Program-made: the position numbers and the translations under genes
Shown: piece after piece, positions 1 through 24,000 of the stretch
How positions within the stretch are numbered: the stretch's first letter is position 1
Layout: each line of letters opens with the position of its first letter
Source: Marinilactibacillus piezotolerans
Lineage (GTDB): Bacteria > Bacillota > Bacilli > Lactobacillales > Carnobacteriaceae_A
Reading direction: 5' to 3'
NCBI RefSeq assembly: GCF_900114235.1
Contig: NZ_FOSJ01000026.1
Location: forward strand, 1 to 24,000
DNA: 24,000 nucleotides
Notes under the pieces: generated by a model
Database searches by the model: none
What the model saw: only the letters and a program-made list of their open reading frames with translations
Told to the model about the DNA's origin: nothing

Positions 1-15
1 CCTGAATAATTCATA
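1..15. repeat. IS left terminal inverted repeat (IRL)
   Basis: CCTGAATAATTCATA is a perfect reverse-complement match to 1665-1679. Confidence 0.85.
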
Positions 16-157
16 CTTTTTAATTGAAACCGTCTGAAACTGCCTAACGGCAGTCTGATAATTACTTTTTTATTTTCACCCCTTAAGTGATGAAAAAAGA
101 ACCCCATTCTGCTATGGTAAAGGTGACGAAACCAACCATAAGAAAGGAGTTCTTCTC

Positions 158-1477
158 ATGACTAGATTACACGAAAATCAAGTTAAATTCAATTCAAATA
201 TCACTATTTCACATACTGGTGGTCGTCTATCAAGTGATTCGGGGTTAGTCCTGGTTAAAGAATTGATGAATACCTTCGGCTTTTCACAATTAGCTAAACA
301 ATGGCTCCATATCACAGATCATCGGGCTTATTTTACCCATCATAACTTAGCGATATTGGAACAGCTTATTATGCAGTTAATTGCTGGTTACTCGGCAGAC
401 TCATCAGCTAATCTATTAAGACAGGATCCAGTCTTTCAAGCTGTACTCGGTAAAAAGCAGTTGGCCTCACAATCGTCAATCTCACGGTTTCTGGATCGTT
501 TCACCGAGGAGAACATCGATCAACTCCAAGCATTAAATCAGTCGCTGATTAATAAAGCGCGTTTGATTCGCAATGATACCGAGTTAATCATTGATGTCGA
601 TTCCACACATTCGGATACCTTTGGACGCCAAGAACAAACAGATTATAATGCCCATTATCAAACCTACGGCTATCACCCATTAGTTGCCTTTGACGGACTG
701 ACCGGAGATTTCTTAAAAGCTGAACTGCGTTCAGGCAATCAGTACACATCTAAAGGGGTAAAAGCTTTTATCGCCCCGCTGTTATACCAATACAAGAGCA
801 CGTTACCTCATACCGAGATATTGGTTCGGGGGGACAGCGGCTTCGCCACACCAGAGGTGTATGAGTCTTGTGAAGCAACTGAAAGCCAGTACGTTATCCG
901 ATTAAAGAGCAATCGGAGGTTAAGTCAGTTAGCTGAACACTCTGTTCTTTACGGGGACAATCAAGAATGGGAAGAGCGAGAAGTGCAGTATTTTTCACTA
1001 CCTTATCAAGCACAATCCTGGTCGAAACCCCGTCGTGTCTGTATACGTTCCGTCCGTGAAGGAGGAGAATTGCTTTTTCATCATGCGTTTATTGTGACTA
1101 ATCTATCCGACAACGTCTCGCCTGAAGTCATATTTTCTCTTTACGGCAAGCGTGGAACAATGGAAAATTTCATCAAAGAAGCGAAAGGTGGCTTTTACTT
1201 CGATAAAACAGATAGCCCGCGTTTCTTAGAAAATCATGTCAGAATGATGATCAGTGTCCTTGCATACAACCTCGTCAATTTTTTAAAAACCATTGGTTTT
1301 GATAAAGTGAACCAGGGCATGACGATCCATTCCATCCGGCTGACATTGCTTAAAGTAGCCGGTAAACTTGTTCAAACTGGGAGACAGGTCTATCTCAAAC
1401 TGTCAAGCTATCATGTGTATCAAACTGAATTTTATAAGGTTTTTGAACGCCTGCGGCGATCCAAACAATGGATTTAG
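158..1477 (+). CDS. IS1380-family DDE transposase
   Basis: 439 aa. SD AAGGAG lies about 8 nt upstream of the ATG. Acidic-triad contexts are present: IIDVDSTHSD, VRGDSGFATPE and MENFIKEAKGGF. Size and N-terminal sequence (SHTGGRLSSDSGL) are typical of IS1380/ISSpn5-like transposases. Confidence 0.9.
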   Translation: MTRLHENQVKFNSNITISHTGGRLSSDSGLVLVKELMNTFGFSQLAKQWLHITDHRAYFTHHNLAILEQLIMQLIAGYSADSSANLLRQDPVFQAVLGKKQLASQSSISRFLDRFTEENIDQLQALNQSLINKARLIRNDTELIIDVDSTHSDTFGRQEQTDYNAHYQTYGYHPLVAFDGLTGDFLKAELRSGNQYTSKGVKAFIAPLLYQYKSTLPHTEILVRGDSGFATPEVYESCEATESQYVIRLKSNRRLSQLAEHSVLYGDNQEWEEREVQYFSLPYQAQSWSKPRRVCIRSVREGGELLFHHAFIVTNLSDNVSPEVIFSLYGKRGTMENFIKEAKGGFYFDKTDSPRFLENHVRMMISVLAYNLVNFLKTIGFDKVNQGMTIHSIRLTLLKVAGKLVQTGRQVYLKLSSYHVYQTEFYKVFERLRRSKQWI

Positions 1478-1664
1478 ACTAGTTATCACACAAATTTTTA
1501 AACCGATTTTTTTCAAGGGATTCGTCTGCCCTTAAATAGACAAATTTTTTTATTATGACCTTCTTCCGTAGGCATCCTGTTCGAAAACACATTATTTTGG
1601 AAGGAAGTATCTGCCTAATTTAAAAATGGGCAATTTCTTCAAAAAAAAAGCTTGAATTTAGATC

Positions 1665-1679
1665 TATGAATTATTCAGG
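1665..1679. repeat. IS right terminal inverted repeat (IRR)
   Basis: TATGAATTATTCAGG is the reverse complement of 1-15. It contains the ATG (1666-1668) that the ORF track uses as the start of the downstream ORF. Confidence 0.85.
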
Positions 1680-2904
1680 TAAAAATATAAATTTAAAAAA
1701 ATTATCTAAATCAGAAAAGCTAATATATCATGCAAGTCAATTTTATAGTAATAAGCTACTAGGATACATTGAAGGTGATAATGATCCTGAAAGTCAATAC
1801 AAAAAGTTATCTTGTTTATTGGATCTGTTTTTAAGTAATTTTAAATTAATGTATATTGAAACAGATGAAATTAATGAAGCATTTGTTATTTTCGAAACAT
1901 TGAATGCTAGAGGTAAAGATTTAGAAACTTCTGATCTTTTAAAAAATCATGTTTTTAGATCTTCAAATAACAAAATCAAGATTATAAAAGTTCAATGGAA
2001 CCAAGTTATAGAGAATTTAGGAAATGTTGATCCAACAAGATTTATCAGACATTATTGGAATTCGCAACATAAATTTGTTAGAGAAAAAGATTTATATAAA
2101 GGTATTCGAAAAGCTATTAATACGCCTAAAAAAGTTGAAGATTTGATGGAAGATTTAGTTGGACTTTCTGATTTATATACATCCTTAAGCTATCCTGAAA
2201 ATTTTGTTTATTTTGAAAATTCTACTTTAATTGAACGTACAAAAGAGATCAGTAATTTGGGAGCAAGTTCTTATTTCCCAATTATGCTAGCACTAGAGAA
2301 CGAAAAGTATGACGAAATTGACATAGATAAAATAATGGAAAGTATTGAATGCTTAATAGTTAGAAACTTTGTAGTAGCAGGAAAAACAGCTAATAAATTC
2401 GAAGTTGAATTTGCAAAAATTGCATATCAAATTACGCAACATCAATTTGATGAAATAGATGAAATTTTAAGTGCTATAAAAAATTTGACTATTAATGATG
2501 ATGAATTCAGTAATGACTTTAAAATTTTCACTACTAAAAAAACCAATACTATTAGATATATATTAAGAAAGGTTCATAATAATTCTAATACTGAAACTAG
2601 AATAATCAATGATAACAATACAATACACATAGAACATATTATGCCTAAAAAAACGCAACATTGGGATATATCTAAAGACTTGCATGATGAATATCTGTGG
2701 AAATTAGGAAATCTGACATTGTTAGGACATGAATACAATTGAAGCGCCACCAATAGTAACTTTGAATTAAAAAAAGATGTTTACAGACAGTCTGATATAC
2801 CTATGACTCAAAACTTGATTGAATACAAAGATTGGACTATTAAAGACATAGAAGAGAGACAAGAATCTTTTATTGATGTTGCACTACAAATTTGGAAAAA
2901 ATAA
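1680..2904 (+). pseudogene. GmrSD-like DUF262/DUF1524 type IV restriction-family gene, 5'-truncated by the IS and carrying an in-frame TGA at 2740-2742
   Basis: The translation contains the DUF262 C-terminal motif FVIFETLNARGKDLETSDLLKN and the DUF1524 His-Me finger motif HIEHIMPK...LGNLTLL. The N-terminal DUF262 core (DGQQR region) is missing. The first five codons (MNYSG) derive from the IS IRR. After TGA the same frame continues for 53 codons (SATNSNFELKKDVY...QIWKK) to TAA at 2902-2904. Confidence 0.8.
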
Positions 2905-3049
2905 ACATTCATTCTTTGTTATATCACTTAAGATAATATAAGAAGATCATTTTAAAGCATGTAGTTTTCATAAATAGCACTAAGATGAGTGAAATTTGTA
3001 TGTGATGTGTTAACATCTGTAAATCTATTTATAAGAGGAGCAAATACTT

Positions 3050-3565
3050 ATGAATTTTAAATCTGTCGATTCACTGCAACCTATAGTAAATGTAATTAAC
3101 GAAACTAACCAGGCTGTTCAAGACAAATCAAGAACGATGATAGACAGCCCATTATCTGACATGGTATCCGGAGCTTTAGGAGCGGGTATTGGGGGAGCAG
3201 TTTCTTTTGCCGGCTTATACGGGCTAGGTACTGTTGGATTGAGTGCAGTTGGTATCACATCTGGATTAGCTACGGCAGGAAGTATCGTTGGTGGAGGAAT
3301 GGTATCCGGAGTTTTTGTATTGGCGGCTCCAGTTGCAATTATTGCTGGAGGTGGGATTGCATTAAATGCTAAACGAAAAAAAAATAAATTAAAAAGAGAA
3401 AAGGAACGGCTTTACCAGGAAGCTTTAAAAAAACATAATGCAGTGATTGAAGCTTTAAAGGAAGAAGTAAATGCAACAAATGATAGGATGGAATACTTGA
3501 ATGGATTAAACATTTTATTACAACAAGCGATTAAGGAACTAAGGTCAGATTTAGAGGGAGTCTAA
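3050..3565 (+). CDS. Small membrane protein with a glycine-zipper TM region and a C-terminal coiled coil; no recognised family
   Basis: 171 aa. SD AGAGGAG lies 9 nt upstream. Residues ~38-105 are Gly/Ala-rich hydrophobic (GALGAGIGGAVSFAGLYGLGTVGLSAVGITSGLATAGSIVGGGMVSGVFVLAAPVAIIAGGGIAL) with repeated GxxxG. A basic stop-transfer stretch follows (KRKKNKLKREKER), then a heptad-like helical tail. Confidence 0.7.
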   Translation: MNFKSVDSLQPIVNVINETNQAVQDKSRTMIDSPLSDMVSGALGAGIGGAVSFAGLYGLGTVGLSAVGITSGLATAGSIVGGGMVSGVFVLAAPVAIIAGGGIALNAKRKKNKLKREKERLYQEALKKHNAVIEALKEEVNATNDRMEYLNGLNILLQQAIKELRSDLEGV

Positions 3566-4927
3566 ATGAAAAAGTATCAATATTCCGAATCAGAGAAAGA
3601 ACTAAATAAAGTTTTGCATTATCATGATAATGTTTTAAACAGCATTCCTTCTCTTAATCCAAATAAAATAAAAATGGGTCAAAACATCGCTTCAAGTGAA
3701 GAGCTGCTAAAGAAATTAAGTTTTAGTCAGCAAGTTTGTGAGATGGGCAGTAATTTATCTCATACAGAAAAGAAAATAAAAATCTCAAATCTTCGATCTT
3801 GGGACGAGATATTAAAAGATGCTCATAACTTGGTACCTGATGAAGTAGATTTACAGTCATTGTTTATAGAAGAAGAATTACAATCCAACGAACGGTACAT
3901 AAATCAATTAAGAAATGACTTCAATTCTCTTAATAAGTTGGATGAGACTGACTATTTAATTTGTGTTGCTGCAGGTATTCTAGCCGCATCAGTTGATATC
4001 TTTTTAGATGGGATTCCTAAAAAAACAAAAGAAGGTGTCACAGCTGGACCGTTGTCTGATTACATTCGAAATAAATTTGATGAAGCGATTCCTCAAGAAA
4101 AAATAAAAGAGTTGGAAAGAAAGTTTAAAGTTCCTTATGATCTATCAACGAATTATAAATTAGATGAATATGTTGATGGATTGAGTAGTTGGTTTCACAG
4201 GTATCATTCGCTTGGTCATGATCCAATATTAGGATTTGTTTTTGGAGTGTTTGATGTGATGACGGGCAGATTTAGTGCGATAGACAAAAAAGGAAAAGTA
4301 ATTTCACAAATCTTATCTGATGTACCCGAAGGTATTGATATATTTCAAGCTATTGGTAAAGTTTTTGGTCATATGAAATCTGACGTCAATACTTCCATGG
4401 GTTTACCAGCTCCTTTGATGACTTTATTTAATATGTTTCAATTTGGAAAAATAGAAAAAGAGAAGTTAACTATTGCAGAAGTTGCAAGAGGAATGTATGC
4501 ACAAGGTTACGATTTTAAACATTTCTGTTCGATGTCTATATCCACTATGATTATTGAAGTGGTTGTCAGATTGTCTTATTGTATAAAGAGATTAAACGAA
4601 GGTTACAGTTTAAAAGACTCTATTCCAGTAAATGGATTTGGTAGGAAATTGCCTAAATTGCAGACAATGCTTTTTATAGCCCATTCCATAAATACAGCTT
4701 CTAATGCCGGAAAAATTTACTTTACAAAGAATCCATTAGCTATTAATTATACAGAATGGCTAGCCTTTACTAAATACTCTGTTTCGCAATTAAAATGGAC
4801 ACTTCGTGATAAACCGGTACTTAGAGATCAGTATGTAGAAAGTAAACTTCTAGAGGAATGGAATGATCTTCAGTCGGTAATTAATGATATGTGGACAGCA
4901 ACAGAAGAAGATTATATAGTTCTTTAA
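3566..4927 (+). CDS. Hypothetical 453-aa protein with hydrophobic segments; no recognisable family
   Basis: The ATG abuts the upstream stop (TAAATG). SD GAGGGAG sits inside the end of the upstream gene, indicating translational coupling. It has a hydrophobic segment (LICVAAGILAASVDIFL) and several amphipathic or hydrophobic stretches. Possible His-containing motifs are HRYHSLGHDP and GHMKSD. Confidence 0.65.
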   Translation: MKKYQYSESEKELNKVLHYHDNVLNSIPSLNPNKIKMGQNIASSEELLKKLSFSQQVCEMGSNLSHTEKKIKISNLRSWDEILKDAHNLVPDEVDLQSLFIEEELQSNERYINQLRNDFNSLNKLDETDYLICVAAGILAASVDIFLDGIPKKTKEGVTAGPLSDYIRNKFDEAIPQEKIKELERKFKVPYDLSTNYKLDEYVDGLSSWFHRYHSLGHDPILGFVFGVFDVMTGRFSAIDKKGKVISQILSDVPEGIDIFQAIGKVFGHMKSDVNTSMGLPAPLMTLFNMFQFGKIEKEKLTIAEVARGMYAQGYDFKHFCSMSISTMIIEVVVRLSYCIKRLNEGYSLKDSIPVNGFGRKLPKLQTMLFIAHSINTASNAGKIYFTKNPLAINYTEWLAFTKYSVSQLKWTLRDKPVLRDQYVESKLLEEWNDLQSVINDMWTATEEDYIVL

Positions 4928-6027
4928 TCGTAAAACGTTTAGTGGGACTACTAAGTATAACAATCAATCAGTTTGCTGTAGACAGTATGATTGAGCTGAA
5001 GAAGTCATATGAGTTACTTAAAAATCGTTTAGGAAGAATTCCTTATCTAAGAGATTTTGAAGAACAACAGACTTTAGATCCAGTATTGATTGCAGGGAAG
5101 AAGCATAATTATTATGGATTTTTAGATGCAATAAAAGAGAGCGAAAGAGAACTCAGTAAAGAAACATCAGCTTATTTAACCTTTGCTACAAGAGAGCTAT
5201 TAACGGGTATAAGAAGACATGAATTAATTTTGATGCTTAAACTGATTAATGAGCCAAATAAATTGTTTACGGTAGCTGAATTAAAACAATTCTTTTATGA
5301 TCGCGGATTATTAAATGACGAAGAAACGATTAATTCAGTCATACGTACGCTTGATTTGAGCTTCTTTACTGGTCAAGAAGCTAAAACATATAAAGGTTCT
5401 GAGATAATCGAGTTTCAAGGTGAAGAAATAGGTTTAACAATTGAATTCAAAGAGGCACTCAAGAATGAATACTTTGTCAAATTAATTAAAGATACGCTAA
5501 TAACGAGTAAGTTAAAGTCCAAACTATTTGATCAAACGACTCCATTGACCAGATTTCAGAAGTATCGTCGTAAAGATGTTATCAGGTTACTAAAGTGGGA
5601 ACAGCAGATGATCAATCAGAATATTGGTGGTTACACAGATTTCAAAGACCAGTTTGTTATTTTCGTTACGCTGGAAAAAGGGGACGACTTTGCAGGTGCT
5701 CAAATGGCGTATGAAGATGAGCTGCTAGATGCTTCCACCATGAAGTGGTTCACAAAAGCACCACGAACCCTAAACTCCCCAGAAGTTATCAAGCTGAAAA
5801 ATTCAGACGACTATGATATTCGTGTGTTCGTTAAAAAGTCAGATGATGAAGGATCGGATTTCTACTATTTAGGAGAAGTAAAACCGAAGCTGGATACCAT
5901 CACGCAATTAAAGAAACCAGACAGTAATGGTCACATGAAAAAAGTTGTCGAGATGCAGCTGGAATTTTTGCAGCCAATTGAAACTAAATTGTATCGCTAT
6001 TTGCAGTTTAATATCAACAATGTATAA
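4891..6027 (+). CDS. DUF3427-type protein lacking the usual N-terminal helicase/nuclease modules (start uncertain: GTG 4891, GTG 4942 or ATG 4987)
   Basis: The C-terminal ~250 aa (…RFQKYRRKDVIRLL…FVIFVTLEKGDDFAGAQMAYEDELLDASTMKWFTKAPRTLNSPEV…DFYYLGEV) resembles, from memory, the DUF3427 domain found at the C terminus of ResIII/DEAD helicase defence-island proteins. None of the candidate starts has a convincing SD. The frame opens at 4888 and overlaps the upstream gene in the -1 frame. Confidence 0.6.
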   Translation: MDSNRRRLYSSLIVKRLVGLLSITINQFAVDSMIELKKSYELLKNRLGRIPYLRDFEEQQTLDPVLIAGKKHNYYGFLDAIKESERELSKETSAYLTFATRELLTGIRRHELILMLKLINEPNKLFTVAELKQFFYDRGLLNDEETINSVIRTLDLSFFTGQEAKTYKGSEIIEFQGEEIGLTIEFKEALKNEYFVKLIKDTLITSKLKSKLFDQTTPLTRFQKYRRKDVIRLLKWEQQMINQNIGGYTDFKDQFVIFVTLEKGDDFAGAQMAYEDELLDASTMKWFTKAPRTLNSPEVIKLKNSDDYDIRVFVKKSDDEGSDFYYLGEVKPKLDTITQLKKPDSNGHMKKVVEMQLEFLQPIETKLYRYLQFNINNV

Positions 6028-6070
6028 GTAAAGTAAGTATAGGGTATAGGCAAAAGGAGATAAAACTATA

Positions 6071-6985
6071 TTGGTAAATGACCTTGTAAAACAGGAACTA
6101 GATGGAGTGAAATTTAAGCTAAGAGCCAAAGAAGATTTTTCATTTTTAAGTCAATTTGGGAAAGTTTTTTGCGTTTTTGACCAGAATGATTCTGGGAATA
6201 TAAGTTTTGGAGTAATCAATAATAAACTAGAAAAGTTCTTTATAAAAGTAGCTGGAGCTCAAACGCTTGAGTTTGCTGGTAATACTAATGAAGCAGTTGA
6301 AGCATTGAAAAATACTATAGAGATTTATTCAGATTTAAAACACCCTAGTTTAATTAATATGATTTCATCTGGTGATTATAACAATCTATTTTATATTGTA
6401 TTTCGTTGGGCAGAAGGGGATTGTTTATATGATCACTGGAACTTTGATTACTATCATAATCATCCGGAAGTAGAGTCGCCTAGAAAAAGATTTGCTAAAA
6501 TATCGAATGAAGATAAGCTTGAAACAGCGAAACAGATTCTTGAATTCATGGCATTTGTTGAATCAAAAGGATATGTAGCTGTTGATTTTTATGATGGAAG
6601 TTTGATGTATGACTTCAAAAGCAATCAACTAACCATCTGCGATATTGATCTGTTTAAAAAAAGTCCAGTACTAAATGACATAGGTTCAGACTACTGGGGA
6701 ACAAAAAGAATGAAAGCGCCAGAGGAATATCATCTGAATGCAATAATAGATTCAAGAACAAATGTGTTTACTATAGGTGCATTATTTTTCAATCTATTTG
6801 GAAATTACTCAGGTGAACTATTGCGACAAATCTATACGGAAAATAAATTTATACCTTTAGAAGAAAAAAATTGGGCATTATCTTCAGACTTGTATAATGT
6901 AGCATTGGATGCAGTAAAAGAAGAGCCTGAAAAACGATATGCTACTGTTAAAGAATTTAAAGATGAATGGATTAATAAAGCATAA
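6071..6985 (+). CDS. Stand-alone eukaryotic-like Ser/Thr protein kinase-fold protein (Stk2-like candidate)
   Basis: 304 aa with a TTG start and SD AAAGGAG about 12 nt upstream. Kinase subdomain-like motifs are present: FFIKVAG (VAIK Lys), LKHPSLINM, catalytic-loop-like YVAVDFYDGSLMYD, DFG-like ICDIDLF, APE-like MKAPEE, TNVFTIGALFFNLF (subdomain IX) and EKRYATVKEF (subdomain XI). There are no PASTA, TM or other domains. Confidence 0.7.
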   Translation: MVNDLVKQELDGVKFKLRAKEDFSFLSQFGKVFCVFDQNDSGNISFGVINNKLEKFFIKVAGAQTLEFAGNTNEAVEALKNTIEIYSDLKHPSLINMISSGDYNNLFYIVFRWAEGDCLYDHWNFDYYHNHPEVESPRKRFAKISNEDKLETAKQILEFMAFVESKGYVAVDFYDGSLMYDFKSNQLTICDIDLFKKSPVLNDIGSDYWGTKRMKAPEEYHLNAIIDSRTNVFTIGALFFNLFGNYSGELLRQIYTENKFIPLEEKNWALSSDLYNVALDAVKEEPEKRYATVKEFKDEWINKA

Positions 6986-7003
6986 TTTTATAATTAATGA
7001 AAT

Positions 7004-7043
7004 ACCCAATTTACTATTAAAGTAGGTTGGGTGTTTTTATTTT
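7004..7043 (+). terminator. Rho-independent terminator closing the 3050-6985 block
   Basis: The stem is ACCCAATTTACT (7004-7015) paired with AGTAGGTTGGGT (7021-7032), with G-U pairs and a 5-nt loop, followed by GTTTTTATTTT. Confidence 0.7.
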
Positions 7044-7169
7044 CATTGTAGAATCTTAAGATAAATATTTCACTTCAAATTATTTGGGTGCAGATCATGT
7101 CCCCCGTTATCCTTTCGATTACGATATACTATGGTTACAATCAATCTTGGCCAGGGGAGATTAAATAAA

Positions 7170-7964
7170 ATGGAAAATAACAGATTGAATTTGATTTACA
7201 AGTTGAATCATATTGCCAATGAGTTAGAAGTCGGAACTGTAGAATATGAATTAGCAAGATTTTTCTTAGAGAACTTTAAAAGCGTTAACAAATGGAATAT
7301 CTATCAAATTGCAGAAGACAATAATGTATCAAGGGCATCAGTTCGCAGATTCGCTAAGCAACTAGGCTATGCAAACTTTTCAGATATGAAAGCTCATGTT
7401 CAGGAGTTTGATGACGGGATCAATGATTTTCAACAATTCTATGGGGTAGAGGGCTTCTTAGATGTATTAGTCTCAAACATTCAGGCTTTGATGAAAGAGC
7501 TGAGTATCCGAATGAATACGCAGGAAGTGGATCGATTAAATAAACTCATCAATGAAAATAAAGAAGTCATTATTTTCACTTCCAGTAATATCGCAGGTTT
7601 AGTGAAGACATTTCAGCAGCGAATGATTATTTTTGGTAAGAGAATTACTTTGTTGACTGAGCTGGATGATTTGAAAAAATTTAAAAATGTGAAAGAAAAA
7701 CCACTGATTATTGTCGTTTCAATTTCTGGACTTTTGCTTTCAACGATCCTATCCGAACTCAGAGAGATCAATGCTACAAAAATATTATTTACAAACAATC
7801 GTAACCCGATTTACAATCAGGATTTCGACAAACTTTATCATTTGAGTTCGCAGCATCATGAAAGTGATATAAACGATTTGCTTTATTACACCTATGGAAT
7901 CAATTTTGTATTAGATCTGTTATTCAATGGATATTTAATGAAGTATAAAAGGGAAGGAATTTAA
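7170..7964 (+). CDS. MurR/RpiR-family transcriptional regulator (HTH_6 + SIS domain)
   Basis: The N-terminal HTH VSRASVRRFAKQLGYANFSDMK is typical of RpiR. The C-terminal region is SIS-like (EVIIFTSSNIAG…LIIVVSISG). I prefer ATG 7170 (SD GGGGAG 11 nt upstream) to the track start at 7131. Confidence 0.8.
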   Translation: MENNRLNLIYKLNHIANELEVGTVEYELARFFLENFKSVNKWNIYQIAEDNNVSRASVRRFAKQLGYANFSDMKAHVQEFDDGINDFQQFYGVEGFLDVLVSNIQALMKELSIRMNTQEVDRLNKLINENKEVIIFTSSNIAGLVKTFQQRMIIFGKRITLLTELDDLKKFKNVKEKPLIIVVSISGLLLSTILSELREINATKILFTNNRNPIYNQDFDKLYHLSSQHHESDINDLLYYTYGINFVLDLLFNGYLMKYKREGI

Positions 7965-7966
7965 TT

Positions 7967-9424
7967 ATGCATTATAAAGAGAATCCTACATTTCCAAAAG
8001 ATTTTTTATGGGGCGCTTCAAGCGCTGCCTGGCAAGTTGAAGGAGCAGTAGCAGAGGACGGACGTGCTCCGGCAATTATTGATTTAAATAGTAAAAAGAA
8101 AAAACCGTACGCTGATAATTCAATTGCTTCAGATCATTACCATTTTTATAAAGAAGATGTGCAATTGATGAAAGAAGCTGGATTCACTTCGTATAGATTC
8201 TCTATTGCTTGGCCTAGAATTTATCCAGATAACTCAGGTGTGCCCAATCAATTGGGAATCGACTTTTACAATAATCTAATCGATGAATTGATCGATAATG
8301 GTATTACACCAATTGTCACTTTATATCATTATGATATGCCAGTTTGGGTCGATAAAGAATTTAACGGGTGGTATGACCGTGGAATCATAGATGCGTTTGA
8401 TCAGTATGTTAGAACGTGTTTCAACGAATTTGGGGACCGCGTTAAGTATTGGCTAGCGATCAACGAACAGAATATGCAAATCGTCTATGGTGACTGGTTA
8501 GGTGTCTGTAAATACCCAGAAACCTGGTTCAAAGATAAATGGAAAGTAAACCATATCATGAATCTATGTCACTCAAAAGCGGTTATTGCTTGTCATGAAT
8601 TGGTAGAAGGCGGAAAGATCGGTCCTGTTCCGGGAATGGTTCCTTTCTATCCAGAATCTGCTAATCCCCAGGACCAAATTGCCGCAATGAATGCGGAAGA
8701 ATTGACTGAAAAAATCTGGAACGACTTCAATGCAAACCGAGAATATAACGGCTTCATTAAACGTTACTGGAAAGAACATGACATTGATCCAGATATTCGC
8801 CCTGGGGATATGGAATTAGTTGCGCAGGCAGAAATTGATTTCTTTGGAATCAACTGTTACAGAAGTAACGTAGCCAAAGCTTCTCCAGCGGATTCTGAGT
8901 ATCAGGAAATCGGCTTGAATAAATCAGGTGAAAAGGGTAATTTCGTTTATCCAAACTATCCAGGAATCTTTGAACAAACGAATAATCCATTTGTTGAAAC
9001 AACTGACTGGGATTGGGAAATTGACCCAGTAGCGATGCGTTATCTTTTAAGATATATGGAAGATCACTATCACTTGCCAATGGTTATTACAGAAAACGGC
9101 TATGGAGCGCATGAAACATTAGGGGAAGATGGGAAAGTTCATGACGAAGAACGAATCAAATTCCTTAAAGAAAACATTTATCAAATTGGACTAGCCATCG
9201 AAGATGGAGCAAAAGTTTTCGGCTATAATCCTTGGTCATTCACAGACTTATTAAGTACAGGGAACGGAATGGCTAAACGATACGGATTAGTTTATATCAA
9301 TACAACAGATGAAGATGTACTGGACTTGAAACGAATCAAGAAGGATTCATACTACTGGTATAAAGAAGTCATCGCTTCTAATGGCGCAAAAGTAAGTGAA
9401 GAAACAATTGATTTTTCAGAATGA
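7967..9424 (+). CDS. Glycoside hydrolase family 1, 6-phospho-beta-glucosidase
   Basis: 485 aa. GH1 signatures are present: FLWGASSAAWQVEG, TLYHYDMP, acid/base INEQN, nucleophile ITENG, and C-terminal NPWSFTDLLS…KRYGLVYI, which is typical of phospho-beta-glucosidases. Confidence 0.9.
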   Translation: MHYKENPTFPKDFLWGASSAAWQVEGAVAEDGRAPAIIDLNSKKKKPYADNSIASDHYHFYKEDVQLMKEAGFTSYRFSIAWPRIYPDNSGVPNQLGIDFYNNLIDELIDNGITPIVTLYHYDMPVWVDKEFNGWYDRGIIDAFDQYVRTCFNEFGDRVKYWLAINEQNMQIVYGDWLGVCKYPETWFKDKWKVNHIMNLCHSKAVIACHELVEGGKIGPVPGMVPFYPESANPQDQIAAMNAEELTEKIWNDFNANREYNGFIKRYWKEHDIDPDIRPGDMELVAQAEIDFFGINCYRSNVAKASPADSEYQEIGLNKSGEKGNFVYPNYPGIFEQTNNPFVETTDWDWEIDPVAMRYLLRYMEDHYHLPMVITENGYGAHETLGEDGKVHDEERIKFLKENIYQIGLAIEDGAKVFGYNPWSFTDLLSTGNGMAKRYGLVYINTTDEDVLDLKRIKKDSYYWYKEVIASNGAKVSEETIDFSE

Positions 9425-9506
9425 TTATAGAAAACTGTAATGTAATTTAAAATAAAGTATGGCAGTTAAGTGTAAAAACATTTAGCTGCTGTGCTGATCG
9501 CTTATA

Positions 9507-9520
9507 TGTAAACGATTACT
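9507..9520. promoter_or_regulatory. Candidate CcpA catabolite-responsive element (cre)
   Basis: TGTAAACGATTACT matches the cre consensus TGWAANCGNTNWCA at most positions but ends CT rather than CA. It lies about 20 nt upstream of the PTS gene SD. Confidence 0.4.
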
Positions 9521-9530
9521 TTGAGGGTGA

Positions 9531-11381
<1,851 letters not shown>

Positions 11382-11739
11382 TTAAAAATGACTACTCTAT
11401 TAGCTAAAAAAATTTTTAGCTGTTCTAGTATATCTATTTTTATGGGATTTAAAGTAGTAGGATTCCAATGTAAGATGCAGCATCTATTAGTTTAGTAATA
11501 TCTTTCTTTAAAACAGACCATGAGAATAGTTGAATTAGTCATTGCCGAAAAGAATGTCATTTTTAGAAGAATACAATGGCTAAAAGAAATTAAAAAATAG
11601 CTATAAAGGAATATAAAATAACAGAGGCATACCATGAGTAATCAATAATTTAGAAAAGAAAATATATTTAGAAAGCAGGATTTGATTTTACAAGTTTTTT
11701 TCGATACAAAGTTGCATTTAATGATACAATCCAAAAATT

Positions 11740-11788
11740 AAAAAAGGATACTTTATCTCATTCATTTCAAGATAAAGTATCCTTTTTT
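11740..11788. terminator. Strong bidirectional rho-independent terminator-like hairpin
   Basis: AAAAAAGGATACTTTATC (11740-11757) pairs perfectly with GATAAAGTATCCTTTTTT (11771-11788) across a 13-nt loop. The A-run upstream and T-run downstream allow function in both orientations. Confidence 0.7.
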
Positions 11789-11995
11789 GTATCCACTATT
11801 CTTAGACAGGTTGATGATAGATATAATTATAATAATCTGTAGGCAGCTCGCTTGGAATGTACTCCATTATTCATTTATGTAATCACTAATGATACTAAGT
11901 AATTTTAAGAGATGGAGGGAGGACACAGTAAACCAATTAAATTGCTATACTCAGTTACCAAATAAAAGGCTGTTATCCTTTAACTAAATAAGAGA

Positions 11996-12013
11996 TCTCC
12001 ACTCAGTTGCCAG
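11996..12013. repeat. 18-bp direct repeat, copy 1 (TCTCCACTCAGTTGCCAG)
   Basis: Identical to 12048-12065. A degenerate third copy, ACTCAGTTACCAA, lies around 11950-11962. Confidence 0.8.
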
Positions 12014-12047
12014 ATATGGAAATGTTATCAATCAACTTGACTAGGTT

Positions 12048-12065
12048 TCTCCACTCAGTTGCCAG
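12048..12065. repeat. 18-bp direct repeat, copy 2 (TCTCCACTCAGTTGCCAG)
   Basis: A perfect copy of 11996-12013, offset by 52 bp, in non-coding DNA just 3' of the minus-strand diguanylate cyclase gene. Confidence 0.8.
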
Positions 12066-12127
12066 GCAAGAAGCGCTGCTCTCTCCTTTCAGCAATGTTT
12101 CTATCCTAAGCTGCAAAATCAATTCTA

Positions 12128-13993
12128 TTATCTAAATGGTTTCCCACTTTTCTTAACACGATACATTGCGCTATCCGCTTTGCTCAGTAACTCTGTGAGA
12201 GTTGTTCCATCTGTTGGGTAGTAAGCGAACCCTATGCTGGATGTGCAATGTATTTCTATATCATTGACTGAATAAGGTTCGTTCAATAACTTAGAAAGGG
12301 CAGCGATTTCTTCTTGGACATTATATTCAGCGATTTCTTTGATTAAAATAGTAAACTCATCGCCACCCATTCGTGCAGATAAAGCAGTACTATCAGCATA
12401 GATTTTGATTCTATCTGCTAAGGCAGACAAAAGAATGTCTCCAGCTTCATGACCATAATGATCATTGATTTCTTTAAATTTATCTACATCTACAAATAAT
12501 ATGGCAAAGGTTAGATTTTCTTCTTTAGCCTGTTTTAATAGATGAGTTAGTTTTTCTTCAAATAGCCTTCTGTTGCCTAGCCCCGTTAAATAATCATGGT
12601 AAGCATAAAAGTGGATTTTCTCCTCATTTAACTTCTTTTCCGTAATATCTCTACCAATTCCAAAACTACCTACTAATTTATTTTTGACAAGTATAGGGAT
12701 ATGAGTCATATCAATATTCAAGTCACTTCCATCTTTGTTTTTCAAAGTAAATTCATGACTGCTGGGAACTTCATTTTTGGTTGTGGATAATTGTTCATTC
12801 TGATTAGCTGTATAATGCTGTTCAATGAAATCTGCAATAGGGAAGCCATTCAAAGCATTTGGATCATCTCCAATCAATGTGGCACCCACAGAGTTCATAC
12901 TCTCTATTTTTCCTTGTAAATCAAAAGAAAATACAGAATCAGGGTGATATTCAAAAAGAGATCGGTACCGTTCTTCGCTTACTGCTAATTCTTCTGTTTT
13001 CTGATAGTACTGTTTTACTAATTTTCGGTTTTCAGAAATAACAACGAATTGTCTCAAAAGTACAAAAGTGATAGACAAACCGGATCCTACGCTTATCATA
13101 TCCAGGCCATTAGATTTTGTAATCATGAAAAAGAACAAGAAAATAACCAGTAAATAAGGAAGGATAAGTTGCCAAATAGATAGTGAGTAATTATCCAGCT
13201 TTTCTATTTCTATAGCAGTTTTTCTTTCAGATTCTCTTCCGATAAGAGCAGTATAGCCAATTAACAATTCCGGTAAAATAAATAACGGATCGATCCATTT
13301 GCCGGAAAAATAAATCCCTTGAGCAATTTCAAAAAAATGAATAGAGCCAGAAAAGATTTGTATGCTTAATCCAATCAGAATGTAATTCAACACTCGTTTT
13401 GAAAAAAATTCTTCTCCTCCAAAGTAAAAAGCAGAGACACACAGTAATAATAAAATATCTATAATAGGATAATAGAGATTAACAGATAAAGATAGTAAAG
13501 AAACATTTCCTTGCTCAATAAACGGTTCCAGAATATAATACCAGCTGAATGTTATGGAAACAGTCATCACGACGCCAATATCAAAAATAAACTTAGTGAA
13601 CATAGCTTTATTGGCTTGTCTCCATATAATAAAGACAAAAGCAAACAGACAAAATAGAACAGAAGCCATATAGAAAATTTCATATAAACTTAGTGAAGGA
13701 GAGGGAACAATAAGGATGGTTTCACTATAAAATGAAAAAATTTCTCCTATCAAATAACTAAATGTACTTAAAAATAATAACAGCCAATACACTTTATTGA
13801 TTTTTAATTTGCTTTTTCTGTATGCGCTCAGTAACCACATACTGGGAATGAAGGTACCGATTATCGAAAAAACATTGCCCCCTGAGATGCGCAGATATTC
13901 ATTATCCTGCCATATCAGTAACCATAAAAAATAAAATAAAATGAAACCTGTTAAGGCTATTAACCAAATTTTATTTTCTTTTTTTATTTTCAT
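12128..13993 (-). CDS. Membrane sensor diguanylate cyclase (multi-TM N-terminal domain, PAS, GGDEF)
   Basis: 621 aa with SD AAGGAG 7 nt upstream of the ATG. The first ~310 aa contain about 9-10 hydrophobic helices. A PAS-like segment follows (ERYRSLFEYHPDSVFSFDLQGKI…). The GGDEF domain carries an intact RMGGDEF active site and YHDYLTGLGNRR. Confidence 0.85.
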   Translation of the reverse strand: MKIKKENKIWLIALTGFILFYFLWLLIWQDNEYLRISGGNVFSIIGTFIPSMWLLSAYRKSKLKINKVYWLLLFLSTFSYLIGEIFSFYSETILIVPSPSLSLYEIFYMASVLFCLFAFVFIIWRQANKAMFTKFIFDIGVVMTVSITFSWYYILEPFIEQGNVSLLSLSVNLYYPIIDILLLLCVSAFYFGGEEFFSKRVLNYILIGLSIQIFSGSIHFFEIAQGIYFSGKWIDPLFILPELLIGYTALIGRESERKTAIEIEKLDNYSLSIWQLILPYLLVIFLFFFMITKSNGLDMISVGSGLSITFVLLRQFVVISENRKLVKQYYQKTEELAVSEERYRSLFEYHPDSVFSFDLQGKIESMNSVGATLIGDDPNALNGFPIADFIEQHYTANQNEQLSTTKNEVPSSHEFTLKNKDGSDLNIDMTHIPILVKNKLVGSFGIGRDITEKKLNEEKIHFYAYHDYLTGLGNRRLFEEKLTHLLKQAKEENLTFAILFVDVDKFKEINDHYGHEAGDILLSALADRIKIYADSTALSARMGGDEFTILIKEIAEYNVQEEIAALSKLLNEPYSVNDIEIHCTSSIGFAYYPTDGTTLTELLSKADSAMYRVKKSGKPFR

Positions 13994-14212
13994 GCTATAA
14001 CTCCTTAAATTTACTCTTATAACGGGTTGTAGGGGCTCTTTATTAAATCAACTAATTATATCCTTATTTATTATCGTATTCATTATTCAGCAAATAAGTG
14101 TTTGTTAACAATTATAACATGTATTTCAAAATCTATATACTTTCATAGTAGCTTGAAAAGTTCTAAAGAATAGTCCAAATTGAAAATTCTATGAAAAGTC
14201 GTAAATAATTCA

Positions 14213-14241
14213 TTGACAAATATTTTGAGTAAGAATAATAT
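14213..14241 (+). promoter_or_regulatory. Sigma-A promoter of the ABC exporter operon
   Basis: -35 TTGACA (14213-14218), a 17-nt spacer and -10 TAATAT (14236-14241), about 75 nt upstream of the start codon. Confidence 0.65.
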
Positions 14242-14262
14242 AGTTAGCACGGTAACTATATT
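14237..14262. promoter_or_regulatory. Palindromic operator overlapping the -10 box and start site (probable repressor site)
   Basis: Perfect 10-bp inverted repeat: AATATAGTTA (14237-14246), spacer GCACGG, TAACTATATT (14253-14262). It shares the AGTTA/TAACT half-sites with the palindrome upstream of the MarR gene. Confidence 0.55.
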
Positions 14263-14316
14263 TGAGTAAGTAGATAAACACATTAAAGTTAGCTTGCTTA
14301 CTAAGTGGAGGGCATT

Positions 14317-16080
14317 ATGTTTAAATTGTTAAGAAAAACCAATCTAAAAGAAAGAATAGCACTGGTATTCAGTATTCTTTTTATAGTCGTTCAAGTGTGG
14401 CTGGAGTTGAAGATTCCTGATTATTTATCAGAGATTACTACTAAGCTGCAAATAGAAGAAACAACGGTGTCTGATATTATGGCTCCCGGATCAATCATGG
14501 TTTCACTTTCTTTGTTAAGTTTGGTTGCTTCTATTATCGTAGGATTTATTGCAGCAAGAGTTGCAGCAAGTCTAACGAAGAAAATCCGTGGAGAAGTATT
14601 TCGTAGTGTAATGGACTATACACCCGGAGAGATAAAACAGTTTTCTATTCCAAGTTTAATTACAAGAACGACTAATGATATTACTCAAATTCAACTAGTC
14701 ATAGCAATAGGATTGCAAGTTATTATCAAAGGTCCGATAACAGCTATTTGGGCAGTTACGAAAATCGCTGATAAAAGCTGGCAGTGGACAACATCTACAG
14801 GAGTCGCTGTTATTGTATTGTTGATTATGCTGAGTTGTATTTTAGTTTTTGTTCGACCAAAGTTTATAAAAATTCAGTCACTCACTGATAAATTGAATGG
14901 TCTTACTCGAGAAACACTGCAAGGAACTCGAGTTGTGAGAGCGTATAATGCAGAAGACTATCAAAATGATAAATTTCTGAATGCAAATGAAGAATTGACA
15001 TCCGTAAACTTATTTACCAGTCGTATGCTAGCTATATTAAACCCCGGTATGACAATTATCTCAAGTGGGTTGACATTAGCCGTATACTGGATTGGGGCAC
15101 ATTTGATTCAATCAGCGGGTATGCCAGATAAAATCACTCTTTTTAGTGACATGGTAGTCTTCTCTTCTTATGCCATGCAAGTGGTATTAGGATTCATGTT
15201 GATGACGATCGTGTTTATTATTTTGCCCAGAGCATTAGCGTCTGCAAACCGGATCAACGAAGTACTTGATTTAGCGCCATCTATTGATTTTGTAAAAGAA
15301 AGTCAATTCAGCTCAAAAGAAAAAGGAAGTATCGAATTTAAAAATGTAACATTTTCCTATCCTAATGCAGCTGAACCAGTCATTGAAGATGTTAGTTTTA
15401 CTGCCAAAGCAGGAGATACTGTAGCATTTATTGGCTCAACGGGTAGTGGTAAAAGTACTGTTATAAGTCTGATTCCTCGCTTCTATGATGTTACTGAAGG
15501 GGAAATCTTAATTGATGGAAATAATATCCAGTCATATAGCCACGAAGATCTGAACAATAAGATTGGTTATATTCCACAAAACCCATTCTTATTCAGTGGG
15601 ACTATTCGGTCTAATATGAATTTTGGAAAGAGCTGGTCAGATCTGAACCAGGATTCACAAATTTATTCAGCTCTAGCCTTAGCTGAAGCAGAAGAATTTG
15701 TACTTCAAAAAGAAGAACAACTGGATAGTCATGTTGCTCAATCTGGAACGAATTTTTCTGGTGGTCAGAAACAAAGACTTTCAATTGCAAGAGCGATTGC
15801 TCGAAAATCAGAAATATTAATATTTGATGATTCATTTTCTGCCTTAGATTATAAAACCGATAAGAAACTGAGAAATAATCTATCAGAAAATATGGCAGAC
15901 ACAACAAAATTAATTGTAGCACAAAGAATTAGTACCATTATGGATGCAGACCAGATTCTTGTGTTGGATGAAGGTAAAGTAGTGGGTCAAGGAACACATA
16001 AAGAACTCCTTGAAAGCAATCAGGTTTATCAAGAAATTGCTTACTCTCAATTATCAAAGGAGGAGCTGAATAATGGATAA
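14317..16080 (+). CDS. ABC exporter permease/ATPase, degenerate-site subunit of a heterodimeric multidrug-type exporter
   Basis: An N-terminal 6-TM type I exporter domain is followed by an NBD. Walker A is GSTGSGKST, signature FSGGQ, Walker B ILIFDDSFSALD (Asp replaces the catalytic Glu), and the switch is VAQRIST (Gln replaces His). I prefer ATG 14317 (SD GGAGG) to the track start at 14305. Confidence 0.88.
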   Translation: MFKLLRKTNLKERIALVFSILFIVVQVWLELKIPDYLSEITTKLQIEETTVSDIMAPGSIMVSLSLLSLVASIIVGFIAARVAASLTKKIRGEVFRSVMDYTPGEIKQFSIPSLITRTTNDITQIQLVIAIGLQVIIKGPITAIWAVTKIADKSWQWTTSTGVAVIVLLIMLSCILVFVRPKFIKIQSLTDKLNGLTRETLQGTRVVRAYNAEDYQNDKFLNANEELTSVNLFTSRMLAILNPGMTIISSGLTLAVYWIGAHLIQSAGMPDKITLFSDMVVFSSYAMQVVLGFMLMTIVFIILPRALASANRINEVLDLAPSIDFVKESQFSSKEKGSIEFKNVTFSYPNAAEPVIEDVSFTAKAGDTVAFIGSTGSGKSTVISLIPRFYDVTEGEILIDGNNIQSYSHEDLNNKIGYIPQNPFLFSGTIRSNMNFGKSWSDLNQDSQIYSALALAEAEEFVLQKEEQLDSHVAQSGTNFSGGQKQRLSIARAIARKSEILIFDDSFSALDYKTDKKLRNNLSENMADTTKLIVAQRISTIMDADQILVLDEGKVVGQGTHKELLESNQVYQEIAYSQLSKEELNNG

Positions 16081-17857
16081 TTCATCAAAAGGAAATAATA
16101 GTCAAGGAAGTTCGTATAGTTTCAAAGATATTTTAAGTAACGTAAATCAGTATGCTGGTCAATATAAGCTGCCGTTTTTACTTTCTGTCATCTTCGCTGC
16201 ATTCGGAAGTGTAGCCACCATCATTGGTCCAGACAAGTTAAAAGAAATTACTAACTTAATTACAGAAGGTATAGCAACAGGAATTGACCTAGAGCAAATC
16301 AACCGTATTGCAATAACGTTAGTAATTTTATATCTTATAGGAAGCAGTCTTTTATATGCCCAGGGATTTATTGTAGCAACGGTTACACAGAAATTTTCTA
16401 AGCGATTGAGAAAAGAAATATCAGTCAAAATAAATAAATTGCCGTTGAGATACTTTGACTCTCATAGCCAAGGAGATGTTTTAAGTCGGGTTACAAATGA
16501 CCTTGATACAGTGGGTCAGTCATTGAATCAGAGTTTAGGAACTTTAGTCAGTTCTATAACCCTTTTCTTCGGATGTCTGTTTATGATGTTTAAAACGAAT
16601 GTAATCATGAGCTTTTCTGCTATCGGATCAGTGCTGATTGGGTTTTTACTAATGACTTTAATCATGAAAAAATCTCAAGTTTATTTTAAAGGACAACAAA
16701 GCAAATTAGCTAAAGTAAATGGATTTGTGGAAGAAGCTTACTCAGGACACAACACGATTTATTCATACAATGCTAAAAAGGATACGATAGATGAATTTGC
16801 TGATTTGAATACTGATTTATATACGAGTGTCTGGAAATCTCAGTTCTTATCAGGTTTGATGCAGCCATTGATGGTTTTTATTGGGAACTTTGGCTATGTC
16901 GTTGTCTGTGTGGTTGGAGCAGTTTTGGTAATCAATGATTCGATTACTTTTGGTGTAATCGTTGCATTTACAGTATATGTTCGTTTATTTTCTCAACCAC
17001 TCGGTCAAATGGCTCAAGCGTTTTCCGGATTACAAAGAGCTCAGGCAGCTATGGGTAGAGTCTTTGAATTTCTAAGTGAGAATGAAATGCAAGATGAAGT
17101 TAATAAAACACAGCAGCTCAATCAGAAAACACAAGGATACGTTGAATTTGATCATGTAAGTTTTGGGTATAATGAAGGTCAGACGATTATTGATGACTTT
17201 TCTACTACAGCCCTGCCAGGTCAAAAAATTGCAATAGTAGGTCCTACAGGTGCAGGTAAAACTACCATAGTCAATTTGCTAATGAAGTTTTATGAAGTTA
17301 ATGAAGGTAGAATTCTAATTGATCATATTGATATATCAGATATGACTAGAGATGAAGTGCATGATCAGTTTTGTATGGTACTTCAAGATACATGGCTCTT
17401 TGAAGGTACAGTTAAAGAAAATCTGATTTATAACCAAAAAAATGTATCAGACGAAAAAGTAGTTGAAGCAGCTACTGCAGTAGGCATTGATCATTTTATC
17501 AAAACTTTGCCAAATGGCTATGATACTGTACTGGATGATAGAGTCTCATTATCTGTTGGTCAGAAACAATTATTGACGATAGCCAGAGCATTAGTGAAAG
17601 ATTCTCCAATGCTGATTCTTGACGAAGCAACGAGTTCAGTTGATACAAGAACAGAAGAATTAATTCAAGCAGCCATGGATAAACTGATGGAAGGTAGAAC
17701 AAGCTTTGTGATTGCTCACCGTTTGTCAACTATTCAAAATGCCGATACCATTCTGGTTATGAAAGATGGCGCTATTATTGAAAGTGGAGATCATGAAACA
17801 TTAATGAACGACCAAGGATTCTACTCAGATCTTTATAATAGTCAGTTTGAAAAATAA
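16073..17857 (+). CDS. ABC exporter permease/ATPase, consensus-site subunit of the heterodimer
   Basis: It overlaps the upstream gene by 8 nt (ATGGATAA), with SD AGGAGGAG. Walker A is GPTGAGKTT, Walker B LILDEATSSVD, the switch VIAHRLSTI, and the signature is non-canonical LSVGQ. Confidence 0.88.
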   Translation: MDNSSKGNNSQGSSYSFKDILSNVNQYAGQYKLPFLLSVIFAAFGSVATIIGPDKLKEITNLITEGIATGIDLEQINRIAITLVILYLIGSSLLYAQGFIVATVTQKFSKRLRKEISVKINKLPLRYFDSHSQGDVLSRVTNDLDTVGQSLNQSLGTLVSSITLFFGCLFMMFKTNVIMSFSAIGSVLIGFLLMTLIMKKSQVYFKGQQSKLAKVNGFVEEAYSGHNTIYSYNAKKDTIDEFADLNTDLYTSVWKSQFLSGLMQPLMVFIGNFGYVVVCVVGAVLVINDSITFGVIVAFTVYVRLFSQPLGQMAQAFSGLQRAQAAMGRVFEFLSENEMQDEVNKTQQLNQKTQGYVEFDHVSFGYNEGQTIIDDFSTTALPGQKIAIVGPTGAGKTTIVNLLMKFYEVNEGRILIDHIDISDMTRDEVHDQFCMVLQDTWLFEGTVKENLIYNQKNVSDEKVVEAATAVGIDHFIKTLPNGYDTVLDDRVSLSVGQKQLLTIARALVKDSPMLILDEATSSVDTRTEELIQAAMDKLMEGRTSFVIAHRLSTIQNADTILVMKDGAIIESGDHETLMNDQGFYSDLYNSQFEK

Positions 17858-17967
17858 ATCGGTAATAATTGAACAGTTATATGTGATGCGGGTCATAGAA
17901 ACAGGAACCTCTAATTTCCAGCTTCTTGCTAATAGAGCTGTAACTAGGACACAAACAGTGAATCTAA

Positions 17968-17996
17968 TTGACAAGAAAGTTATGTATAACTAACAT
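17968..17996 (+). promoter_or_regulatory. Candidate promoter of the MarR gene with an embedded palindrome
   Basis: -35 TTGACA (17968-17973), a 17-nt spacer and a weak -10 TAACAT (17991-17996). The inverted repeat AGTTAT-GT-ATAACT (17978-17991) lies in the spacer. Confidence 0.45.
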
Positions 17997-18030
17997 GATT
18001 TTATAAGACTAGAGAAAGGGCTGGAAATGT

Positions 18031-18471
18031 ATGGATCCCCGTGGCACGATTGGATTTGAACTTAGAGAATTATCTATTTTACTGATCCGATATATTGAAA
18101 AAGAAAAAGCAATCAATAATCTTGAAGATATTCAAAGCTTACAAGCCTGGACGTTAGGCTATTTATATAAAAATCAGCATAAAACTATTTTTCAAAAAGA
18201 TATTGAAAGAGAGTTTTCAATTCGTAAATCTACTACAAGTAATTTAGTTAAAAGAATGAAAAAAAATGGATTTATCGAAGAAAAAAAAGGAACTCAAAGT
18301 GACAAGCGCTTGAAACAATTAGTCTTGACAGAAAAAGCAATTGCACAGATTCAAGCTTTCAAGCCATATGTTCATCGTCTGGAAGAAAAAATAACTGAAA
18401 ATATCAACCCTCAAGAAATAGAGCAGTTCAAAGAAACGCTGGCAAAAATAAAAGCTAATCTCAGCTGTTGA
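18031..18471 (+). CDS. MarR-family transcriptional regulator
   Basis: 146 aa with a winged-HTH pattern (FQKDIEREFSIRKSTTSNLVKRMKKNGFIEEKKGTQSDKRLKQLVLTEKA). It lies directly downstream of the ABC pair. Confidence 0.8.
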   Translation: MDPRGTIGFELRELSILLIRYIEKEKAINNLEDIQSLQAWTLGYLYKNQHKTIFQKDIEREFSIRKSTTSNLVKRMKKNGFIEEKKGTQSDKRLKQLVLTEKAIAQIQAFKPYVHRLEEKITENINPQEIEQFKETLAKIKANLSC

Positions 18472-18584
18472 ATAAAAAACTCTGCTGATGGCACTAATTC
18501 AGGTGGGTAGTTCTTGATGATCAAAGCCCTTTGCTTACCTATAAAATCTTTTGAAGCAACCTGTAAACGTATATTTTGAATTTA

Positions 18585-18613
18585 CTAAAAGCTGTTGCTA
18601 TACTGTTGTTATT
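18585..18613 (+). promoter_or_regulatory. Sigma-A promoter for the small ORF starting at 18644
   Basis: -35 TTGAAT (18585-18590), a 17-nt spacer and -10 TATACT (18608-18613). It lies inside the over-extended track ORF 18551-18895. Confidence 0.6.
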
Positions 18614-18643
18614 GAAGGAAGCAGACGGATAGGAGGAATCATT

Positions 18644-18895
18644 TTGTCAGAAGATATTCTAAGAAATCGGATCATTGAAATTTATAAAAGTGATGAAGGT
18701 ATCAACGGAAAAATAGGCGAATTGAAGACAGCTTTTCCTGATGGTGAAATTATAGAGAACGTAGAGCAACTTTATGAAGAAGGCATCCTTGTAATCAGAG
18801 ATGGTAAAGGCTCAGGAAAAGAGTCATTTCTTTCTAAAGCAGATAATGACAAAGAAGTGACTGATTTTTATCCAGAAGTATTACGGTACAAGTAA
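18644..18895 (+). CDS. Small acidic hypothetical protein (~83 aa)
   Basis: TTG start at 18644 preceded by SD AGGAGG with about 7-nt spacing. The promoter is about 30 nt upstream and a terminator lies directly downstream. No recognisable family. Confidence 0.55.
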   Translation: MSEDILRNRIIEIYKSDEGINGKIGELKTAFPDGEIIENVEQLYEEGILVIRDGKGSGKESFLSKADNDKEVTDFYPEVLRYK

Positions 18896-18911
18896 AAACT
18901 GATAAATCTAC

Positions 18912-18948
18912 GCACTGGTGAGTATCAACTACTTACCGGTGCTTTTTT
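18912..18948 (+). terminator. Rho-independent terminator
   Basis: The stem is GCACTGGTGAGTA paired with TACTTACCGGTGC, with G-U pairs and a 5-nt loop, followed by TTTTTT. Confidence 0.75.
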
Positions 18949-18990
18949 GTATGGAATTTAGCCAAGTGTCCATTGAAAGGTATAATCAAA

Positions 18991-19019
18991 TTGACTTCTA
19001 ATGTAAGCTAAACTAGAAT
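18991..19019 (+). promoter_or_regulatory. Sigma-A promoter of the methyltransferase gene
   Basis: -35 TTGACT (18991-18996), a 17-nt spacer and -10 TAGAAT (19014-19019). Confidence 0.6.
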
Positions 19020-19076
19020 GAACTTGAATTAATTGTAGGTTAGATTAAAAAATAGAAATAATGAAGGAGATAAAAA

Positions 19077-19832
19077 ATGGTTCAAACACAAGCAGGTCAT
19101 ACCTTTCTAGCTGAACTAGGTAAAAAAAGATTGCGTCCTGGTGGAGTAGAAGCTACTAATTGGCTGATTGAACAAGGACAATTCTCACAAGAAGCTCAAG
19201 TGTTAGAAGTAGCCTGTAATATGTGTACAACTTCTATTGAACAGGTTAAAGAGTATCGGTGTCATATTACAGGAATAGATTTAGATAAGCAGGCTTTAAA
19301 GCAAGCCGAAAAGAATATCCGAAAAGCTGATTTATCTACTTACATACAAATCGTTCAAGGAAATGCTTTGAAACTTCCATTTGAAGATGCATCATTTGAT
19401 ATAGTCCTCAATGAGGCTATGCTGACAATGCTGAATGACAAGGCTAAAGCAAAAGCTTTGAAGGAATATTACCGAGTATTAAAACCGGGGGGACAGTTAC
19501 TGACGCATGATATTTCCTATATGAACAGAAGTATGGAGCCCAAGCTAAATGAACTGAGAGATACCATTAACATTAATGTAGCACCTTTACAAAGAGATGA
19601 CTGGAAAAAATTATTCCTTGATTCAGGATTTACGGAAGTTAAAAGTAAAGGTGGACCAATGTCACTGATGTCACCCGTTGGAATGCTGAGAGATGAAGGA
19701 TGCTGGAATACAGGAAAAATTATATTCAATGGTATGAAAAAAGAAAATCGAACGAGGTTCAAACAAATGATGCGATTCTTTAATAAATCAGGTAAAGAAC
19801 TAGATTATATAGCTGTTTCCAGCAGAAAATAA
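19077..19832 (+). CDS. Class I SAM-dependent methyltransferase
   Basis: 251 aa with SD AAGGAG. It has a motif I-like VLEVACNMCT, an acidic residue at the end of beta2 (ITGIDLD), a motif IV-like FDIVLNE and the post-motif YRVLKPGG. Confidence 0.75.
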   Translation: MVQTQAGHTFLAELGKKRLRPGGVEATNWLIEQGQFSQEAQVLEVACNMCTTSIEQVKEYRCHITGIDLDKQALKQAEKNIRKADLSTYIQIVQGNALKLPFEDASFDIVLNEAMLTMLNDKAKAKALKEYYRVLKPGGQLLTHDISYMNRSMEPKLNELRDTININVAPLQRDDWKKLFLDSGFTEVKSKGGPMSLMSPVGMLRDEGCWNTGKIIFNGMKKENRTRFKQMMRFFNKSGKELDYIAVSSRK

Positions 19833-20031
19833 GCGAGTATATAACATTAAGGGCTTTTTGAATTTGAGTTTTAACGAATAAAAGGTTACTGCAGTAATTA
19901 GTCAGTATGCTATAAATCTTGTTCCTTAGAGATTTAAGTATAAAATTGAATCTGAAAAGGATAATTCAGTTTTCTATTCGACTCATTTGCTTTAAACTGT
20001 AAATAATCAATTTATGAATGGAGTGAAGTGA

Positions 20032-20478
20032 ATGGGACAAATTGTGTATACTAATTATTGGCTGAACCGACTTAGTGATGTAAAGAAAGAGCATGGTAGC
20101 TATGTAACTGAAGAAGAAGCAATAGATGGGATTAAAGCTTGGTGGGATCTGCATAGTGAACATTATCCTCATGCTCAGTTCAAGCGGACACAATCCGGAG
20201 CTCTAGAAGTCATCTATGATGATGATAATCACTACTATCGTATTGAAAAAAGAACAATAGAAGGTGCATTGCCTTCTAAGAATTATCGATTAAGAAAAGC
20301 TGGAGAAATTGAATCTCTGCGCTTTAAACATAGCCTTCACGAAGAAGCTTATCTATTTGATGAATTAGCAGAGCCATTACGAGATCGACTAGTAATTGCA
20401 ATGGCAGATTCCAAAAAGTTACAAGATTATATTTACGATGAAGATGGTTGTCCAATAAAAAAAATAAATGAAAAATAA
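20032..20478 (+). CDS. Hypothetical protein (148 aa)
   Basis: The ORF has SD GGAGTGA upstream and a terminator downstream. No recognisable motif. Confidence 0.55.
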   Translation: MGQIVYTNYWLNRLSDVKKEHGSYVTEEEAIDGIKAWWDLHSEHYPHAQFKRTQSGALEVIYDDDNHYYRIEKRTIEGALPSKNYRLRKAGEIESLRFKHSLHEEAYLFDELAEPLRDRLVIAMADSKKLQDYIYDEDGCPIKKINEK

Positions 20479-20492
20479 TAATTGATTCATCA

Positions 20493-20535
20493 GGTCTCCG
20501 AGGGTATTAAAAAGCATCTTCGGAGGCCCTTTTTA
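20493..20535 (+). terminator. Rho-independent terminator
   Basis: The stem is GGTCTCCGAGG paired with CTTCGGAGGCC (two G-U pairs), followed by CTTTTT. Confidence 0.7.
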
Positions 20536-20749
20536 ATAAATATTTGAAATTCAGAAATAAAAATTCTACTGTAATCAGCTTATAAAATTTGTTTCAATAA
20601 TTAACCTGAGGAGATAAACTAATAGAGACTCGGAGACGTTACATAATATTGGTTGGATAATAACTTTGCCTATGCAAATTCTTTCGCAAAGATCTTCAAA
20701 TAAAGTATACTAATTTATAACAGACAATTTATAAGTGGGAGAATAATGG

Positions 20750-21739
20750 ATGTTTACAGAAAAACGATTGACAGAAGCCTATAATAATGCCAAAGAAATG
20801 TTTTATGATGATTATTCTCGTATTGTGTTTATGAGTGATGCACACCGTGGAGATGGTAGTGTATCAGATGAATTTCTACGTAGTCGCAATCTTTTTGTGC
20901 ACGCTTTAAAAGAATATTATGAAAGTGAGTATACTTTTGTAGAAGTAGGCGATGGAGAAGAACTTTTAGAATATTCAGAGTTTGAGCATATAAAAAATGC
21001 CCACACAGATGTATATGGATTGATTAAAAAGTTTTATGATAAAGACCGTTACATTCGCATTTTTGGAAATCATGATATCTTTTTAAAAAAGCAGAAATAT
21101 GTTGAAAAGAACTATTACATTAATTATGACGAATACAGTGAAGAATATTTTGATTTCTTGAAAGGGATTGATCCGTTAGAATCCCTGGTTCTAAAGCATC
21201 GTCAGACAAGTCAGGAAATATTTGTGTTGCACGGACATCAAGGGGATGCACCGAATGATCAGTTCTGGTTTTTCACTATGCTTTCTTTGAAATACTTCTG
21301 GCGATTCTTACATCGATTTGGAATTCGCAATCCTGCCAGTCCGATTAAAAATGTATCGAAAAGACATAAAATTGAACGTAATTATAGTAAATGGATCAAG
21401 AAAAATAGGAGAATGCTGATATGCGGTCACACACATCGCTTCAAGTTTCCTAAAAATCGTGCAGTTCCTTACTTTAATACTGGGTGCGGGATTTATCCTT
21501 CTAGTATTACTGCATTAGAACTTTCTGAAGGAATGATTCGTCTTGTTCGATGGAAAGAAAAAGTGAATGATGATGGATTGCTGTATATCAAAAGGGAAAC
21601 CATGAGAGGTCCGGAACCTGTTGAACTATTTGATATCCGCAAGCCAAAAGAAGTTGTGGAATATTTAGCTAAACTGAAAATTCAACGAACCAAAAAATCA
21701 AGAGAGGAAAGAGCTGCTTTCAGAGAAGAGAAGATGTAA
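20750..21739 (+). CDS. Metallophosphoesterase (calcineurin-like, LpxH-type family)
   Basis: 329 aa. Phosphoesterase motifs appear in order: SDAHRGDG, VGDGEE, GNHD, HGHQGD and CGHTH. The C-terminal tail is basic. Confidence 0.8.
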   Translation: MFTEKRLTEAYNNAKEMFYDDYSRIVFMSDAHRGDGSVSDEFLRSRNLFVHALKEYYESEYTFVEVGDGEELLEYSEFEHIKNAHTDVYGLIKKFYDKDRYIRIFGNHDIFLKKQKYVEKNYYINYDEYSEEYFDFLKGIDPLESLVLKHRQTSQEIFVLHGHQGDAPNDQFWFFTMLSLKYFWRFLHRFGIRNPASPIKNVSKRHKIERNYSKWIKKNRRMLICGHTHRFKFPKNRAVPYFNTGCGIYPSSITALELSEGMIRLVRWKEKVNDDGLLYIKRETMRGPEPVELFDIRKPKEVVEYLAKLKIQRTKKSREERAAFREEKM

Positions 21740-21753
21740 AAATAAAGAGCAGT

Positions 21754-21797
21754 AAAATAGCCATTCGTCTTTATAAATAGAGAATGGCTATTTTTGT
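21754..21797. terminator. Bidirectional terminator between the convergent genes
   Basis: AAAATAGCCATTC (21754-21766) pairs perfectly with GAATGGCTATTTT (21782-21794). The A-run upstream and T-run downstream serve both strands. Confidence 0.75.
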
Positions 21798-21801
21798 ATG
21801 A

Positions 21802-22635
21802 TTAATTTTTTAAAGTAACAGTTATCAGTTCAGGTCTGTTATTGATTCGAACAGGAATGATACTGTTTCCTAAACCACGACTAACGATCATATGAGTCTG
21901 ATTTTCAGTATAGATACCAGCAGTATATTCAGGGAATATTCCTTGATCTGGAGCAATCAGTCCGCCGATGAAAGGAATTCTGAATTGTCCTCCATGGGCG
22001 TGTCCGCTGAATACTAACTGGAAATCCTGAGCTGCATAGGTTTCATATAATTCAGGACGATGAGAAAGTAATATTTTGAAACCTTCAAAACGACTAGATA
22101 GTGTTTTTAAGGTTTCCTCAGGACTGGAATTTTGGAATGTCGGATCTTGCAGTCCAGCCAACATTATCTGAGAAGAACCTTTACTTATAAAGATAGACTG
22201 GTTGTCTAGAATGGTTATTTCTCTTTCAACTAACTCTGCTTTTAATTGAACATACTCCTCACTCCAAGCTTCATGATTTCCCGTTACAAAGTATAAAGGA
22301 GCAATCTCCTTAGACTGATCAATAAATTCTAGAGCAGTAGGCAGATCTGTTTTTGATGAATCAATTAAATCACCAGTAAGAACAATAATATCCGGCTCTT
22401 CTTCTTGTAGTTTCTCAATAAGTTGGCTGCCCCAGTCTTTGTTATGTAAATCTGAGACTTGAGCGATCTTATATCCGTTAAAGCTTTCTGGCAGTTCCTC
22501 ATCTTGTACAGTGAAATGAGTGGTTTGAATTGAATAGTTTCCCCAGAGCATCCAAAATATTAGTATAATGGTTATAGTTAAGGTAATAATCAGATATTTA
22601 TGTTTTTTAGTAAAATTGATAGTTTGCTGTTTCAA
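21802..22635 (-). CDS. Membrane-anchored metallophosphoesterase (YkuE/YkoQ-like)
   Basis: The motifs are VSDLHN, TGDLID, GNHE, SHRP and GHAHGGQ, with an N-terminal TM helix (YLIITLTITIILIFWMLW). I prefer TTG 22635, preceded by AGGAG with 7-nt spacing, to the track start at 22665, which has no SD. Confidence 0.8.
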   Translation of the reverse strand: MKQQTINFTKKHKYLIITLTITIILIFWMLWGNYSIQTTHFTVQDEELPESFNGYKIAQVSDLHNKDWGSQLIEKLQEEEPDIIVLTGDLIDSSKTDLPTALEFIDQSKEIAPLYFVTGNHEAWSEEYVQLKAELVEREITILDNQSIFISKGSSQIMLAGLQDPTFQNSSPEETLKTLSSRFEGFKILLSHRPELYETYAAQDFQLVFSGHAHGGQFRIPFIGGLIAPDQGIFPEYTAGIYTENQTHMIVSRGLGNSIIPVRINNRPELITVTLKN

Positions 22636-22737
22636 GAAAAGGCTCCTATCGGCTACGGGCTTCAAAATATTATTTTCTAGAATTATAACATAGGTTTAGA
22701 GATAGTGAATTGAATAAATAGCGTAAGCTGATTAATT

Positions 22738-23016
22738 TTAGCTTAATGGGGAAATGGCTCCGCCGATACCTCTACCGATACCTCCGTCTGTGATCATTAC
22801 TTTGTCTTCGTCAATATGGGTAATTTCCAGGAACTGTTTTTTGAATTCTTCTAAGGTAAGATTTTTATTTCGACAAGTCCAGATTTTTCCTGATTTTGAG
22901 AACCAAGTAGCTAATTCTTCCAGAGGCGGAAAATCTTGAAAGGTGATAGATGTTTCTTCAAGAAAATGAATTTGAAGAAAATGATATAATTTTGTTTTTT
23001 CATTAGTATTTGTCAT
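22738..23016 (-). CDS. Hypothetical 92-aa protein with a Gly-rich C terminus
   Basis: A strong SD (AGGAGG) lies about 8 nt upstream of the ATG. The C terminus is DGGIGRGIGGAISPLS. No recognisable family. Confidence 0.55.
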   Translation of the reverse strand: MTNTNEKTKLYHFLQIHFLEETSITFQDFPPLEELATWFSKSGKIWTCRNKNLTLEEFKKQFLEITHIDEDKVMITDGGIGRGIGGAISPLS

Positions 23017-23326
23017 ATTGGGTCCTCCTGAATTAAGTCATTCCTGCATTCATTGTACGAATCGATATATATATAATACAAGTTTGATAAAAAATATCAT
23101 TCATATGTAAGCGCATTCTAATTGATATAGTAACATAAAATGCAAGATAGAGTAAGCGAAATATTTGTTTCAAGTCAATTAGCTAAGTGTTAAATAATTA
23201 GCATTGTCAGAATCAATCAATGTTGTTTTATTTGATAACGAGTCCTAAAAGTATGGTAAACTCAAGGTATCAGTAATCATTTTTACCTTATTAATAAACA
23301 TAATCAAAATTTATAAGGAGATTGTT

Positions 23327-24000
23327 ATGAAAGAAAAACTATTACTATTTGATATTGGCGGTTCTTCTATTAAATGTGGTATCTGGGAGAATGAAAATTT
23401 ATTGAATTTAGATAATATACAGACGCCTGATTCTTGGGATGAAATGAAAGAACAGTTTTTAATCGTATTTAATCGTTATAACGATGTACCTTTCAGTGGC
23501 GTAGGAATTAGTTGTCCAGGAGCGGTTGATACAGAAAATGGTGTGATTAATGGAATCAGTGCTATAGCCTACATCCATCGGTTTCCGATTAAGAAAGCAT
23601 TCGAAGAATTATTCGGGCTTCCGGTCTCTATTCAAAATGATGCGAATTGTGCTGGATTGGCTGAGTTATGGAAAGGTAATGCTCAAGGTGCTAGTTCTGC
23701 TTGTTGTATGATTATTGGTACTGGAATAGGCGGTGCAGTGATTATTGACGGCAAACTTCATAGTGGTCATAATCTCTTTGGAGGAGAATTTGGATATCAG
23801 ATTATTGATTCAAACAGCTCAACGACTTTAAGTGAAGTTGGGAGCCCCGTAAAAATGGCAAAAAACTACACAAAACAAAAAGCAGACGGCACAGTATATA
23901 ATGGTGAAGATGTATTTAAGTTTGCTGAAAACGGGGATGAACTAGCTGAGAAAATGAGAAGTAAACTTTTGGATGCATTAAGTTTAGGCATTTACAATTT
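23327..24000 (+). CDS. ROK-family sugar kinase (5' part; runs off the window end)
   Basis: It is not in the ORF track because it is open at the window end. SD AAGGAG lies 6 nt upstream of ATG 23327. My own translation reads MKEKLLLFDIGGSSIKCGIW…GISCPGAVD…IQNDANCAGLAELW…IGTGIGGAVI…GGEFGY, which are typical ROK motifs. Confidence 0.8.
   Translation, partial: MKEKLLLFDIGGSSIKCGIWENENLLNLDNIQTPDSWDEMKEQFLIVFNRYNDVPFSGVGISCPGAVDTENGVINGISAIAYIHRFPIKKAFEELFGLPVSIQNDANCAGLAELWKGNAQGASSACCMIIGTGIGGAVIIDGKLHSGHNLFGGEFGYQIIDSNSSTTLSEVGSPVKMAKNYTKQKADGTVYNGEDVFKFAENGDELAEKMRSKLLDALSLGIYN

Follow-up and report, generated by a model that had tools for sequence, protein, structure and literature searches.

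The four-gene block at positions 3050 to 6985 of the 24,000-nucleotide stretch of Marinilactibacillus piezotolerans DNA that we analyzed (hereafter, the window) is probably a mosaic that arose as cargo turned over at a defense-island hotspot beside a backbone kinase gene. Its four open reading frames (ORFs) are three unrelated pieces standing side by side: a Bunzi-related gene pair, the recognition end of a restriction enzyme, and a chromosomal kinase. The novelty of the locus is confined to a widespread variant of Bunzi that lacks TerB, putative and known from sequence, and to a recognition domain that has been retained as a stand-alone protein. An earlier sequence-only reading of the same DNA had instead proposed that all four genes constitute one undescribed abortive-infection system, with the kinase as its sensor or signaling enzyme, a model that we now consider extremely unlikely.

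Genomic setting and arrangement of the block

Table 1. Features of the window discussed in the text.
Feature	Position	Strand	Basis and remarks
Insertion sequence (IS)	1..1679	+	Inverted repeats of 28 nt at both ends (1-28 and 1652-1679); bounds the island on the left within the window
DDE_Tnp_1_4 transposase of the IS	158-1477		Pfam PF13701, 6.7e-158
GmrSD/HEC-06-type type IV restriction gene, dead	1680..2905	+	PADLOC, Pfam, sequence
Three-gene cassette	3036..6013	+	Single blastn block, from the gene 1 ribosome-binding site to 14 nt short of the gene 3 stop
Gene 1, short Bunzi partner, 171 aa	3050..3565	+	PADLOC BnzA, hydropathy, dN/dS
Gene 2, BnzB-family protein, 453 aa	3566..4927	+	PADLOC BnzB, match to verified BnzB
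Recombination breakpoint	4960..4963	.	blastn and BLASTP; 36 nt 3' of the gene 2 stop
Gene 3, target-recognition domain (TRD), DUF8090 + DUF3427, 346 aa	4987..6027	+	SauUSI match, Pfam, dN/dS
Gene 4, stand-alone Hanks-type kinase, 304 aa	6071..6985	+	TTG start preceded by AAGGAGA as ribosome-binding site
Intrinsic terminator	6999..7047	+	17-bp hairpin and T-run at 6999-7037; ends transcription of the kinase and any read-through from genes 1-3
RpiR / GH1 / PTS-EIIBCA sugar operon	7131..11381	+	Pfam; unrelated to the finding

Much of the arrangement seen in the sequence-only reading is confirmed. Four ORFs lie on the same strand, the stop codon of gene 1 directly abuts the start of gene 2 (gtcTAAATGaaa, with GAGGGAG as the ribosome-binding site), gene 4 starts 43 nt downstream of gene 3, and a single clear terminator follows the block. 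The overlap between genes 2 and 3, however, proved to be a mechanical extension of gene 3 to its longest frame (4891-6027). The conserved start is ATG 4987, which leaves a real gap of 59 nt to gene 2. The copy of this region in Marinilactibacillus psychrotolerans carries a 2-bp indel at 4932, within the supposed extension, and positions 4942-4986 evolve neutrally (dN/dS about 1 between the window and M. psychrotolerans). No ribosome-binding site was found in front of ATG 4987. Elsewhere in the four-gene block we found no terminator save a weak 5-bp stem within gene 1, and nothing terminator-like lies between genes 3 and 4.

The locus does occupy a defense-island position, with an IS-disrupted GmrSD-type gene upstream and an unrelated sugar operon downstream, as had been described. 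The IS took off the N terminus of the GmrSD-type gene, and the ATG of the remaining ORF, at 1666, falls within the IS inverted repeat. An in-frame TGA at 2740-2742 interrupts a coding frame that runs on to 2905. Pfam matches to GmrSD_N and GmrSD_C are still detected, and the PADLOC HEC-06 profile matches at 1.2e-107 with only positions 149-503 of 558 aligned; the gene is without intact N- and C-terminal domains. The sugar operon is not present between the kinase and GGDEF genes of M. kalidii.

A Bunzi-family pair in genes 1 and 2

Genes 1 and 2 are a conserved module of two genes, probably complete in itself, that belongs to the Bunzi family as a variant without TerB. The gene 2 product, which had been thought to belong to no recognizable family, matches the PADLOC BnzB profile over its full length (1.8e-66, profile positions 29-500 of 504) and the verified L. 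animalis BnzB at 27% identity over 372 aa (E 3e-26). It is mostly helical, with one hydrophobic helix at about residues 128-151, and alignment A1 reveals an invariant core rich in His and Asp (HRxxSLGHDP ... H..SD ... GLPAP ... GYDFxHF). Gene 1 matches the PADLOC BnzA profile at 2e-8, covering only positions 311-419 of 544. Its product begins with a conserved region of about 40 aa; a glycine-zipper segment (residues ~40-106) and a basic stretch come next, and a coiled coil forms the C terminus. The glycine-zipper segment is Gly/Ala-rich and hydrophobic, with a Kyte-Doolittle peak of 2.2, and matches the transmembrane (TM) region of BnzA in the alignment. We found no Pfam match to TerB in gene 1 at E≤0.1, nor TerB in any of 82 partner proteins of the gene 1 type. 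Measured against the M. psychrotolerans copy, dN/dS is 0.11 for gene 1 and 0.18 for gene 2.

To describe the pairing beyond this genome, we used the 80 best-scoring BnzB-like loci, which are at 44-67% identity and cover this subfamily alone. A gene 1 homologue lies upstream of the BnzB-like gene in 78 of them, and in 18 the two genes share 4 nt. A third of related loci have an additional small TM/coiled-coil paralogue, and two natural fusions (P0306 and P0309) join a gene 1-like N terminus to BnzB. Full-length copies occur on mobile carriers, namely, 479 plasmids and 2 phages, with temperate phages among the carriers. Proteins encoded next to such pairs match type I/II methyltransferases, AbiEii, and PDC families, and McrBC, type I restriction-modification (R-M), and GmrSD systems adjoin the pairs as well. 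In total, 148 neighbor proteins of BnzB-like pairs match 96 PADLOC families, compared with four families (mad3, AriA, mad8, and AbiLi, none of them restriction-modification) for the 39 kinase neighbors that served as the control.

These neighborhoods, together with the homology to a verified defense system, argue for an anti-phage function. The alternative that genes 1 and 2 serve some other end, for example, as a module that mobile elements use for membrane stress or for addiction/competition, draws on the module's carriage by plasmids and phages, on the fact that defense genes make up only part of its neighbors, and on a lactococcal system predicted as Bunzi that gave no protection against the phages tested (PMC11381338). 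Weighed against the homology and the far larger number of PADLOC families than in the kinase control, we regard this alternative as unlikely. The earlier proposal of an anti-phage function with membrane proteins that could act as effectors stands for genes 1 and 2, where the membrane protein is the likely effector, but their membership in a four-gene system does not, nor does the statement that the combination matches no named system, as far as this pair is concerned.

In the mechanism that we favor for the Bunzi-like pair, BnzB would be the sensor or regulator and would contact its partner at the conserved N terminus and the coiled coil. Upon infection, BnzB would release or activate the glycine-zipper segment, which would then permeabilize the membrane and bring about abortive infection. 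Canonical Bunzi presumably acts in a similar way via the TerB-containing BnzA. We only infer this Bunzi-like mechanism, because the structural model of BnzB is poor (pLDDT 57).

The stand-alone recognition domain and the neighboring kinase

Gene 3 had been described as a DUF3427-type protein without its usual helicase, and the Pfam match bears this out (DUF3427, 7.7e-69). It is the remnant of a type IV restriction gene of the SauUSI type whose PLD nuclease and helicase (about 605 codons) were lost or replaced. The product aligns with residues 624-951 of the 953 residues of SauUSI (7CLG; E 6.4e-41). Its TRD relatives are the C termini of ORFs of 940-1037 aa, and relatives have Helicase_C, which gene 3 does not; the closest, at 85% identity, is the C terminus of a PLD-helicase-TRD ORF of 954+ aa (L109). 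Neither a PLD nuclease nor an SF2 helicase/ATPase was found in the gene 3 ORF, whose start corresponds to about SauUSI residue 620, and no ORF within the window encodes a PLD-helicase partner. Homology to full-length SauUSI-type genes starts at the breakpoint, near codon 606 of the intact gene: by blastn, window positions 4963-6010 correspond to L109 5977-7024, and by BLASTP, homology to P0242 and P0262 begins at ORF residue 24. The SauUSI-type gene was truncated just downstream of gene 2, and the remnant starts at an internal Met. Purifying selection has acted on gene 3 since the truncation (dN/dS 0.16). The SauUSI recognition domain reads 5mC/5hmC DNA, and the gene 3 product may still bind such DNA.

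Genes 1 and 2 travel together with gene 3 in two Marinilactibacillus species. The cassette is 91% identical in nucleotide sequence between the window and M. psychrotolerans (L015 9471-12446), where it lies in other surroundings (type I R-M, McrBC, and IS), with a strong bidirectional terminator downstream of gene 3. One could read this as a three-gene system in which the recognition domain, co-opted to sense modified DNA, sets off the Bunzi-like membrane module. The shared block spans exactly genes 1-3 in two species and differing contexts, gene 3 has been under purifying selection since the truncation, both copies keep a promoter-like TGGACA-17-TATAGT in the 3' end of gene 2, and the M. psychrotolerans terminator and the missing PLD-helicase partner would fit as well. 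Such a system is nevertheless improbable, given how the genes are distributed elsewhere. None of the 80 best-scoring BnzB-like loci contains a DUF3427 or kinase homologue, no DUF3427 gene lies next to BnzB-like pairs in B. cereus, Veillonella, or the plasmids and phages covered, and none of 80 DUF3427/TRD loci contains a homologue of gene 1, 2, or 4. Moreover, the junction resembles an accidental mid-domain truncation with no ribosome-binding site at the resulting start, and the co-transfer may mean no more than that the genes were physically linked for a short time (dS 0.2-0.5). The purifying selection on gene 3 and its movement with genes 1 and 2 are unlike the behavior of a useless remnant, and in this respect count against the mosaic.

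Gene 4 encodes, as had been noted, a stand-alone eukaryotic-like kinase (Pfam Pkinase, 5.4e-9) that can be aligned to S. aureus Stk1 (4EQM). Across 22 homologues, K59, D172, D191/D193, P217, E218, and E219 are invariant and A216 is nearly so (APE motif), and the catalytic loop is atypical (DFYDGS, without the usual Lys/Asn). The homology shared with M. psychrotolerans ends at 6013, before gene 4, leaving the kinase outside the cassette, and the kinase is collinear with the M. kalidii backbone (GGDEF, two ABC, MarR, and metallophosphatase genes). It stands alone in seven of the eight contexts examined. Five solo contexts (L009, L012, L020, L102, and L104), from which the 39 control neighbors come, lie amid housekeeping genes and show no kinase homologue in a defense island. 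A PADLOC search, which the sequence-only reading had suggested, assigned genes 1 and 2 to Bunzi but gave the kinase only weak matches to PD-T4-6, mad6, and MkoA (about 1e-8 to 1e-12), no stronger than the generic kinase match; the best for PD-T4-6 is 1.9e-8, comparable to the Pkinase value. We conclude that gene 4 is, on this evidence, a chromosomal backbone gene at the island edge, outside the cassette. It is probably vertically inherited; in this genome it would receive read-through transcription from the island, and it would play no part in the module.

The single four-gene system proposed earlier can claim the tight same-strand spacing, the lone terminator, the weak PADLOC matches of the kinase, and a second organism (L101) in which genes 3 and 4 are adjacent. 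By its own terms it was to fail if the genes did not co-occur outside this genome, and co-occurrence is absent from all 160 related loci (the 80 best-scoring BnzB-like and the 80 TRD loci). With the kinase collinear with the genus backbone and its relatives solitary, its supposed role as the system's sensor falls away too.

The adjacency of genes 3 and 4 has a history of its own. L101 and L109, 95% identical where they overlap, together place the kinase after a full-length SauUSI-like gene, the ancestral order, although the two contigs come from different datasets and their join depends on 530 bp of shared sequence. Genes 3 and 4 show dS values of 1.47 and 1.24 against L101, with the ribosome-binding site and TTG start conserved; because L101 keeps the adjacency at similar synonymous divergence, the adjacency is old within a narrow clade. 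Its persistence, spacing included, at dS of about 1.3 and the strong purifying selection on both genes could suggest a functional pair, ancestrally a SauUSI-like enzyme plus a kinase, for example, with the kinase either controlling the modified-DNA reader or controlled by it. We judge this very unlikely, however, since the kinase is found at 0 of 80 SauUSI-type loci, its relatives at 48-61% identity never adjoin DUF3427, M. psychrotolerans has gene 3 without a kinase within the 550 bp available, and conservation of gene order at the genus level is common without a functional link. The conserved adjacency in L101 and the lack of a terminator separating gene 3 from gene 4 are also points that count against the mosaic.

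Comparison with known systems

Bunzi (BnzA/BnzB) from Ligilactobacillus animalis DSM 20602 was verified in B. subtilis (Millman et al. 2022). Like it, the pair described here consists of two adjacent, co-oriented genes, a membrane protein followed by a full-length BnzB homologue, in a defense-island context, and both gene 1 and the C-terminal part of BnzA have a glycine-zipper TM segment followed by an LYQEALKKH-type helix. The differences lie in gene 1, which at 171 aa is far shorter than BnzA (about 546 aa) and lacks its roughly 300-aa N-terminal region bearing the characteristic TerB domain, and in gene 2, which is only 27% identical to the verified BnzB; the variant is known here from its sequence.

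Gene 3 spans the whole C-terminal target-recognition domain of SauUSI, a modification-dependent type IV enzyme, but derives from 5' truncation of a full-length gene and has neither the PLD nuclease nor the helicase/ATPase. SauUSI-like systems also exist in a split form, where specificity resides on a protein of its own and the PLD-helicase gene adjoins (Lutz et al. 2019, PMC6765204). Gene 3 resembles these in carrying the DUF3427 recognition domain as its own protein, whereas its neighbors are BnzB and a kinase. Finally, gene 4 shares with PD-T4-6 and other Ser/Thr-kinase defense genes a single-domain Hanks-type architecture and a similar size; it differs from PD-T4-6 in that the likeness is at the level of a generic kinase (E about 1e-8), the DFYDGS catalytic loop is atypical, and its family is mostly solo among housekeeping genes and syntenic within the genus.

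Composition of the block and its flanks

The block resolves into a TerB-less variant of the named anti-phage system Bunzi, an exapted or lingering restriction-enzyme domain, and an unrelated kinase. As the sequence-only reading had it, the four open reading frames lie on the same strand, the stop of gene 1 is set against the start of gene 2 (the junction reads TAAATG, with the RBS GAGGGAG), and gene 4 begins 43 nt past gene 3, at a TTG codon with the RBS AAGGAGA. The clear terminator 3' of gene 4 was also found, as a 17-bp hairpin followed by a T-run at 6999-7037. No terminator appears between gene 3 and the kinase gene in the window, whereas in M. psychrotolerans a strong 20-bp bidirectional terminator hairpin comes after gene 3 (locus L015, 12570-12615).

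Coordinates of the features in the window
Feature	Position	Strand
Gene 1 ORF	3050-3565	+
Gene 2 ORF	3566-4927	+
Gene 3 ORF as called	4891-6027	+
Gene 4 ORF	6071-6985	+
IS with DDE_Tnp_1_4 transposase (28-nt inverted repeats, 1-28 and 1652-1679)	1-1679	
RpiR/GH1/PTS-EIIBCA sugar operon, downstream of block	7131-11381	

The flanks also bear out their earlier description. Upstream, the GmrSD/HEC-06-type gene is truncated by the IS, and its remnant carries an in-frame TGA at 2740-2742, beyond which the coding frame stays open for 54 more codons, to 2905; because of the truncation together with this nonsense mutation, the gene is doubly dead. Its apparent ATG, at 1666, falls within the right inverted repeat of the IS, and the window's first base is the start of the left one. 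Downstream, the sugar operon is present as had been described; it is a backbone insertion/deletion polymorphism, missing between the kinase and GGDEF genes of M. kalidii (locus L020). Searching with the exact sequences of the window's proteins returned the same locus only, and the kinase has a 100% identical NCBI protein from M. piezotolerans.

The gene 1-gene 2 pair and the Bunzi family

Gene 2, which the sequence-only reading could not place in any family, is covered over its full length by the PADLOC profile for BnzB (1.8e-66), and the BnzA profile matches gene 1 weakly (2e-8), over positions 311-419 of 544 only. Millman et al. (bioRxiv 10.1101/2022.05.11.491447) described Bunzi as a pair of genes in which BnzA combines a TerB domain with transmembrane helices and a region that interacts with lipids. 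Using the verified L. animalis sequences from the supplement of that paper, we found that BnzB shares 27% identity with gene 2 over 372 residues (E 3e-26), and that the alignment of BnzA with gene 1 is limited to the glycine-zipper segment and the next helix ('LLQEAIKRH' in BnzA, 'LYQEALKKH' in gene 1). A domain search found no TerB domain in gene 1, and none of the 82 partner proteins of related loci has one. On these homologies, genes 1 and 2 are assigned to a predicted TerB-less, short-partner variant of Bunzi.

Homologues of gene 2, at about 453 aa, number in the thousands, and the BnzB superfamily falls into 1,347 clusters at the 50% identity level (E<=1e-3). In Bacillus cereus group and Veillonella contexts, a gene for 171-182 aa precedes one for 452-454 aa, with neither DUF3427 nor the kinase beside the pair. 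We scanned one genome per species for BnzB-like genes and took the 80 best-scoring loci (44-67% identity), which come from Firmicutes, Actinobacteria, and others. A gene 1 homologue is present in 78 of these 80, and homologues of gene 3 or gene 4 occur within 7 kb in none, which argues against the proposal that the four genes form one kinase-based system. The partner proteins span 171-254 aa (mode 181-185), share 60-65% identity with gene 1, and are conserved over their entire length; in 18 of the 80 loci scanned, partner and BnzB genes overlap by 4 nt. The gene 1-gene 2 pair is therefore a conserved unit.

In two representative proteins of about 620 aa (P0306 and P0309), BnzB is naturally fused behind an N-terminus resembling gene 1, which supports physical cooperation between the two protein types. 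In both, the glycine-zipper stretch is apparently degenerate and the N-terminal and coiled-coil parts are retained, hinting that the retained parts are candidates for contact with BnzB. Approximately one-third of BnzB-like loci have an extra small ORF (71-130 aa; 100-130 aa in the scanned loci, where it lies between partner and BnzB, for example in L025, L030, L032, L034, L035, L052, and L084; also L106 at 3789-4004 and L107 at 3784-4014), which encodes one TM segment and a 'KEREKNxLYQEAxxKH' coiled coil and is paralogous to the C-terminal half of gene 1.

The module resides on enterobacterial conjugative plasmids, Firmicutes plasmids, and temperate phages, with 479 plasmids carrying it and two temperate phages holding a full-length copy. 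On an Enterobacter conjugative plasmid (L108), the BnzB-like gene is preceded, at a distance of a few nt, by a gene for a 165-aa 'membrane protein'. In the S. suis temperate phage phi-SsuFJNP8_rum (L106, record 53776-58894), the BnzB-like module adjoins Tet(M), so that this defence-type module moves jointly with a resistance gene. For 148 neighbours drawn at random from 40 BnzB-like loci, the matches fell into 96 PADLOC families, among them type I/II methyltransferases, AbiEii, and PDC candidates. Together, these data show that the gene 1-gene 2 module is mobile and defence associated. The defence-island setting and the likely membrane effector had been rightly seen from the sequence.

BnzB has an invariant His/Asp-rich core in the alignment columns and, by hydropathy, one hydrophobic helix. 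A profile search with BnzB against PDB sequences gave no match at E<=1, and PHROGs and NCBIfam returned nothing for genes 2 and 3. Modelling gene 2 with AlphaFold2 on an alignment of 24 sequences gave a poor structure (pLDDT 56.9, pTM 0.37), its Foldseek comparison with the PDB returned nothing (best TM ~0.1, E>0.1), and our account of gene 2 uses no fold-based inference.

Gene 3, the kinase, and the history of the island

Gene 3 aligns to residues 624-951 of the SauUSI structure 7CLG (953 aa; E 6.4e-41), the region that forms the 5mC/5hmC target-recognition domain (TRD) of this type IV enzyme (PMC6765204). Most database relatives of gene 3 also contain Helicase_C, and homology to them opens at ORF residue 24 of gene 3, mid-protein in the relatives. 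A metagenome scan with an alignment of closer sequences (A4; the earlier A3 was too divergent) returned 80 TRD loci; most of the complete ones have an ORF of 940-1037 aa that ends in the TRD, and homologues of gene 1, 2, or 4 occur in none of the 80. The closest relative of gene 3 (85% identity) lies in a PLD-helicase-TRD ORF of 954+ aa at locus L109, with nucleotide homology to the window from 4963 on, 36 nt past the gene 2 stop. No PLD or helicase ORF was found elsewhere in the window.

Genes 1-3 correspond exactly to a single 2,978-bp block (window 3036-6013) with 91% identity to M. psychrotolerans, where the copy sits in another context of type I R-M, McrBC, and IS. Comparison of the copies gives dN/dS values of 0.11 (gene 1), 0.18 (gene 2), and 0.16 (gene 3, taken from ATG 4987); positions 4942-4986 are neutral, and a 2-bp indel at 4932 marks the M. 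psychrotolerans copy. These three observations on gene 3 place its true start at ATG 4987, so the overlap with gene 2 that had been claimed for it falls away. The dN/dS of 0.16 also indicates that selection has acted on the stand-alone TRD from the truncation onwards, ruling out a decaying pseudogene. Gene 3 is the TRD of a SauUSI-type enzyme orphaned from its nuclease and helicase parts, either exapted or lingering. Within the 3' end of gene 2, a promoter-like TGGACA-17-TATAGT (10/12 matches; window 4892-4920) is kept in both cassette copies (L015 11327-11355), and this predicted promoter could drive gene 3 independently. It is a long shot that the leftover TRD was exapted as a reader of modified phage DNA feeding the TerB-less Bunzi-like module, with the three-gene cassette (3036-6013) moving between Marinilactibacillus species; if true, this would be a new sensor-effector pairing born of accidental gene truncation.

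The kinase belongs to the backbone. M. kalidii is collinear with the window over the kinase, GGDEF gene, two ABC transporter genes, MarR, and metallophosphatase, and its counterpart region has neither the sugar operon nor any of the island. Kinase relatives with 48-61% identity, from Enterococcus, Oscillospiraceae, and two metagenomic organisms, stand solo among housekeeping genes; their 39 neighbours matched four PADLOC families (mad3, AriA, mad8, and AbiLi), with no restriction-modification match. At locus L101, a gene 3 homologue (90% identity) lies directly upstream of the kinase (78% identity), the RBS and TTG start are conserved, and dS relative to the window is similar for the two genes (1.47 and 1.24), which raised the possibility that the kinase travels in a mobile gene 3-gene 4 unit. 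The M. kalidii synteny and the 0/80 co-occurrence at the TRD loci make this less likely, and gene 4 is a backbone kinase unrelated to the module. K59, D172, D191/D193, and the APE motif are conserved in the kinase family (alignment A2); its catalytic loop is atypical, with D-F-Y-D-G-S replacing HRD-L-K-x-x-N, and a C-D-I-D motif is invariant. The kinase lies beside sugar-utilisation genes in three of eight contexts (the window, Enterococcus L009, and Oscillospiraceae L012), which we take as coincidence and not as a tie to sugar metabolism.

L101 and L109 overlap with 95% identity over 530 bp, and the likeliest ancestor carried a full-length SauUSI-type gene adjoining the kinase. Other cargo, including the Bunzi-like pair, would then have displaced the 5' two-thirds of this gene, along with all of the sequence upstream, in the lineage of M. 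piezotolerans and M. psychrotolerans. At L109, the region 5' of the SauUSI-like gene (984-4165) encodes a Mrr-like nuclease (336 aa), a GIY-YIG protein (274 aa) with a C-terminus like Uzume UzuA, and a NUDIX protein; this is apparently the same hotspot with different defence cargo. The locus records defence-island turnover, in which a restriction gene lost its nuclease and motor to a cassette and the DNA-recognition domain left behind is still selected.

Comparison with canonical Bunzi

Removing the false lead of a new four-gene kinase-based system leaves as the remaining interest a TerB-less, short-partner form of Bunzi that is large and mobile. Adjacency, fusion proteins, and purifying selection on both genes indicate that genes 1 and 2 are coupled. 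BnzB may serve as a sensor or regulator, with its glycine-zipper partner as a membrane-permeabilising effector; the literature consulted on Bunzi yielded no mechanism beyond 'membrane surveillance'. In lactococci, a predicted Bunzi conferred no resistance to the phages assayed (PMC11381338). Because the PADLOC BnzA model aligns to the short partner over only about one-fifth of the model's length, such short-partner pairs may escape annotation tools. To our knowledge, TerB has been the sole functional clue for Bunzi so far. Compared with that system, gene 2 is a BnzB homologue, whereas gene 1 lacks the TerB domain of canonical BnzA, and the wide distribution of the TerB-less form suggests that the core machinery of Bunzi is a glycine-zipper/coiled-coil protein together with BnzB.

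Follow-up and report, generated by a model that had tools for sequence, protein, structure and literature searches.

Near the start of a 24,000-nucleotide stretch of the Marinilactibacillus piezotolerans genome (contig NZ_FOSJ01000026.1; hereafter the window) lie two adjoining genes on the plus strand, and the question raised by this locus is whether the small glycine-rich protein encoded by the first (gene 1) and the larger protein encoded by the second (gene 2) form a functional unit and, if so, of which kind. The gene 1 product was 100% identical to a hypothetical protein from Marinilactibacillus piezotolerans. As had been predicted, the first nucleotide of gene 2 directly follows the gene 1 stop codon, with a 0-nt gap between TAA and ATG and both genes in the same frame, and the SD of gene 2 (GAGGGAG) lies inside gene 1. 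Six other homologous loci keep this type of junction, with stop and start abutting (TAAATG or TAGATG), overlapping by 4 nt (ATGA) or separated by 4 nt. The adjoining stop and start codons, the internal SD and the conservation of the arrangement elsewhere bear out the original prediction of a translationally coupled pair.

Table 1 Features of the two-gene locus (positions in the window; aa, residues of the encoded protein).
Feature	Position	Strand	Basis
Gene 1, short BnzA-like protein, 171 aa	3050..3565	+	ORF; BnzA profile matches
Gene 2, BnzB homologue, 453 aa	3566..4927	+	ORF; BnzB profile and BLASTP matches
Gene 1 ribosome-binding site AAGAGGAG, 9 nt before ATG	3033..3040	+	sequence read
Coupling junction: SD GAGGGAG (3554-3560) within gene 1, TAA (3563-3565), gene 2 ATG (3566-3568)	3554..3568	+	sequence read
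Gene 1 N-terminal helix, aa 6-24	3065..3121	+	AF2 helix; conserved; kept in natural BnzA-BnzB fusions
Hydrophobic Gly-rich block of gene 1 (aa 37-106), a putative membrane hairpin of glycine-zipper type	3158..3367	+	composition, motifs, conservation
Gene 1 basic patch KRKKNKLKREKER, aa 108-120, immediately C-terminal to the hydrophobic block	3371..3409	+	sequence read
Gene 1 C-terminal helical hairpin / coiled coil, aa 104-170	3359..3559	+	AF2 helices 104-138 and 144-170, pLDDT about 70
Gene 2 variable N-terminal helical region, aa 1-100	3566..3865	+	entropy 1.4-2.6 bits; AF2 helices 8-26 and 30-62
Gene 2 conserved core, aa 120-420, mostly alpha-helical	3923..4825	+	AF2, alignment, entropy
Gene 2 hydrophobic helix, aa 127-145, contains LICVAAGILAASV	3944..4000	+	AF2 pLDDT 95; D129 and D144 near-invariant
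Motif HRYHSLGHDP (H211, R212, H218, D219, P220)	4196..4225	+	96-100% conserved in 96 diverse relatives
Motif HMKSDVNTSMGLPAP (H269, S272, D273, G279, P281, P283)	4370..4414	+	conserved in relatives

Gene 2, previously regarded as encoding an unknown 453-aa partner, was identified as coding for a full-length homologue of BnzB, and gene 1 for the membrane module of BnzA. These are the two proteins of Bunzi, a system with measured anti-phage activity whose verified representative comes from Ligilactobacillus animalis DSM 20602 (Millman et al. 2022; the verified sequences used here were taken from its supplement). The gene 2 product matched the PADLOC BnzB profile (PDLC03834) with E 1.8e-66 and 223 bits, its residues 5-435 aligning to profile positions 29-500 of 504, and was 27% identical to the verified L. 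animalis BnzB over 372 aa (BLASTP, E 3e-26); its relatives (E<=1e-3) formed 855 clusters at 50% identity. The gene 1 product gave no significant BLASTP match to verified BnzA, and profiles were needed to recognize the homology. It matched the PADLOC BnzA profile at E 2e-8, with residues 43-150 on positions 311-419 of 544 only, and two independent hhalign runs against the canonical BnzA family gave 78% (E 1.8e-5) and 81% (E 1.2e-5), placing residues 32-150 and 46-151 on BnzA 307-424 and 315-418, respectively. The link between gene 1 and BnzA is moderate, the aligned segment being compositionally biased. When homologous pairs were analysed with PADLOC, all four gene 2 homologues matched BnzB strongly and three of the four small proteins matched BnzA, all at profile positions 301-414, with no match for the Veillonella protein. 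A BnzA-type protein was encoded directly upstream and on the same strand in all homologous loci examined. We regard homology of the two genes to Bunzi as very probable.

The alignments further show that gene 1 corresponds only to the middle of BnzA, with its predicted membrane segment and coil, and lacks both the ~300-aa TerB-annotated N-terminal part and the ~125-aa C-terminal tail. No part of gene 1 aligned to positions 1-310 of the BnzA profile, and 36 residues precede its hydrophobic block, versus about 310 in BnzA. A Pfam scan detected no TerB, the one domain of Bunzi that carries an annotation, in gene 1, gene 2 or the other window proteins scanned; since hmmscan likewise misses TerB in verified BnzA, the absence of TerB from gene 1 is deduced from protein length and alignment coverage. 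The Bunzi system and its proteins BnzA and BnzB are already known, and the TerB-less short variant would be new: in the literature we found no mechanistic Bunzi study and no description of a TerB-less subtype, the system being discussed only through its TerB annotation, with "membrane surveillance" as the authors' proposal. The part of BnzA behind that proposal is absent from gene 1.

In blastn comparisons, homology to Oceanobacillus and B. cereus loci spanned exactly 3033/3046-4928, with its start at the gene 1 ribosome-binding site. The shared cassette thus ends exactly at the gene 2 stop and its neighbours differ between loci, which indicates, as originally suggested, that the pair is independent of the two genes that follow (genes 3 and 4). 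These were also rejected as partners, gene 3 being common to M. psychrotolerans only and gene 4 present in none of the loci examined. The pair was found in Firmicutes chromosomes with differing flanks, in IncHI2-type plasmids including R478, and in prophages. About 475 PLSDB plasmids (IncHI2-type) carry the short pair, mostly as records at least 99% identical, and the IncHI2 copies belong to the conserved plasmid backbone. The R478 copy occupies 89694-91584 of NC_005211.1. The short form of gene 1 (169-208 aa) accounted for 2520 clusters at the 90% level and the long form, recovered by the same search method, for 42. Identity of gene 1 across genera was 62-88%, with a Gly-rich block nearly identical from Firmicutes to IncHI2 plasmids. 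Judging by these comparisons, the pair is an autonomous, horizontally mobile two-gene cassette. The flanks of homologous pairs differ but are rich in defence or mobile genes, among them HsdR, McrBC, GmrSD, integrases, HipA and prophages. In the window, the neighbours are a pseudogene of the GmrSD/HEC-06 type and genes for a DUF3427 protein and a Ser/Thr kinase-like protein. The GmrSD/HEC-06 pseudogene, which lies upstream, is interrupted by an IS element and also has an in-frame stop, and its state implies that the defence islet is partly decayed. The match of gene 3 to a type IV restriction enzyme profile was confined to the C-terminal third of that profile.

The Gly/Ala-rich stretch with GxxxG spacing noted originally in gene 1 is real, extending over about 70 uncharged residues. 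Residues 37-106 contain a single charged residue (D37), 19 Gly (27%), 12 Ala, four GxxxG motifs in the strict sense and some 20 of the small-xxx-small type. This block was the best conserved part of the gene 1 protein (column entropy 0.3-0.4 bits, 41 homologues) and is therefore no chance low-complexity run. Crude Hessa dG values of +3.3 (aa 51-69) and +1.6 (aa 87-105) fell within the range set by verified BnzA and by the control helices of PTS EIIC. AF2 assigned pLDDT values of 30-47 and almost no regular structure to the block, with one short helix at 53-57, so the transmembrane hairpin stays putative. In the N-terminal helix region, F3, L9, N17, E18 and A22 were invariant in the homologue alignment, and the C-terminal helices aligned to BnzA about 377-418 by hhalign. 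From the basic patch and the positive-inside rule we infer that the C-terminus is cytoplasmic. Composition, crude dG and AF2 helices are consistent with the predicted order of a membrane hairpin with Gly-zipper packing, then a basic anchor, then a coil. Gene 1 had no match above the gathering threshold to glycine-zipper, holin or bacteriocin-type families of Pfam, the best match being Phage_holin_3_6 (E 0.021, 15.3 bits versus a cutoff of 28.4). PHROGs, which has no curated cut-off, returned a "membrane protein" (E 8e-4) and an Rz-like spanin (E 5e-3), both weak matches to compositionally similar segments. The identification of gene 1 as a holin or spanin was rejected on these sub-threshold scores.

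The BnzB family has variable termini and a conserved core, with column entropy in gene 2 of 1.4-2.6 bits over the N-terminal 100 residues versus 0.6-1.2 bits across most of the core. The transmembrane-like segment reported earlier (LICVAAGILAASVDIFL) is present in helix 127-145, but its description as convincing is doubtful. The segment is weakly transmembrane-like (Kyte-Doolittle 19-residue mean 1.99, crude Hessa dG +5.2) and holds the near-invariant D129 and D144; a single window of gene 2 (128-151) passed the Kyte-Doolittle value of 1.6, with the conserved D129, D144 and D148 in or beside it. A buried core helix seems more likely here than a transmembrane helix. In their figure legend, Millman et al. 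(2022) mention transmembrane helices for BnzA only. The proposal that the histidine motifs are conserved stood for H211, H218 and H269, which were invariant, as was D273, in 96 diverse BnzB relatives, and failed for H214 of HRYHSLGHDP, which varied; R212, D219, P220 and S272 were present in at least 96% of the same relatives. The invariant His/Asp set comprises D192, H211, H218, D230, H269 and D273, and the verified L. animalis BnzB carries the second motif as GHIMSD...GLPAP.

Neither protein of the pair had a significant match in Pfam or NCBIfam, where gene 2 was assigned to no family, and gene 2 had no match in PHROGs. A PDB sequence-profile search with a 42-sequence BnzB alignment gave no match at E<=1. 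The AF2 model of gene 2 (pLDDT 76, pTM 0.58) had no fold match in Foldseek (best E 0.3 in PDB and 0.14 in BFVD, TM-scores <=0.16). The HRx5HD and GHxxSD signatures of gene 2 presumably resemble those of PAP2, HD-domain or Zn-dependent phospholipase C proteins. These three candidates were rejected in the absence of any sequence-profile or fold match, the motif order also being at odds with PAP2.

Gene 1-like and BnzB parts were found naturally fused in three proteins (P0267, P0271 and P0359), which supports the original view of the two gene products as physical partners. For P0267, BLASTP bore out the gene 1-like part by aligning it to the gene 1 C-terminal helices (E 5e-14), and the N-termini of P0267 and P0271 resemble that of gene 1 by eye. 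Both fusions retained the gene 1 helices and the BnzB core with no transmembrane-like window (best crude dG at least +9).

On balance, we lean towards genes 1 and 2 being a self-contained, compact Bunzi variant acting at the membrane, and an antiviral role of the pair, suggested by its homology to Bunzi, is fairly probable. The gene 1 protein would insert as an N-in/C-in Gly-rich hairpin, probably oligomeric, and the parts of it in the cytoplasm, a helix at the N-terminus and a helical hairpin at the C-terminus, would tether BnzB to the cytoplasmic side of the membrane. The fast-evolving termini of BnzB may sense infection, and its His/Asp core is a candidate active centre that may bind metal. 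BnzB would act at the membrane and stop phage multiplication, most likely at the infected cell's cost, with TerB as an optional accessory of Bunzi and not part of its core. The specific division of labour, with gene 1 as tether and BnzB as effector, is tentative and rather doubtful.

The roles could be reversed within the same family, as originally suggested, the glycine-zipper protein being an effector that oligomerises into a depolarising pore and BnzB a cytoplasmic sensor or gatekeeper, which we consider unlikely. Neither protein has a better conserved part than the Gly-rich block, as tight helix packing would give, and the variable BnzB termini would fit a sensor; membrane effectors are described in review text as common in abortive-infection systems, and gene 1 has its weak, sub-threshold likeness to holin and spanin profiles. 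However, a pore cannot be the universal effector because P0267 and P0271 have no transmembrane-like window, and the invariant BnzB His/Asp set resembles an active site more than a sensor surface. AF2 gave no confident helices in the Gly-rich block, and the untransformable, possibly toxic deletions of the Bunzi paper include no Bunzi deletion. The last point also weighs against a toxin-antitoxin-like or addiction module, or another function in mobile-element maintenance or competition with no anti-phage role. The pair is a tightly coupled two-gene unit located in prophages and in the conserved IncHI2 backbone (474 records, mostly at least 99% identical), as such a module might be, but many copies are chromosomal, with restriction genes or other defence genes beside them and not genes for plasmid maintenance, and the homologous Bunzi has measured anti-phage activity, which makes this explanation quite improbable. 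That gene 1 is a degenerate remnant of full-length BnzA in an inactive relic of a decaying island, as the interrupted GmrSD/HEC-06 gene and the partial profile match of gene 3 might suggest, is scarcely credible given that the 169-208-aa form is the norm (>2500 clusters with the same ends), that gene 1 keeps a conserved N-terminus, its own RBS and its identity across genera, and that the mere 145 nt between the end of the GmrSD reading frame and gene 1 hold no BnzA-like coding remnant.

If the compact Bunzi variant is an ordinary one, the locus is a defence cassette of Bunzi-like type within a small islet of defence genes that has partly decayed. The locus shows that the TerB-annotated domain is missing from an apparently much more abundant Bunzi relative and narrows the candidate Bunzi core to a ~170-aa membrane hairpin/coil protein plus BnzB. 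A bolder version, to which we give limited credence, is that the TerB-less pair is both the minimal functional core and the commonest form of Bunzi, with BnzB as a new-fold His/Asp enzyme that may depend on a metal and that a glycine-zipper hairpin keeps at the membrane, and TerB as a dispensable add-on. If true, it would overturn the view of Bunzi as TerB-based "membrane surveillance" and provide a 1.9-kb handle on the mechanism, including a copy on the classic plasmid R478. The same pair resides in the IncHI2 resistance plasmid backbone of Enterobacter, Salmonella and Klebsiella, and would be relevant to phage therapy against these hosts if it gives phage resistance.

Among known systems, the dynamin-like LeoBC of Eleos gave weak PADLOC matches to the small protein in its C-terminal region, at about 410-562 of 601 (E 0.036 here and 0.0011 for the IncHI2 homologue); these are sub-significant and probably compositional, reflecting a hydrophobic segment and a coil, and the pair has no GTPase domain. 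A plausible analogy exists with abortive-infection effectors that act on the membrane, such as AbiZ, PifA, RexB and the transmembrane effectors of CBASS, and with glycine-zipper pore formers, gene 1 likewise having a small, hydrophobic, Gly-rich, oligomerisation-prone segment and, as its anchor, a basic patch, but there is no sequence membership in these groups and some fused relatives of the pair lack the hydrophobic segment. Shango SngA and Dionysus DinB contain TerB and are usually grouped with Bunzi as "membrane surveillance", and on R478 the ter stress-response cluster (terZABCDE) lies about 10 kb from the short pair; unlike these, the pair in the window has neither a TerB domain nor a helicase or ATPase partner.

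Bunzi itself is the closest comparison. In the table of Millman et al. (2022), only one canonical Bunzi is marked verified and an E. coli homologue is marked "x", which we took as not verified. A Bunzi from a lactococcus failed to protect against the phages with which it was challenged. In the locus as in Bunzi, two neighbouring genes point the same way and the membrane protein is encoded first. Gene 2 codes for a full-length BnzB homologue with the GH..SD and GLPAP motifs, and gene 1 aligns to the part of BnzA that comprises a Gly-rich membrane segment of two helices, a basic patch and a coil. They differ in the size of the first protein (171 aa versus 546 aa for BnzA), gene 1 missing ~310 pre-membrane residues, annotated as TerB and a lipid-interacting domain, and ~125 C-terminal residues. 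They also differ at the junction: 0 nt here, against 9-15 nt between the genes of canonical loci on plasmids. Marinilactibacillus is not in the original Bunzi table, though M. piezotolerans DSM 16108 was in the genome set, and the short form looks far commoner than the canonical one, about 475 PLSDB plasmids having the short form versus 13 having a long BnzA.

The original prediction had described two abutting ORFs, with the Shine-Dalgarno sequence of the second lying inside the first and a long Gly-rich run in the product of gene 1, a description borne out by reading of the sequence. The junction is tight in all homologous loci compared (TAAATG, TAGATG, an ATGA overlap or a 4-nt gap). Neither protein had a significant match in Pfam or NCBIfam, and gene 2 had been regarded as an unknown 453-aa partner; it is now identified as a full-length homologue of BnzB, matching the PADLOC profile over its whole length (E 1.8e-66, residues 5-435 on positions 29-500 of 504) and the verified BnzB with 27% identity over 372 residues (E 3e-26), with GH..SD and GLPAP motifs common to both. 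The verified reference sequences, BnzA (546 aa) and BnzB (487 aa) of Ligilactobacillus animalis DSM 20602, were taken from the supplement of Millman et al. 2022, who described Bunzi as a two-protein defence system in which BnzA has a TerB domain, a lipid-interacting domain and predicted transmembrane helices, and who proposed a role in 'membrane surveillance'.

Features of the region surrounding the Bunzi-like pair
Feature	Position	Strand	Remarks
IS4-family (DDE_Tnp_1_4) insertion sequence	1-1679		transposase ORF 158-1477
GmrSD/HEC-06-type type IV restriction pseudogene	1666-2904		
AAGAGGAG	3033-3040	+	gene 1's own ribosome-binding site; sequence read
Gene 1	3050-3565	+	ORF, 171 aa
GAGGGAG	3554-3560	+	within gene 1
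Gene 1 stop, TAA	3563-3565	+	abuts gene 2 ATG
Gene 2 start, ATG	3566-3568	+	directly after gene 1 stop
Gene 2	3566-4927	+	ORF, 453 aa
Promoter-like site, TGGACA-17-TATAGT	4892-4920		10/12 matches, such sites being overall no more numerous in the region than in shuffled sequence; within gene 2 3' end, upstream of gene 3's probable start
Gene 3, stand-alone DUF3427 protein	4987-6027		ORF callable from GTG 4891
Gene 4, Ser/Thr kinase-like protein	6071-7037		including the hairpin
Strong terminator-like hairpin	6999-7037		17-bp stem; the region's only strong one; after gene 4

For gene 1, the link to BnzA emerged from profiles. BLASTP against the verified BnzA gave no significant similarity, and the match to the PADLOC BnzA profile (E 2e-8) was confined to positions 311-419 of 544. 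When the gene 1 family was compared profile against profile with canonical BnzA families, residues 32-150 aligned with BnzA 307-424 (78% probability, E 1.8e-5), and a second run placed residues 46-151 on 315-418 (81% probability, E 1.2e-5). Because these alignments fall on the Gly-rich membrane segment, the basic patch and the first coil of BnzA, gene 1 corresponds to the central module of that protein. PADLOC also matched gene 1 (E 0.036) and its homologue on IncHI2 plasmids (L015 5259-5756; E 0.0011) weakly to the C-terminal part of LeoBC, a dynamin-like protein of the Eleos defence system. These matches are probably driven by composition, though the small protein and LeoBC may conceivably have a membrane and coil module in common.

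The gene 1 protein has a 100% identical match in Marinilactibacillus piezotolerans and homologues in more than 2500 clusters at 90%; every one of the best 120 clusters is 169-208 aa long and 62-100% identical, so the short form is a lineage rather than a local truncation. Homologues of gene 2 form more than 2300 clusters at 90% and 855 at 50% identity. Pairs of 165-193 and 452-462 aa were also found in M. psychrotolerans, the Bacillus cereus group, Oceanobacillus, a Clostridiales MAG and Veillonella, on a Limosilactobacillus plasmid and in two phage or prophage records. PADLOC matched the large proteins of other loci to BnzB in 4 of 4 cases and the small ones to the stretch of the BnzA profile that gene 1 matches in 3 of 4, the Veillonella protein having no BnzA profile match. 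The IncHI2 plasmid backbone carries the short pair, with 474-479 PLSDB records, the prototype R478 among them; of 5426 complete E. coli genomes, 16 have it. Long canonical BnzA occurred on only 13 PLSDB plasmids (12 from Lactococcus, one from Vibrio), none of them enterobacterial, and the same search returned 2520 clusters of the short protein versus 42 of the long, a ratio biased because the long form is more divergent.

Some of these loci have neighbours or arrangements of their own. On R478 (L019, NC_005211.1) terZABCDE (5274-9824) lies about 10 kb upstream of the TerB-less pair (20001-21891) and includes a stand-alone 151-aa TerB, so that TerB could there be supplied in trans; no ter genes occur near the pair in the present window. 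The Veillonella locus has two TerC genes (L011 3709-5165) some 2.3 kb upstream of its pair, possibly by coincidence. The Limosilactobacillus mucosae plasmid (L014 5104-7362) carries a complete short BnzA-like gene (5104-5655) and BnzB (6001-7362), and between them a 76-aa ORF (5784-6014) that overlaps the BnzB start. This ORF resembles the basic-patch and coil part of another BnzA-like gene, distinct from the first, and was probably left by recombination of two cassettes.

Residues 37-106 of gene 1 contain one charged residue, 19 Gly (27%) and 12 Ala, with four strict GxxxG and about twenty small-xxx-small motifs, and are directly followed by KRKKNKLKREKER. The two best hydrophobic windows (crude Hessa sums of +3.3 and +1.6) are similar to those of verified BnzA (+2.1 and +2.3). 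AlphaFold2 predicted helices at 6-24, 36-46, 53-57, 104-138 and 144-170; within residues 46-106 (window 3185-3367) there was almost no regular structure other than the short helix 53-57, with pLDDT of 30-47. The Gly-rich block is the best-conserved part of the protein (entropy 0.3-0.4 bits). That residues 46-106 are nearly identical between Firmicutes and IncHI2 plasmids, yet are the worst-modelled block, suggests that their structure forms only on oligomerisation, in a complex or within a membrane.

The AlphaFold2 model of gene 2 (42 sequences, pLDDT 76, pTM 0.58) is almost entirely helical, with two small hairpins. Among 96 diverse relatives, D192, H211, H218, H269, D273 and P283 are invariant and D129, D144, P151, R212, D219, P220, D230, S272, M310 and Y311 are conserved in at least 92%; the core is conserved, and residues 1-100 and 421-453 are variable. 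Helix 127-145, originally taken for a convincing transmembrane segment, has the highest pLDDT yet holds conserved Asp residues, and its crude Hessa sum of +5.2 is comparable to the weakest of the PTS EIIC control helices in the window; it is probably a core helix.

Natural fusions account for 3 of the 150 best family representatives. In P0267 (619 aa) and P0271 (622 aa), a gene-1-like N-terminal part precedes BnzB (P0267 matches gene 1 at E 5e-14 over residues 48-170), and both have gained charges in the Gly-rich segment and have no TM-like windows, by which the membrane anchor seems dispensable in some lineages. P0359 (691 aa) has a Gly-rich hydrophobic segment and a coil before BnzB and keeps its TM-like windows; BLASTP found no significant similarity between it and gene 1.

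By its position after the last hydrophobic window, the basic patch would place the C-terminus of gene 1, and hence BnzB, in the cytoplasm, a topology that fits the natural fusions; an even number of spans would also fit the cytoplasmic TerB-type N-terminus of canonical BnzA. We favour a tethered complex of the gene 1 protein and BnzB in which the BnzB core would be the active part, since its His/Asp set is invariant and the core is kept even where the membrane segment is lost, with the variable BnzB termini possibly acting as sensor. The original prediction had the roles the other way round: the glycine zipper would form a pore and be the effector, and BnzB would regulate it. That the Gly block is so extremely conserved speaks for this model, but the fusions that have no TM-like windows argue against a pore as a general rule, and no Bunzi deletion is among the possibly toxic, untransformable mutants of the founding paper.

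The pair is a self-contained cassette. Homology by blastn to the Oceanobacillus and B. cereus loci spans 3033-4928 and 3046-4928, from the gene 1 ribosome-binding site to the gene 2 stop, and the flanking genes are unlike in every genus examined, so genes 3 and 4 are not conserved partners, in agreement with the earlier suggestion that the pair might function independently of them. Homology to M. psychrotolerans extends over 3036-6013 (91%) and includes gene 3, which is co-inherited there and does not follow the pair in other genera. Judged by the 343-aa protein of M. psychrotolerans, the start of gene 3 is most likely ATG 4987, not the overlapping GTG. Its match to a type IV restriction enzyme profile of 953 residues is confined to 623-951, and both the helicase and the nuclease part are lacking. 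Gene 4 matches the defence kinases PD-T4-6, mad6 and MkoA weakly and lies beside the pair in no other locus examined. No terminator-like site was found in this window between gene 2 and the hairpin.

A small and partly decayed defence islet occupies positions 1-7040; in it, an IS4-type element, a GmrSD/HEC-06-type gene, the Bunzi-like pair, the DUF3427-only protein and the kinase-like protein follow one another, the remainder of the window being housekeeping genes. The IS element, whose left end is the window edge, has 28-nt imperfect terminal inverted repeats (1-28 and 1652-1679) and cut the 5' end of the GmrSD/HEC-06 gene, so that the match begins near profile position 149 and the ATG of the ORF falls within the inverted repeat; an in-frame TGA (2740-2742) breaks a frame that otherwise runs to the end of the pseudogene, and GC is about 27% there versus about 33% around it.

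The literature searched yielded neither work on the mechanism of Bunzi nor any mention of a subtype without TerB. Marinilactibacillus is missing from the original Bunzi table, though the genomes analysed by its authors included M. piezotolerans DSM 16108 (Millman et al. 2022). A Salmonella survey with PADLOC and DefenseFinder reported 82 plasmid-borne 'Bunzi', in its text often on IncHI1 (50%), with a further 35% in one other incompatibility group; given the lack of long BnzA on enterobacterial PLSDB plasmids, annotation tools probably already call the short IncHI pair Bunzi. Compared with BnzA, gene 1 lacks some 310 N-terminal residues, which carry the TerB annotation, and some 125 C-terminal residues, and we class the locus as an undescribed TerB-less variant of Bunzi, a system itself already known.

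Follow-up and report, generated by a model that had tools for sequence, protein, structure and literature searches.

In the 24,000-nt window of Marinilactibacillus piezotolerans DNA analysed here (NZ_FOSJ01000026.1:1-24000), an open reading frame with a DUF3427 domain (ORF 4891-6027) lies directly downstream of a two-gene cassette that resembles the Bunzi defence system and upstream of a protein kinase gene and an intrinsic terminator (Table 1). The frame is fully open over 378 codons. It opens at position 4888, immediately after a TGA (4885-4887), and it overlaps the preceding gene (3566-4927, stop codon TAA at 4925-4927) by 40 nt in the -1 frame. The coordinates, the overlap and the three candidate starts had been described in a first-pass annotation of this DNA, and all of them are exact in the sequence. 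The same annotation remarked that no Shine-Dalgarno sequence precedes any of the starts, and our duplex calculations against the anti-Shine-Dalgarno sequence bear this out: none was found at GTG 4891, GTG 4942 or ATG 4987, with duplex energies of -3.1, +0.5 and +0.5 kcal/mol, respectively, compared with -5.6 to -11.8 kcal/mol for other genes of the window whose starts are well placed. An exact-protein look-up of the ORF returned no other database record with an identical protein.

Table 1. Features of the DUF3427 locus, in window coordinates.
Feature	Position	Strand	Remarks
Two-gene Bunzi-like cassette	3050..4927	+	171-aa glycine-rich membrane protein and 453-aa BnzB-like protein
Non-homologous 5' extension of the open frame	4888..4962	+	Codons 1-23 of the called ORF match nothing
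Candidate in-frame starts	GTG 4891, GTG 4942, ATG 4987	+	Both GTGs in the 5' extension; ATG 4987 just within the putative relic
Junction sequence, 34 nt	4929..4962	+	Similar to neither the Bunzi-like cassette nor the SauUSI-like gene; breakpoint 4962/4963
Putative SauUSI-like 3' relic (coupler DUF8090/PF26350 and DUF3427/SRA-like TRD)	4963..6027	+	Corresponds to orthologue residues 624-975; native stop kept
Stand-alone protein kinase gene	6071..6985	+	Outside the putative relic; Pfam Pkinase, E 5e-9
Intrinsic terminator hairpin	6999..7037	+	Only convincing one within 3050-7100; synteny with G004 resumes here (7001-8183)

Domain content and the intact orthologue

To the domain content of the ORF, the Pfam search contributed a single match, DUF3427, which covers residues 98-371 and positions 1-279 of the 280-position profile (E 7.7e-69); no other domain was matched, neither PLDc_2 nor a helicase. 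With this nearly full-length match, the DUF3427 assignment of the first-pass annotation stands. The precomputed Pfam annotation of the protein lists PF26350 (DUF8090) in addition to PF11907 (DUF3427). PADLOC placed the ORF on positions 623-951 of the 953-position model 'type IV methyl-directed restriction enzyme', and a search of solved structures gave a single match, residues 623-951 of 7CLG (E 3e-41), which is the crystal structure of SauUSI, a type IV modification-dependent restriction enzyme of Staphylococcus aureus (PMC3141236, PMC7913695). SauUSI is composed of a PLD nuclease (residues 1-191), an SF2 ATPase, an alpha-helical coupler (618-805) and an SRA-like TRD (806-953) that flips 5-methylcytosine into a pocket, and in its action the TRD binds S5mCNGS-type sites, ATP drives translocation and the PLD nuclease cleaves (PMC7913695).

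Because the ORF matches just SauUSI residues 623-951, it comprises the coupler (PF26350) and the C-terminal SRA-like TRD with its methylcytosine pocket, while the N-terminal PLD nuclease and the SF2 ATPase (ResIII and Helicase_C) are absent from it. In the alignment to 7CLG, four of the five pocket residues are unchanged (the equivalents of Tyr831, Phe841, Trp868 and Asp858), and the fifth, Ile842, is conservatively replaced by Val. With neither nuclease nor ATPase, the fragment is expected to have lost the ATP-dependent cleavage of 5mC/5hmC DNA, and its product, if made, would be unable to restrict DNA.

A six-frame search of 60 related genomes with the ORF as query gave matches in 28 of them, with homology always beginning at ORF residue 22-30. 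In all but one of these genomes (27 out of 28) the matching segment is the C-terminal end of a frame that stays open over 946-1032 aa; the exception (G022) has a 422-aa frame that is cut by a contig end. The earlier remark that DUF3427 is normally the C-terminal module of large PLD-nuclease helicases is therefore correct for this clade, where the proteins measure ~950 aa. The closest relative, which belongs to the same genus (G004), encodes a 975-aa ORF with PLDc_2, ResIII, Helicase_C and DUF3427, and residues 22-971 of this protein align end to end with SauUSI (7CLG residues 6-951, E 8e-259). Residues 24-373 of the window ORF align to residues 624-973 of the congener's protein without gaps and with 85% amino acid identity; homology to relatives thus sets in downstream of the helicase, at residue 624 of the orthologue, in agreement with the first-pass observation that the ORF lacks a helicase.

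The intact gene of the congener lies at the syntenic position. Two blocks are collinear between the genomes: window 4963-6010, in which the fragment is 80% identical in nucleotides to the G004 gene, and window 7001-8183 (86% nucleotide identity), which contains the terminator, an rpiR-type regulator and the start of a GH1 glycosidase. Because both blocks are collinear with G004, we place the restriction gene at this same position in the common ancestor. Within the genus, the locus is common to the congener only, and five other congeners do not have it.

The breakpoint and its surroundings

Alignment to full-length helicase-DUF3427 proteins, which the first-pass annotation had proposed, shows that homology starts sharply at nt 4963. 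Compared base by base with G004, the window has random similarity through 4962 and ~85% nucleotide identity from 4963 onwards (about codon 24). The homologous part of the ORF thus amounts to ~352 residues (24-375), and the gene is cut only a few residues from where the coupler domain begins. The 25-codon open stretch preceding it (4888-4962) is unremarkable, given our estimate that ~14% of such stretches stay open by chance at ~32% G+C, and the frame appears to reach back into the 3' end of the gene before it by accident only. The junction sequence is unique within the genome, with no evident microhomology or repeat, and a 38-nt junction string had no match in metagenome contigs.

The 5' part of the gene is absent from the assembly. 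Specifically, residues 1-623 of the congener's protein had no match at E<=1e-3, by tblastn or blastn, in any of the 124 contigs of this 99.99%-complete assembly. The small NUDIX gene that precedes the restriction gene in G004 is absent from the assembly too, and the loss of both therefore points to a deletion or replacement and not to a simple insertion.

We also compared the sequence on the other side of the breakpoint to its relatives. The gene at 3566-4927 is a BnzB homologue (PADLOC E 1.8e-66, profile positions 29-500 of 504), and the gene at 3050-3565 gives a partial BnzA match in PADLOC that covers the membrane segment only (positions 311-419 of 544). Window positions 3033-4928 are 72% identical in nucleotides to a region of Oceanobacillus halophilus (L015:5468-7348) that encodes a pair of 171-aa and 449-aa proteins; the similarity spans from the ribosome-binding site of the first gene to the stop codon of the second and ends at 4928. 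In O. halophilus the gene pair is flanked on both sides by opposite-strand genes, the same two genes occur as a pair in a Clostridiales MAG, and in neither of the two is a DUF3427 or kinase gene found beside it. By these comparisons, the upstream gene is complete and the cassette is a self-contained module independent of the DUF3427 gene. The cassette now sits where the missing 5' portion of the restriction gene would be expected.

Downstream of the fragment, the kinase gene has no homologue in the SauUSI-like loci of relatives as far as 1.5 kb beyond the gene, and the matching slot in G004 is occupied by an LD-carboxypeptidase gene (Peptidase_S66). No terminator was found between the start of the cassette at 3050 and the hairpin at 6999. 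The fragment is probably transcribed by read-through from the upstream cassette, because no terminator separates the two. On the far side of the cassette, an IS element interrupts a GmrSD/HEC-06-type gene, which in addition contains an in-frame TGA (2740-2742). The IS element at the contig start is repeated: contigs C38 and C51 are identical over their first 1683 nt. The whole locus thus lies in a defence island that is decaying.

Origin and status of the fragment

We consider it very probable that ORF 4891-6027 is a 5'-truncated pseudogene relic of a gene for a SauUSI-family type IV restriction enzyme. Of the three readings offered by the first-pass annotation, this corresponds to the recombination remnant of a helicase gene, and it is supported by the intact PLD-helicase-DUF3427 gene at the syntenic position in the congener, relative to which the window copy is truncated. 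An intact gene of this kind at this position, with the window copy as its relic, is also what the first-pass annotation had named as refuting a novel architecture. The order and mechanism of the rearrangement we infer as follows. The ancestor would have carried a gene of ~975 codons for an ATP-dependent, 5mC/5hmC-dependent type IV enzyme upstream of the rpiR/beta-glucosidase operon, as the congener still does, and judging from the end-to-end homology of the congener's gene, the ancestral enzyme would have acted like SauUSI. Illegitimate recombination or a deletion in the variable defence island would then have removed the first ~623 codons, encoding the PLD nuclease and the SF2 ATPase, and would have left the Bunzi-like cassette 34 nt upstream of a breakpoint near codon 624. 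The opening of the frame at 4888, the overlap of the genes and the missing ribosome-binding site would be by-products of this junction and not a mechanism of expression.

The age of the truncation was approached through the constraint on the fragment. Over 350 codons aligned with G004, dN was 0.086, dS ~1.8 (saturated) and omega 0.047. Against nine outgroups, 7-13 amino acid changes were unique to the window copy and 8-15 to the intact G004 copy, and the two copies deviate equally often from conserved columns. These values suggest that the fragment has evolved neutrally for almost none of its history, either because the truncation is very recent or, less likely, because the piece is still constrained; both possibilities predict the same result in rate tests. 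We favour a recent truncation because there is no ribosome-binding site, no partner gene and no conserved stand-alone homologue.

Concerning such homologues, an exhaustive profile-free search returned 677 matches, many of which are ~940-1070 aa long with the match running from ~600 to the end, while the rest are shorter, as is usual for genes called on short contigs from metagenomes. Matches of similar length to the window ORF are few and mostly lie on short contigs or are marked partial. A conserved stand-alone DUF3427 family is therefore not supported, as we found no recurring orthologues of similar length that are complete at both ends and free of a helicase. Short DUF8090 and DUF3427 ORFs do occur in three complete genomes, namely those of Oceanobacillus kimchii (341 aa), Paenibacillus sp. 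JCM 10914 (374 aa) and Arcanobacterium wilhelmae (419 aa). In all three, the short ORF directly follows a 559-621-aa ORF with PLD, ResIII and Helicase_C, from which it is split by an in-frame TAA in O. kimchii and by frameshifts in the other two, with that of A. wilhelmae falling in the helicase RGLRK/VIDF region. The annotation of these 341-419-aa ORFs is either DUF3427-domain protein or hypothetical protein. In this clade, short DUF3427 ORFs thus appear to be a recurrent decay product of full-length genes and not an architecture, which leaves the first-pass suggestion of a new stand-alone DUF3427 protein without support. In some systems, a separate specificity protein is encoded beside a PLD-helicase protein (PMC6765204). 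No PLD-helicase partner gene for such a split two-subunit system is present in the assembly, and the upstream neighbour of the fragment is BnzB-like.

Among the alternatives to a relic, we weighed a still-expressed orphan reader, that is, a fragment transcribed together with the kinase gene and the Bunzi-like cassette that would bind 5mC/5hmC DNA on its own and could serve as a sensor for a neighbouring system, with inefficient translation from ATG 4987 or re-initiation after the upstream stop. The intact frame without rate acceleration, the conserved binding-pocket residues, the uninterrupted stretch without a terminator (3050-6999) and a truncation so close to the start of the coupler are all consistent with this alternative, but a recent truncation explains the signs of conservation equally well. 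Moreover, an orphan reader would be expressed without a Shine-Dalgarno sequence, and stand-alone orthologues do not form a conserved family: the short ORFs that we looked at in other genomes are broken full-length genes. Neither of the supposed partners of the reader accompanies it in other genomes, where Bunzi-like cassettes occur without a DUF3427 neighbour and SauUSI-like loci without the kinase homologue. We therefore regard it as unlikely. It is very unlikely, in our judgement, that the coupler and SRA-like fragment has been co-opted as a low-level read-through product, which might detect phage DNA with modified bases on behalf of the neighbouring membrane (Bunzi-like) or kinase effectors, or shield such sites.

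The junction could also be produced by the assembly, if the contig were chimeric at 4929-4962 and the real genome carried an intact SauUSI-like gene. The assembly is indeed fragmented, and its contig here begins within a repeated IS element; the junction itself, however, is unique sequence with no repeat to mislead an assembler, and if the gene were intact, its 5' part (1.87 kb) should occur somewhere in the assembly, whereas no contig contains it. An artefact of this kind is highly improbable. The idea that 3566-4927 and 4891-6027 form one BnzB-DUF3427 gene, split by a frameshift or expressed by programmed -1 frameshifting, was prompted by the overlap in the -1 frame, and a former single gene had been among the first-pass readings. 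We rejected it, and its probability is negligible: similarity to BnzB ends at 4928 and that to the DUF3427 gene begins at 4963, with the codons at the start of the downstream frame matching neither. The BnzB profile is matched almost to its end, BnzB-like relatives terminate at the same stop codon, and no slippery heptamer was seen by eye in 4888-4927. In the relatives, the DUF3427 gene extends upstream into a helicase and not into BnzB.

With regard to the modification that the lost enzyme would have recognized, the window genome encodes one Dcm-type C5-cytosine methyltransferase (contig C96), which has a putative endonuclease and an AIPR gene as neighbours; G004 has no such methyltransferase. 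Near-full-length methyltransferase matches were present in 8 out of 28 relatives with a SauUSI-like gene and in 14 out of 32 without one, a non-significant difference between genomes that are not independent. The presence of this methyltransferase together with the loss of the enzyme would fit a conflict between methylation and type IV restriction; the association is weak, and we draw no conclusion from it.

Overall, the favoured pseudogene relic represents ordinary gene decay in a defence island rather than a new protein architecture. The consequence for annotation is that, in this clade, a 'DUF3427 domain-containing protein' of ~350-420 aa would be a sign of a broken SauUSI-type restriction gene. 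The locus also offers a clean example of turnover in a defence island, in which a Bunzi-like system appears to have displaced the catalytic two-thirds of a type IV restriction gene, at a site that adjoins a GmrSD gene inactivated twice. For transformation and engineering of this organism, we predict that a SauUSI-type barrier against cytosine-methylated DNA is absent.

Comparison with known systems

The closest known system is SauUSI itself: the putative relic aligns to its coupler and SRA-like TRD, and the orthologue in the congener aligns over the whole length. The difference lies in the PLD nuclease (1-191) and the SF2 ATPase, which are missing from both the window ORF and the genome. The McaZI and YenY4I groups, in which DUF3427 is fused to PD-(D/E)XK (PMC6765204), share the modification-sensing DUF3427 domain and the location in defence islands, but their proteins carry a nuclease domain of their own in the same polypeptide, whereas the window ORF has no catalytic domain. 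The likeness to the Bunzi system (BnzA/BnzB; bioRxiv 10.1101/2022.05.11.491447) concerns the upstream gene 3566-4927, a clear BnzB homologue. Bunzi has no DUF3427 component, and the DUF3427 ORF would adjoin the cassette here through rearrangement only; in addition, the A-like partner (171 aa) does not have the TerB domain described for BnzA. The split genes of O. kimchii, Paenibacillus sp. JCM 10914 and A. wilhelmae belong to the same family and are likewise decay products, but they keep their PLD-helicase part immediately upstream, whereas the window copy has physically lost its 5' part, with other sequence now in that place.

The slot downstream of the restriction gene

Between the restriction gene stop and the shared terminator, the window carries a stand-alone protein kinase gene with weak PADLOC matches to mad6, MkoA and PD-T4-6, whereas the equivalent slot in G004, the congener with an intact SauUSI-like gene, is filled by an LD-carboxypeptidase gene. 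This kinase/LD-carboxypeptidase swap is a second mosaic junction at the restriction-gene locus. Elsewhere in the window, we found no Shine-Dalgarno sequence at the longest-ORF starts 7131 (rpiR-type regulator) and 14305 (ABC transporter), while a good one precedes ATG 7173, internal to the ORF starting at 7131; the true starts therefore probably lie downstream of both mechanical ORF starts.

Coordinates of the features discussed, by window position or locus
Feature	Location	Compared with
Small NUDIX gene	L014:13075-13476 (G004); L029:2717-3109; L030:2857-3255; L033:1730-2119	
Split SauUSI-like genes	L029:3132-6026; L030:3257-6125; L033:3307-6260	
Slot between restriction gene stop and shared terminator	window 6011-7000	L014 (G004)
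Dcm-superfamily C5 cytosine methyltransferase locus	G000 contig C96:500-4417 (L034)	
IS element (DDE_Tnp_1_4 transposase) and GmrSD/HEC-06-type gene	window 1-2904	
Bunzi-like two-gene cassette	window 3050-4927; L015:5485-7350; L016:5423-7377	

SauUSI-like genes and their neighbors

In each of the four inspected loci, which span Bacillota and Actinomycetota, the SauUSI-like gene is preceded by a small NUDIX gene that may be a conserved accessory gene. The two directly adjoin each other in three of these loci; in Arcanobacterium, two small ORFs, one of them AbiEii-like, lie between them. Oceanobacillus kimchii (L029), Paenibacillus sp. JCM 10914 (L030) and Arcanobacterium wilhelmae (L033) each carry the SauUSI-like gene as two separate ORFs, the break being a frameshift or nonsense mutation, which suggests either that the family is often inactivated or that these three records contain sequencing errors.

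The window's own assembly (G000) also encodes a 406-aa C5 cytosine methyltransferase of the Dcm superfamily, with an AIPR-domain gene on one side and, on the other, a putative endonuclease that has a sub-threshold match to NgoFVII C-terminal B3-like. G004 encodes no C5 methyltransferase; a methylation/type IV conflict is possible.

A disrupted GmrSD/HEC-06-type gene and a Bunzi-like cassette

The GmrSD/HEC-06-type gene in the window is interrupted by an IS element, and its remaining frame contains an in-frame TGA (2740-2742) and runs on to 2904. The window's contig (C38) and contig C51 are identical over their first 1683 nt.

Across the three Bunzi-like loci, the A component is just 171-193 aa long and consists of a glycine-rich membrane segment and a coiled coil; a TerB domain, which BnzA is described as having, is absent. 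The two-gene pair is conserved in Oceanobacillus halophilus (L015) and a Clostridiales MAG (L016), and the cassette may therefore represent a short-A variant of Bunzi.

What the first reader, a model, noticed from the sequence alone, without database searches (positions are those of the whole stretch)
6071..6985. Stand-alone eukaryotic-like kinase with an atypical catalytic loop, analogous to the Stk2 abortive-infection kinase
The 304-aa protein is a bare kinase domain with no PASTA, TM or regulatory domains. This differs from the housekeeping PrkC/Stk1 type and resembles Stk2 of Staphylococcus epidermidis, which has been described as a phage-triggered abortive-infection kinase.

By eye, the VAIK Lys, catalytic Asp, metal-binding Asp (DID in place of DFG) and APE motif are present. 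The HRDxxxxN loop reads VDFYDGS, so the conserved Asn appears to be replaced by Ser and there is no HR dyad. This could indicate a non-RD, constitutively poised or divergent kinase. It is the last gene of the candidate operon.
Basis: partly seen in the sequence, partly recalled or inferred. Interest (0 to 1): 0.6.

Follow-up and report, generated by a model that had tools for sequence, protein, structure and literature searches.

The report
Orphan atypical kinase, not defence
The gene is a real, intact protein-kinase-fold enzyme with an unusual but strictly conserved active site; it belongs to a widespread uncharacterised family, appears to have been here before the neighbouring phage-defence genes arrived, and shows no tie to phage defence elsewhere.

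Summary
Observation confirmed. window:6071-6985 (+) encodes an intact 304-aa bare kinase domain. Pfam Pkinase scores 36.3 bits (cut-off 31.7). The AF2 model has pLDDT 93, and its best PDB matches are eukaryotic-type protein kinases, not aminoglycoside or choline kinases.

The odd motifs are real: AVDFYDGS replaces HRDxKxxN and DID replaces DFG. They are near-invariant in 194 homologues. The alphaC Glu and the GxGxxG loop are also non-canonical.

The Stk2-like abortive-infection reading is not supported.
- In two congeners the kinase, or its remnant, sits beside the same PAS-GGDEF gene with no defence genes.
- The three sequences form one clade, with moderate support.
- None of 80 other loci holds a homologue of GmrSD, BnzA, BnzB or DUF3427.
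- No match was found in 50,697 phage records.

Neighbours are enriched for GNAT and NUDIX enzymes. Real fusions join this domain to GNAT, APH, NUDIX, GrpB, methyltransferase and exporter domains.

Best reading: a resident member of an uncharacterised, horizontally mobile family of probably active atypical kinases. The substrate is unknown and is possibly a small molecule. Moderate interest; the scan has not noted this family on other DNA.

The parts
6054..6059 (+). Shine-Dalgarno AAGGAG, 11 nt before the TTG start
   Evidence: read directly from the sequence
6071..6985 (+). Intact 304-aa stand-alone atypical ePK-fold kinase gene (TTG start)
   Evidence: ORF; Pkinase 36.3 bits, cut-off 31.7; 1083 homologues, about 300 aa; AF2 pLDDT 93.4; ePK fold
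6191..6211 (+). Degenerate Gly-rich loop S41-G-N-I-S-F-G47 (canonical GxGxxG lacks its middle Gly)
   Evidence: G42 192/194, G47 192/194, I44 180/194
6245..6247 (+). K59, the VAIK-type ATP-anchoring Lys
   Evidence: 193/194
6584..6601 (+). Catalytic loop D172-F-Y-D-G-S177. The catalytic Asp is kept. Lys reads Tyr and Asn reads Ser; the preceding HR reads AV.
   Evidence: alignment to PknB; conservation
6638..6649 (+). C190-D191-I-D193, in place of xDFG; both Asp residues are near-invariant
   Evidence: In a distant sub-branch D191 is lost together with D172, while D193 and D175 are mostly kept.
6698..6730 (+). P+1 loop and APE segment G210-T-K-R-M-K-A-P-E-E-Y220. Spacing is canonical, with a conserved basic cluster K212, R213, K215.
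6935..6937 (+). R289, which aligns with the conserved subdomain-XI Arg of PknB that pairs with the APE Glu in eukaryotic-type kinases
   Evidence: 193/194; alignment; helices F-I in the model
6999..7037 (+). Intrinsic terminator closing the kinase transcription unit
3050..6027 (+). Context only, NOT part of the feature: BnzA-like (3050-3565), BnzB-like (3566-4927) and a helicase-less DUF3427 ORF (4891-6027). This is a defence block lying upstream of the kinase.
   Evidence: no homologue beside any of 80 family members
12128..13993 (-). Context: the PAS-GGDEF gene that anchors synteny with congeners. In this strain it is separated from the kinase by an RpiR/GH1/PTS block (7131-11381).

Best explanation
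The gene encodes an intact member of a large, uncharacterised family of about 300-aa stand-alone kinases. I call it the DFYDGS/CDID family. It descends from Hanks-type (eukaryotic-like) protein kinases and keeps their whole fold.

It appears to be an older resident of this chromosomal spot. In the genus (inferred to be Marinilactibacillus) it sits next to a PAS-GGDEF gene. The Bunzi-like pair, the DUF3427 ORF, the dead GmrSD gene and the IS1380 element lie where M. kalidii has QueT/QueF, and a beta-glucoside block lies downstream. The kinase is therefore a bystander of the defence island, not its fourth gene. In this strain it may nevertheless be transcribed by read-through, because only 43 nt separate it from the DUF3427 ORF.

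Mechanism (inferred):
- It is probably an active phosphotransferase.
- ATP would be held by K59 and the hinge.
- D172 would act as catalytic base.
- Metal would be bound by D191 and/or D193, perhaps with D175 and S177 replacing the missing Asn.
- As a non-RD kinase it would not need activation-loop phosphorylation.

The substrate is unknown. Neighbours are enriched for GNAT and NUDIX enzymes. Genuine fusions join this domain to GNAT, APH, NUDIX, GrpB, methyltransferase, hydrolase and exporter domains. My best guess is therefore that it modifies a small molecule (xenobiotic, antibiotic-like or metabolite) rather than signalling through proteins or killing infected cells.

Sub-confidences: atypical-family member 0.95; not a functional part of the defence block 0.8; catalytically active 0.65; small-molecule substrate 0.35.
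For: Fold and family:
- Pkinase scores above its cut-off and there is no APH hit.
- The profile's best PDB match is S. aureus PknB, E = 3.6e-12.
- The AF2 model has pLDDT 93.4 with helices F-I.
- Foldseek top hits are FGFR, IRAK4, KIT, CASK and CaMK, with TM about 0.65.
- There are 1083 homologues of about 300 aa and 179 cluster representatives at E <= 1e-30.
- The atypical residues are near-invariant in 194 sequences.
- In a distant sub-branch D172 and D191 are lost together, as expected if they work as a catalytic pair in the main family.

Residency:
- M. kalidii has QueF/QueT, then the kinase, then PAS-GGDEF.
- Another congener has a 126-aa kinase remnant at the same place.
- Flanking genes are collinear.
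- The query plus its 78% relative is sister to the M. kalidii and remnant sequences, support 86/83.

No defence link:
- There is no conserved neighbour in 80 loci.
- There is no homologue of GmrSD, BnzA, BnzB or DUF3427 in any of them.
- PADLOC hits among the 150 neighbours are generic. The commonest, mad2, is the MADS methyltransferase.
- None of 50,697 phage records holds a match.

Small-molecule association:
- Among immediate neighbours, GNAT is 13/150 and NUDIX 6/150.
- In the control at positions +-5 to 7, GNAT is 4/150 and NUDIX is not among the 25 listed families, the last of which has 2 members.
- Of 20 multidomain representatives, 5 carry GNAT, 6 APH, 3 NUDIX, 2 methyltransferase, 1 GrpB, 1 alpha/beta hydrolase and 1 FUSC/ArAE.
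- Fusions recur in isolates (Saccharibacillus RefSeq proteins) and in up to 18 independent assemblies.
- On the Bacillus mycoides plasmid p249 a copy lies in an IS6-flanked block with a GNAT gene.
Against: - No biochemical data exist.
- The family lacks the alphaC Glu, the catalytic-loop Lys and the Asn. Their loss in other kinases often marks pseudokinases.
- The full ePK C-lobe (APE, helices G-I, R289) is the hallmark of protein-substrate kinases. Small-molecule kinases of the APH type lack it.
- The basic K212/R213/K215 cluster would not suit cationic aminoglycosides.
- GNAT enrichment is modest (13 versus 4 of 150). GNAT, APH and NUDIX are abundant accessory genes in Firmicutes.
- The partner domains match no specific resistance equivalog.
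- Synteny rests on three species. Four other congeners lack the gene, so the site is variable and independent insertion at a hotspot is not excluded. Clade support is only 86/83.
- In this strain the gene does lie 43 nt after a defence-island ORF, and no convincing promoter was seen in or near that gap.
Confidence: 0.55

Rival explanations
1. It is a non-defence protein Ser/Thr kinase. It is a constitutively poised non-RD Hanks-type kinase that phosphorylates one or a few cellular proteins, and its GNAT, APH and NUDIX partners are themselves protein- or nucleotide-directed.
For: - It has the complete ePK fold with an activation segment of canonical length, GT...APE spacing, helices F-I and the R289 partner of the APE Glu.
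- The closest sequence relative with a structure is PknB.
- Several partner GNATs weakly resemble ribosomal-protein acetyltransferases.
Against: - There is no sensor, docking or partner domain, and no conserved neighbour.
- The gene is patchy and dispensable within the genus and horizontally mobile. This is unusual for a signalling kinase that needs a cognate substrate.
- The catalytic-loop Lys, which contacts the transferred phosphate in Ser/Thr kinases, is missing.
Confidence: 0.25
2. It is a phage-defence kinase. It would be either a single-gene abortive-infection kinase like Stk2 or PD-T4-6, or a recruited fourth component of the Bunzi-like/DUF3427 block in this strain.
For: - It lies 43 nt downstream of a defence block on the same strand, with no terminator-like site found in between.
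- It gives weak PADLOC hits to mad6, MkoA and PD-T4-6 kinase domains.
- Its distribution is patchy and horizontally transferred.
- Stk2 is itself a eukaryote-like Ser/Thr kinase acting through abortive infection (PMC6532042).
Against: - Synteny and phylogeny indicate the kinase predates the island.
- 0 of 80 loci have the upstream genes.
- Neighbours are not defence genes.
- PADLOC scores are no better than the generic Pkinase score.
- No match in the phage collection.
Confidence: 0.1
3. It is a pseudokinase. It would be a nucleotide- or ligand-binding scaffold or sensor that has lost phosphotransfer, or it would catalyse a non-canonical reaction such as AMPylation.
For: - It lacks the alphaC Glu, the HRD His/Arg, the catalytic-loop Lys and Asn, and the DFG Phe/Gly.
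- Pseudokinase CASK is among the top structural matches.
- A distant sub-branch has clearly lost both D172 and D191.
- Tandem APH-kinase fusions could pair an active with an inactive domain.
Against: - K59, D172 and D191 are kept in at least 192 of 194 sequences.
- D172 and D191 are lost only together, and only in a separate sub-branch. This argues that they are used for catalysis in the main family.
Confidence: 0.1

Closest known systems
Hanks-type bacterial Ser/Thr kinase catalytic domains (PknB/Stk1 of S. aureus, PDB 4eqm; Pfam PF00069)
   Same: - Same fold and domain order.
- Shares the VAIK Lys, catalytic Asp, first Asp of DFG, APE and the alphaH-alphaI Arg.
- It is the best sequence-profile match among solved structures.
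   Different: - No PASTA, TM or juxtamembrane parts.
- Non-RD (AVD).
- Tyr replaces the catalytic-loop Lys and Ser replaces Asn.
- DID replaces DFG.
- No alphaC Glu, and a degenerate Gly loop.
- All of these are fixed family-wide.
Stk2 abortive-infection kinase of Staphylococcus epidermidis/aureus
   Same: Both are eukaryote-like kinases lacking PASTA repeats, and both occur sporadically (PMC6532042).
   Different: - No defence-island association was found for this family.
- No Stk2-named model appeared among the PADLOC hits.
- A direct sequence comparison could not be run, because no Stk2 sequence is held in the tools.
PD-T4-6 and the kinase components of MADS (mad6), Mokosh (MkoA) and BREX (PglW)
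   Same: There are weak HMM matches over the kinase core.
   Different: - Scores (44 bits or less) are at the level of any kinase domain.
- Those proteins are validated in defence operons, whereas this family has no such context.
Bifunctional antibiotic-modifying enzymes such as AAC(6')-Ie/APH(2'')-Ia, and APH-family small-molecule kinases (PF01636)
   Same: - It works-like by association. Family members are fused to, or adjacent to, GNAT, APH, NUDIX and GrpB domains.
- That is the same modular logic as bifunctional acetyltransferase-kinase resistance enzymes.
   Different: - This domain is not an APH. There is no PF01636 hit.
- It has the ePK-type C-lobe, and eukaryotic-type protein kinases head the Foldseek list.
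- No resistance equivalog is matched.
- No substrate is known.
CASK and other metal-site-altered atypical kinases
   Same: The canonical Asn metal ligand of the catalytic loop is lost within an otherwise complete ePK fold. CASK is among the top structural matches.
   Different: From my own knowledge, CASK also lacks the DFG Asp, whereas this family keeps D191 and adds D193. There is no CaM-kinase regulatory context.

Membership tests
Eukaryotic-like (Hanks-type) protein kinase superfamily, Pfam PF00069 | Pkinase HMM score above the gathering cut-off | tested here: met
   36.3 bits against 31.7
Eukaryotic-like (Hanks-type) protein kinase superfamily, Pfam PF00069 | Bilobal ePK fold including the activation segment, APE and helices F-I | tested here: met
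   AF2 pLDDT 93.4. Foldseek top 50 are all ePKs, with TM 0.59-0.68.
Eukaryotic-like (Hanks-type) protein kinase superfamily, Pfam PF00069 | VAIK Lys, catalytic Asp, DFG Asp | tested here: met
   K59, D172 and D191 are aligned to PknB and kept in at least 192 of 194 sequences.
Eukaryotic-like (Hanks-type) protein kinase superfamily, Pfam PF00069 | Canonical HRDxKxxN catalytic loop, alphaC Glu and GxGxxG loop | tested here: not met
   The loop reads AVDFYDGS. T82 (Ala/Thr/Ser in the family) sits at the alphaC Glu position. The Gly loop reads SGNISFG. It is a member by fold and HMM, but an atypical one.
Stk2-type abortive-infection kinase | Specific sequence relationship to Stk2 beyond the generic kinase core | not testable with these tools
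   No Stk2 sequence or named model was available. PADLOC returned no Stk2-named hit.
Stk2-type abortive-infection kinase | Association with defence islands or mobile defence loci across homologues | tested here: not met
Stk2-type abortive-infection kinase | Phage-triggered activation and host-protein phosphorylation leading to cell death | not testable with these tools
   This needs infection assays and phosphoproteomics.
PD-T4-6 defence kinase (PADLOC models) | Strong full-length match to a PD-T4-6 model | tested here: not met
   The best score is 32 bits (E = 2e-8) over the generic core. This is lower than the Pfam Pkinase score.
PASTA kinase PrkC/Stk1 (NF033483) | Score above the equivalog cut-off; PASTA repeats | tested here: not met
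   20 bits against a cut-off of 450. A separate 669-aa frame elsewhere in the genome is the PASTA-type kinase.
APH/choline-kinase-type small-molecule kinases (PF01636) | APH HMM hit, or an APH-like C-terminal substrate lobe | tested here: not met
   There is no APH hit at E <= 0.01. Eukaryotic-type protein kinases fill the 50 listed Foldseek matches.
Bunzi system (BnzA/BnzB) plus accessory genes | Kinase recurrently adjacent to BnzA/BnzB or DUF3427 homologues | tested here: not met
   0 of 80 family loci

The most novel reading that the evidence does not exclude
The DFYDGS/CDID family is a lineage of true eukaryotic-type protein-kinase folds that has been re-tooled into a mobile small-molecule kinase for xenobiotics, antibiotics or metabolites. 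The Asn metal ligand would be replaced by a second acidic residue (D193) and the catalytic-loop Lys by Tyr. It would operate alongside, and sometimes fused to, GNAT, APH, NUDIX and GrpB modifying enzymes. That would be a class of modification or resistance enzyme that current APH-based resistome screens do not detect.
Probability: 0.3. Interest if true: 0.65.

Novelty: new variant of a known kind. Interest (0 to 1): 0.35.

Why it matters
- For this locus, the result removes the kinase from the proposed four-gene anti-phage system. Tests of that block should treat it as a Bunzi-like pair plus a DUF3427 ORF.
- More generally, it flags a sizeable family that has no dedicated model in Pfam, NCBIfam or PADLOC. 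It has more than 1000 sequences and was found in 354 places in a set of one genome per species. It is mostly in gut and rumen Clostridia, with transfers to Lactobacillales, Negativicutes, Bacillus plasmids and a methanogen.
- The active site is remodelled yet strictly conserved. It is a natural experiment in how a Hanks-type kinase can work without the catalytic-loop Lys and Asn and the alphaC Glu.
- If the GNAT/APH/NUDIX association reflects function, the family may be an unrecognised class of small-molecule-modifying enzyme in commensals.

Tried and rejected
- Defence-kinase reading: PADLOC hits to mad6, MkoA, PD-T4-6 and PglW are no stronger than the generic Pkinase score. I rejected them as family evidence.
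- PADLOC mad2 hits in 6 neighbours: these looked like a MADS link. However, mad2 is the MADS methyltransferase and the neighbours include 5 generic SAM methyltransferases, so I rejected it.
- GGDEF linkage: the gene is adjacent in Marinilactibacillus (and a GGDEF lies near one Oscillospiraceae copy). Only 4 of 80 loci have any GGDEF homologue within 10 kb, so I rejected a functional pairing.
- Conserved-partner search: all-vs-all clustering of 1321 neighbour ORFs found none.
- Upstream-region homology between the window and M. kalidii: nothing alignable, so the exact right-hand border of the island could not be placed.
- NCBIfam on the fusion partners: only sub-threshold generic hits.
- Literature searches found no description of this family.
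- AF2 coordinates are not exposed, so active-site distances could not be measured.
Full report
THE OBSERVATION

window:6071-6985 (+) is an open frame of 304 codons starting at TTG.
- AAGGAG lies at 6054-6059, 11 nt upstream.
- A 17-pair hairpin with a T-run lies at 6999-7037.
- Pfam finds only the kinase domain: Pkinase at 36.3 bits against a gathering cut-off of 31.7, and PK_Tyr_Ser-Thr at 23.9.
- No APH or choline-kinase model appears.
- The PASTA-kinase equivalog scores 20 bits against a cut-off of 450.
- The genome's PASTA-type kinase is a separate 669-aa frame on another contig.

The HMMER alignment to the S. aureus PknB kinase domain (4eqm) places the motifs as follows.
- A170-V-D172-F-Y-D-G-S177 lies on H-R-D-I-K-P-Q-N.
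- D191-I-D193 lies on D-F-G.
- The APE segment and R289 lie on their PknB counterparts.

The residue at the alphaC Glu position is T82, and the Gly-rich loop is SGNISFG.

THE DEVIATIONS ARE FAMILY TRAITS

A search of 5.8 billion proteins found 1083 homologues, nearly all about 300 aa long. Over 194 distinct sequences the conservation is as follows.

| Residue | Kept (of 194) |
|---|---|
| K59 | 193 |
| D172 | 193 |
| Y174 | 192 |
| D175 | 190 |
| S177 | 193 |
| C190 | 193 |
| D191 | 192 |
| D193 | 194 |
| G210 | 194 |
| P217 | 192 |
| E218 | 191 |
| R289 | 193 |

- The alphaC position is Ala, Thr or Ser throughout.
- A profile search of 1.84 billion cluster representatives gives 179 representatives at E <= 1e-30.
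- In the more distant of these, D172 and D191 disappear together (for example G...S), while D175 and D193 mostly stay. This pattern is expected if D172 and D191 are a working catalytic pair in the main family and a side branch has become a pseudokinase.

FOLD

- With the 30-sequence alignment, AlphaFold2 gives mean pLDDT 93.4 and pTM 0.90. The model has the full set of C-lobe helices.
- The 50 listed Foldseek matches against the PDB are all eukaryotic-type protein kinases: FGFR, IRAK4, KIT, RET, CASK, CaMK and MELK, with TM about 0.6-0.68.
- The family profile's best solved relative by sequence is S. aureus PknB, E = 3.6e-12.
- This is therefore a true ePK-fold protein, not an APH-type kinase.

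IS IT PART OF THE DEFENCE BLOCK?

Genes upstream on the same strand:
- an IS1380 transposase
- a truncated GmrSD gene
- a BnzA-like ORF at 3050-3565
- a BnzB-like ORF at 3566-4927, PADLOC 223 bits
- a DUF3427 ORF at 4891-6027 that matches only the C-terminal third of a 953-position type IV restriction model

The kinase follows after 43 nt.

Comparative evidence separates it from them.
- In Marinilactibacillus kalidii the order is QueF, QueT (minus strand), kinase (plus), PAS-GGDEF (minus), two ABC genes, MarR, metallophosphatase. I infer that this record is congener G006, from the identical 107,300-bp contig length.
- The window has the same kinase, GGDEF, ABC, ABC, MarR and metallophosphatase in the same order and orientation. 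Amino-acid identity is 57% for the kinase, about 54-60% for GGDEF and 68-88% for the others.
- A 4.3-kb RpiR/GH1/PTS block (7131-11381) is interposed between the kinase and GGDEF. The defence genes lie where QueT/QueF lie in M. kalidii.
- A second congener (G003) has a 126-aa C-terminal remnant of the kinase between GGDEF and QueT/QueF.
- Two others (G002, G005) have GGDEF directly beside QueT/QueF with no kinase.
- In a maximum-likelihood tree, the query and its 78% relative are sister to M. kalidii plus the remnant. Support is 86/83, so it is moderate.
- In M. kalidii the kinase has its own 314-nt upstream region with a TTGACA-17-TAAGAT promoter-like site. The window has nothing alignable to it.

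The simplest reading is that the kinase was at this variable site before the island arrived. In this strain it may now depend on read-through transcription.

CONTEXT ACROSS THE FAMILY

A scan of one genome per species found 354 encoding places. They are mostly Lachnospiraceae, Oscillospiraceae and Clostridium. Tetragenococcus, Pectinatus, Dubosiella and a Chitinispirillia MAG also appear. Enterococcus and Methanomicrobium appear among the protein hits.

Results for the 80 fetched loci with 10-kb flanks:
- All-vs-all clustering of 1321 neighbour ORFs finds no partner at a fixed position.
- None holds a homologue of GmrSD, BnzA, BnzB, DUF3427 or RpiR.
- The 150 immediate neighbours are short (median 215 aa).
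- By Pfam tally, the neighbours include GNAT 13, NUDIX 6, SAM methyltransferase 5 and alpha/beta hydrolase 4.
- A control of 150 ORFs at positions +-5 to 7 gives GNAT 4 and methyltransferase 4. NUDIX is not among the 25 listed families, the last of which has 2 members.
- At E <= 1e-10, PADLOC matches only generic domains. The commonest, mad2, is the MADS methyltransferase.

Other context:
- Three fully annotated neighbourhoods show housekeeping and accessory metabolic genes.
- The family is absent from 50,697 phage records.
- It is present on 7 of 72,556 plasmid records. One Bacillus mycoides conjugative plasmid carries it in an IS6-flanked block with a GNAT gene.
- Pectinatus and Methanomicrobium copies are sisters inside a Lachnospiraceae clade, which points to horizontal transfer.

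DOMAIN FUSIONS

Among the cluster representatives, 20 multidomain proteins were scanned.

| Partner domain | Proteins carrying it |
|---|---|
| GNAT | 5 |
| APH | 6 |
| NUDIX | 3 |
| Methyltransferase | 2 |
| GrpB | 1 |
| Alpha/beta hydrolase | 1 |
| FUSC/ArAE membrane domain | 1 |
| No recognisable partner | 3 |

Two proteins carry two partners: APH with NUDIX, and APH with a methyltransferase.

These fusions are not assembly artefacts.
- The 687-aa GNAT-x-kinase form occurs in RefSeq proteins of cultured Saccharibacillus.
- The 486-aa membrane-domain form has 18 cluster members.
- The 576-aa APH-kinase form recurs in three assemblies.

The partner domains match no specific resistance equivalog.

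HOW IT MOST LIKELY WORKS

Shown: the fold, the retained K59, D172, D191 and D193, the APE and R289, the non-RD loop, and the absence of the Lys, Asn and alphaC Glu.

Inferred:
- The enzyme binds ATP through the hinge and K59.
- It uses D172 as base.
- It ligates metal through D191 and/or D193, perhaps helped by D175 and S177.
- It needs no activation-loop phosphorylation.
- The conserved basic K212/R213/K215 cluster on the P+1 loop suggests an anionic or acidic substrate.

The GNAT/APH/NUDIX/GrpB company and fusions tilt me toward a small-molecule substrate (about 0.35). The intact protein-kinase C-lobe keeps a protein substrate a serious rival (about 0.25). Pseudokinase and defence readings each get about 0.1.

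COMPARISON WITH KNOWN SYSTEMS AND NOVELTY

- It is a member of the Hanks-type superfamily by HMM and fold, but it fails the canonical catalytic-loop, alphaC and Gly-loop features.
- It is not a PASTA kinase or an APH.
- By context it is not Stk2-like or PD-T4-6-like. A direct Stk2 comparison could not be run.
- I found no paper describing the family. No dedicated model exists in Pfam, NCBIfam, PHROGs or PADLOC.
- The scan's index shows no look-alike on other DNA.
- I rate it a new variant of a known kind, of moderate interest. The specific claim handed to me, an Abi kinase closing a defence operon, is not supported.

Noticed in passing
window:7131-11381: An RpiR / GH1 6-phospho-beta-glucosidase / beta-glucoside PTS IIABC block lies between the kinase and the PAS-GGDEF gene. 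It is absent from the syntenic M. kalidii locus, so it looks like a second insertion at this variable site.
   Followed up: partly
L018:9797-10177 (congener G003): A 126-aa C-terminal remnant of the kinase, with a stop within the match to the query, lies between PAS-GGDEF and QueT/QueF. This is gene decay at the same locus. Four other congeners lack the gene.
   Followed up: partly
L001:7687-8000 (M. kalidii): The orthologous kinase has its own 314-nt upstream region with a TTGACA-17-TAAGAT promoter-like site. The window has only 43 nt between the DUF3427 stop and the kinase start.
   Followed up: partly
P0199-P0271 (distant representatives): In a sub-branch of the superfamily the catalytic Asp (to Gly) and the first Asp of DID (to Ser, His or Asn) are lost together, while D175 and D193 are mostly kept. 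This is a probable pseudokinase offshoot.
   Followed up: no
L072 (Pectinatus frisingensis) and P0090 (Methanomicrobium sp.): The Negativicutes and methanogen copies are sisters (100/98) nested among Lachnospiraceae sequences. This indicates transfer between phyla and between domains.
   Followed up: no
L102:2516-12875 (Bacillus mycoides plasmid p249): A family member lies between two IS6 transposase genes together with DJ-1/PfpI, Lrp and GNAT genes on a conjugative plasmid. The block looks like a composite transposon.
   Followed up: no
P0277 / P0278 (Saccharibacillus, 669-687 aa): In the GNAT (about residues 22-150, as seen in cluster-mate P0144) and kinase (from about 408) fusion, about 250 residues in the middle match no Pfam family. 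This may be a further unknown domain.
   Followed up: no
window:4891-6027: The DUF3427 ORF matches only positions 623-951 of a 953-position type IV restriction-enzyme model, and it overlaps the BnzB-like gene by 37 nt. It may be a truncated remnant rather than a working gene.
   Followed up: no
L002 and L019 (Tetragenococcus solitarius): The closest named genome relative (61% identity) sits between a LytTR/DUF3021 pair and an ABC-F-type ATPase (Pfam-annotated in L002). This is a third, different context within Lactobacillales.
   Followed up: no
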